DNA from: Ophelia neglecta
Taxonomy: Eukaryota
Direction: 5' to 3'
Assembly (NCBI GenBank): GCA_965285935.1
Contig: OZ260665.1
Span: 27,528,001-27,592,000, forward strand
Length of the DNA stretch: 64,000 nt
The notes under the pieces are model-generated. The model was not told the DNA's origin, ran no database searches, and worked only from the letters and a program-made list of their open reading frames with translations. Positions 1 to 64,000 of this stretch are shown piece after piece (within the stretch, counting starts at the first letter, position 1; every line of letters begins with the position of its first letter). Both the position numbers and the translations under genes were made by a program.

Positions 1-667
1 CCAGCTCAACAACATACATCAGATACCTGTACCTACGAAAGTACATAGAACAATACTAGATATTACCTTACCGTGGAGTCCGAATGGAATGTAATAGATC
101 TACTGGATACCGTTGTTAATTAACTCTTAATTTTATAAGAATGGAGGGCTGCTGCTCAACACTAAAAGTGGTGGCTCTACGGACCCCGCGCACTACTTAT
201 GTCCGTAACAGTACTACTCTAAATAATCAGCTCCAACATTCATGAATATCACAAAGGTCTTCCCAGCATGTGTCATATTTCTATAAATACAGAAAAATGA
301 ATATATTTCAGCTGTACTTGAAGAGCATCTGTAAGAGCATTCCACGAAACAAGTAAGGCTCATTTTGTTTCATATTTAATTGCTCTTTTTATAATATGCT
401 ATAATCATTTCCATTACATATATCTGCGTATATTTTCTGATAAATAAATAAAAAGGGAAAAAATTAACATTGTTTAGCAAACTATTGCGTATATAAGATT
501 ATGCGATCCTAAATTTTTAATTTATATATGGCAGGTTACTGGAAATCGTGGAGTCTCAACACCTATCTATAGCACCTCCACAAATGCACAATGCCACATA
601 GCACTGTGAAACAGTGAAACTTGTATGTGATGCTCAGGAATATCAAAACACATAAAATCTGGGATGC

Positions 668-945
668 TCGCGCATGTCTCAGAATGGTATATGCGTGCGC
701 ATGTCTCAAAATGGTACATGCGCGCGCATGTCTCAGAATGGTACATGCGCGCGCATGTGTCAGAACCGTACATGCGTGCGCATGTGTCAGAACCGTACAT
801 GCGCGTGCATGTCTCAGAACCGTACATGCGTGCGCATGTCTCAGAACCGTACATGCGCGAGCATGTCTCAGAACTGTACATGCGTGAGCATGTATCAAAA
901 CTGTTTATGCGCATGCATCTACTGTTTTGAGCCATGTGTGCGCAG
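668..945. repeat. 27-bp minisatellite, ~10 copies (CATGTCTCAGAACCGTACATGCGCGCG-like)
   Basis: Direct tandem units, reflected as 9-aa repeats in five overlapping spurious ORFs. Confidence 0.95.
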
Positions 946-1411
946 ATAAAGACTTAGTAGCCTCGGAAGTGGTTTTAAAACGTTTGATAAAATGTGCTAT
1001 AATATATGATTTCACGTTTGTCTTAAATATTCGTGGCTCACCATTTTATTACAAATTAAATATGTGTTTAAAACATTGTTTTGGCGTTTATTTCTGAAAG
1101 TTTTGTGTTTATCTTTTCAACACCAATTAAGAAAATTAAAATCTATTATACACGTATATTATAAACGGTTGCAGTTAACTTTTTTCAAAACGTTTGATAA
1201 AATGTTTTATGTTTGGTGGGTCGTCGAGATAGCTACAATTACCAAGTTCAAATTTGACATTATGTTTTTCATCTTCCTGTGACTCGTTTGGAAGAGGGCA
1301 CCACTGAGGGAACAATTACAAAGTTAACAAGTTTGCTTTAAACGAAAGCGATTCAAATGCAGGAGGAATCTTGTAGCACAATCAGAGCAACAACAGTTGT
1401 CGTATTTATAG

Positions 1412-3194
1412 GGTACGTACCGATTGGCGGAAAACGCGGAAATCGCGGAAATCCATTTTCTGACACTAAAAAGGGTGTTTAAAGTGCGAAATAACTTTAA
1501 CTTTCCTCTAACTATGTATCTGCTGCATAATAAACTTGAATTCAACCTATCTGTCTTCTCGGCAAAATAATTCCGTGAAATATTAGTTTTGGTAGTCTCC
1601 ATTCAGACTTACCACTGGCCGCTTATGCAATGGACAATATTGGCGTGTATTCTAGCGGTCTTTAGGCTATTAGTATGTGTGTAATTACTCCTCAGCTTTT
1701 ACGTTTGTAACTAATGTTTTCTTAGGCATATATATCCCACATTTTAATTACTATGCTTCTTCCGTTTTCACCCTGAATTACTATTTCCTTCCCTTATTAA
1801 GAGGAAATTTAATTGACAACTGCTGTCACTGTCACTGAATTGTTTCTTAAAACCACTGTGACAATATCTGTTAATGGCCGGGTCAACTTTCTTTCACTGT
1901 GCTTATCATTAACCAGTTTAACCAACTTTAATAAATAAGTGTCACCTTCACCTTTAAGGCTTCGTTTACCAAATATTTCACGACATGAACATGAGGTTAT
2001 TGGACATCTGAAACTGATTTTCATACATTTTTTTCACAAAGGTGCTTTTTATCAAATAGGCTTTCATAAGTTTTGTTTGCCAACTATTTTGTCGTGGTTT
2101 TCGTTATTAGAATATCTTTTTTGTCTTGGAGAATTGCGATGACAGATTTTTTTTAAGGTGATTACAAATTCAACATTCTCAAGCACTTTACTTTGTTTCG
2201 ACACTTTTGTCAGGTGCTAAATACAAACTGAGCAATTGAGCCCAAATGTGTGAAAATCTTGTTTCTATTGATGCACCATCTGGACACTGATCAAAGTATA
2301 ATCAAAGAAGTGAAACTCTTTGTGCTATATAAACATTTACTTAGTTTTTAATGTTGTCCTGTTATTTTTGTCTTGTATAATCTGCTAGTAGGGGTTCTTA
2401 TACAATATAAAAACTGTAATTTTTTTTTGCTGTAAAAGCCATCACATACTCGCTTTGATGAATTGCATCTCATTTAAATTTGTCAATTATTACACATCCA
2501 ATAGAGTATAAACCACTAAATATGAATTGGTGAATGGAAGCCCCCATTCTTGAAATTTTTAACTCTTTTAACTTTTTAACTAACATTCTCTGCAAATATA
2601 TATATACAGTGAAACCTGTGCTTTTGGAAATTATCTGGAGGACAACACACACACGAACAATAATCGAGCATCAGTTACATATTTAGAAATATTTTATTCG
2701 ACCTAAGAAAACAACCGCGCCAGTCTAGATGACCGTTTGCATCGCCTTTTACATGATGTATGGGGCCCTGGTCCGCTATACAGGTTTAAGTGATGTTCCA
2801 GACTGCGAAAATGTCGGACACGAATGTAAGGTTTTTAGTCGTTTTTGAAGTGATTATGGTAAAAAAAATTACCAAAAGTGTTTTTCAAGGTGCAATTACT
2901 TGATAAAAACAATTTGCGAGGTGGAAAACTATAATACATTAGCAACAAGGAACCTTAACTTGAGTAATAGATGTTTCCAAATTTCCGCAAATTGCGAGTT
3001 GACAGCCCGATTACAATATTTCTTGCTGTAAGCATTACATAGCTTTTTTTAGAACAAAAACACTGGTGACAATTAAATATACACATATTTATTGACATGT
3101 AGCATTAAATTGGCCAAATGTGATCAGAAATGTCATATATAAGCATTTCCGCGATTTCCGTGATTTCCGCGTTTTCCGCCAATCGGTACGTACC
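1412..3194. mobile_element. Non-autonomous Mutator-like (MULE) DNA transposon, 1783 bp
   Basis: TIR GGTACGTACCGATTGGCGGAAAACGCGGAAATC (33 bp perfect, followed by CGCGGAAAT subrepeats). Perfect 9-bp TSD TATTTATAG at 1403-1411 and 3195-3203. No intact transposase ORF. Confidence 0.88.
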
Positions 3195-4449
3195 TATTTA
3201 TAGTCCCGTCATGCTAGGACACGGTAATTCCAGTGAGGTGCTGTGTTTGGGGGGAAATACCATTAAATGGTGCCCCACACATCTTATGAGCTCTTCCGCC
3301 GTTATGAAGGGATAATTCTTAAAAAATTATAACATTTCTCGCTTAACCAACATACATATAGTGCACATAGTGCATGTTCCTAGAATTTCTACGCTTTTCA
3401 CGCTGATATTTAAGAGTATATTCATAGTATATAGTGTATCCATACGCTGATTACTCTTTTTGAATTACGTATACTTCTTCATAAATGTGTCAACTGGCTC
3501 AATTAGTTACTGGTATGTTTGCTGGAATTTATACCCTATATAGATTTATCTAAAACTGGTGACTTTCAAATGTCATTATCGAAGGCTTATATTGTGGAAT
3601 CGTGCGCCAAAGCTGGATCGAAGTGTTATTTACCAACCAATTGTTTGACACTTCAGCTATGAGTGTTGGGAATACATTTATCAATTTTTTAAGCATGTGA
3701 TAAACAATATTTTTCTGCTTTTATTAGTATATTATTTACAAGTACCTTATGTACTGGCATGCAGTACGTATTCTTGCCTTACATTGAGTCTTATCAGGGT
3801 GCGATCCATCTGAACACGGCTGCAAATAACTATTACATGCCCTTGTAACGTTACTAAGTTGCTAGATTTGAAGAATTTTTATAAAACTAAAAATCGTTTT
3901 GTATGTGGCGGACATTATGAATAATTCCAGGAATCAAGAAGTTTTGTAAGCATTTTAGAGTTTGACCGTGATGCTAGTTTTTTCTTAAAATATGTCTAGA
4001 ATATATGATTTATCAAGTTACTTTTGACTCTGGCTTCAAAATTTAACCAAATATGTGTCACTGTTGTATTATCTAAGCATAAAAACACATATATGTACTT
4101 GGACAGTCGATTGCACATAAATGCACCAGAAGGTTCATTCTTAAGTCAACGGGACAATTGGTTTTGAGGCCCTAGTTTTGGTATAAAAATTATTTGATGA
4201 CCATTATCCGTTTGTTTGACAAAGAAAAGAAAATAGGACACAGGGAGGAAGATAATTGATTATTATATTTAATACAAGAAGTAAACAAAAGTTGTTCTAT
4301 TGATTGGGAGCTGGAGCTTAGTGAACGATCGCGTAGCATGATGATAGGTTTGGGAAATGGGAACAAACATACGTGTATCTTTTAAACGTTCTGTTATAGC
4401 GTATGCTTAATAAATTTATACATGAACATTGCTACCATGTAATTATGAC

Positions 4450-4700
4450 AAAAAATAATTCAAATCCTTAAAAATAGCACGTGACTTTGTGCTGTTGGTG
4501 GAGGAGAGTCAATAACTCTAATAGCAAGGTCATGTAACTTTGAAATAATTAACAAGTAAACAGTTGTTGCTCCACCCCATACTTCTATATAATCGATCAA
4601 GCAGTACGGGTAGAAACGATTATACAGAATAAGGAAAGTGGATTTGTTAAAGAGATCTCCAAGTCTTGCCAATAATGCCAATGCATTTGGAAAATTAACA
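4450..4700 (-). mobile_element. Decayed CR1/L2-type LINE ORF2 3' fragment
   Basis: Translation LILYNRFYPYCLIDYIEVWG...KLHDLAIRVI...HVLF resembles the post-RT region of CR1-clade LINEs (LY..LIYPYL.YC.EVWG..LQK.AIRII). Confidence 0.65.
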
Positions 4701-5258
4701 TCTTTTTTTTTTTTTCAGACCATGACTTTTTAGAGTCATGATTACTGCCAAAAATCATCACCCTTTTTAAAGATTCTCATGATTTTATGATAACTAAAGG
4801 CAAACCTGGAATTACGTTTTGATATCAAATAAAACCTCATTGGCTTGTAACCAATCTACAATATTTAGTATAAAAACGGGATTGGCTAGGCCTACTCAAA
4901 GCAAACTCATTGGAGGGCTATTCAAGAATATTTGCTGTAGAAGTCAAATCGGTCGGAAAAGGTATGAACCTTCAGCTTCAGGCGGTCACACATCACTCCC
5001 CATTTCCCCAAATGTAGGTCTTAAGGCTTGTAAAGAAATTGATCAAAATATTATGAATTGATTAGCTTTAAAATATAATAAGTGAGGAAAATTTAACACT
5101 TGTGAAATGATGACGAAATAAGGGTAATCTGGTTTGACCCGCTTCCCGTTTTGACCCGCTCTTTTCCTATACTAGACCTCTGATTATACTAGCAGTGACT
5201 CCACGGGCAGATGCAGACGAGAACCAAATTACTATGTGCAGCTTTGGTTCTTCCTCAG

Positions 5259-5314
5259 TGACGTCATGATTTTATTGTAAACAACCAATCCGGTGAACGA
5301 AAAATAATGACGTA
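5259..5314 (+). promoter_or_regulatory. Putative NDUFA4-like promoter: CRE (TGACGTCA 5259-5266), CCAAT (~5285), CRE half-site (~5308)
   Basis: Motifs seen directly, just upstream of the putative non-coding exon 1. A second perfect TGACGTCA lies at 5767-5774 in the first coding intron. Confidence 0.4.
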
Positions 5315-5591
5315 CATGCTACTGTTACTATCATCATTGTTTGAGTGAAACAAGCAGGACATTTTTTTTTCTTTTGGGGCTGGGGGGTCGTTTTTTTAAA
5401 GGTAAGTGAATTTGCTTTTCCTAACAAGTTATTTTCTATCTATTCTAACCATCAGTTATACAGACTAGCACATCAAAATTGAGGTATCAGTACTATCATT
5501 GGCATAGGGCCCCTGGGATGGAGCCTAGGTCTACTAAATCACCGTCTGAGATAGATTGAGCGTATCTATTTTTACCTTCAGAACAGAAATC

Positions 5592-7112
5592 ATGTTTGGA
5601 GATATGTTTGGACCAATGAATAAAGATGCGTTCAAGGTGTTCAAGCCTAGTTACATGAAGAAACATTACTGCGTAAGTATAGGCGGATACCTACATAGAA
5701 TTTTATTAGATTATTCCCATGTGGGCCTAGCATATAGGTTATTATTATCCATTAAAGCGGACAAAATGACGTCACACAATGTCCATACTTCAAAAAGGAA
5801 TGGCTATTAAATTAATTGAAATTCACTGAGGATCGACGCACAGTCAAATCCAATGTTATTCTTAACTTTTTAATTCAGCTGATTCCGTTAGTTGGGTCAT
5901 GCGCTGTTGCCTTCGCGCTCTGTGGCTCCTACATCACCTACATGATAACAAGAAAGCCGGATGTCAGGTGGGCATGCTTCATCTCAATACACGTCCTGTA
6001 GTTTATAGCTTGTTTTGAATATATATGTATGGAGATATGTTTTAAATATAGTGATGAAGATGTTAGGATTACTCTCAGACAGTCTATCACTCGAGGTCTA
6101 CTAGTTCCCAATAGTTGATTTCAATAGTATCTGACTATATTATTAAATCGGGGCCCAAGGGGTTAATTTGTTAGATACATGCTCATTCAGCCAAATAAAC
6201 TTGTTACTTAATGTTTCTTATTTAACTTGGAGAAATGATGAACAAAGGATTTTCTTTGAACTTAAATGGAATATATTATTATTTGCAATTGCGAGATTAA
6301 TTAGATAAAATTGTTACCTACATAACAGTCGTGCAAGGGAATTTCTGAAAAGTAGGCCAACCATTAAGATTCCCGTTGAGAGAACAGAGATTTGAATACC
6401 AAGGGTCTATCTACATCGCTGATTAGACTATAAAGGCATTAGTCAGTTGTGATTTACTTAACCGATATAGGCCTATATTTAGTTAGTTAATCGGTTAATG
6501 AATATTATAGGATTGAACTGTAAGCGGCACGTTTTGTAACACTAACAAGATTTTCTGTAGCGGTCCGGGCATTTGGAGTAACACAAATTCATCGTTAAAT
6601 AATGAAATATCTGCCAATATTATAAATGGAACAGGGACGGCCTTATAGACACTATATGATCGGTTATTTTTTGTTAATGGAAATCAGTAACCTGTACAAG
6701 AACCAGTTAACTTTAACATGACCTAATTTCAGTTTTTTAAAGACAAAGCTCAGGATAAGGGCATCATGCACATGTACACCGAATTAAATTAATTCGTTAA
6801 CTAAAATTGATTGTGTACATTTTTTTTGTAGTTATCGCATGCCATTCATCCATGGCAAGCACGGGACCGTAGGAACGCCAGAGGAATGGCTGGGCCCCAA
6901 TGAATTTAGAAAGGTAAACACTTCTTTAGCACAGTTCAGTAGGTGTATACATTGAAATGGCTTAGCAGGTATTATCTTATTCATTTTGTTACGTGGGAAG
7001 TTACACATTTCCTTTTTTTCTTTTCGTATCTCAGTTTATCGTCGTCAATGATCAGAAATGCCCACCAGAAGTCGCTAAACTGCGGGAAGAAATTGGCAGC
7101 CATAGGAAGTAG
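5592..7112 (+). CDS. NDUFA4: NDUFA4/COXFA4 (B12D family) cytochrome c oxidase subunit-like protein, ~109 aa, 4 coding exons
   Basis: Exons 5592-5672, 5879-5967, 6832-6913, 7035-7112, all GT-AG and phase-consistent. Protein: MFGDMFGPMNKDAFKVFKPSYMKKHYC-LIPLVGSCAVAFALCGSYITYMITRKPDVS-YRMPF...PEEWLGPNEFRK-FIVVN...SHRK*. The 'KKH..LIPL', single TM, 'PDVS' and 'W.LGPNE.KF' motifs match the NDUFA4 family. A probable non-coding first exon ends at 5401 (AAG|GTAAGT). AATAAA at 7397. Confidence 0.85.
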
Positions 7113-10100
7113 TATGGATGTATTTAATCTCATATGATAGACTACTTACCGGCCAACTTATCAACTTTTACTGAATGTCATACCTTTCACACTCTGATAA
7201 AAGGAATTTTAATATTTCATCCTATGAGACGTGCTAAGCTGTGACATGTGGGAAAAGCTAACAACTGTTATTCAGAGAGAATATGAATTTGGAAATGAAA
7301 CTCGGCACAAACCTATAATTCTAGACATCTGAAGCCCCTTACCATGGCAAACTGTGATTTGAACATTTTTGCTTCCAAGAATTCCGAATATCATCAAATA
7401 AATTATTAAATTTTATGAACTTGTGATGTATTATATACTTTTTATACCACATATTGACACTAACAAAATGGTAAATAAATTATTAGTGAAATGAATATTC
7501 ATGGTTGGTAACAGATTATTTCACTAACCATTAATTTGCACTTAAGGCTATCTACCCTTGGTTCACACAGTGGTCATAAAAATTTCAAGTATCATCTTTT
7601 GGCTTTCACTTTGATCATAATGGTGAAGCATGCATCATTCAGCCAGGCAATTGCTTATTGACCGATAAAAAATATATTTTAAATATTCAATGGCAGTAAA
7701 ATATGTTTACAAAACAAAACCTACTTAATAAAATAACAAGCAAAATAAAATACTATGTAGCTATAAAACTAGGAAAAGAACCAGAGGACAGTAATAAGTG
7801 TTTATATAACAAGGCTTTATTGGGTATTGTTCACCTTCTTAGGGTGCTTTGCAGTTGTTTAAACACTTGGTATATGGGTGTATATAATAACATGTTGCAG
7901 TTTAACACGGATACAAAAACCACTGAAGTCACCCTTTAAAGCTACCTACAATATTCACTGTGGAATAAATAATTCAGGGTCAAGACTACATATTTAATAT
8001 ACTACTCTGCAAGCACATTAACAACATGGCTTCTCAAAATTTCCTAAATATGACAGATTCAAAAAGGAAACATATTGAAGGCAATGTCAAATTAATACTT
8101 AACCTTAATTATATAGTAAATTAAACTAGGCTTATACACTGGCCTAGAAGGAGTCCATGCAGAGTACACGGAGATGCTTCATAACTGTTTAACAAACACA
8201 TCACATGCAGGGCGTTGTGTTGACTATGTAGATTTCTACTCCTTTTTCAAAAATTCAGTAGTAAAAAAAACTTCCAAAAAATGGAGCAACATTGGTAACA
8301 TGGATAAAAAGTCAAGGCAATGGTCAATAAACTCCCATACTACTAGCGAGTAGTAGTGCAACCAGGTAAAAATATTTTCTATATTAACATGTACATACAA
8401 GAATGCTGAATGAACACATACTACACACAGGTGACCTAGGGAGAATGACAAGCCTGCACATAAACAAAACAGTGAACCTCTAACATTTCACCAAGCCCTT
8501 ATTTCTTGAATTTTTTAGCGAGTTTATTGAAACTGCAAAATTCAAATGCTTACGAAAATTAAAGGCCCAGTTAGGATATATTGTCGATGCCTCTAGTAAA
8601 ATGCTAAATGAAAGGGCAGGGAAATAATTTTTGTGCCAAAAATAAGAATGTTTAGTTTACAGTTAGTAACACAATTACAAACACAGGCTTCTTAAAATCT
8701 CACAATAATACCCATCACGAAATTGTCACTAGTGTCATCTTACCAGTACTCCTTTGTACTGAATGCTGAAAGACATTGTAAACATGTCAAGCATTGGTCA
8801 GATCTCAAATCAAAACTTTTAAATGTGCGCATCATACCAGCATGTGAACCTATACTACACCCTTTAACAAATACTATAACGGTGAGAATGTGCCCGCTGG
8901 GTTTGAATTAGCCAATCTGCAAACAACCAATCGCACACGAAATTAAAACTTGCGAACATCAAATCATATTTAGGACTTTTTCCTATTGCAAAAAAAAAAA
9001 AAATATGCGAAGTGTCAATTTTTGCAAAAAACATGAATCTAAACCCATTACAGTATGCACTAAAACAAAAATATAGCACTTCATCCCTAGGAGCTGTCAA
9101 ATAAATGCACGTTTGCTTCATTATAATGATACAGTCAAAATGCAGGTAAAAGTGATGTAATTTGGACACTGGCATACACAGTGGTTCTCAAGTTAACTAT
9201 GGCTTTGAAAATATATTGAACTTTAAAATCGATCAGATAGACCAGTCCCGTTAAAGGCTTTTATGTCAGTAACTCTTCATTTTGTTATCTTGAAAGTGGG
9301 ACCGAAATTGCGAAACTAAAAAGTTGCATGGGAGGCATGGTGGTGGACGACAGATAACACAAAAAAAAACCTCATTCCTGGTCTGCTCCATAAATTGTGC
9401 TCCAAATTCACAAATAATGGGCAGTGAAATTACATTGTTTTACAGGACTGATATAAAAATATTATAGATCTACATGGATAAAAAAAACACTTTGGTTGGT
9501 AGTGTGAAGGACAGTTTATACCTGCAGTCTAAGTTTCCACATGGAAGACCAAGTCTTAAGACAGCTCAATAGGTCACACAGTTTAATAAGTCTATCAATA
9601 TCTCATGCTTGGCTTAAAACCAAATATGTCTTTAAGACACATGGAAAAATACACTGTAATCAATCAGTTCCTGCCACAAGAAAGGTACAGCCTTTGATAA
9701 GCCTTCTGCTTCGACCCTTGCCATACATTTGCCATACAATTGGTAATAAATGGCCACCTCATAAAGTGATTAAAAAGTCCAGGTATGGTTTAAGGCTTAA
9801 CTTATTCACTGCTGACCTTTCTGTAAGCAAAGGCCTTTCAGACGAGGTATCTCGTCCACAGCAGTCTACTAGTTAAAGGCATTGGCTTGGGCTTGGGCCC
9901 ATATTGTGGGCTGCAAGGGGTTTGATGGGTCCCTTGGCTACATGAACAAAATAACGGTTAGATATTCAGTTTCTAAAGCCACAGTCCAACGTGATCCAAG
10001 AGGGTCGTAGGCCGCAAACTACATGTAGACGCAGCTTCAGCACAGCACAAGCAATACAATGGCATGGAATTCGTGTTGGGGCCTCGGCTTAGCTGAAAAA

Positions 10101-10621
10101 CATGGTGCTTTAAGCAGTTCATTACTCATGGCACTGTCATAATACTTTTATTCACACTGTAATTTGAAACAGATCTCATAAATATATTATGATGTCCTTC
10201 ATACATCTTTCAACACAAATTACAGATAACGGAACCAACAGTGTTGTTGAAGATCTAGGGGCCATTATCCATTAACCTGTAACCTTGGCAACATTTTAAG
10301 AGACCCTATAAAATATACTTCACTGGTGACCTTGCATATTGAAATACAACTCATTATAGTAGGGAGACTTGCAGGACAAAGCATAGTATGAACTGTCATG
10401 CACAGAATACTTTATCATAAGCCATACAGGTCCTAAAATCTTGGCTTAAAAAATGGATGAGTCTTGTCAGAAAACAAGTTGAATATATAAAAATGCCATA
10501 CAGAGTTTATACATATCTAATATATGAAATTTAGACTATTAAATAGTTTTTTGTTACAGTTGTACAAAGTAGAAAATATTGCACTTGGTACACATATGCC
10601 ACATTTTGCATTATTTACACA

Positions 10622-13600
10622 TCAGAGTGGTGTATCAGCCACTATCCTACCAGAGTATGTCCCTTCGGACATGCAAGTCGAGTCTATAGTTTTACTACTA
10701 CTGCTTGATGCACCAAGAGAAGCATATGGAGCCCCCGCAGAACTCCCAGAGGCTTGAGTAGTATTCAGAACACCCTGTTTACGTGCCCCACTATCCACTG
10801 ACGACTTCCTGGATGCGGCAGCACTAGGCGTGTTTGAGCGAGTAGTACAATCTGTAGAATCCCCACCCTCTGATAGTAGTATATTGTCCAGATACTGCAC
10901 TACTTGTGCTGCTCTGTATAGCGTGGAGTCTTCTGGTCCACTAGGCGGCAGCACTTGTGGTCTTGGTTCGGCAGATCCTGGCTGACGATGTGTTTCTATA
11001 GTAACTTGAACCGAGTTCATGTCCGAGTCCATAGGCAGAGCTGGTCGAGCCCTGTCGCCGGCATCGCTCATGTGTGACCTGTATGTGGGAGGACGAGACC
11101 CATCATTGCCCAAAGGAAAGGTGATATGCAGGCCCGGCCGCTGGGCGGTGCTGGCCCGGGAGCGGTAGGTAGGCGGAGGGCTGCTAGGCAGACTGACATC
11201 ATCTGCTCCTCCCTCCTAAAGCAGGGAAATTGATGGTTCAAATTAAATGGGAAAAATACAGTTAGTCTATACTTTTCATAGTGAAAACTATGAACTAATA
11301 ATTCTATTTATAATGTAGATAAATAAATATAACAAAGTAAAAACAAGGTTATCACATTTTAATGCAAAGTGTGATGTTTATTTCAATTAATTTTTGGTAA
11401 CTTATAAACAAGGTGATTGTTTAATAAAAGACAGATTAATGTAATATTGTAATTAACGCATGCACCACCTGATTGGTTGGGTTTTGCTGGAGCTGTGCTA
11501 ACATGAGCTGCTGCTGGTACTCCTGCATGGACACGTTATAGGAGGGCGGGGGCCGGCGGTGTCGAAACTCAGGATACAACACTCCTGAAAGGGAAAGAAA
11601 GGCAACTAGTACTTGTACCTCCAGGAAAACAGTGACAGGTGGCTCTTATGTGATGTGGGAACATGATAGGAGTGGTAGCCAGTTAGACATTTGGTGCTGC
11701 ACAGACAGATGGTAGTCTGTCATAGTAGAGTGGATTTATTCACTGTACACTGTAATGGTGACCACATGCGTCCAGAGGGGGGGGGGGGCAGAATGAATAC
11801 AGTTTGGAGAGATGAGCTATTGCCTATGGCCTTTGGACTTGAGGCCCCCCCCCCCCCCCTCTCTCGCCCTTTAAGTCTCTTCCCTTGGGATGAACAGATC
11901 AGCTTTATCCTCTCAAGTACTTTCCTTACCAGTTATGTATACTACTTTTAAATATAACCAGTATAAAGATTTTAATGGCACAAAAATAACTGTTTTAAAT
12001 CAGGCTGCAGAGAGAGTGTGCATAATGCATGGCTGATGCTCAGAGACCTGTCAACAGTATTGATATGTACCGGAGTACTACATCTACATCTGGAAAAAAC
12101 TTTCCAGCTTTCATACATGTGCATGTGTGTAATCTATCATCCACCACAGAAGCCTTGTGGCATAATGCTCTAGAAAGGTTAGAGAATGTATTAAAAACAA
12201 ATACTCTAGCTTAGTCAACTTGAAAAATATTGATTTTAGATTAGTGACAAGGCTTAGCTGATTTGACATTGAACTTATCACCTGTTTGTAAACTGCCACA
12301 GATATCCTACTTAAAACATGTTTATTGCAAGCATTTCAACCTTGGAAAATGTTTGTAATACAATATTCTGTCAAAAACATCTCCATGGTCACTCAGATAA
12401 GAATGTACTGGCATACCTGACATATACTGTATTGTACTGTAAACGCTGCCTATCTGTAAAGCAGACTTAGCTGGAGTGTTACATCCTCACTGGTCTTATA
12501 AATCATAATAAACTTAGTTCTCAAGTACACCATGACACCTAGATATTAGATAAGTGGTAAAGGGCATTTTACTGAAGAAACCAAAATGATCAATGCCTAT
12601 CAAAAATTTAAACTGTTCCATGACACATCCAGAAAAAGTAGGATCAGTTGTAACTTGTTCACGCACCTAGCATGAACAACTTGCATGTGAGTTACATTTT
12701 GAAAGTAAATAAGCATCCAAATGCAGCACTCAACGGAAGTCTAAATAGCATGAAACAAACGCTAATCTATGAGCCAACAAACAATACATAGTGTGGAATC
12801 AGGAGACAAATGTACAAACATTGAAATATCTCAGATCGCTTACAATCAATCTTTAGACAATTAAGCCAGTTAAGTTAATGATATTTGTCTTACAATATAA
12901 ATCCTGTGAACAAATCTGAGAGGTTAAAGTTCACTTTGAAGTAAGGAATTTAAGGAGGAGGTTTCTGTCATAGAACTTAACAACATTAACTAATCCCATC
13001 TGTCCTAAGCTCTGAGCTCCTTTTTGTCAAATCACTCTGTCAACTTCAAGTGCAATTTACAGGGAAAAGGAATATCTTATTTTACATAGTCTGGGTTCAA
13101 ATTTCCCTTTTGTACATCAATGTTGGCAGTATTGACTTTTGTGTTCAGAATAAACAGGAAAAGTATGTTTGGTGACTTTCCAGGCTATAGGTCAAAATTT
13201 ACAATGCAATGACTTGGCAAAAATCTGTCAGTATTATTTTTTTTTAATGACTACTTTTTTAAGTTTTGGTACATTTAATTGGCTGAAAATTGTTAGTAAT
13301 TGGATGTGATTTAAACCGGATACATTTTGTCATCGTAAATAATTACAAGCTACTTAAAAAAAACATCAGCACATTCATTTATCACCTTCTTGCCTTAAAG
13401 CATTCAGAATGGATTGTTTTCCAAATGCCTGACAACACCAGAACTACATCTGACTCCAGGACTGATTTAAGCAGTCGCCTTCTAGCCCCAGGCTACTAAA
13501 TAGATTCTTGGCCAGTGGGTTTCATGCTTTTTTCAGTTTAAACTACAGCAAAATACATTAGAAACTTTCTTTAAGAAAAATTGCATTATCAGGGTTTGCT

Positions 13601-16600
13601 GGGATAAATAAACACAGGCATACAAGTTCGTAGTTATTGAGTGAATGTTCTGACATTTGTAACTTCACTCAGATTGGCTAGCTGACTTTCATAAGGGCTA
13701 GTAAAAATATCAATCTATTGGCCAAGGGGCCAGTGGTCCATTTACTCCAGCCTTGGGGACTCTCCAGGGGTTGCCCAAGGAGAGAAGGGTCAACCTCAAG
13801 GGGCTCACAGTCAAATTATAATACCTGGGTCCTTTTCTACTGATAGATTACATCAGTTAAATAGGGCAGCACCACAGAGCATGATTTGACTAGTGTAGCT
13901 CAATGAAGAATATTGTGTAGGCCGTCTGTGGCTATACTACTAAAGTCTGGGTGAATTCCTTCATAGTCTGCTAACCACCAGGATAACATCATGACATTTC
14001 CCAGTACTACCACAATTACATGTTAGGCCAAAGATATTTCCATGGCAAAAAAATAAAGAAAAAAAGGAATAGTGGTTATTATTTGCTCCATGCCTAATGG
14101 CAATTAATGTAGAGTACATTTTCATGATAATATAACATGTAAAACCCTTCAATAGTGTACATTTCCGATCCATATTTATTTACAACTTTGACAATTTATC
14201 AATAATGGAAGGACTCTAATACAAAATGATTGACCTTTGTGGTAGTACTAGACAGGGTGTGGTATCAAGTAAGAGTAGCCACTCGTTATAGAAAAGTAAA
14301 GCACACACCATTTTATGTCTACCTGTGAATCATCATCATGTTATCATGAGTTTTATGGCTACCCCACGGCCCACTAGCCAATAAGGAGCCCTGCGGAACT
14401 GCAGACTATTTAAAGTGGTGAAGGTAGAAAAGATACAAGTTCCATGTAAATACCATGTCAGGCATGCTTTATAAATTTGATGTACATTTTTCCTCATCTA
14501 ACTAGCCAGGATATAATAGCTGATTAGAACATTCAAGGTTTAAGGAAAGGCTTATATATAAATAAAAAATATTAACTAAACTGTGTAGTTATGGGATTCA
14601 TACAAGGTTTCAGGACGTGTTTATAAATAAATAAAAAATAATACTTCTTCCATATAGGAGTTCATTGCCGTAGGCTAAATGTACACTCAGTATTGGGAGC
14701 ACAAAAGGATGAGGTTGTACTGAATTAATTTATCTTTTTTGGTCTACAATGCTGGCAATTTTCTTCCTGATGTTTTCAGGAAGAAGATTTGACTTGAACA
14801 AATTGATAAAAAATTGTTACTAGTATATAAAAGTTAATCAAGTGCTCGTAGCTAATTTCACCTCAAACAATTATATTTCAAAATACAGCTTAAGTAATTA
14901 GAAATTAGTGAATTAGTGACAAAGGCGAACAACTTAATATCATTTTAAAGTAGAGCTCAGTTTTGTCTGGAGACACTTCGGTGATAGCTCAACGACAACG
15001 ACAAACTAAGGCTGTTTTATGATAACATGGCAAAGACATTTGACTTCTCAGTTAGTGCACAACCCTTTGGTTTCACTGCCCCTAAATAGTAATAAATGTT
15101 TGTGGTTTTGGAGCATGAACTTTTAGCTGCCTTATAATGTCCATGTTTATGGTGTCCGTATTAACCTGCCATTGTGTCTCTATTATTTGGGGGTCTTGTG
15201 GTATCAGTGTAACTCTCCATCTGTCTGTTAACATCTGTCTAGATTGTCCACCTGCCACTTATTGTTCTTTACACGCGGTCACTCTGTCATCTAGGAAACT
15301 TTGAGAAACAATCCTTTAAAGTCAGTCTATCACTCAATATGGCTCAGTTCTGTGATTAAATCATAGTGGTTAAGTTGTAGCAGGCAAAGGAGTCCATACT
15401 ACCTAATTCTTTCTTCAAATTGCACCAAAAAGCATCTTGAGGTAATGGAGATGTGTCCCTTCCTCCCTGGCTGTCTAGCAGATAAGCCACCAGACCCACC
15501 ATGATTCTACTCTCTAGTAAAAACTGACCCCTCCCTATTGGAGATAAAGAACCCTCGATCCGCCTCCGAGCTATGTTAACCTTTGATCTGGTTTTAAGAA
15601 ATGTTAACAGTTTCATTTTCAGGGTTGCCCAGTTCTGGTCAAGGCATTTCACAAGGATTTGACACTTCAGGGGTCTCAGATGGTTAAATTGACAGGTTTG
15701 CCTTCCAGGCACATGGCAAAATGCAGAGGTCCCCCGTGAATGCAAAAACTTGGTAGGCCTGGAATTTTGCTCTATCACTTTGATCATATCAGTTTATTAT
15801 GTACATGTACATGTAGGTGTTACAATATACATTAAAAGTTAGATGTACTTAATAACTTACCATCCAAAAGATAAAATATTACACTCAGTTTCCCTGTCAA
15901 AACAATTATAAAGATAAAGTCAAGTGAGGAATTGAAGTTGTTCTGAGATATATTATGTCCTGGGGATATCTGTCTGACTTTTATCAAGTAATTCTCAGGG
16001 AAAAGCTTATAAATCTCAATTTACTCCCTAACTATATACATGTTAACAATGACATACTACAACCAGGGCTTTGACATTGTAAGGAGCCACACATCATGTT
16101 TGATCAGAGTGTCGGAATGAACTCGACACTATGAAGCCAAATTCAATTGCACGCCTGAATTAACTGATAGAATTTTTTCAAATACAATACTATGAGTTAA
16201 GAATTATGAAAGTATAGACCCCATAAACTTTGAAAGAAACTGAATGTTTATACCATGATTATTGGTATGTGGTTTGAACAGGTTTATAAAAGATATAATA
16301 AAGGACCTTAAATTTCTCCTTAAGTTCAGAAATCAAAATATGTGACTCATAAGAAGCAGCATTTCTGTTTTAGACATGTAGTTTTTGTAGGAGCTGCTAA
16401 GTATAAAAAAAACTCCAAGCTTCTGAAATTCATTTACTACATTGTCAATTCTGACAGAGAAAGCTTTCTGCATTTTTAAGAATTTCTCCATTTGAAATGC
16501 AGACAAAGAGATTGGTTAACCTTTTGTGTAACCTGAGCTGGGGCTCTACTGTTTTTTTACACAGTACCTTTGTTCATCACAACATAAAGATGCCACTTTA

Positions 16601-19600
16601 ATGGAAGAGCACACCTCCATTATCAGTCATCTTATAAACAATTATACCATACATGTTAATAATTTAAACATGAGCTGCCAATTTAGATTATTCTTGTAAG
16701 TACTTTCAATTCAATGCTATCAAAAGAATAAAAGTATTTGATCTTTAATTTATTAGACAGAATATCAAACCACATTAAACACAAATTTACCAACTATCAG
16801 ATGACTGATCAACATAGGGGGGAGGGTTACACCATATCTTATAGGGGGGTGGGGGGCTAATGCACTTGTTGCCATTATCAAACTGGTTGTGCCAATAGTT
16901 CAGCAGAACTCTGTTAAGTTTACAACTGTGTGTACATTAGGTGTTTTCATTGTTCAAATCAGGCAAAAATAAATCCGGTTAGAGAACCATTTAACAACAT
17001 AAATTATTTCCTGTTCAAATTGCACGAGACTTCTCTACAGGACCTCCTTTACACCTAAACAGCCATTTGTGTCTGATAACAAGATTAGAGCAATGTACGT
17101 GCCATAAATATTGTTGAAAAGTCAGCTAATTACCATAGGTTGCAACAATGAGTACTAGGCCTTATTTTGCCTTATCACTACAGGGAAAACCGATTTCCTT
17201 ATTAAATAAGTCAGGGGGAATAGACAAAAAATCACAGCCTCAAGTAAAGAAAGGCCTATTCTGATCCAGCTAATGCTGTTTGGGAGACTGTGCAGAGTAC
17301 TGGCAGCTTGATTATGTTGACCAAAATGTGTTACACTGCAGGAGATAACTGATGTAGTTTCTTTGGATTTTGGGTTCATTAAGCAAGAGGAGGCCTTAGA
17401 AAAAGTTGGACCAACCATTTTAATACTGGTGCCACAACTGTACGATTATTAGAGTAGCCCACTGAATGTATACAGTGTTTGCTCAGGGACACTACTTCGA
17501 AAAATGTGACAAGCACACTTAATTAACAAGGTGAGGATACAGCTAGATTAGAGTGAAGTAATTAATCAGTGTCATGATCACAGTCTATAATCAAATTAAA
17601 CTGTTGATCATATTTTGGATGCTGTCATTTATCAATGCTGCCTTAGCAAAACAAGTTATCATATCCTCATATTTTCCTGCCCTGAGAGGGTTTTTGGCAG
17701 AATAAAAAACTTCTGGAAATACGACATTATCAGGCATCCAAATAGGACAAGGCGACTACCAGAGACTGGATTCACCTTGAATACCCGATAGATTGCCCAG
17801 ATTTTCTGAACACAAAGGTTTGCCTGCTTAAGTGTGCACTTTTAGCAGTCAATGCATGTGGTAAAAAGGTTGAAAAAACAAAAAGGTAGCCATAAATGTG
17901 TTAAATAATGTGTTTGATACTTGTACAACTGCAAACAGCATATCGAAAGTGTGCTTCTAAGAATTCTAGAGGGAGAGAGAAGGGCTAAACTGATAAATCC
18001 CCCCCACCCCCACCCCCACCCCAATTATGTTCTTTAAGCTGTGAGATAGTTTTGAGGCTATTTCCAGATTATTCTTGGTGTTTCTTACCTCCATACCACG
18101 CGTTCCTGTCTCGGTGGTGTCGAGGGGTGCGATGAGACCGCAGTTCCCGATTGGAGTGATCTCCAAGATTGAACAGTAGATGGCAAGGCTCGTGTCCAGG
18201 AGGTGTGCAACGCCAGCCCACCCCCACTACTACTACCAGCATCACGCCCAAACCTAGGAGAGACCATGGGAAACATAAAACAATTGTTATCTTAGTCTTT
18301 GGCAATTGCTAATCAGCACTGGCCTGCTGAATAGAACCGTGGGAACTTGGTGAATTTAAGGGCAGCCGAGTATCATTTGGAACTGGACTGTTAACTTTTA
18401 TTTTACCCTGTACTTCCAATATTAACCCCCCCCCCTCCCTCCCCCTGCTTCCTGCTCTGAGTGAATATGTAGCTATTACACGGACATGATTCCGGCTGAA
18501 CAGATTCACTAATTCCTCCAATTGCCAAAACATAAGTGCTCCCTTCATTGATATTTAGAGCTAAATAGGGCACTGACAATACTAGAGCCACTCCGGCTGG
18601 GAGTTACTCATGTTGATATAACCTGGTTAGACTTGCAGGTCTGTGCAAGCCAATCCTATGTTTTATAAAAGTGAGCTGCTGTATTACACACTACACCTGG
18701 AAGTATCTATGTCATGAAATACCATTTCCTTAGTTCAATGGAAGTCAAATCACAATGAACTGCGAGTTAACATACAGTTAACATACATTTACACGGACAT
18801 AACTAACGTTCATCACATACATTGGTTTATTACAAGCAATAATCACCTGTATAATAGTGTGCATAATTATCACCCAATATGCTGCTGAGATTCACAAGCT
18901 GTACTCAAGGTGCAGTACATGAATAGATACATCTTAAATACATGATTATACAGGCATTCTGCAGGTGTGCCACCCTAATTAAAAACACATGTGGAACATG
19001 ACTTCTAATGGCCCATGTGATACTGCATCTTGCAGAGTGGGATAACATTACTTAAACATCTGTCTTGTCTGGGTCCACATCCAGTAACAATGTAAAACTT
19101 ACACAACTAATTCAAAAGGAAAATACCTTAGAAGCAACAAACATCTATAACTTATGGTGAATCATCATCTTGTTATGTTTAGAGGAAGGCCTAGTTGGTG
19201 TTTTCAGCTTGGTTACTAGGGACTGTTCATTATTTATCACCAGGGGAGGACCGGCAAACCAGGGGAAAGTGTCACGTCCATTTTTCACGTGAAAACGGGG
19301 AGGGTCACCGTTTTTTTTTCATTAAAGGGGAGGGCCGGAAAATTTTGTTTATATACTATAATGGTAAAAATGATCGCCCTGGTTTGATTAAAAAAATTTG
19401 GCCCAAACCGCTATGTCAAGAAATTAAAACTTATGAATTAGGTTCAGGGGTCTACACTCCCTATTGCCCGACATCCCGGAGCACCTCAAATCTGCTTGCG
19501 GGCACAAAGATTTTAGTTAATAATTTTTCGCCAGGCAACCTGCTAACATTCCCCAAATCGCCGATTGTTGGATATCTTGTATATTTTATATGTACAAATA

Positions 19601-21274
19601 TTTTTGGGACAGTAAGCCTATGGTGCGGGCAAGTAGTTTCCTGGTGCTACTTGCCCTCAGGGCAAGTGCAGAAAAAAGTTAGTGTAGACCCCTGAGGTCT
19701 GAGCCTGTTAATACTACAAAGGCTTCATATCTCTAGCCATGAAATTGAAAACACACCTAGTATCATTTTTTCCACAAAACTTTTGAATGGTTGATCCCCT
19801 GGTGATAAATAATGAACACTCCCACTCCCTTAGGACAGAGAAATAATGAACACTCCCACCCCCTTAGGACAGAGTTACACACAGTTTTAATTTATCAGGA
19901 TAGACCTTTCACATAAATAACTCATGTGATTGAAAACATATTCATGTATATATATATATTAGAAAATATACAAGATTATTATCTCCTGTCAAATGGTGTT
20001 TTTTTCTCAAGGGAAATTATTTTTTTAATATAATGCAGACTGCTGGAGCTAAGACTAGCAGACCAAATGGGTCCCTTTTAATGGGATAATCAATAAATGA
20101 AATTACCTATAAACATGAGTGATAAGGTGAGGAAGCTGCTTCCAATGGTCATGTGTAAGGCACCTAGTATGATCCCCGTGACAACACAGCAGACGCCAAG
20201 CATCGCCAAGGTGACCAGCACCCAGCGGAAAGTGGTAACCGCGGTAATACAGTCCAAACAGGTGTCCCGGGTACAGCAGCCCTTGGCGCCATCATTGAGG
20301 GTAGTGACAGGACCTGGCGCTCGCCTCCGAGAGCGGCCGCTGTGCCCTGGCTGTCGGGTGTGGACCTGACCGTTGCTGGGGCTGCGCCTGCCATTCTGCC
20401 TCGACGAGCGACTCTGGTTAGGCCGGGGCGAGGTGTACGGAGGCAGCAGATGTGAGTTCAGTATGTCAGGGAGGGCTTCGTTGGTCTCGAACCTGTTTAA
20501 TGACACTCCAGGACCAAGACCGTCTGTGTGGATTTGAGCTATGTCCTGCTGGGCTCCAGCGTTTTCCTGGCCCCGAGAGTCTCTGTGATTGGCATAGTTC
20601 CCTAGCAATTGCCTTTCGTCACTGATATTAATGGTTACACTGTTATCTGAGGCAATAGACATGGGGCGTGGGGGAGCAGGACTAGAGTCCCTGGCCTGTG
20701 AGGGGCCTGGGGCAGGGTTTCGCCCCATTGTTCGAGGGCTGCGCCCAGTTGAAGGCTGGTTGGCACTTGTTCGAGGGGCTGAGCTAGCAGCAGCCATGCT
20801 TACAGTCACTCGAGTCACTGGCTTGGAGATAGGACTGCTGCTTGGTTGTCCAGAACCCTGAGCAGTGGAAGACCCAGGGGCAGCAGAGGTGGATGGCCCT
20901 GGGTCAGTACAGATTGAAGGCCCTGGGGCACTAGTGGTGGAAGGCCCAGGGCCAGCAGTGGTGGAACCCCCAGGGCCAGTAGGAGCAGGCCTCCGGGGAG
21001 TTGTTGCTCTCTGAGACGAGTCTGACTGTACGACTGAGCCACCTGTACCATTCGACTTGAGGGCACTTAATATGTTACTGTTTATTTTCATTTTTCCTCG
21101 CTGGGCTGCATTGTGGGAGGAGTCCAGTGATCGACTTTGTCTGCCAGCCTGCTCTCTCTGTCTCTCTCTTTGACCCCTGTCTCTGGTTACTATGTCAGGC
21201 ACACTGCCAGGTGGGCCCAGGGTACGAGAACGACCCCCATTGCTCCCTCCTCCTTCCTGGGATGTAGAAGCCAT
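10622..21274 (-). CDS. Uncharacterised 680-aa two-pass membrane protein with PPxY motifs and C-terminal PDZ-binding motif
   Basis: Exons 21274-20107, 18253-18089, 11584-11469, 11215-10622 (phases 1,1,0; all GT-AG; 2043 nt, open). ATG 21274 has an in-frame upstream TAG at 21317-21319, and the ORF-track start at 21304 is a TTG. Disordered S/P/G-rich N-terminus, Cys cluster GCCTRDTCLDC, two hydrophobic helices, then LYPEFRHRRPPPSY, SPPPTY, RPPTY; ends DTPL*. Confidence 0.85.
19218..19830. mobile_element. PIF/Harbinger-like MITE carrying a nested hAT-like insertion
   Basis: Left end AGGGACTGTTCATTATTTATCACCAGGGG is inverted to CCCCTGGTGATAAATAATGAACACTCCC (19796-19823). The right end is tandemly duplicated (34 bp, 19807-19874). 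TSD is not clean. Confidence 0.65.
19445..19694. mobile_element. hAT-like MITE copy 1 (250 bp)
   Basis: TIR CAGGGGTCTACACT / AGTGTAGACCCCTG. Flanks AGGTT/AGGTC. Highly similar to the copy at 32894-33143. Confidence 0.88.
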
Positions 21275-24200
21275 GCTTCCTGGTGAGAGTGGAATCCTAG
21301 ACAATCCTAGAATACCCTAGAGCACAGCCAGTACACAGTCGACTTAGACATCATTATAGACTAAACCTCCACAACAGACTTGGGTTTAAGTACCTCTGAG
21401 CACACAGAACAAACCTGCCCTGTACAATATCTCTGGCACATCTAGTTTTCACAAGTACCTGAACAGCTAATCATACACTATGGGTGACTTATTTGAAATC
21501 CTTTTGGTTTTCAACACAGTGTCAGGATACATTCACCAGGCCAGATTATATAGGTGTAAGGCAGATACAATGAAACCTCCAATTTACCAAGCACAAACAC
21601 CTGAAGCACTGGCGAAGCACTGGCGTGTATATTCCCAATACTTATTACAATTAGCACCTGGCTGCATTCAGCAGCATGGACGTGAAGTCGCACTTTGATA
21701 CCTCATTTAAGAGTGACATCATGCTGCAGTGTGACCAATTGTCCCTGCACAATCACCTCACAATAGTCCAGCAGATATGGTAATGCTGTGGCAGACAGTT
21801 TTAGATTCCTTGTGGCCCCGGGCAACCTGTAATACTGGTATATACATCTGCCCAAACAACAGCACCCAGGCTAAGCTGAGGTAAACTTCCCAGTATGCCA
21901 GTGGGCTTGGTGCTGGTCTGCAAGGATCTACGTTTTCTATTCTAACACGTATATCACAAGCTTGGTGCTTGTGTCACTGTTTGGCCTATATTCAACTTTG
22001 TCGTGCCAGACGTTGATGTGAGCCATGCTCCAGTGGTCTTACATGGGCATATTTTGATGTTTAGCCAAAGCTTTGTGCAAGGCCCCGATGCCTATGTAGA
22101 AAACAGTGATCAGGTTAAAACATAGTGTGAATCACGTGGCTCTGCTGCCGTCCCTGCTATGATCACCACCCACATCCTCTACACGTCTGCTAGCTCATAG
22201 GGCATTTCCTGCAAAAAAAATAAAACCTGTGTTAATGATATAAAATAACCACAAAGTACCATTTAAAGGCAGGCATGGAAATGGTGAGAACTAAACATGT
22301 TACATACTAGCTCAAATGAGATCAAAAAACATCTGACAAATGTATTTGCTAAGAAGAAACATAAAATATGAACATAATGTTTTCTCACTAAGCACCTTTT
22401 GAAAAAAGGTCAACAGGAGATTTTCTTGCTAAGGACTGGGGTTGGCACGATTTTTCTGATTTCAAGTTTGATTTTGATGAATCATGCTTGACTCGGTTTA
22501 GATATGGAACTGTTCTCTGCAAATATTTGTTTCTCTACACCATATAATAGCACTCTACTACCGTGTCTACAGTACAGAAATCTATTTTGTATGCTGCATA
22601 TCAACCAGATTAAGGCAGATTTCAATATGCAGCACTTCACCATGAATTGCATTTACCTGGATTGTATTTAACGATCTTTTATTTAATGATCTAGTGAGTA
22701 ACGTGACTAGCTAGTACACCCTTGTACCAGAGACTAGTGTAAATAAAGCAATTTTTTAACATTTATATACACATAAAAAGCATTTTTGCGCCACTAGAAT
22801 CATCATCAAAGGCCAAGAAGTAGGTCACGGCGGTACATAGAATCTTGGGAGCTGAGAAGCTAACTTTTCCATGTACAAACACCAAGCAGGCATTCTGACT
22901 GTCATAAAGGACCATTTGTCTGTGTGTCTCTGTGTTTGTCAGCGGTATCTATTTGCTAGGCGGGTTGGTTGGCAAGCTACAGCACAAGACATCATGATAT
23001 TTTTTCCTACTTGAGTGCCAAGAAATACATTAAATACACACTGGCCCATGGAAAACACACATGCACTCAAATTACATATCTATACAGAGCCCAAGTAGTG
23101 AAAAATTCCTTGCATAAATGTATTATTACTATATATATACATGTATGTCTATAGCACCTCTAACAATTCAATAGTCAGTTAATGATAATTTTTAATATAC
23201 TTCCTTATTATCAAATTTAATATAAAATTTCTTAATAATGTATAAACTTCAGTGGGGGTTAAAGGAATTCTCAGTTTGCACAAAGGCAAAGAGTTTAGCT
23301 TTAGTTTAGCTAACCAATAGGGTTTCATTACTACAGGGTCCACGCATAAATAACCTGCTTCGCAAATATCTTACTACCCTGCTAACAGACAACATCTACC
23401 AAGTTACTACTAAGATCATTTGCTCTATCGATAGTAAGACTAAGGATGGGAAATGTCTTACAAAATAACAAAAATGCTTTTTATTACGTACTGGTATGAC
23501 CAATCATTATCTGCCCTCATCGGTGAGCCTTTTGAATTCATCAATATCTTGAACACTTGAGCATGTTGTGCTGACAGCAGTAAGAACCATTAGGGCTCGT
23601 AGGATGATACCTTGTTAACCTTTCTGGACAATAACCACAATGTACCATGTTTACCTAGTCTACTGTACACAAACAGAAAGGGTCAGACATAGTTTGTGGA
23701 GAGAGAAAAATGAATAGAACTGCTGACCATCAGCCCTGGTCAATAACCTGCTCTATAACCCTTTTGTACCGCTGTCAGACTAGGGGTGGATTTACATGTA
23801 CATGGAGGGATGAGGACCAAACCTTCTTCAGAACTCCCTGCATCACCAAAGGTAAACCCCAACCCAACAAGTACAATTCCTGCATCCATCCCTGCTGACC
23901 TCAAACTGACCAGTACCAAAACTACAAAAATAAACCAATCAACTTCTAATAACTGTCTGAGATAAGGTCAAAGGTCAGTAATATGCCAATTACATGAGAA
24001 TCTTCAGCCAAGTCATCTTCACCAGCAGAATATATGGACATATATACATGTATACATCTCCAACTGACTGAATAACGTCACTTCAATAAAAGTTAATAAT
24101 TGACTATCGGTAAAAGAATTTTCTATGACAGGAAATCATAAAACAAAACGTCTATCAATTAACATTGTGCATTTACTCTGAAGGAAAATAAAAAGTTTTC

Positions 24201-25126
24201 TTCATCAAAATCTCAAAATCTTAATCAGAATTAAAGTTTTAGAAACCAGCACAAGTGACAAATGTATTAGTTTTCCTATGAACCTGTAACTAAGATACAT
24301 CTCATCTACCTGCAGATGACATCGATGGAGGAAATGTTAAGACAAAGGTGTCAGCAGTGTGCCAGGACAAGTGGGAAGCAGCTGGCCAACAAATGGTAGC
24401 AGCTGACAGTACCCTGGGGTGGACAGCCTGGGGTGGATAGGCAGGGTGGATGGCCTGGGGGTTACTAGCAGGTTCACAGATGGACCCTTCATAAAGCCAT
24501 GCAGTTGGTTTAAGCCCCCCTTGTGTTTGTCTACTAGGGTAAGCCCCTGATTATAAGTCGTCTGTCAAAGGGTTTGTGGACACTTGGATAAGGAAGAGGA
24601 AATGGCATGAAATGTACCCTGTGTTAAATCAGACAAGATCCAAGTGATAACTTTAATGGTGTTAAGTAATCTTATATTAATTGTTGACACATTGTTATAT
24701 ACACAGTACATGTGTACTTATTACATATGGTGTTTAAACCTTCTTTCCTGGTACATAAGATAACATTCAAGTGATACATTTAATGGTATTAAGTTATGTA
24801 GAATTACTTTCCCACAAATTATTATATGCACAACACATGTGTACATATAATGTCTGATGTTTTTACCTTCTTCCCTGGTACATATTTGCTGTCTTATTAT
24901 CTGCATGTAGAGTTCAGTCATCCATTTCATTATCTAATAATAGTTGTATTAAACAGATATTAATGGTTCCTTAGTCATGTATAATTTATATTAACACAAT
25001 TTACTCTTTTACCCCTATAAGTATCCTGCTTGCTGCATTATTCAATGAAATCTTATCAGCCTCATCACAAACTGTACAACAATCTTTAATTTTGTTTAAT
25101 TTTGCAAATATAACTACAGTAAAACC

Positions 25127-25290
25127 TGACTTAAACACCACTTCAATATTCAGACCTTGCAATTGAGGCCACTTATCTGAAACCATAATATACACCTTCA
25201 ATGTGAAATAACCTGTCTGAACAGACCACCTCCATAATCAGACCAGTATATTCCAGGCCCTTGGGTGGTCTCAATTCACAGGTTTCACTT
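25127..25290. mobile_element. Degenerate Tc1/mariner-type MITE
   Basis: TA-CAGTAAAACCTG ... CAGGTTTCACTT-TA termini with internal AGACCAC repeats. Confidence 0.6.
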
Positions 25291-26269
25291 TATTTGAATA
25301 AATTTTGTATCAGAGCTTTAACTTTCATTGGCTGCCTTTTCCACAAAAATGAAATCCCAGATACAGCTGCACATGAGGTAAAATGTTGAAAACTTCTATT
25401 TGACCAAGCTATGAAAATAAGTTTGTTGCTTAAAGCATCAACAGAATAAATAAATAAATGCTATTTCAGCACAAAACACATCATTTAAATTTGCATCGGC
25501 ATTGATGAAAAAGAGCATTTAATGGGGACACAGGAAAAGTCAGTAACAATCTAAGGTAGGGAATAATGTTGTCTACCGTACTTGTATGTTGGACATAACA
25601 TGTATGTTTTCAGGTGCCCTGTCTGCCTTGGCAGATTTTACCCCACTCATGGTTGCTTTAAGCATATTACTAGACTTTGTCTGGGTCTTAGAGCTAAGCT
25701 CAGATCACTGTTTGTTACTGCAGGCATGCCTTAGGCAACACTAGCAGCACCACTAAGGTTCATCATGGTTAGCACTTTATTTATCAGGTTACTGAAAGTT
25801 GACTTGTTCACCCTCTTGCATATTCACCCTCTTGCATTAATCAAATACAAGCGTTTTCCCCAGAAAGATTTTTTTTGGCTCATTATTTGTTTGAGACTTG
25901 TTGATGGGCCCCCTATAAAGGTGTATCCGTACCAGTAAGAGCAGATTTCAAAAAAGCATTTAGAGAGAAATGACCACCATCAATGAGGGCCCTAGACAGC
26001 CAAGTGCATCAAACAAATTTCACCAGGTTGTGTCATCGACAACTAATTACATATAGTGTTTATCAGTTCATGGTTCCACTCAATGGTTTACTTTTTTTCT
26101 TGAGGTTTTCTTCATGTATATTTTCTAAGAAAAAAAACTAATTTTCATGGTTTTTTACATTTGCAGCATTTTGTGTTCAAATTCTGAAGTGGGTAATTCA
26201 GGTGAAGATTGTTTAAGGGCAAGGTCTCTATAATTGGCATACTAAACTAATGTCACAATCTCTTATGTA

Positions 26270-26740
26270 AATCAACAATCCTTAACTTGTACCCTGCTGT
26301 TATACCTCTTACCTAACCTACTGTATTGATGTATGGGGCCATGCCAATTTTAATATAATAACCTCTTTATTTAAGCTCCAAAAATTGCAGGGCATATTAT
26401 TATCTCTGCGGCATATGCTGCGTATTCGACTCCAATTTTGGATAAACTCCAGGTCCTTCCAATTATTAATAAATGCCATGTTCTTCCACTGTTAAAATTA
26501 TATTCATATTGTACCAGGTCCATACAGGATTACTTCCTCCTATTTTTGAAGATATGTTTGTCCGTAACATTGACATCCAATCATACAATACAAGACAGCA
26601 ATATAAACTCCATCTTCCTATTGGGAGGCCATTTTTTATAACTAAAACTATAAGATTTCGGAGGGTTATGGCTTGGAATTATGGGATCTTTGAACTGCCA
26701 CTGTAAGAAGACATTTTAATTCATGATCAATAAACAATTT
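26270..26740 (+). mobile_element. Decayed CR1/L2-type LINE ORF2 3' fragment
   Basis: Frameshifted translations include YLTYCIDVWG...LQK and GLLPPIFEDMFVRNIDIQSYNTRQ...KTIRFR...WN, typical of the CR1-clade C-terminus. Confidence 0.75.
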
Positions 26741-28709
26741 TGATTGATTTTTGTTAATTGTATATTAAACTGTTAGCATCAACTTTGCCAGGTTTAATTT
26801 ATTTTAAATAATGGAAATAAAACTCTGCACCATATAGATTTTAACATTATTTATATGGAGAGCTCTGACTCTTGACATAAAGTAAGATTGTTAAGATTCA
26901 ATATTTGAAAATAAGCACTCATTTACAAGTTCCTAAAAACTGTAATCCAGGTTGATAAATAGCACCAATTCATAAAACATTTTTGTTCATGTAACATGTC
27001 AATACCATACCAACTATCCTAATTATCTGGCATACATTGGTGTGATATTTACGACATTCATGGGCGTATAAAGCAATCTCCACAGGTGTACTATAACGGC
27101 TGATTACACAAAGATAGACATCTGACATACATGTAATACATGACCCAAACCTACATGTATGATATATCTACCATATCTACCGGGACTTAAAACTGTTCTT
27201 TACAGCAATGATATAATAATCATGCTTGAAATAAAGAATTCATATCATTTATAAAATTAGTTTTCTATAATTGCTGCTATAAATAAAAAGCTATATACTT
27301 ACTGATACTCAATACAAAGACACTGTCAACCATGGCATGCTCCAATGAATTTAATTTATGCACAAATTCACGAGCATCATGATCAAGCCATGCAACAAAG
27401 CACTGGCAGCAGTTTGGACAGATGACATGTAACTCTACTGTAGAGTTCAATGCCTGGAGTCCCCCTCCTGGCTAGTGTAGGAAGGCTTATCTCATGCCAA
27501 ACCCAATTCTTTGCATAAAGCTAATACAATGCCAAGTGGATGATTTCTAAACATTGATAAGGCCAGGATTCAACGTGATTTTCTTTGTTTTTCTGCACTC
27601 CATAAATTGCCTCTGGGTATAGGGGAATGATGACAATATTAAGTACACAGGGGCGGTGATAACTAGGAGTGTGGTACCTTCACCACAAAACAATCATGAA
27701 TGTCATGATGGGTCCTCCTAATGTCTTCTGTGGTGTAAATTACCAAAATTAACAGCAATCACCAAGGTCCTCCATAATAACAGGTATCAGGACCAATTAT
27801 CTCAACCATCAAGAATTAAAGTGCTCCAGCAGCTGGGCAGTGAACACTGATAAATACAGCTCCCCATGACACACAACTCCCATCCTACTGGTTATCTGAC
27901 AGCAACAGGAAACCTTCTACATGAATGATTCTTTAACAAGTGTCACAGCTTCAATGGGCAGAAAAAACTATTTCACTAAAGTGTGGTAATAAAATCTGAC
28001 ATATATATGTGTTGTATAAATATTATGTTGTTCAGGTGATAATTTTTCTCATTAGCTAGATACATTACCTCTCACGGTGTCATAAATGTATGACACATTT
28101 ATTATTAATCAATAAACACAACCTGATTTATTGTTTATTTGCTTGCCGTTGTACTTTCTTCTTTCACTGTTGGCAATACCAACTTGCAATACACCCAAAT
28201 GGTAAATACACCACAATTGACTGGCCAGTTACATACACCAGGTAATCAGTATGTACCATGAGAATGGTTACACCTGTCCCCTTGTATAGGGAGACTCCAA
28301 GGTATAACATTAAAATGTCACCATCAACTGTTTGTCTTAATTGTTAGAATTTAGTTGATATTAATATAAGCATAAGCTATTTCCGTCAACATTCAGTTCA
28401 GACACCACTTGTGCCTGAGGATCTCGGCAGGGCCTACTGGTTCTAACAGCTCAACACCAAGAACACTGATTTACAGAACATCCATTCTATAAGCTTGGCA
28501 TTATGGAACTGTCTTTGACAATGCCATATATTATATTTTAATTATAATTGCCTAGTTACTAGTTAATACGATACCAGAACTTGAAAGTGCAGACAAGGAT
28601 ACTGCCCTGGCATAGGTGTTGACCAGTTCACCAAAACACCACTCCCTCATCCACCCTTCTTGCCCTCCCCCCCCCCCTCCATCCCCCTCCTTTGTGCATG
28701 AAATAACTA

Positions 28710-28887
28710 CAGTGGTCCCTGCGATGTAGCGCCCCTCCAATGAAGGGCCACCTGCAATGGCAGGACAGTTTTGGAATTCCCATGTCCTATCTTTTCCATG
28801 TTAAGGTACCTCTGATGAAGGGCCACCTGCAATGTAGGGCCACTTTTCCTTAGATTTAGGGGTGGCCCTACATCGCAGGGACCACTG
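28710..28887. mobile_element. Tc1/mariner-type MITE (178 bp)
   Basis: Perfect 20-bp TIR CAGTGGTCCCTGCGATGTAG / CTACATCGCAGGGACCACTG with TA on both sides. Internal direct repeat ATGAAGGGCCACCTGCAATG. Confidence 0.9.
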
Positions 28888-31012
28888 TACATGTATTTTC
28901 ACTGCCTAAGTCAGTCAGTACTACAAATGGACATAATATCTGTCCTGAACAAAGTGATATGTCAGCATGTTTAGCAGGGGTGACATAATTAAGGATTGGA
29001 TTAACCTGAACAATCACATGAGAGATATCTATCCACCTGCAATCCACCAGAAAAATGAATAGAAAATACACCACAAGAGCACTTAGGTCAGCCCCAGTCA
29101 CCCCATCAACTAGACTGGCCTGTGTGTATGTAATGATCAGGTTTGTGGGCAGGATCCACTAGTGACCAGTGACCTGATGGTGACTGGGATCACCTATATA
29201 TATTGAAGAGTATTACATAAAAGTGAATTACATCAACAGCCCAAATAGCTTAAATCACTGATAGCCACAAATGTCAATGAAGGAGAGGTAAGTTTATGAT
29301 CAGTAATCATCATTATTAATGTTATTTATCATATGTATTAGTAATCATTATTAAAATATATCCAAGCACTAACAAAATAAATTGACTTTCCATTTTGTTG
29401 AAGCAAAATAAAAAATATATCCTTTTACACTGGCAAAATAAACAAGGTTGGGAGGGGTTTTTTGTGCCATTGATGGTATCAGACAGCATCTGCTGATAAC
29501 CATTTTTAAATACGATATTTTGGCATTGCATTCATTATTCATGGTATTATTAAAGAAGGTAACAACATAGCTAAATAGATAGAAAACATACATGTATAAA
29601 GGCTTTTTGTTTGGCTAAACCAACCCTGCTTCAAGCATCCTTACGCTAGTATATTTCATTCATAAAAAGTGCTTTTGTAGAGGAAATAAACCCAGCCTAC
29701 AAATAGAAGGCAATACAATTATTCCACTGTAAGGCTTAAAAATCATGATATTCTAAAAACATGCTGAAATAATTAGGTAGGGGCCTTTGTAAAAAAAATT
29801 CACTTTGCAATTTTTTTTTGGTTGTCGATTTCCAATTCAACAATGAATAATAAAAAGCCCACAATTTTCAAGGATTGAAGACCTGCTCCCTTCAGTTCTC
29901 AGATTGCACAAGTAGCTTTATTAATATTGGTATATCATTAATACTAAGGTGATCATGGGGGTCAAACATTGGTCACTTGCTGGAAAGAAAACAAGCCCTG
30001 AATGGTCAATCTAAAAGTCAATATGAATTGTGTATACTCAACAAATCTCAACTCAATCAATGAAAATAATTTGCTAAACCAAAATGTTACAGCCCTCAGA
30101 GCTACTGCATATAGGGAAAAGCCCTAACAATTTTAGGACTTTCTGACATATTTTTAAAACAAAGCCTTAATGCCAGTTTTCTTATAAGGGCTGGTGCCAC
30201 CTACAAATTCGGTGTTATATCTCCTATGCCATCTTATAAAATTTCTTTATCATGGGGGGGGGGGGGGGGGCTGATAAAATTTTCAAGGTTTTTCTACGAG
30301 GCTCCACAGGCACCTAGAGCAAAACATATTGTGATATATTGGACGCTTTCCCAGGGTTAAGTGCTGGTTAGATACAGAAAATATGAGACCTTTTGGACAG
30401 ACAGGCCACATAGCCTTTTATGCCACAAGGGGGATGGTGTTGTCTAATTTGTTTTCGAGGCTGGCAGTCCTGCCAGCATATTCTACCTCCGACTGACGTA
30501 ACCTGTGTATGACAATTTGCAGCTGTTTGTTTCCATCAAGAGATTTTTAACTAAAATGTCTCCAAACAGAAGATTTACCAAGATTATTCTTTAAAATTGT
30601 GATGCAAAGTTTCTCTACTTTCCCTACTTTGAGTAATGCATTATATTGGACACTTTTCCATCTTTGTTGCCAGGGACGACTAGCATGATGGCCATCAGCT
30701 GATGTGTGGCTGCCTAAAATGCAGTTTTGCAATGAAGGATCACAATAAGTATGAATGTAGGGTGTTTATATGTACATCTCTATAGGATATTCAAAGGCTA
30801 GAGATATGCTTTCATAAATTTGGACCACGTCACCAAAACACGGTCCTTGGAAATTATTCGTGGTTATTGTTTTGGCAAAGTTATATACGGATATACCAGT
30901 TATACAATGCACTTAGTTATCTTCCTTTGTCTTGCCGAATCACTTCTATCCTTTTTCATGTCATCCGTTTTCAGATTAATTATGGCAGAAGACATTAAGG
31001 AAACAGTGTAAC

Positions 31013-31620
31013 CAGAGATAGCGAAAACCCGTTGGACACCGGACATTGGCAGGTTAAAATTGCTACGGACCAGCCAGACCTTCTGGTACGCCGGACCAAA
31101 TGACCAGAGCATGTCTTTGTCCTATGCATGTAGTATAAATTCTTCGCTAGCACGGTTTTTGTTTACAAGACCCCGGTTGCCTCATCACTGTCGTGGGTTA
31201 GGCATTGCGTCAATTCATTCACCCCCCTATAGGAACAAATGGGCCGGTCTGTTAGGCGCTATGTGATTGGCCGTTAGTTTCACCTAGTTTCCCTACTGGC
31301 AAATCACAGCCACGCTTTCTCCAAGCTTTGGATGGTTATAACCTGATAACTACTACTACACACAAGCTAACCATGTTGCGGTTCCTCGTCAACAAAAGCA
31401 TGTTCATGTAATGATGACTGATAAATTGTGAATGATTGACAAAAAAAGTCATAATGTTAGTTTGAATGATCGACAAATAAAAGTATGATCATATCTAACT
31501 TCGGGGCATTTGTTTCTTCATTTAATAACATTTTTCTTCGGACCAGTCAAAACACTTTTGGACCAGTCTGAATCCTGGAAAGACCGGTCCAGTTGCCCAA
31601 AAAAGGTTTCGCTATCTCTG
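31013..31620. mobile_element. hAT-like non-autonomous element (608 bp)
   Basis: 14-bp TIR CAGAGATAGCGAAA / TTTCGCTATCTCTG with subterminal GGACCAG repeats at both ends. TSD is imperfect (AGTGTAA near both flanks). Confidence 0.8.
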
Positions 31621-32344
31621 CTGAGTGTAATGAGCTAATCATTCTCTGTGTTCTCTCGTAAAGTACAGTACAAGGAACAATTATAGACAGCCACATATGG
31701 ATGTTTGAAAAATATCTTTCTTTCACCAGAGTAAATCTGTGGTCGCTTTATATGAACAAACAATATTGGAGCGCCAGGGGGAACAGGGAACCCTGCTTAA
31801 TTTGTTTTTGACAACAAATAATATGTTAATCTCTGAATATTAATTTCACAAAATAAGATAGGATAGCAAATCGTTAGATTTGAAACAATCCAATACCGAT
31901 ACTTGGGAAATGATCACAATAGCAAAACGATACAGAGATTGATACTTTTTAAAGATCTTTGGTATAAAAAGGCAGTGTAGAGGTGTATGGTTGTATTGTG
32001 ATTTTTTCAAACCATTCCAAAATGCAACACTTGAGCTTAAACAAAATATACTGAATACAAGAAAATAAGTTTCTAAATCTTCACAACTTTCTATGTTCAA
32101 CTTCCTAATTTCAACCCTATTCCATCAAAAAATATTGTGTATCCAACTATTGAAATAGTCATTTAAAAAACAATATCTGATACCTGAAATCTGATAGGAC
32201 AGCACTAGTATTGGATACAGGTATGTGCACAGCCCTACATGTAAACTAATTTTTGTGTGAAAAAAAAAATTTTGCTGGAATTAAATTTTGGAGAACTTTA
32301 ATTTTCGTGAACATAATCTAGGCAACAAAATATTGTAATTTTGG

Positions 32345-32830
32345 CAGAGATTTTGTTACAAATTGAGATCAATGAGTCCTAGGACTCACTGAATTTATTG
32401 CAATGAGTCCTGGGAAAATTTAATGAGTCCCAGGTCACATTAATGAGTCCCATCAGAGTACTTATTCGTATTTTTAACACACGCAATCAATTTTTTCTTC
32501 GGAGGCATCTTTGCTGCAGTGGCTGGTGACGGCTAGCAACTGAAACGCTCCTCTATTTTCGCCCACTGCTGCTGGCCGCTCATTGGTTACGAAGTGTAGC
32601 GATCACCGTTCGTTACTTTCCGTGGGTCTCGGCCGGTATGGATGGAAAACTCCGTCATAACTTTACCTGCTTACGCATTACGGACAGGATCGTATTCAAT
32701 CACCCGTACACGACGGACGCAAAGCTGGGTTTTAGAGTGCGCCGTATGGGACGCACTGCAAGAAGTTTCATGCGTTATTTCATAATTTTATGTGCCAATA
32801 ACGCAGAACGCAGAGGTAACAAAATCTCTG
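32345..32830. mobile_element. hAT-like non-autonomous element (486 bp) with 6-bp TSD
   Basis: 15-bp TIR CAGAGATTTTGTTAC / GTAACAAAATCTCTG. TTTTGG is directly repeated on both flanks. Subterminal AATGAGTCC repeats. Confidence 0.85.
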
Positions 32831-32893
32831 TTTTGGTTATAAAAAATTTATGTAATTAAAGTGCTGCATGATAAACGACTTTTACAGTATATA

Positions 32894-33143
32894 CAGGGGT
32901 CTACACTAACTATTGCCTGAAGTCCCGGGGCAACTCAAATCTACTTGCGGGCACAAAGGTTTTAGTTACTAACATCCCGCCGGGCAACCTGCTAAAATTC
33001 CCCAAATCGCCGATTGTTGGATATCTTGTATATTTTATATGTAAAAATATTTTTGGGACAGTAAGCCTATGGTGCGGGCAAGTAGTTTCCTGGTGCTACT
33101 TACCCTCAGGGCAAGTGCTGAGAAAAGTTAGTGTAGACCCCTG
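32894..33143. mobile_element. hAT-like MITE copy 2 (250 bp) with 5-bp TSD
   Basis: TIR CAGGGGTCTACACTAACT / AGTTAGTGTAGACCCCTG with ATATA on both flanks. Confidence 0.88.
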
Positions 33144-33538
33144 ATATATTTTGGCAGGGACATTACATTATGCCCCGATTTCAGCAAGCATGCAAAGAAC
33201 ATCTTATCAAACCAGTAAAAAGCATGCAGTTGTCACAGTTCTGTATTTTTAACAAGCTTACGCTTAATTGATTAAAATGATGATGCTGATGATATTGATG
33301 ATGGTGACGACGAGAGCCTGCTACGCTCGCTGTGCATGATGACATCTGATGTACTTTACATTATCAGCTGATCAGAAGATGTAGGAATGAAGTTAGCTTC
33401 GAACATGGACCTCTAATGTCTGTACACTGTACACTGTACACTCCAATACAAGCCTTTTTCTGTCCGATTCTATAACCCACAGATTGCGCTCTTGTGGTTG
33501 GTTGTCAGCCTTGTTATTTACCTTAGTATAGTACTTTT

Positions 33539-34069
33539 GATCCCTGGTCAACTCGCGCAGGTGCCAACTCGCACAGCAGGCAACTGTCACGTGCTTGTTT
33601 TAATATAGTTTAGTATGTTTGAAATGTTGACAAGACATCCATAACTCCTATTATGATTTGTAAATATGAAAGAAATAAATAGAAATCATTACTCCCCCCT
33701 AAACGTAGTCATCCTTTATCCAAGTCTGCCTGTTTGACTTGTGGTATTTATTTAGTTGTAAAGGGAGTAGAAACTAACTTGTGTTCTTTTTAACGCCAGA
33801 TATATATCCACGGCAATGTAGTAAACCATCCAAACACTATAAATGTGGAAAAAACCTTGAGCGGCTTGGCACCCGCGCGAGTTGTGGCCCGCGCGAGTTG
33901 TGGCCCGCGCGAGTTGTGGCCCGCGCGAGTTGTGGCCCGCGCGAGTTGTGGCCCGCGCGAGTTGTGGCCCGCGCGAGTTGTGGCCCGCGCGAGTTGTGGC
34001 CCGCGCGAGTTGTGGCCCGCGCGAGTTGTGGCCCGCGCGAGTTGTGGCCCGCGCGAGTTGACTGGACAC
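33539..34069. mobile_element. Foldback/MULE-like element with an expanded subterminal minisatellite
   Basis: GTCAACTCGCGC at the left is inverted to GCGCGAGTTGAC at the right. Flanking 9-mers AGTACTTTT (33530-33538) and TGTACTTTT (34070-34078) match 8/9. Confidence 0.65.
33872..34060. repeat. Perfect 16-bp tandem repeat CCCGCGCGAGTTGTGG x~11.8
   Basis: Identical units seen directly. They account for the RASCGPRELWPARVVA-type spurious ORFs. Confidence 0.97.
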
Positions 34070-37000
34070 TGTACTTTTTCTTGAAAATGATGTAAAAATG
34101 TTTGTCTAAATGGGACACGGCTTTATGCGAGAAACTCACAAATTTCTTCCCTCAATTTGGATATTTTCGACGACTTTCCGACCGGCTTGAAACCGTAGTC
34201 TGATCGAACCTTACGTCACTTTGTTTCTAGGCTTTAAAAATACAATTTTGTAGCTAGAAAGAAGTGTACTATGCATATGCCAGGAAGGATGATCAGAGTA
34301 AATGATGTATTTGGCTCACTGCCTCTAACAAGTTTTAACAATTGGCCTACATTAAAGTCCATCTAAACAAAGCGAGACAAGTTTTTATGTCAAGAATATT
34401 CTTGCTATGAATAAACCTACCTTGTATGAAGCGAACAATACACAATTGACATGCCTGCCTCAGTGTCCCAACTCACTGACCCATTTCATTTGTGGCAGGG
34501 TGATGCACCATGCAGATGCTGAAGATTGCGTTCTAGAAGTATGGAGTGCCGTATTGATCAAATTGAAAAGTTTCTGTACTTACACTACTAGTACTCTGTA
34601 CACTGAACTTTGCGTTACTACTTGTTATCTAAATACTTTTTTAACTGATCTTTCATTATTAAATCCAAAAGTTTGTTGCTGTCACCCGAATCAGATTTTG
34701 GAAGAGGGGTCATCATTGGGGGTGGTCTGAGAAAAAAAATTATAATCATTATTTTGCTAATCAAAAGTTTTGTGGCCAATTTGAAAGAAAAAATAAGCGT
34801 AATTTCTGCCACCCCCCAAATTGGCTTTGTGTTAACAGCGAAAGCGAAAAGTGCGCGAAAGCAGCATTGGTACCACAATAATCTATAATATCCGTCATTC
34901 TAAAACCAAACCCTTGCCAAAACATCTCGGCATTGTTCTTGATACAAGTGGATAAGTGTGGGGTTATTATTGTGATCATAATGGCTCATTTTCAGAGGCC
35001 CAGAGCAAAGCCTACAAATCACAGGCGCAAGTGGCAATCCCAGCCCCCCCACTCCGCCATTTTAGGGGGTACCCATGCTTGTTCACCACTTTTGAATACA
35101 ATGTACTGACCCCTATCTCAGGAAAGGCACTGAATTTTTTACCCCTTTATCTCAGACTATCACACAGTTTTTCAGGTTTTTTACCCCCCCTAACTCAGGC
35201 TTGATGAAATATCACACTCCTATTCTCAGGTTCCAGGAAGCACCTAACCCCCTTTTATAGGGGGCATCAACCGGAGGTAAAATATTCTCGGGTAAATTTA
35301 CAACCCATTTCTTGGCACATGGTTGTAAAAATACCCCTTTTCTTTAATTTCTCGGGATGCTGATAATAAAGGCCCCTTTTTTCAATTTCTGGGAGAAACA
35401 AAACGAAAATGTACCCCTTTTTCGGGATTCTGAGGCCCGAGATCAAAGCCCAAAAAGTACCCCTTATACCGAGAAATCGTGAACGCTCATGCGGCCCCCA
35501 AAACCCAGGGAGAGGGGGGGCTGGGGTGTCAATAATATATCCCCTGTGTATATATATATGTATAATCCACTATGTGTAGTTTCCTTTGTCTTAACGCTAC
35601 CTTACTTTCAGGTAATGTACAGTTACTGTTGGCTCTGAGTGGATTTTACTTAAGTCAACACCCTACGAACGCTACATTACCAGAAAACAATGGTCTGCCC
35701 CTCAGAACAACACTGGTAATGCTGCGCTGATATTGTTAGACACCTTACAAAACAGACTCAGTCATTCCTCTAGGTGCCTATAGAAAAGCACAAGGCACCT
35801 GTAGTATATTCCTACTCAAAATCCAAGAAATCTGCCTGACTAAGACTTGACTAGGACCTGCTGGGAGATTATTTTTGACTTCCCAGTATTCCCACATATT
35901 ATACATATTTCTAATTTCTATCAAATTTGTCAAGAAAAACAAAAGTGAAAGCATTAATTTTGCTTGTTTCATTGAATCCTGATGCTATACAAAGAAATTG
36001 CCATGGTAAATTGATATTATATTAGGCACTCTCATCCAATTCAATCCAGATCCAGAAAAAAAGTACACCGCGCACAGAGCTTTATCTACTACCCTCAGAG
36101 GAATGAGTGACACCGGGCATGGTGAGCTGGGTACTAAAAGGGTGTTAAATTGTTAACTTAATTTTAAATTGACTTTATGCATTTTCCTTTGTCTTAACAC
36201 TACAAAAATTCCAGGTAGAGGAATGTTGGTGTCTCTCTGTGGATTTACCAAACTGTTAAATCCTTATGTTATATGTGCCCTTTAATTGGCAAGGGTGACA
36301 AAAACTGAGAAAATACTAAGGCACACACAAATGAGGGACACAGTTGGGACCATTTGTAGACGCCTCTTCAATGCTATATTAAGAGTCAGCGAAATAATTT
36401 AGCCTCTGCAACCTCAAACCTTAAAGGGACATGAAAGATGAGGGTTTTGTCCAAGAAATGCTGCATCATCACACCACAAAGCATTTTGAATTGCATTTAC
36501 TAGAAGGAGACTATTTATTTAACACCGAAATGTGAGCCAGAAATAGTCAGCAAGGCTAGGGCCTAATTTTAGGGTAAGTGAAAGTATGAATGAAAGGGTC
36601 TTTAACTTGGGTATATTAACATCAGGTAATGGCATCAGTAATATGTTATTGATCTTTATTGTGCAAAAACTTTCTAGGCACATGGATCAGACAACTTTGC
36701 TCCGATTAAAAAGCATTTGTAAAGGTTCAAACAAGTAAGCAAGTCAATAAATAGGTAAAAAGGTGTTTTGAAACCCTTTGAAGTCATGCAAGGCTCCATG
36801 CCTCCACTGTTAATAATATGCATAGGTCGAAGGGCTGGTACAGCTGTTGGTAAAAAGTTTCACATCTGACAGTCATGAGAACATTATAAGGGAACAAGAC
36901 AACTCAATAAGCTGCAAAGCAGGACACTCTCAATTTAGTTATAGGCTTTTAATTGTGGAAATAAAACCAGAATTAATTATTTTAGTAATCTGACCTAAAG

Positions 37001-38094
37001 GCACACCTAGGTCAAAACTCCATAAGATGCTAAATTTGTGGTTTCCTATAGCAATAAATTTCTATAACTAGGCTTTTACTGCTCAAATCAGGCCTGGATT
37101 ATCAATAGGGTAATTCGGTCTTGAATATATATGGCTACCACACCCGCCTTGTTATGGAGGTCAACCCACATCCTTCCATTTATCTCCTAGAAAAAGGTTG
37201 TCAACAGTGTCCAAGCCCCCCCCCCCCCTTACACACACACACACAAAGAATTATTACCAGGTAATGTACATAGTGTTACTCAGGCATTGACTTAAACAAA
37301 GATTAGATCAATACATTAGGCTTATAAGATATAGGTTTAAGGGCATGCACTCCACTCTTATTTTTCAACTAAATTGCTTCATATAAGTTTATGTTGAATA
37401 ACTTGTCAGTTTATTCAACTAACATATTGAATTTCCAGAAGAGATAAACATTTAAATAAGCTTTTTTGGAGTTTCAAAGAAAAAAGGAAATGAAATTATA
37501 CAGACCCCAATTAAAATCACTATGAAAATAAGTATTTAGTTGATGGCAATTAAGAAAGCAAATCTCTTATTGTGCTACCTGTATTCATTCCTGCGGAATT
37601 AGCCCTTCATTACGAGAGAACAATTACCTTGTCACACCCTGCTTCCAATGCATGCCTGGGCATGCCAAAATAAAACTATGCACAGGTAAATAAACTTTGC
37701 ATTGCACACAGTATTATGATAACACACCCGTTTAATTCAAACATCCTTTGCAAAGTAAGATCAGAAATGCACTGGACATTTCAGGAACTGCCAGCGCCCC
37801 CCCCCCCCCTCCCCCCCAGCTATTTTGGACCATGTTGTATACAATTGCTCCAAATGATACTATTTTCATCTTCAGGATCAGTTCCTTTTGGGTCCCATAT
37901 CTGGCCCATTGGTGAAGCAACCCACCAATGTTTAGGGGTACCCTACCCCATACCCTCCCCCCCCCCCCTTGCATAAGCCGCTTGCACATACGTTTGAAGG
38001 GAAAAAAGTTTTGAACAAAATTTTTTTTTTTATAACTGTTAAGTCTGAAATGTTTCGCCAAAATTTACTTAACAAATTCATGAAAATCTTTACC

Positions 38095-38528
38095 TGTTTT
38101 TTTTAAATCCACTAGACAAGATGCAGAACTGAGCTAATTGTATTATGTCTGTCATCTTGCTTTTCAGATTTAGCACAAATACAATATCATCTACGCTTTT
38201 GGCACTCTTAAGAGGCAGGAAAGTTAGATCACCATATCTCAAACAGTTTTTGTTAAATCCACCAGAAAAGATGCTGATATGTGCTAATTGCGTCAGGTCT
38301 TTTTTTTGGACTGAGCCAAAATAAAGTACCATCCGAGCTGTTGACATCCTTAAGAGCTATGCCAAGTTTGTTCACCATATCTTAATAAGCTTCATATAGT
38401 TTGATAACCATATCTCAAATGGTATTTCTTAAATCCACTGGATAAGATGCAGGATGGACAAAGGGACAGGCCCAAGGACTAAACTTATAGTCCTTCGTTC
38501 CATGCATCAGGTGGCGGGGGACGAATTA
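38095..38528 (+). mobile_element. Possible Helentron-associated (HINE-like) remnant
   Basis: Three ~150-175-bp-spaced repeats beginning AAATCCAC.AGA.AAGATGC, a GGACA-like patch, and a terminal ATAGTCC...GGGGAC stem-like end. Confidence 0.35.
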
Positions 38529-39952
38529 GCAATTATTGCTTGAAAATTTTGGCATAACTTTTTCCAATATTGCATAGTGAAGGTGTAATTTTATAGGTTT
38601 AGGGGAATAAAATTCTTTCCTTATTGTTGGATAAATGAAATAGAAACAAGGAAATGTAAGCCTACGGTGAAAAATATTTACTATCCAAATAATTCATTTC
38701 TTAAACTTTTTTGTGTACTCTATAACCCCATCATTTCATGGCTCTTCATGTTTGTGATTTTGTACACAAATTTTTCCCTTCACTTTAATTTCAAATTTTT
38801 GAGGCCTCAACAAATGGTCCGAACTCGGCCTCAAATTTCATAAGGCCTTTAATTTCACTGATTAAGCCATATTCGCATAGGGGCTGGCAAAACAAGCCTT
38901 TTGAAGTACTGTCAATTTCATCCCTAGTCTACTTAAATACAAATCTACTAATCTATGTCATCCCCTGATAATTCATTTCCCATGAAACACCAACCTCCTT
39001 ATAATCAAACTGGATTGACCCTTGTCCAACTATAACTTTTATTTTCTGGTTCCCTTGTACTTTAAAAGCCATAACCAGCTAAGAACTAACTTTAAATATG
39101 CATAATCATATCAGAAATAGATACCCCTCAAGTCTGAGCCCTGGTTGGATCAATCCTCAGCCATTTGGGGGTCATTTCCCCTGGCACATTCAGTTTGCCA
39201 TGTACACCATAGATCCTTAGTGCATTTTGGTGAACCTAAGAAGAGTGGCCTAACAGTTGTGACTCCCAGTCAAGCTACCCTAGTATCCAGTGTTCCCAAA
39301 AATTATTTGGGCGGCAACAGACAAAATGTCTGATGTTCAGGAGCTCAATATTAAGACATTTTTGCTCAACATCAAACAATTTGCTCTGTAAAATAAAAGT
39401 ATCTAGAGTTTGTTGAAAAAGTTTTTTTTGCATTAAATTCCCAAGTACTGAATATGACGTGATAGCATTATGCCATTAAGATGATAAATGTTCAATATTA
39501 TATAGAAATTCCTGACAAAATATGGTGAGACTTACTGAACTAAAATTAAAAACCATCCCTTGACCATTACTACAACGAAAAATAAGTTCCTGCAGCATTT
39601 TTGTGAACAATGATTAAGCTTTTTACATAACGTATTTTATCTCCCAGGGTGTGTAGGTAAAGTAGTCTTAAATAGGGTTAACAATGTTAGAACATCAACA
39701 TTTTAATTGCTTAATAACATACAAACAAGACTTTATTAACATGGCATTACAGTTTCTCAGATATGGTGTCCCAAACCCACACTGAGTAAAGTAGGTATGG
39801 ACAACTGTCTTGCAAGAGATTGATTTGTGATGATGACCAGCAAGGAAATCAGGAAAGAGGCGGCATTATCTATGCATCCCACCTATATACCGGTATATCT
39901 AGGAGCTTTGTGCATGTCATTGTCCCCCCACTATATTGGAGCCACGGCCTAC

Positions 39953-40350
39953 CTACTTTCCATTTCATTTGGAATAGTCAAGTTTGTTGAGGTCCTTGTC
40001 CTTGCTTTTCGCTACATGTTGGTTAGCAGCAGCAGCTGCTTTACGGAGGCCATTTTACCAACACACTTGTGCCTATGGGCACGACAAGCTCCGGGATAAT
40101 CGGTCCGCCCTACGCAAATCTGGCCAAGGCAGACTTGCCACCTAATGCCGGTCAGAAACAGATGGTGGATGTTCAACATGAAAATCGCGATCGAGCAATT
40201 TCGGCCGAAAAATAAAGGTTTTGTGAAATTCAAAGCAGCATTCACCGCAAACAGCTGTCCATCGGACAAAATGACCGAAGATAAGGCATGTTATGCCAGA
40301 CAAAAAACGATTTTACACCGGCTTTGTCTGACGACTTTTCGGGAACACTG
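39953..40350 (-). promoter_or_regulatory. Putative promoter / non-coding first exon of the two-TM PPxY gene
   Basis: CpG-rich island in an AT-rich background. Minus strand has AAAATGGC (YY1/initiator-like) and a candidate donor AG|GTAGGC at ~39952. A strong acceptor (T8GCAG) at 22209-22220 needs an upstream exon. The linkage is inferred. Confidence 0.35.
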
Positions 40351-40989
40351 GACTATCACAACATACCTCAAATTGAAATAAACACCTAAACGCTAAATTT
40401 GTACTCCTTTTTAAAGCTATTTTGCATAATTTATCTAACACAACCTACAAATATACTCTTTGGCGTTGTTGTATTAGCTTTCCAATAGGTTATCTATTTT
40501 AAATGACTAGGATTGAAAATTTATGTTTAGAACTTTAGATTAACCTTTTATTTAGTCAAACTTGATCTACATAAAACAAAGCAGGGAACCAATAGTTCTT
40601 TTTACAAAATTGCAATATATCATAGAAAGAAGTGGATAAATAATAAGATATAAATAAAATAGGAAATATCAGAGTTCAGTCGAATCTTTGCTAATCTAAC
40701 TGGATTACATTATATGGGATCTGACTGCATCTATTGTCCGGTAACATATTGCTCCATTAAATTTAAGTTATAGTAATATACACACTTGGGTAATTTGACT
40801 GAGGTCGAACAAGGTATTTCATTAAGTTCTCACACACATATTGAATCCACGTTAACACTGACAACCATGACATAAGACATATATTCATACAACTGCTGAG
40901 TCATTTGCAATATACAACAAATTGATGTATTTATAACAATTGAGGGTAATTCAAGTCTCTATTTTACTAGAACAGTTTGTCAGGACACT

Positions 40990-42684
40990 TCAGAGAAGGT
41001 ACTCCTGCATATTTGCAAATGCAACTGATCCAATGCTCTGATTGGACATGAGCTTTAGACACTCAGAAGTCTGGGCAATGGCAACTTCAAGCGGGGGATT
41101 CCTCTGCAACCCATAAGACTCAAGAATGGCACTGTTCAAGGCTGCACATATTGGCTCCCGTTGCAATGGATCAAGCTGAAAGCCAACTGGGCTATTCCAT
41201 GGATCAGAATATGCTAGTAGGCTGAAGGCATCACGGAGTGCTTTCTTGTTGGCCTCATTAGAACCGTATTTGTGTCTGAGTTGTTCTCCGTATGCATGAA
41301 GTTCACGGCCAAATAACAGAAGTTTTTCCACTGCTGCTTGATTTCCACCGCAGAGCAGTGTTTTGGGCTGGTCAGTCTCCATGCACATCTCTCCCATGTC
41401 TATGTCCTGGCCATTAGCTAGTGTGCCATTTGTGGTTCCATTACTAGACATTCTGCTTTCCTCACCATCAATGGCTGCCATTTCTATGTCCGAGTCCAGG
41501 TTGGTGCCCCTTGAATGAACATTGTTACCAATCCCATTCATCGCAAGATTAACATCGTTCATGTCTTCCTCGGTAAGAATATCATGAGTTGGGCGGCTGT
41601 AGTGCTGTGATGGAGGAGCCAGCCCTGAGTGTGGAACTGGGCTCATTGATGGGCTAGAACGGTTGCTGCCAACTCTTGACTTGGGGCTGCGCATTCCTTT
41701 CACTTCACCATCACACCCATTGACCATCTCAATAAATTGCCTACATTTTAGTTTAAACAGAAGATTATCATTCCTTTCTAGCAGTCCTGGATATAACCTT
41801 TGAGTTGTTTCAATTGCTTCTCCTATTCTCCCTGCCAGGATCAGCTTTTGGATCCTTTGTCGATTCTTTATGGAAGCAAGCTCTTCATTGAATGACTGCT
41901 CTGTGCTTCTGGCGAAAGACTCTGCTGTGTTGCAATAGCCGTGGTGAACAAGGTATGTGGAAACTATTTTCTGAAGAGTTGATTGCCACAATCCTTTTTT
42001 GTCCATGACTGCATAATTTTGAATTGTGCATTTCGTCTTCCTTCGCCACTCTTGCATATAATCTTCTATATCAAAAACAAACGGGCTCTGTCCGAAATTC
42101 GCCTCCACTACTTCTCCTGGAGTTTGTAGACCCACAGTTGGATACAGATTTGGTGGGAGATCATGAAAGGCAATGCCAAGGTTGACACCGTTCTTGGTGT
42201 AAAAGCAAGTGTCCTCCACAAGGTTAACACAGCATCCTATCACATCATCTGTTGAGAAGGTTGGGCCATACGGTTGGCCTGTCCCTGATGAGCAAAATGA
42301 GTGGCCGTCATCACCGTGGTAGCCATATGAATGTTTGTCCCATCCAGGTAGTCTGTTCATATTCACACCTTGTGCTGATAGGCCAATTCCCATATAACCA
42401 TCTCTTCCCTTGCTGACTATTTTCACCTCAAAATAGTATATACCACAAGAGGCTGGAATTGGGTGGGTGGCTCTCACACTAGCAGCATCTTTATGATTTT
42501 TACCTGTACCTTTGTAGTGCACACGCAAGTTATTATGCGACAGTCCCAGAAAGTTGTATTTATCTTTTGGACTCCAAGATTTTGGCAAGGGGGTCACTGA
42601 TTCATCCACAGCTGGATAAAGGTGTTTCAATCGCCAAAATGGATCCATTTGGGCAGTACTTTCAGGCGATTTACTCGCACACAT
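40990..42684 (-). CDS. RANBP9: Ran-binding protein 9/10 (RanBPM; CTLH/GID E3 ligase scaffold), 564 aa, intronless CDS
   Basis: Single ORF with SPRY ([10 protein letters not shown]...[20 protein letters not shown]...[12 protein letters not shown]), LisH ([14 protein letters not shown]), CTLH ([18 protein letters not shown]) and CRA ([17 protein letters not shown]) domains. Minus-strand AATAAA at ~40548-40553. Likely co-orthologous to RANBP9 and RANBP10. Confidence 0.96.
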
Positions 42685-43114
42685 TACTCCTTGAAACTTC
42701 TTTTCTTATACTTACAGGAAAGAGATAATAAAGCAGTATTTTTTCAGTGAAATTGCCTCTCTTATTGTCAAGTCACAACACAAAGATCTCCTCTGGATCA
42801 CAGAGCAACCGGAACCAGTTTTACGTCAGGATATGGCATGGAAAGTGTGCTAAAAATAAAATACGTTTGTGCAGATTTCGCAGACATTATTCAGTAAAAA
42901 AAAGTGATTGGTTTGATTCAATAAAATCCGACAATTAGCATACACCATAGCATACAATCAAAATTAATGACTTAACTGAAATAAAGTGGTCGAAACTTTA
43001 CGATTTGAAACTAAACGAACTCATTTCGTCTTCCGCACACAAGAAGGATTTGCACAATCGCTCAAGTCGGGTTGGACCTAACATCTTATTCACAATTTGG
43101 CTTTAATTTCTTCC
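42685..43114. promoter_or_regulatory. Bidirectional promoter RANBP9(-)/SERF(+), including SERF non-coding exon 1 ending 43114
   Basis: Divergent genes. TTACGTCA at ~42821, reverse CCAAT at ~42906, donor CC|GTAAGC at 43115. The matching acceptor is TTTGCAG at 44951-44957. Confidence 0.5.
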
Positions 43115-44977
43115 GTAAGCGTAAAATTCTTTATTTACTATGAACATTTATATCTCTACATTTTTCGAATTTTTTCTTGCTCGTAAGATTCTTCAAACTA
43201 CAGTTATTTCTGCGAGCAAGGCCTGTCTTGTCATCAGCACACATCAAAATCAACATCAACTATTCGTTCGCCCTCATTCGTTGAGGCCGAGGCATCTATT
43301 TGAAATGTTCAAATGGAAACTTTGAAATCGATGGCCATGGTATATCTTTTGCTTGCTATACTTGGTGAATTGCTTGCTATACTTGGTGAATAAACGCAGA
43401 ATAACTTTTTAAAGCTTTAGGCAGGGATCACGTTGTATTTCATTGGCAGTGTGGTAGCTGGGAAAATAGTAGTTTATATTTTTGGCAACTCAAATGTTCA
43501 GATCCTCCAGAAATATTGACTATCCAGTATTCTGAAATTATCATACTAATGGACAAAATTGTCTTATCGTGAGAAGAAATACTTTATTGTCTAAATATAA
43601 ATCCAACCAATGAGATTATAAAATACAATAGGAAGCAAACGGAAAAAGGTTAATGCTAACAGACAAAACTTTAGCACGTCTGTGAGTCCTGGGACTCATG
43701 CCCTCCAAATTTTTTAATGAATCTCGATCAATAATTTTACAATCAGACTACCATAAATTCAACAGCCTTAATTGTGGAACTGAATATGACTTGGTAACTA
43801 GACCCAAACATATACTGATTAGGCTTATTAAGTGTAGGTTTTCGGTCCCTCGAGAGAGACCTGGGCAACAAGCTTTGGTGTGCTTTAGAGGCCTGTGAAA
43901 TTTCACATTAAGCTTTCAAAACTGTGAAACTTCACACCAGGCTTTTAAAATAGAATACAAAAACAGCCTACCACCCTCAATTTTTTTATTATTTTGCTAA
44001 AATATGCATTCTTAGGTCAACTACAGTAAATGGTGTAAATATTTGCTCTTCTGCAGTAACCACCTTTTCTCAGGCTAAGGGAAAAGTGACTATTTTCCTG
44101 AGATATTTTAATGTGACATTTGTTGTAGAATACTCTAAATTTATTGAAGTATTTTTCTTTTTTAATAAACATGTGTCTCTGTTATGAATTTATATAAATT
44201 ATGTCTATAATCCAATTAAAAAAGGTGTCTTGTTTTTCACATACCTGGTTTGCAACCCAACAGAGTATGTCTCAATCAATATTAATTCTCCCCAACTCAA
44301 CTGTTATTGTTCAAGAGATTGAGCAAGTATCAAAGCGAATGCCAAAACCTGAATCCTGCATAATATATATGTCTTAATTCTCTATAACAACATTCCTGAA
44401 AGCTGCATGGGCAACAAAACTAGATAGGGTAACCCAGTTAATGTGTCCACCCTAGTTTTATGTTACTTTATCACATGACTTAAATTTCTTTGCATGACAT
44501 TGAAAAGCAGGTCTTGGTCCAATTCAATGCCACCATTAAATTATCTGTGCTTGGAAATTGCTGTAACTTACCATCATTTTAAATTACAGAAACTTTTAGA
44601 GCACATGATATGTTCAGGTTCAGGAGTTATGTTATGCTTTCAATTTTACTCTGAGCCTTTGACCACTGGTGGGGGGGAGGGGAGGGAGGAGAGGTTAAAT
44701 ACTGTATATGGGTAGCTTATATATGGGCATAGCAGTTAATCAGATGCTTATAGGTAATCATATAGGTACGATGGCCCTGATGGTTACTTCAGTTTGTCAA
44801 TGGTTCTCATTTGCTTCCACTTTATCCAGTGCCAAACAGTCTGACAGAAAAATTGGTTATACCTTATCCTGGTGGGGGGCATGCATTTCTAAAATCTTGT
44901 TACTCTTGTTGCAGTCAAAATCTATACAATTTATTGATTTCAAGTTTGTCTTTGCAGGTAGCCAGTCCAGAGTAACC

Positions 44978-45187
44978 ATGACTCGTGGAAACCAACGTGA
45001 GCTTGCCAGAGCCAAGAATCAGAAGAAGCAGGCGGATGCTAAGAAGAAAAGTGGCTCAGATAAAACCACTCTTGATGCTAAGAAGCAAAGGGATGCTGAT
45101 ATCATGAGACAGAAGCAGGCCGCTGCTCTGCAGAAAAAAGAAGGTGGGCAGCCACAGGCTGGGGCATCTGCCTCCGGGAAGAGTTAA
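44978..45187 (+). CDS. SERF2: Small EDRK-rich factor (SERF/4F5/MOAG-4 family), 69 aa
   Basis: [18 protein letters not shown]...[12 protein letters not shown] is the 4F5-family signature. ATG lies 20 nt after the acceptor at 44957. The longer ORF from 44708 runs through intron sequence. Confidence 0.93.
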
Positions 45188-46309
45188 CTACAACCAAGTT
45201 TTCCACATGAGTGATCCCCAGCAAGCAACAAACTGAGGAGGATTATGTTACCCACAAACTTGAGCTATCATGGTAGTAGCTTTGTGTTACAGGAAATGGA
45301 TTCAGCCATGGGAATTCTCAGACTTTGTCACCTTTTGCAACTCATATAGACATAATATGTAAATTTTAACAGGCGGATGCTGGTTTGTCTACTACTATTA
45401 TCATTTACGTTATATGAGGACTGGACTCTATATTATATATTGCCATGTATTTATATCGTAATCTCGTGATGGGTATTATACAAAAAGTAAATACAAATAA
45501 CATGTGATTAATGGGTTTCAGGAACTTAGGAGTCTAGCACGGTTGGCATGTAAGATACAAATGTATGTATATGTCTTCACATATTAACCCAGTTTATGTA
45601 GTTTTGTTATCAAGTTTTTTAATCAATAACATATATATGTCAAACTAAGTGCTTTTAAAATGATCTTCTACATATAATTCGGTTTAAATCTTTGTAGTAA
45701 GAACAAACAAGATTCTGTCACTTTTGATAAATGTAACAGCATCGTAACCATGAACACTGTATTCTTTTTAACAGATAATTGGTTGGAGGTCTACTGCTAG
45801 GAATAAATTATTGTAAAAAATACTAGAGTAATATTGAGTTTTCTATATTGATTGAATAATAATTTTTCACATTTTTTGGAGTTATTCCCTTTATGAAACT
45901 GAGACAAAATTTACTTTTTAGGGGATGAAGGAAAAGAAATCCAAAGTGTGAAGGGTAGATGTAAAGGGTGTCAAGAAAATGTAACCGTTACATTTGTTGG
46001 GTGAGGAGGGGAGGTGCATAATTTACAACTGATCACCATATTAAACCCTATCCATCAAGACAGTTGTCACAGCGGCTACCAGCATCTGACCAACATAAAA
46101 TGTGGCAAGCTATAAGTGATATAGCTAGTATTATCCAACTCGCCAACTAGCAACCAACTGTAAAATTCCAAAGATTACATTGGTTCTGCTCAAGCTGCGG
46201 TGTCTGCTGGGCTGCACCTTGCACAGTCATGGCAGCACTGGTTGACCACCTGCTTGCTTACCAGCAACCACAGCTGGATCAAGGTTAATATCTGACCTGC
46301 TTGTTGGGC

Positions 46310-46470
46310 TTCTGAGCCAGTAGTTGGGCAGCTGAGGGTCAGCCTAACTGAAGCTGGGCCAGTGGTTAGATAGCTTTTAGCTGGCCAGGATCTGGCTGGG
46401 CCAGTGGTTAGATAACTGTGAGCTGGCTGGGATCTGCTTGGGCCAGTGGAGGGGCAGCTGTGGTAGCAGC
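46310..46470. repeat. Degenerate 42-bp tandem repeat (~4 copies)
   Basis: GCTGGGCCAGTGGTTAGATA... recurs at 46353 and 46395, with degenerate flanking copies. Confidence 0.8.
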
Positions 46471-48597
46471 TATGAGCATCAAAAATGCAACTGAATTGGC
46501 ATGTGCATTTTTGTCGCCACAATAGCTCTGACTGCAAACCTATTTTTCCATCATTAGTTCCCCTGCCAGACAACTACTTGGCAAGGGTATATACCACTTA
46601 CATTTTAATATTAATAATACAAAGAGCTTTATGCATTCCATTTAAATCGCTTTAATTAATTGACATAGACTGCCGATCAATATTGTAAAGCCGTTTTCAA
46701 CAAAATAATGTTCATAAACAACTTTTTGACTCTTTGGATATTTTGATATAAGGCATCCTGACATATCGGTACCTTACCACATAATGCAAAGACCCTCATT
46801 GACACCCTGAAGCCTGTTAAACCTTGAGATGTATTCTCTGGCAAAGTAGAATGATCAGGCTAGTGATTTCCTATAGTAGGGGTTTGAAAAAGTTGTTAAG
46901 AGACTTCAGATGTAGATTGTTCTAGGACAAATCTGATAATTAAATATGTAGACTATTAGGGGTTCAAAATGTAATCAACCCATTTTACTTATCAGTGCAA
47001 CTTTTGTTGTAAGAATATGTACTTCCTGTGTTACTTTCACAGTAATAATATCATAGAGCTATAAAGCAGTATATAATATAGAAATAAAATACTTCTGCAC
47101 AGATATATGGGTATCTGCTCCGGATGTGAGTCAATGAATATCACTTAATGAAAATAAAGAACTCGGTACAAATACATTTATAGGTCTATATTCTAACTTA
47201 AATATCCTATGGGTTGTCATATACAGTGCGAGGAACCTAGCTGCTAATGGCTATTATATATCTGTACACTCTGATGCCTGCTGAAGTTTCGCCACTATTG
47301 TTGGGAGTGAACAATAGTTTGCATCCATCACTTACTAATCACCACTCCCTCCACCCTTGTTTCATCCACCATATTCTCTTCCATGTATTCTATTCTTTAA
47401 GTTTCCTTAAACATTCCTTATGCACCAAGTTAGTTGCATTATTGAAGAGAGAAAAGCTTTTGTTTCTTCTTAATCCATACAACTAAACTTTATTTTGCAT
47501 GAATATTTATTGTGATATTAATACTTTTTCGCATCCAAATTTGCTTTTACAAATGTGTGTTACGTTTTCAAACTTTCAGCTGAATCAAATCACAATTGAG
47601 AATAATTTGCAATTTTCTGACCTCTGCAAAACCTCATTTGACCAAGGAATTCTTACAGCGAATTCTTACTAGGTAAAACTGCTTGATAAACAATCCCCAA
47701 ATCTTGATCTTTACAATGAGCATCATACACATCACATGATAAATAAAAATAAAAGATTTTAAATGCTCTACATCAACGTTGTGTGCATATATTAAGTTTG
47801 GGGTCCTCTTAAAAAACATAATGTACCACTTTTGAATATATACAGGGATAATCCCATAAAATGTCCTAAATATCTTAGGACTGGACACAATTTAAAACTT
47901 TGGCCACCTCCTTCTTGACCAATTTGGTGAGATTCAATAACCAGTAGTCGTCATCTAACTAAAGCGTGCTACTGAGGAACAATGTTGCATACACTCGCTA
48001 GATGACACCACCACTGAGTAATGCCCATCCAGCTTAGGCCGGGGTCCTCTCAAGTATTGACTTGGTTCTAGTAGTTGCACTATTCTACCAACTAAAAAAT
48101 TCACCACTCGTTCAAATATATGTACTTTTTTCTTGACCAAATTCACCCCAGTGTGATTTTATACATTCCGTTTTACATACCAATAAAAAGGAAATACCTT
48201 CGTTGTATCTGGTTTGAGGAAATAGCACGTACTACTGCAGTCTGCAACCTGTCAGTTGTGCACAGAAGACCGGCTGAAAGTCAGAGATGTGATGAAGAGT
48301 TTTATCTCTTTCAGTGATCTAGTGAGCGCATCAATTGTCAGTTTATTTACCTGCTAACATTTATTGAGAAAATGTTCTGATAGTTATAATTGAAATACTA
48401 GTTTAACTAAAATCGTAATTGATTGCCACATTAGAATCCATAATTCCATGTCTTTGAAATGTCTCTGAACTATATATCATGATATAATATAATCATCAAC
48501 TGGAAATGGTCTCTGAATAATAACCATCAACTGGAAAGTTAATCAAGGCCTATTGTGTTAGAATAGCTAGAATAGATCTGTATTAGCTCAGCAGATA

Positions 48598-48907
48598 AGG
48601 CCAGTGGGGTCAGGCGAAACACAGGAATAAGTTTTGAAATATTGAAATAACCTGAAATATCATCTAAAACCTATTGATTTTGTCGAAATAATCTCTATCA
48701 TGTTCGGTAGTTATAATATGTTTAGGCCATTTTTTAATCGATAAAGGCTTTTCCCATGACATATTTTCAACTTAACACAATACGATCTATGCCGGTCGGG
48801 TTCATCAAAATGGTCTCTATATCATCATCAAGCGCTAGGTGGCATAGATTGTATTGTGTAGGAGAAAAGCCGGCAAAATGGGTCTGGGCATGACGGGTCA
48901 CTGGCCT
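48598..48907. mobile_element. Kolobok-like (TTAA) foldback MITE, right arm internally deleted
   Basis: Termini AGGCCAGTG / CACTGGCCT followed by TTAA. Inner inverted repeat ACACAATACGATCTATGCC / GGCATAGATTGTATTGTGT. Related copy at 58110-58368. Confidence 0.6.
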
Positions 48908-49289
48908 TTAAACACATTGACCTAACGTGGTTATGCTCAACATATATCCTAATAAACAGATGGGCAGTCGGTCTTCAAGTAGGGGAATTTATCTACTGAG
49001 TGTGATCACATGCCTAACTGTGCATGATGGGTAAACTAGAAATTGCCGCCACTACCACATACTACCAGATGATGCATCCTGCAGCTGGCCTCAAAGTATA
49101 ACTCAATTAGAACTTAATTGCATAAATTTGTAAACCATTGGATTTTGTTTTTTCAGGGCTATGAAAAGATGTTGAGTCTGTAGGACATTCTCATTGAAGC
49201 CAGTGACCGTGGTGCAGCGTCAAAGAAGTCTTCAGCTCTTAGCATTTAGAAATTAACTTAAACTGATTTGCTTACAAACAACTATAAAA

Positions 49290-52200
49290 ATGGGGGACGA
49301 TCTGATCCAGGCTGTGCTAGAAACAATAGACATTGCTAAGACACAGCGAATGCAATTGGCTAACAGACTGGATTCCTTAGAAGAAGCAAAGAAACAGGCA
49401 AGCCATCAGTTTTTCCATTCATATTTCATTCTTTTCACAAATTTCAAAGTATGCACCTATTTTAAAATATGTATCGCCATCCATTGTGTTGAAATTTCTG
49501 TGTGTGGATCATGCTTGTATAGTCAATATAAGTCTCTTTTTTTGCCAGTACCTTATATTTCAGTATCTTTTGCACCATTGTCTTTATACTGTTCATTTCC
49601 TCTGCACTGCTGATCTTAATGTTAATTATATATTTTTTATTCCGAGTGCCCCCCCCCCCCCCCCCCCCCCCACCCAACAAAAAATCAAGAGGAATCTCTT
49701 TCACCCATACAACACTAACTTGCTTAACCAAGTTACACACTTTGACATTGTCAGCGTAAAATTCTGGTTTTTGGTATGGAGTGATAAAGAGTTCACTGTT
49801 TTAACCATATTCTGGTATTGGCACTATGCATTCTCATTTTTATCACATTCAGTAAGTTTAGTATATGCAAGTCACATAAATCATGGTTATTAGGAAAATA
49901 ATAAACACAATTTCTCATTCAGATTGAAAGCAGTGCACAGACTTCTCGTGAAAAACTTCAGAAGCACTTTGACCACCTCAAGTCATGTATAAACAAGGCT
50001 TTGGATGATCGACTTAAAGAACTGGTTTCCCAGGTAGAGCACATACAGATATAAAGATTGCTTAACTGAATGCCAAGAAGAAAATAAAGTATTGCATGCA
50101 CATCTATGTTTGTTTATAGGATGTGATGAAAGTTTAAAAAAACTACAGGCTACATAACCCCATTTTCATGAAAGTAGACGTGTGGACCCCATTTTTCTAC
50201 AGCCAGGGGCCCTGGCTGTAGGAAAACAATTTTTTGTACAGTATATTGCCAACACCAATGGTCAAATATGAAATTGGGGTATAAAAAATACAATTAATAA
50301 TGTGAACTATTAAAGTACATATACCTTTCTGAACAAATCACAATTCAAGTGGGCATCAATGATTTTTTTATCCCTTCTATAGGTGGATGAAATAGAAAAC
50401 AGTGCCATTGAGCCCTTACAGGAATGTGAAGAAGTCATTGTCAAGGGGTCTGCTGAAGCCATGCAAGTTCTCAAAGATGGCAAGTTAACTCGAGCCTTCT
50501 TGTCCTGTTTTTCTTTAAATGGAGTATAAAGCATGTATTTTATACCATTGTCTTATTAAACATAAGGTGATAATCCTTTATTTGGTTGTTGACAATGTAT
50601 TTTAAGTCATTCAATGACAGTAATACTAAATGTTTCCTTTCTTTTTTTAGGGAAGAAAATACTGATGGGTGACCATGAAAAGTCAGAAGATATCATGAAT
50701 GCATTCAATAATAGGCCAAATGAATTAGGACTAAATAAGTAAGATCTCAATATATTCTAACGTCACAATGAAATAACTTGCACTCTACAGTGCTCTGATT
50801 GGCAGGGATATGTTCATTGCAAACATATGAAGCACCACACTGAGGTTGGAGTTACCATCACATGTAAAGTACATTGGCTGAAGACCCTGGGTATGGTCCC
50901 ATGTAAAGTACATGGACAGGAACCCTGGGTATGGCCACATGTAAAGTACTTTGACAGGTGACCCTGGGTATGGTTACATGTAAAGTACTTTGACAGGTGA
51001 CCCTGGGTATGGTCACTTGTAAAGTACTTTGACATGTGACCCTGGGTATGGTCACATGTAAAGTACTTTGACAGGTGACCCTGGGTATGGTCACACATGT
51101 AAAGTACATGGACAAGTAACCCTGGGAATTGTCACATGTAAAGTACATGGACAAGTAACCCTGGGTATTGTCACATGTAAAGTGCTTTGACAGGTAACCT
51201 GGGTTACCATCACATTAAGTAGATAGATAAGTAACCAGGGTTACTGACACATGTTAAGTAGATGGGTAAGTAGCCAGGGTTACCGTCCCATGTAAGTTAC
51301 ATGGCTAAGGTACCCCGGTTACTGTCATATATAAATTACGTGAGCAGGTAACCTGGGTTACTGTTATATGTAACTTCATAGGCAGATAACCCTGGGTACC
51401 TTCACATGAAAATTACATGTACAGGTAATTCAACCTTCAACTCTACATCTTTGAAACACTTCCTATTTAAACTGAAGATCTTTAAAAAGTGCCGGTAATA
51501 TTTTGGTATCCCTATCACTTCACAAGTATCGGTATCAGATCGGTTCAAATCAAAGAGTGTGCAGCCATACATGTAATAAAGATACATAAGCAGGTAACCA
51601 AGATTATGATGTGGTGCTTTATATGTAGAAGAGGGCTTGCAATTTCATGCCTATTGGTAACTTTCTCAGAAATAATGTGAAAGTCCTGGTCAAAAACAAT
51701 GTTTAAACCCACTTAGTTATTAGATATGGTAAATGCTTATTTATTATCAAATGTGAAATATTTATTTAAAAAGTGATCAGTCAGGTAAATTTTGTCTATT
51801 TCAGAGTACCTGAGGTGCCTAGCCTTGCAGAGGTGCCCTGCGTATACATAGATCTGCCCCGAGATACCTGCATGGCCGAGGCCCAGCTGATGGAAGCCAT
51901 CAGGGACTACGGGAGAGTTATACCCAAAGCTCCTGTCCAGATCGCTGAGGTTCAAGAACAACCGGGCAGCCTCCGCATCAAATGGTGTATAGTATGTACC
52001 ATAGTCACAGGCTCAGATCTGGAATAAATTGAATACATTAAAAATGTTTCTGTTTGATGAAGATGGAATATGTATCAAGTTCAAAATGTAGCTAAAGTTT
52101 ACGTTTAGCATGTTAATTTATAGTATTAAAGGAGGAACTTGATATTATATTTTTAACACTATTTAACTATTACTATAGGTGATTGTATGATGACTGTGAT

Positions 52201-54106
52201 TGTGATTTAGAAGCCGTTTGTTTATATCAATGATACAGGGTTTTTGGATTTCATTGTCTTTCAGATGGAAGATGAGCACTCATTGGACCTAGATGAATTC
52301 TTGCTAGAATACTCTGCTGGGTCTGTCAGATCATATGATGACATTCCAAATAACACCTTTAAAGCTGCGTACCAGGGCCCAGCCACCAGCCATGTTGTCA
52401 GGCACCTTGTTGCCGCCAAGTCCTACACGTTCAGGGTATGTGGTCGAGTGGAGGGAGCACCCACTTGGAGCCCTTGGAGTATACCCTTTACAGCTCTTAC
52501 TTCTGTCCCTCATCATCGTAAGTATTCCAGTGTCACTGGTCACTGGTCTTTGCCCAGTGATATCCTATAAAAACGACTGGTTTGGAGACAATTACCACAC
52601 CGTCTGAACTGTTAAACATAAAATAAATACATCCTAATAACTAGATCCAGTACCATAATTTTTCTATATACAAGTAAAATAATACTTGACCAAATAGAAT
52701 TTGTGCCAATAGCAATATGAGGATGAATAATTTATCATGTAAAACTATATTTCATACGAAATCTAATTTTTGTACATGCATTTTGTGTCCGGCCAACTTC
52801 ATACCCTGCAGTAAATTGACATTTGGGAACAATGAATAGGGGTATCTACCTGGTGGTACTGCAGCATACAAAAGGTGTCCTCAAATTGCAAGGGGACATA
52901 GATTTTGTATGGATAACCCGAATATCTGGATTATGGGGATCCAGATATTGGGGCCAGTACTTTACTGTCCTTTATTAATAAACTGGAGGGGCCAGAATAA
53001 GCTATTAATTTTTTGTAAATTTCAGAATGGAAAGAAGATTCAACCAAAGACTACAGTGTAGGTATAGAAAACAAGACAGCTGAAAAAATCACAGACAAAG
53101 ACTCGTTATTGTACTCCAGGACCAGCTCGTATACCTGTGGCCATACAGTAGTGTTCAAAATACATGAAACTGGAGAGATGTGCTCATCTGATGGAATAGC
53201 TCTACTCGCCAAAAATAAGGGCAATGAAAGTGACCTCTTGGGTCCCAGTTCAATCTTTGTGGCTGCTGAGGGTAAGTCTGTTGTGTATTTATAGTACTTA
53301 TATTAACAGTGAGCAATGGTGTCTGTGTAACAAACCCGCCTTTAACTGGATGTTTATTGTAAAATAGAGCCTAGTCCATTTATTACTAGTACAGATCAGT
53401 AAACAACTAAATGAATAGAGATGTTGGGGGGGGGGGGGGGGGAGGGGGGTCAAAATAGTATAGTTTTGCATTAAGGTATAGAAGTTGTAAATTAAAAGGG
53501 GATATTCCATTTTATAATCCCCTAGGGAAGAAATTGAGTAGGGGGGGGGGGGGGGGGTAGTTATTCAAATATTGAGGGGTAGGGGGGTGGAGGGGTACTA
53601 ACAGATCATTTCCACCCCCAAAAATAAATTGGCTTTAAGGAATTTTAATTTGTACACAGATACATGGAATGGGTAATTGTCATAATATACTCTGGTGGTT
53701 ACTGTCCCAAACTTGTAACAAACTGCAGCTGAGATTCTTCTGAGCCTTTGTAAGCTTTCTACAATTCCTGACAAATTTCATGAAATTGCAGTTCCTTAAG
53801 ACCATATAAACATTTTTCTCAACAGGCAGAGTTTACATGAATGGCCAAGAGAAGACTACGAGGTTACCGTCGCTATCGCGTGGCTCGGTGCTGACATTAG
53901 ATACAGAAGTCTTGCAAAAAGACAAGGTGCGAATCACTATTGACATCGACGAGCGTAATGTTATATTTGACTGGGTCCTAGACAATGAAGGTTCCGAGTC
54001 CCAGGCAGCCTTAATGGGGTTCATGAGCGAACCATCACAAAACCAAGTCTCTATGTACTTTGCAGCAAAGTTTACAAAACCCAACTGGAAAATAGGGGTT
54101 GAATGA
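49290..54106 (+). CDS. CRLF3: Cytokine receptor-like factor 3 (coiled-coil + FN3 + SPRY-like), 456 aa, 8 coding exons
   Basis: Exons 49290-49397, 49923-50033, 50383-50479, 50651-50738, 51805-51991, 52265-52517, 53026-53271, 53826-54106 (1371 nt, open). Motifs VPEVPSLAEVPC, PVQIAEVQEQPGSLRIKWC, YTFRVCGR, WSPWS, LYSRTSSYTCGHTVVF and VIFDW match CRLF3. Introns 1 and 3 use GC donors. Confidence 0.93.
50858..51410. repeat. ~39-bp minisatellite (~14 copies) in CRLF3 intron 4
   Basis: Unit GACCCTGGGTATGGTCACATGTAAAGTACTTTGACAGGT; homogeneous at 50920-51090 and more divergent to the right. Confidence 0.93.
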
Positions 54107-55898
54107 ATGATATTTTCATTCTAGATTAATTATTAATTGGAATCTTTTCACATAATTATACTATTAAATTTATTTTAATTTCACTATTATCAAACATACA
54201 ATACAAGGCTACTGATAGACATTTGTCCAAAGGCCTGTCTCCACATGATGTCTCAATGATAGTTAGCAGGTGTGTTTGATAATAATTAGCAGGTGTGTTT
54301 CATAATAATAATCTTTCTTCCCATAGTTTTTGTCAATGTTACCCTGTTTGTTACAATATGCCCCGCTTTCTTTTCTTGTTCTGGCTAAAATAATTTAAAT
54401 GGTTAAATACTATTGAAGTAAAATGCCAATGCATTAAGGAATATTTTTTCATGATGAAAAGCTGTGTAAGGTGGGGGGGGGGGGGGGTACTATATACAAG
54501 ATTTGAACATTACTTTGGCTTCAGGGTTTGTATTTTCTGCTTGGTATTTTCATAAATGTGTCAAATAGAAATAAGTAAAGGAATGATTTTGCGTCTTGAA
54601 GTTGCCAATTTATGTCGTACTACTATCATCAGTATTATAGTGTTTAATGTAAGGGCTTCCCTGGGTAAACATGGCCAGTATCAGATGTGAACCTAAATGT
54701 ACCATTAACCAATTGCATACCGGATACCGCCTAACGAAAGCTCATAACTAGTAGACACAGAATTCTTGTAAGGAAAAGAAGGGGTTAAACAATGTGTCAC
54801 ATTAGTATGAACTGGTACTCAAATGTATTTCATAATGGTTTAATTCTAATTTACTGCTGACATATTTAGTTTACTTCTGCATATTGTTTGAGCCTATTGT
54901 TAAAGCATATTGTTTGGTAGTTGTGAGCCGAATTTCAAAGCCTACAGCTTGGTAGTTTTTGCCTAATGTTTAAGCCTTTTGTTGCACCAGAGGTTGACCA
55001 CATGGCTGGGGGTATGCCCAGTTTGATGTGGTTCTGATTGCAGGTAGTGAAATATCTTGTTAATAGGTCAATTTTAACAATTTATATGAAACATTCAAAG
55101 TAGCTTTAAGCTATTTTTCACTGTTATTATCAGAGAAGCTAGTTTTTGTTTATCTCCTGGAAGTTTTGTCACCATGTTAAGGGTTTACCCAGCAGTTTCT
55201 TTATACATTGGGTGTATAAATGAAAAGAATCAAATTTTGTCATCTTTATGGTATTTTTTGGAAGTGTATTTGTACTTTGTGTTTTTAACACATGTGTATT
55301 TTAACGTAGAAAATGCCTAAATAATTAATTATATTAATGATATTTCATAGCTTACCGAGGTTGTATCTCCAGTAAACACATGTCATAATAATTGTATGTT
55401 GCATTGCCAGTTTTAGTTACCTTTGCTGTGTTCTTGTTTTATTATGTTCTCATATATTTGTTACAAAGAAGTTCCGTTGTTATTTTTTATTAATATTTGG
55501 CATGTGTAATGTTTTCATTTGCTGTGCAAGAATTCATGTAGAACACATGTAGGTGATGTACTTAAAATAATGTAAAGATTGAAAACATGAATAAAGACTT
55601 CATCAATCATCCATACAGTTTTTATATTCTTTAAAAATTGTACACAAAATTATTTATTTTAAATTGGGGCTATTGGGTAATTAATGACAATAATACAAGA
55701 TTTTTTTTTCAAATAAAAATAGGCTACACAGAAATAAATTGGATATATACTGGGAGTCTATGTTCAAATGGAGATTTTGGAATAGCCATACAAGATTGTC
55801 CAGTACACTCCTATAAAAACCAGCTCGATCCTTCCAAACTTGTTACATGAGAATTTGACACTGACACTATGCACACTGATTATCTCTGAGCTGGTTCT

Positions 55899-58800
55899 CT
55901 AGCCAGAGCATCCTCTACACCCACACTGCACACATTCCACTATCTTGCCCTGTAAAAAAAATATACAAGTATACATATTATTATGCATAACAGTGTCAAA
56001 AGAGCAATCAGAATATTGACCCTGATGGCCAAATATATTTTAACTTGATGTACATGTATACTACACATTGACATAGTCCATTTTCTGATGCAGACATATT
56101 TATTGTGCATTTAAACATTATGTGTATGTTGTAATCAGTCATGTGTAATTTATCAATTTCTATATTTGATTAACAGTGAATACTGTAAAACCCTTTAATT
56201 TCATGGCCCTTAATTATCACGATCTTGTCACAAAAATTATTTTGCTGCCCTTTAACATTAGTTATAGTGGCTTCCACAATAGGTCCTTACTGTGCCTCTT
56301 AATATGGCAAGCCTTTTAATTTGGCTGTTTCAAACATACTTGTGAAATTTGCATAATAAGGGGCTTGCAAAATCCAAGGGTTTTACAGTAGATTTAAAAA
56401 CAATATTTGGGACATTCAAATTCTATCTGTAAGTGATGTTGTAGCATTGGGAAGAGCAGATACAGTCCAATTTTAAAATTGTTACTTTAAATTTCCCATA
56501 AAAAAAAAAACAGAAAGTTGGCAAATACTTTTTGAATTGCTCCATGTAAATCTCAGTAATATATGACTAAGTACACCATTAGGCTAGCCTAGCATAAGAA
56601 AATAGATTAATTCATTAAAGTATATAAACAGGACTAACTTCTTCCAATTTAGTTTTTGGAACCCTGCACACACAATTTGTGGCAAAGTTAGTGTCCCTAG
56701 TCTGTATACATCGAAGACAACAGAGGTTTTCATAACCAGGCTTTTTCCATTTGGCAATCAGGTTGGCATCAGCTATTCTCTCTTTAAGGCAGTAGTCATA
56801 TAGTTCTGGAAAGAGAATATTTATTATTGTTTATCGAAGGCTTTTCAGCACACTTCAAGGCTCAGAAATAGAAAGAGAGGCTGAGAATGGTTAAAATGTT
56901 ATTAAGTTACACATATTTTATAAGGCATTTTCCTTTTTATCATCCAGGATTGCCTAGGCAGGGAAGAGGGGGATGGGGTGGGAGAGAAGGATGCTGACAT
57001 AGCAAATGAGGGGAAGTGTTGGCCGGGAACATCGATGCCTGCAGATGGTTGAGTAGGGAGGGGCGAAGGACATGTACAGGGGTTAGATGGGATGGGTTGG
57101 GGGTATAGTGTTGTGTGGCATTAAGTTGTTCGCCTGAAAAAATGTGCTGGTAGGAGACCAGGGAGTTGAAAGTGAGTGCAGCATATGGGTCTTTCTAGTT
57201 ACAATAAAAATACAAATAATAAATATATACTTATATAGATCTATATAAACAAAGCATACACATCCCTGGAATATTAAATTCTATCTTGTACTGGTTACAT
57301 AGAGAGAGACCAATGTCACCATGTGTTACCAACCTCTGCTTATGGCTTTACGTTTGTAAAAGAGATCAAATATGTATCTAGTCTTCTGGTGGTGAATTCT
57401 AAATATTGGCCACAGTGCTTCCACTTTTCTCTTTCCCTCATGTGGATCTGTCTCGGCTGAAACATATTATTTTGCATTAAATAAAGTATCATTTAGGAAT
57501 GATTTATAATATTGGTATATATTTCTTATAATGTTTTTATTTTCAAAAAAAAATCCTAATACAGCAGTACCTGCCATGTGCGGTCCCTGTAATGGGTGCT
57601 CCCCTGCAATGGGCGGCCATAATTTCAATGTACCGATTGTCTTTCCATTAAAACTACCTGGAATGGCTGGCCACCTGCTAAACACGGTCGGGGACAGTCA
57701 TTTCATGCACTTTATTCCCTGATATGAGCGGCCATTTCATGCTCTTTTGACAATAATTGGCGGAGAAAATTCGTTTGAACGGAAGTGAAAACTCGGCCGT
57801 CGGATGGCATGTTTTACATGTGGCCAGTACCCGGATTTTGTTAACAACATGGATGTGATTGCAATTAGCCAATTATAACTGACGACACACAGCGGGTTCA
57901 TTGAGGTAATGCACAATTATCAACAGGTCATAGACAAACGACTTTTAGGCACTGTCATTTAATGTGTTTGTTTGTGTTAATTTTTTTAACTTTGAAATTT
58001 CGTGTGACTAATTTTATGTGCCATGAACATTACAAATAAAGACCAATATATTTCTAAGAATATGTGACCATAATACACTACTTATAGGTCATTCTCATAA
58101 TACAGTCCTCAATATGATCTATGCCCGGGAGGATACATCAAAATGGCCTCTTTATCACCATCAATCCCTAGGTAGCATAGATCTCATTGTGTTAAGTTGG
58201 AAATATGCCATGGGATAAGCCTTTATTGATTAAAAAAAGGTCTAAACATTCAATATTATAGGTACCAAACATGATAAATGGGTTATTACGGCAAAATTAA
58301 TGGTTTTTAGAGGTTATTTCAGTATTTCAAAGATTATTTTGGTGTTTCGTCAGACCGCAGTAGAACTTATGAGAGACCACCAAATAAGTGGATTTATACC
58401 GAGCCCAGCGAGGCTCTTACAGTACCATACATGTACATAAAGCATTTACCCATATAATGAAAGGGTACCCATACCTATCCCTGGCATTTTTATTCAAGGA
58501 GAGATTACCCAGGAATCACTTTGGGTTCCATACTGGTTCCACTTACTGCTAGGCCTATTACACCACACTTGTGGCGTTTTCTCAACCGCATATTACAAAA
58601 CAGAGGTCAGTGAGGCAGGCACTCCTGCGCTCAGGCTTTTGAGGCTTTGCCTTTTCATATTAAAAGGGGTGGTCTTTCATCAGGGGCTCCATTGTATCAA
58701 GGATTTTTGACAGAATTATTGTAGGGAAAAGATATTCCTAAAAGGATTTTTAAGTAGCATTGCTTGTCAAATATTCCACCTTAAATCCTGACTCAAACGA

Positions 58801-58982
58801 AATAATATCACGGCAAATGCTACTTTCCCAGCAAATTGTTGGAGATTTTATTTATACCCTATTATCGCTCATCAGATATTTGGCTTACCTTCTCGCATTT
58901 TTGCGTCCAATTCGTCTATAGTGGGCTCTATCAGCTCATACCCGTCTGGGGGAGGTTTTCTGCTTCTTTTTACCTTCGGCAT
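55899..58982 (-). CDS. BUD31: BUD31 (G10) splicing factor, 144 aa, 4 coding exons
   Basis: Exons 58982-58889, 57456-57334, 56805-56639, 55949-55899 (435 nt). Protein [56 protein letters not shown]...[18 protein letters not shown]...CGCRGCSG*. Not in the ORF track because the exons are short. Confidence 0.97.
56183..56388. mobile_element. TA-flanked MITE in BUD31 intron 3
   Basis: 13-bp TIR CTGTAAAACCCTT / AAGGGTTTTACAG with TA on both sides. Confidence 0.8.
58110..58368. mobile_element. Partial copy of the 48.6-kb foldback MITE family (centre + right arm)
   Basis: GATCTATGCC...CATCAAAATGG...GCATAGAT centre is shared with 48785-48850. 58190-58360 is the reverse complement of 48605-48775, with divergence. 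Confidence 0.7.
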
Positions 58983-59168
58983 AATGTTGGTTTGCTTTTA
59001 ATAATAAGTGTATCAACGACTATATAAATCAATATCAACAACTTGGGAACGCAAAAACTACCGTACGGATTTTTACCGGAAGTGAGTCACGCTTGCGCAA
59101 CTGTAGTTTCCTCATCAAAGACGTGTGTTGGAAAGTTTAGCAGAACAAAATATCTTAATTTTAAAAAA
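58983..59168. promoter_or_regulatory. Compact bidirectional promoter BUD31/PDAP1
   Basis: 186 bp between divergent ATGs. CCGGAAGTG (ETS/GABP-type) 59076-59084 overlaps TGAGTCA 59083-59089, and palindrome TTGCGCAA is at 59093-59100. Confidence 0.75.
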
Positions 59169-62100
59169 ATGCCTGGCGGACGCGGTGAGTGAAGCTAATA
59201 TTTTTCACTATCAGAAAAGGTTTTTGATTTCGTGATAATGGCAAGTGAAATTTTTTTTTCTTGACATTTTCGGAATCTGTTTTTCTGTCAAACACCATTG
59301 TCAGATCTATGCTAGTGAAAATTCACAAGCAGAGAAGTCAAGAGACCAACCTATATTATTGTAAGGTGAAATCGATCTGGAAAATACATATGTATGAAAC
59401 AATTTGCAAACAGAAATTCTGTAACTTAATTATACAGTTCAGTTTTACATAGTTGATATAGCTAAAAGTAAAAACATGTGGGTGTACATGGGTTGGATTT
59501 GGATTTTTGGGGCTTAACAACTGTGTACATGGGCCCTGAAATATAAGATTTTACTCCTCGCAACGTGGGGTCTTAAATCTGAGTTAAATGTATAACATCT
59601 AAACATGCACTCTAATAACCGAATGCATGACTGCTTTGTTCACATTATTTTTAACCCAGTGATAAGCATCAACAAGGTCATAGATCATATGGCACTGAAT
59701 TGTAGCATTTGACAACCTTTGAAACGATGGAACATAACAGTCTAAACGATAAATAGATCTACAACAGAAAAATTACTACCATTACCCTCGCAACCTCGCA
59801 TCTCCCATGAGGTTATATTGCCTCAAGCCCTCGCAACAATTTTATAAGTAGCAAGTTCATGTTGTAAAAATTAAGCGTCATTCCTTAATTGTGGAAGTCT
59901 GGGTGGGAAAATTAAATAACTAACTGCAACCTCCCCTTGCCCCACCCCCCAGCCCTGTATACTAGTCAAATAATGACCCTACCATTAAGTATAAAAATCC
60001 CTCAAAAAAGCTTTAGTAGCTGGCAAAGTTGCCAGCTGACGGCTCTTAATGAGAGGCTTAACTTGGACCTAATTTGCAGTAATATTGCTTTTAAATTACC
60101 AATAACTATGTTCACTACTTAAGTGTTTATTTGTTAAAAACTAATGGTTATATTGTTAAGTCATTTCCTTGTTATTGGTGTAAACTGACCAATTAGTTGT
60201 GAGATAAAAAAAATTCAAATTGAATTATGTATCAATGACTTTACAGGAAGAAAGAAAACTCATAAGGGAGGTCATCGTCACTTTACAAATGCTGATGAAT
60301 TAAAGAAATCAGAAGAAAAGGCAGAGAAGGAAAAGGAATGGAAAGTGAGTTGATATAAGTAGTGTATACTACTTCCCAATTAATATATTAATGTGTAGAC
60401 AATTAAAGTGTTTTGTTCATTCTAGTAGACATTGTAAATATGCTAGTCACTTTGACATTGATTAATTACACTCTGTGCAAGAGAGGATTAAGGCATGTCC
60501 ATCTTACAAGTGTTTAAACCATGGCTAGCTGCAGTCTAGTAATATTATAGAAAGGTGTCATATACCCAGCCTATTAAAAGTAGGATGTCTTTGAAATGAA
60601 ATGTCAACCAATCTAAATATACCAGCCATCTAAATGAGTCCACAGGCTGTAGATGCTGAAGTTTTAAAATAACTTTAGATGGGATTTATGTAAAATTGAA
60701 GAGCTGAATTGTTTTTCTTGACTTTAGCGCCGTCAAGGTTTGCTGCCATCTAGTGATGAGGAAAGTGATGAAGAAGGTGCAGCTGCCCCAAAATCTAAAG
60801 ATAAAGATGATGGTATTGCATTTGAAGAGGATTCTTCTTCAGAAGAGTCTGAAGAGGAAAAGGTATTATTTGGCACTCTTTGGTCCTAATTGTAATTCAT
60901 TTCTCCTAAATGCAAAAGTAATAAAAATTTAACAGTTGTGAGCACCTTTATTATATTGTAATGACCAACTGGTGTCAGGTTACTACATGCAACACACTGC
61001 CACGATTGTGAAAAGAGGGGCCTGAGTGGTTAGATTAGTGTGTAGTGTGGACCATATAAGATAAAGAAGTTAATTTTTAATACTTATTAATTATGAAAGC
61101 ATTTTCTGACATGTGTGAAGTACCAGACATGCTGGCTGTCTGGTTTAATAATTAGAATTCAACCATTTTGCATCCTTCCCACGAATTCTCATAGCACTTA
61201 CCCTGCCATTTGGTTTGGCTGCTGTGTACACTCAAGCGGCAGGTGCAGATATGTGGTTTATGATATAGTGATTGGAATTGGTTTCAATTTCATGATTAAT
61301 GATTGTTTTTTTTATATCCAACCAATGATTGAAGATAATTGCTTTCTTTAGCCAGCAGATTGTTAAGAATTATCTTTCTGTATTTCATATTTACAAAATT
61401 AGAACTTGGTTGCTTTATCCAGGATACTTCATTTCATTTCTATTCCTGCTGAAAGTAAAATTCAGTGATATATGTAGTATGTAACAAGCATTTGCAATTC
61501 TTATCTCACACACACATAGGCCTATATTGAAAATAGAACATTTATTATGAACAAGTGGTTTAAGATCCAAAATGTTTTGCTAAACTCTGTATTTCCAATT
61601 ATTTCATTTGTTGGTTTTCATAATCAGAAGCTTGTTTTTCATATATTCAGCCAGTGATCAATATAATCGATGACCGGCTGATCAATAGCCTACACTGTAC
61701 TAATTAACAGTGTTGTGAGAAGTGTTGGCTTTAGAGGCGCCCTCTATTGCACATCTGTTTTTGATAAATTTGTCAAGTTCACCGAGCATACCATTCAGTT
61801 TTATCATTTATAAAACTGAATCTTCATTTGCTCACAATTTCTTTGTTTATTTGCAGGAGCTTAAACCAAAAGGTGTTTCGGCTCTAATAGAGGTGGAAAA
61901 TCCTAATCGGATTGTGAAAAAGAGTAAAAAGGTGGAAGAACTTCAAACTGGTGATAATAAACCACAATTAAGTAGAAAGGAGAGGTAAACATGTTAATAT
62001 TTATTATTTTTCTCTCTCATTCTCGAGAGTTTTAATCTTATTTATTCACACTATATTAAATATATTAGAATTTAATTCCTAACTTAGTACTAGGTTTAGT

Positions 62101-63405
62101 ATTTTTTGCTAATTGTTATAAGTGAAGCTAAGCATACACAATTAGGCTCTTTTAATTTGAATTGGGTTTATAAGCCTGAATTTTCTCAGGCACTTGTTTG
62201 CTCAATACAGAAAAGAAACTTTTTACTGCTATTTTCCCCTTAAAATATATAAAGAAAGGTTCTCAGGCACACGTCAAACCTAAGACGTAAAAATAGCTAC
62301 TGATGGCTCCCCTGCCAGGCGCCCGGTATTTCGGGGGTAGTATCAGGACCGGTCAACCCGGTGTGAGTATAATGTGACTAGGTGGGGTTCCCTGTCTGGT
62401 GTCTAAGGCGGGTACTCCAGTGAGGCAGCACTCTAAAGAGGGCATTGAGTCCACTGTCACAAGTAGGCACTGTGGCGATATGACCAATAAGTGTTGAAAT
62501 CCACGTAAAAACCCCAAACAACAACAACAACAAACAACAACTCAGGCACATGTTATCATGTTATGCACAAGTAACAAGTTAGGTTAACTTTTTTTCAAAT
62601 CTTTTTTCGGGGGCAAGTTTTTCCATGAGGCATTTTATGTAGTAAAAATGCCTAAAAATCCAATTATGGCTGCTTGGCCTTATAATAGTTCTGCTGTGGT
62701 TTTAGTGCATTTGTGCGGCTCCCTTTCCCTCATTTTTTATTTCAATTTGGCAACTCTCTACCAACATTATTTTTCTTAAAGTATTCATCCCTCACTATCA
62801 AGTGATTTGATCCTTACTTCATTTTCCTCACTGTTTAATCAATCCTAGCATTGATATTCAGTCAATTGATGCACATGTTACACTATATTTGTGAGTGTTT
62901 TAAATTTTGAACACAAAATAAATTTCTATTTTATCACTTGTGTCTTACTTTTCTACTTCACTAAGAAACCAGAGGCAGGTGCGGTGGGGATCAGGAAACT
63001 CTTTATTAAGTTGTGTATGGCCTAATCATCCTGTTTTTGCTCTGTAGAGAAGAAGTAGAAAAACAGCAAGCGAAGGAGCGGTATAGGCAATTACACATGG
63101 CAGGAAAGACGGATGAGGCAAGGGCAGACTTGGCACGTTTAGCCCTTATAAGGAAACAAAGGGAAGACGCTGCCAAAAAACGTGATGTGGAGAAACTAGG
63201 TTTGTTATTACAAAGTATTCAAGTGAATTTCTTACATACGCCCCTTAAGTTAATAATAACATTGAAGTTAAAAGTAACAGTGTGACCAGAAGATGTCATT
63301 GCCGAGTGGACAAATTGAATTGACTGTTTGTGCTTTTCAGAGAAAGAAAAGGCGGATAAGGCAGCTGAAGCCAAACTAAAAGAGAGAAGAGCGGCGAAGC
63401 AATGA
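59169..63405 (+). CDS. PDAP1: PDGFA-associated protein 1 (PP28/HASPP28), 197 aa, 6 coding exons
   Basis: Exons 59169-59184, 60247-60344, 60728-60862, 61857-61984, 63048-63199, 63341-63405 (594 nt, open). Motifs HKGGHRHFT, an acidic tract, [27 protein letters not shown] and [21 protein letters not shown] are PP28-family signatures. Confidence 0.95.
62272..62540 (+). mobile_element. 5'-truncated SINE (Meta-domain type) with (CAA)n tail, in PDAP1 intron 4
   Basis: Perfect 10-bp TSD CTCAGGCACA (62262-62271 and 62541-62550). The body GTCAAACCTAAGACGTAAAAAT...CTCCCCTGCCAGGCGC resembles the Meta SINE core. 3' end CGTAAAAACCCC(AAAC/AAC)n. No tRNA head. Confidence 0.85.
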
Positions 63406-64000
63406 CAGGAGTCCGGCGTCTCTTACTAGAAGATAACACTTCATATAACGCCTTGTGACTTGTGACATTTTCCCTTGTGTGTGCTACAACAGGCAAGACA
63501 CCCTGATACTACTTGCAAGAAGTGTGTCAGGAAATGCCAGTCCAACTGTGGTGTCTCCAATCAAATGTATTTCCTTATTACCATTATGAAAGTGCTACAT
63601 GAGTACTGTTGATATGTGGAGGGCTAAGTGTTATAAACCGGTACTCTGAAGAGCTCACATATAATAAAACTTTGGTGTGGGTACAATGTTCATTCGATTT
63701 AAATTTTCTGTAATATTACTGTAACCATTTGTTCAAATGAATTATTACCTGTTTCGTTTAATGTCCAGTGTTGTAATTCATCATAAAAATATGTTAATTA
63801 TACCATTTGGTAAGTTGTATTAATTGTATGCAAAGTCCTTCACAATAGCCAAAAAATGGACCAAAATCAGCAGTCCAGAAACAGATAACTATTTGTTCTT
63901 CTGCCTATCGGAGTTGGGCTAATCACAAGCAGATGGCATGTGTAAGCATTGATGTAGAGTTTGGTGGAAAATGGTGGAAATGTTGGATTAAATATTGGAA

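Follow-up and report, generated by a model that had tools for sequence, protein, structure and literature searches.

Most membrane substrates of NEDD4-family HECT ligases are reached through PY adaptors, whose L/PPxY motifs bind the WW domains of the ligases as in NDFIP, PMEPA1, and Commissureless, and few of these adaptors are known in invertebrates (Ndfip, Commissureless, and arrestins). PPxY is also recognized by many class I WW proteins besides the ligases. The NDFIPs are three-helix proteins whose PY motifs lie at the N-terminal end. Drosophila Commissureless/PRRG4 and ENTREP/FAM189A2 are membrane proteins whose PY motifs sort a receptor or activate ITCH; Commissureless and PRRG4 have one helix, and ENTREP is a CD20-like bundle. 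For NDFIP2, binding and disinhibition of WWP2 require several PY motifs (PMC12720080). Herpes simplex virus pUL56, which has three PPxY motifs and no lysine, links NEDD4 ligases with a substrate (PMC7539533). TMEM127 contacts SteD through its transmembrane regions, which is a precedent for substrate choice within the bilayer (PMC7342019).

The protein encoded at a locus of Ophelia neglecta resembles NDFIP1 and NDFIP2 in being an integral membrane protein and in carrying three PY motifs along a predicted cytosolic tail, the arrangement on which binding and disinhibition of WWP2/ITCH depend (PMC12720080). Unlike NDFIP1/2, its family has two helices followed by three PY motifs, often with a further PY motif ahead of the helices, and ends in a PDZ-type ligand; there is no sequence match to the NDFIPs, the NDFIP domain gave no Pfam match in the 5, 24, or 71 members scanned, and the O. 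neglecta protein and the Owenia model show two helices, not three. Unlike Commissureless/PRRG4 and ENTREP/FAM189A2, the family showed no Pfam match to the domains of those proteins in 71 members scanned. Like TMEM127 and SUSD6, it would be a membrane adaptor; those two bind WWP2 via a PY motif but carry one each, which is not activating alone, and TMEM127 has four helices (PMC7342019, PMC12720080). The closest functional picture for multiple PY motifs combined with a lysine desert is pUL56, a ligase adaptor with a membrane anchor, three PPxY motifs, and no or few cytoplasmic lysines; pUL56 differs in being viral, in having a single tail anchor, and in contacting its substrate GOPC at the coiled coil rather than at the PDZ domain, and no sequence relation is expected (PMC7539533). 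We put at about 0.7 the probability that the O. neglecta protein is a membrane-anchored adaptor or activator of NEDD4-family HECT ligases in the manner of NDFIP or pUL56.

The window, the whole 64,000-nucleotide stretch of O. neglecta DNA analyzed, holds a minus-strand gene of four coding exons that join into an open frame of 680 amino acids:
20107..21274, minus strand: coding exon 1, residues 1-389, with the start codon, disordered N-tail, Cys cluster, first transmembrane helix (TM1), loop, and first half of the second helix (TM2)
18089..18253, minus strand: coding exon 2, residues 390-444, with the remainder of TM2, Trp403, a short amphipathic helix, and an Arg/His-rich linker
11469..11584, minus strand: coding exon 3, residues 445-483, with YPEF, PPSY, and then a predicted helix
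10622..11215, minus strand: coding exon 4, residues 484-680 and the stop codon, with two PPTY motifs, the distal tail, and the terminal DTPL

All introns have GT-AG ends, with phases 1, 1, and 0; an in-frame alternative donor at 11466 in place of 11469 would add one Val, and either donor is possible. The start and N terminus of exon 1 align with homologue P0001 from residue 1, and spliced models from Owenia and Lingula align across all three junctions. Unspliced genomic ORFs diverge from the alignment at intron 1 in 25 lophotrochozoan-type rows and, by pattern, in 7 arthropod-type rows, one of which (P0147) is not a read-through. The relatives' models and the read-through ORFs support the predicted junctions, and the gene is judged real. 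Three sequencing runs cover introns and exons alike with no splice joints, so they represent DNA and are silent on expression. When the TM exon was searched against its own genome for paralogues, only this locus scored highly, the next match having E = 0.098 and containing stops.

The joined frame has two hydrophobic stretches at about residues 351-373 and 382-402, each with a Kyte-Doolittle peak of 2.72, separated by a loop of about seven residues, which bears out the preliminary description of a spliced ORF with two helices and a very short loop.
20156..20224, minus strand: TM1, residues 351-373, with conserved Gly360, Cys363, and Gly367
18213..20131, minus strand: TM2, residues 382-403, interrupted by intron 1, with conserved Gly390, Gly392, Leu395, and Trp403
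20249..20278, minus strand: juxtamembrane Cys cluster, Cys333, Cys334, Cys339, and Cys342, candidate palmitoylation sites

The hairpin is 39% identical across clades, with invariant Gly. Juxtamembrane cysteines are often palmitoylated, and among rows long enough to score, the cluster is kept as at least three Cys in 46/46 lophotrochozoan-type and at least two in 115/115 ecdysozoan-type rows; it had been described as GCC..TC..C, in which the cluster is right and the spacing is not, three residues rather than two lying between CC and TC. There is no signal peptide, and Arg-rich flanks lie on either side of the hairpin, two features that would place both tails in the cytosol. AlphaFold2 on Owenia P0007 gave two confident helices and disordered tails. 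Foldseek listed 123 PDB matches to this model at E<=10, none of them reaching E<=0.001 and all of the generic-helix kind, and the family profile had no match at E<=10 among PDB sequences.

A homologue search returned 609 matches at E<=0.001, and the protein is thus no orphan without relatives, as it had been called. Members occur in annelids, brachiopods, nemerteans, bryozoans, molluscs, a priapulid, a nematode, tardigrades, and arthropods, the last including Drosophila erecta (GG20546) and Anopheles. Pfam scans of the window's exons and of 5, 24, and 71 members placed no member above any Pfam cut-off, no family record seen carries an informative name, and literature searches returned nothing on this family. 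By these searches, it is an unnamed, Pfam-less, and widespread protostome family, and the earlier failure to place it in a named one holds. CG30089, a tentative candidate for the Drosophila melanogaster orthologue, was dropped, as nothing seen ties it to the family.

It is possible, though doubtful, that the vertebrate TMEM252/TMEM51/TMEM139 group has its protostome branch in this family. TMEM252, TMEM51, TMEM139, TMEM174, TMEM61, and TMEM100 have two helices, a short loop, and, in some, C-tail PY motifs, and they are the nearest named clusters by language-model features. In the Atlas feature search, two members scored 0.89 and 0.87 to TMEM252 and 0.87 and 0.84 to TMEM139/TMEM51; scores to the TMEM252/TMEM51/TMEM100 group span 0.77-0.89, and all scores to named families stay below the 0.9 bar, which makes them a lead only, one that a common hairpin-plus-PY make-up could produce. 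Likewise, one of 71 members matches positions 10-138 of the 139 in the TMEM252 profile (E = 0.058) and one of 71 matches TMEM51 (E = 0.041), but the best TMEM252 score is 13.5 bits against that profile's 27-bit cut-off (PF15664), the window's exons gave no TMEM252 match, and no vertebrate or other deuterostome name is among the named matches seen. The cluster representatives are 166-260 residues long, against 680 for the O. neglecta protein. The TMEM252 profile found no match in the O. neglecta genome, where the controls were silent too. A relationship to TMEM252/TMEM51 is suggested only weakly, and of the likeness to TMEM51/171/174 once suggested, TMEM51 and TMEM174 surfaced as sub-threshold leads in the feature search and Pfam.

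The motifs first read from the sequence are all present, LPPY at residue 277, PPSY at 457, PPTY at 497 and 525, and DTPL at the end.
11538..11549, minus strand: first C-tail PY motif, PPSY, residues 457-460, with P, P, and Y at 100% in each of the two clades, counted over rows selected for having three PY motifs
11165..11176, minus strand: second C-tail PY motif, PPTY, residues 497-500, in the context S-P-P-P-x-Y-R
11081..11092, minus strand: third C-tail PY motif, PPTY, residues 525-528, conserved in family rows
20435..20473, minus strand: N-tail LPDILxxH, residues 268-275, followed by LPPY, residues 277-280, with LPDIL kept even where the PY motif is lost
11565..11576, minus strand: YPEF, residues 448-451, which fits a tyrosine sorting pattern and may have a sorting role

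Of the 187 homologues in which both helices and a long C-tail are present, 178 have at least three C-tail PPxY motifs, a count biased toward matches that keep the motifs because the search queries included the PY region, and drawn from related rows that are not independent events. By comparison, shuffles of the protein's own 270-residue C-tail gave three PPxY motifs in 1/20,000 cases, and for shuffled tails the figure was 0.016%. Cross-clade identity is 80% and 78% in the blocks around the second and third motifs, versus 5-7% in the linkers, and the exon 3 block, at 60%, is the most conserved outside the PY cores. The N-tail PY motif is present in 0/34 mollusc-type rows that have the neighbouring LPDIL, versus 58/68 ecdysozoan-type rows. 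Of the PY set proposed at the outset, the C-tail motifs are therefore a conserved family feature, and the N-tail motif is lineage-variable. The ENaC-type PPxYxxPhi extension occurs in only 11/178 rows, and the ESCRT late domain P[ST]AP in 1/50 lophotrochozoan-type and 3/129 ecdysozoan-type rows, which is below shuffles and no enrichment. Another ESCRT-type pattern, [LM]YPx[LI], is present in 10/50 lophotrochozoan-type rows (0.3 expected) and absent from the O. neglecta protein. YPEF corresponds to YxxPhi, the tyrosine sorting pattern, with Tyr448 kept in 92% and 98% and Phe451 in 94% and 92% of rows in the two clades.

A conserved lysine desert over the PY zone, missed by the earlier reading, is to judge from the alignments a new observation.
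10808..20281, minus strand: lysine-free stretch, residues 332-619 (288 residues, spliced), which takes in the two helices and the three PY motifs of the C-tail

With 288 residues, the O. neglecta protein has a lysine desert at the 150-residue threshold taken from PMC13696103, and 176/179 rows, O. neglecta included, reach such a stretch, the helices being counted where no Lys interrupts. A second lysine-free stretch, residues 152-330, spans the N-tail PY motif, around which 56 rows have 0 Lys and 283 Arg. Across the PY zone of the 178 rows with at least three PY motifs, there are 10 Lys versus 2,805 Arg in 24,241 residues, and 170/178 rows are lysine-free; in contrast, the distal C-tail has 529 Lys and 770 Arg. 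When rows were dereplicated at 60% identity, which left 25, 6 Lys were observed versus 64 expected, and the variable columns hold 1 Lys and 568 Arg. Lys is depleted 50-fold, whereas Asn and Ile, other residues with AT-rich codons, are depleted only 2-fold. In arthropod-type rows, Lys stands at 0.0% over the 100 residues nearest TM2 and exceeds 3% beyond 150. Lysines are retained right at the membrane, where most rows have 1-3 in the helix-spanning segment (Lys331 in O. neglecta), and regulated ubiquitylation of the adaptor itself is possible at these sites. Lysine deserts protect components of the ubiquitin system, and Arg-rich, Lys-poor disorder can have alternative causes such as condensate formation (10.1101/2022.12.08.519562). 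The desert provides a sharp, sequence-based argument that the protein may act next to an active ligase and yet not be one of its substrates.

This pattern also bears on the unlikely reading that the protein serves a channel or transporter as auxiliary subunit or chaperone, binding the partner through its helices, being placed by its PDZ ligand, and enabling NEDD4 ligases, through its PY motifs, to remove the complex. Precedents are barttin, PIRT, and TMEM100; the hairpin with its 39% cross-clade identity and invariant Gly would suit partner binding, and the conserved juxtamembrane Lys could accept ubiquitin. However, a plain substrate needs one PY motif and nearby lysines, whereas the family keeps three to four motifs with lysines purged around them; the weak Pfam TMEM100 matches in 5/24 and 4/71 members (best E = 0.0038) are no better than those to the unrelated hydrophobic DUF2207_C and DUF7555. 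The reading overlaps with that of an adaptor if the partner is the tagged protein.

The C terminus varies by clade.
10625..10636, minus strand: terminal DTPL, which matches the class I PDZ-ligand pattern

The sequence [ST]-x-L is a class I PDZ ligand. In the rows with at least three PY motifs, [ST]-x-hydrophobic ends 45/49 lophotrochozoan-type proteins, versus a 3.5% background in their tails, and 3/129 ecdysozoan-type proteins, of which 114/129 end in A-x-L/V/I. The class I ligand proposed in the preliminary description stands for lophotrochozoans and fails for arthropods and tardigrades, which have A-x-L/V ends. Reading the arthropod A-H-L end as a peroxisomal PTS1 was rejected because A-H-V, A-Q-V, A-E-V, and A-T-L ends exist. 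The clade-wide change would be a natural experiment on PDZ partner choice.

That the PY motifs and terminal ligand serve non-ligase WW/PDZ scaffolds (MAGI, KIBRA, Yorkie/YAP), as an angiomotin-like junctional or Hippo membrane anchor, is quite improbable, even though a WW and PDZ protein such as MAGI could bind PY motif and PDZ ligand twice. A relaxed PhiPhixYxxPsiPxY pattern (10.1101/694976), with the letters for Psi being our choice, is found in 50/129 ecdysozoan-type rows, nearly all at the third PY motif, but it is absent from the O. neglecta protein and from 49/49 lophotrochozoan-type rows, two canonical PPxY motifs lie two residues apart in 0/178 rows (minimum spacing 16, median 26), long-linker PY motifs are reported in that study as weak, non-synergistic binders, and the lysine desert is left unexplained.

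The protein shows two of the features that mark the adaptor class, namely an L/PPxY-bearing integral membrane protein, with the motif on the putative cytosolic side, and multiple PY motifs; two others, PY-dependent binding and activation of a ligase and a third protein that is ubiquitylated through the adaptor, are predicted. The O. neglecta genome has four loci with WW exons beside HECT exons. A complex prediction for exon 3 and a WW domain from its own NEDD4-like locus, made with no alignment and no folded controls, scored 0.12 against a mark of 0.34 and speaks neither for nor against binding. The NEDD4-family adaptor role first proposed thus gains from PY conservation (178/187 homologues, amid linkers of 5-7% identity) and the lysine desert, with binding itself predicted; what had been called the best candidate for a new system would rather be a new family within a well-known adaptor class.

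As the PY motifs are kept in a near-lysine-free zone, the protein likely recruits a ligase to other membrane proteins and escapes tagging itself. With both tails in the cytosol, PY motifs 25-40 residues apart would dock onto several WW domains within a single ligase, relieving its autoinhibition. Absent lysines would shield the adaptor from tagging, so that ubiquitin would end up on a neighbour or on the ligase. The conserved, Gly-rich helices may select the membrane substrate within the bilayer, and the terminal ligand may either link this complex with a PDZ scaffold or present a PDZ protein as the substrate. Moreover, YPEF and the putatively acylated cysteines could steer the protein among surface, Golgi, and endosomes. 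The likely result would be that a specific membrane protein is endocytosed and sorted to the lysosome.

With near-invariant PY motifs across protostomes, no Pfam model, and members in Drosophila and Anopheles, the family is tractable in flies. We tentatively propose, as a speculative extension, that this mostly single-copy family of the protostome ancestor could be a long-lived, ubiquitin-proof switch, in which four PY motifs flanking the hairpin would clamp and activate one NEDD4-family ligase, the Gly-rich helices would read the substrate, and the terminal ligand would deliver a PDZ scaffold whose class shifted from T-x-L to A-x-L/V towards arthropods and tardigrades. If this is true, the family would be an invertebrate NDFIP counterpart linking HECT ligases with PDZ complexes, an idea that the gene in flies makes testable.

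The two-helix protein is encoded by a minus-strand gene for which four coding exons are predicted:

21274-20107, minus strand, coding exon 1
18253-18089, minus strand, coding exon 2
11584-11469, minus strand, coding exon 3
11215-10622, minus strand, coding exon 4

Inspection of the sequence shows that all three introns have GT-AG ends and pyrimidine-rich acceptors, and joining the exons gives a frame of 680 amino acids with no internal stops. A possible alternative donor for exon 3 lies in frame at 11466, 3 bases downstream. The product carries two hydrophobic segments, at about 351-373 and 382-402, separated by a loop of about 7 residues, with cysteines before (333, 334, 339, and 342), within (362 and 363), and after (405 and 413) the helices. 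It also contains LPPY277 in the N-tail, PPSY457 (PY1), PPTY497 (PY2), and PPTY525 (PY3) in the C-tail, and a C-terminal DTPL, so that the spliced frame, short-looped hairpin, and motifs of the preliminary description were all recovered. Three PPxY motifs arose in 1 of 20,000 shuffles of this C-tail.

Spliced models from Owenia (53% identity over 364 columns) and Lingula align with the Ophelia protein across all three predicted junctions. In 25 lophotrochozoan-type rows and in 6 of the 7 arthropod-type rows picked up by pattern, unspliced genomic ORFs lose the alignment precisely where intron 1 begins, and homologue P0001 aligns from residue 1. These lines support the predicted splicing indirectly, the three read sets aligned here being DNA. 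Exon 1 contains a 24-bp coding tandem repeat (20865-20979, 4.8 copies) encoding Pro/Gly/Ser/Thr repeats, which are missing in P0001, the closest homologue.

The helix region retrieved 9 matches, the Owenia core 74, an arthropod core 260 (120 listed), and a 24-row profile 609 at E ≤ 0.001 (150 listed); the protein is therefore no orphan in the sense of lacking relatives. The family has named members in annelids, a brachiopod, nemerteans, a bryozoan, molluscs, Priapulus, the nematode Plectus, tardigrades, chelicerates, a myriapod, crustaceans, and insects (including Drosophila erecta GG20546 and Anopheles AGAP007005); no deuterostome name appeared among the named matches (150 listed of the 609). 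Their records read "uncharacterized," "hypothetical," or bear low-complexity names such as mucin-5AC. In a tree built from 38 core regions, lophotrochozoan and ecdysozoan clades separate (support 100/100), the branching is broadly species-like, and the Ophelia protein falls with Owenia and Lingula (96/80). The gene is apparently single-copy in its own genome, whereas two or more divergent copies occur in Watersipora subatra (P0264, P0274), horseshoe crabs (P0108/P0114, P0112/P0119/P0130), and several spiders.

As initially noted, the protein could be placed in no named family: Pfam scans of its exons gave no family at E ≤ 1, and no family member reached a curated cut-off. Kinship to TMEM252, TMEM51, or TMEM139, to which Atlas scores (all <0.9) and single, sub-threshold Pfam matches point, is less likely than not.

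Among 287 distinct listed matches, 195 have both helices and 187 of these a C-tail of at least 100 residues. The PY motifs proved conserved, with at least three C-tail PPxY in 178 of the 187 against 0.016% of shuffled tails, although the PY region was part of the queries, which biases matches toward homologues that keep it. Scores to the Owenia or the Strigamia member assigned 49 of the 178 rows to a lophotrochozoan type and 129 to an ecdysozoan type. Between the two types, each helix is 39% identical, the block of YPEF, PY1, and the following helix 60%, PY2 80%, PY3 78%, and the linkers 5-12%; G360, C363, G367, G390, G392, L395, and W403 are near-invariant. A conserved LPDILxxH precedes the N-tail PY, which is kept in 58 of 68 ecdysozoan-type rows bearing LPDILxxH, 0 of 34 mollusc-type rows, and 4 of 7 other lophotrochozoan rows.

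The LPDILxxH copy persists where the neighbouring PY is lost. It belongs to a hydrophobic-P-D-hydrophobic-hydrophobic motif that occurs twice in the N-tail (21193-21202, aa 25-28 region; 20450-20473, aa 268-275). Such doubling is seen in 24 of the 33 long rows of lophotrochozoan type and in 6 of 53 of ecdysozoan type, and the motif matched no known ligand class. In the distal C-tail (10871-10912, aa 585-598), 16 of 50 lophotrochozoan-type rows have a short LD-like amphipathic helix pattern. None of the 129 ecdysozoan-type rows does; 50 of them bear a strand-like motif instead.

The proposed PDZ ligand holds for one clade and not the other. Lophotrochozoan-type rows end in [ST]-x-hydrophobic in 45 of 49 cases (background 3.5%; the four exceptions include one partial and one low-quality model), whereas 114 of 129 ecdysozoan-type rows end in A-x-L/V/I. 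Since Priapulus ends in T-x-L, the sequences suggest that the class I terminus is the older form.

The tails are also strikingly poor in lysine. In the Ophelia protein, 8 lysines stand against 60 arginines, and none of the lysines lies between 151 and 331 or between 331 and 620. From TM2 to just beyond the last PY (178 rows, 24,241 residues), we counted 10 lysines and 2,805 arginines, and 170 rows are lysine-free; the distal C-tail has 529 and 770, respectively. Dereplication at 60% identity left 6 lysines where 64 were expected (25 rows, with the Ophelia protein in the pool). The depletion persists in variable columns (1 Lys, 568 Arg) and around the N-tail PY (0 Lys, 283 Arg; 56 rows), far exceeds the 2-fold fall of Asn and Ile, and weakens with distance from the membrane; most rows keep one to three lysines directly beside the helices. 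Arginine-retaining lysine deserts have been linked to ubiquitin-system components (10.1101/2022.12.08.519562, PMC13696103). The NEDD4 adaptor pUL56 of HSV has three PPxY motifs and zero lysines (PMC7539533).

No signal peptide was found in the product, and both flanks of the hairpin are rich in Arg. AlphaFold2 on the Owenia member (24-row alignment) gave two confident helices and a helix after PY1, the rest being disordered (mean pLDDT 54). From these features, both tails are probably cytosolic. The genome offers four loci in which WW exons adjoin HECT exons. For NDFIP2 to bind WWP2 and relieve its inhibition, several PY motifs are required (PMC12720080), an arrangement that the multiple C-tail PPxY of this family resemble. 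TMEM127 contacts its partner through transmembrane regions (PMC7342019). With a probability of about 0.7, we read the protein as an adaptor or activator that would anchor a NEDD4-type ligase at the membrane, escape ubiquitin tagging itself by being lysine-poor, and hand ubiquitin to a membrane protein that its helices pick or to a PDZ complex bound at its C-terminus.

That the protein serves a channel or transporter as an auxiliary subunit and is itself removed by NEDD4 is unlikely; the hairpin and juxtamembrane lysines are consistent with it, but several PY motifs within a lysine desert fit it poorly. Less probable still is an anchor for MAGI, KIBRA, or Yorkie, with which PY motifs plus a PDZ ligand would agree: the relaxed tandem pattern of 10.1101/694976 is matched by 50 of 129 ecdysozoan-type rows but occurs neither in the Ophelia protein nor in any of the 49 lophotrochozoan-type rows, and a pair of canonical PPxY spaced two residues apart is absent from every row.

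Intron 1 also holds nested miniature inverted-repeat elements (19219-19823), and further features lie elsewhere in the window:

19219-19247 / 19795-19823, outer element, 29-nt arms, 97%
19444-19465 / 19674-19695, inner element, 22-nt arms
40990-42705, minus strand, RanBP9/10-like gene, 571-aa frame with SPRY, LisH, and CTLH, intronless here
44999-45187, plus strand, SERF-like small protein gene
49257-54106, plus strand, multi-exon gene with an fn3 domain
63010-63285, plus strand, PP28/PDAP1 exon
664-912, tandem array of 27 bp units
33872-34060, tandem array of 16 bp units, 11.8 copies, 100% identical
50851-51428, tandem array of 39 bp units

Summed contig depth at the inner element is 40,000-97,000 versus about 10-30 elsewhere, so this element is very high-copy. 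The RanBP9/10-like gene is possibly a retrocopy or a case of intron loss, and the fn3 gene is presumably CRLF3-like.

Literature searches, including ones by accession and gene id but covering few subscription papers, found nothing on the family, although interaction tables in supplements may still list it. It has no Pfam model, and none of the records examined names it informatively. The putative adaptor is not the new kind of system first suggested, because PY-motif membrane adaptors are already a known class. The family stands apart in carrying PY motifs on each tail of a two-helix protein, in the lysine desert that surrounds both, and in a PDZ-type end that switches between clades.
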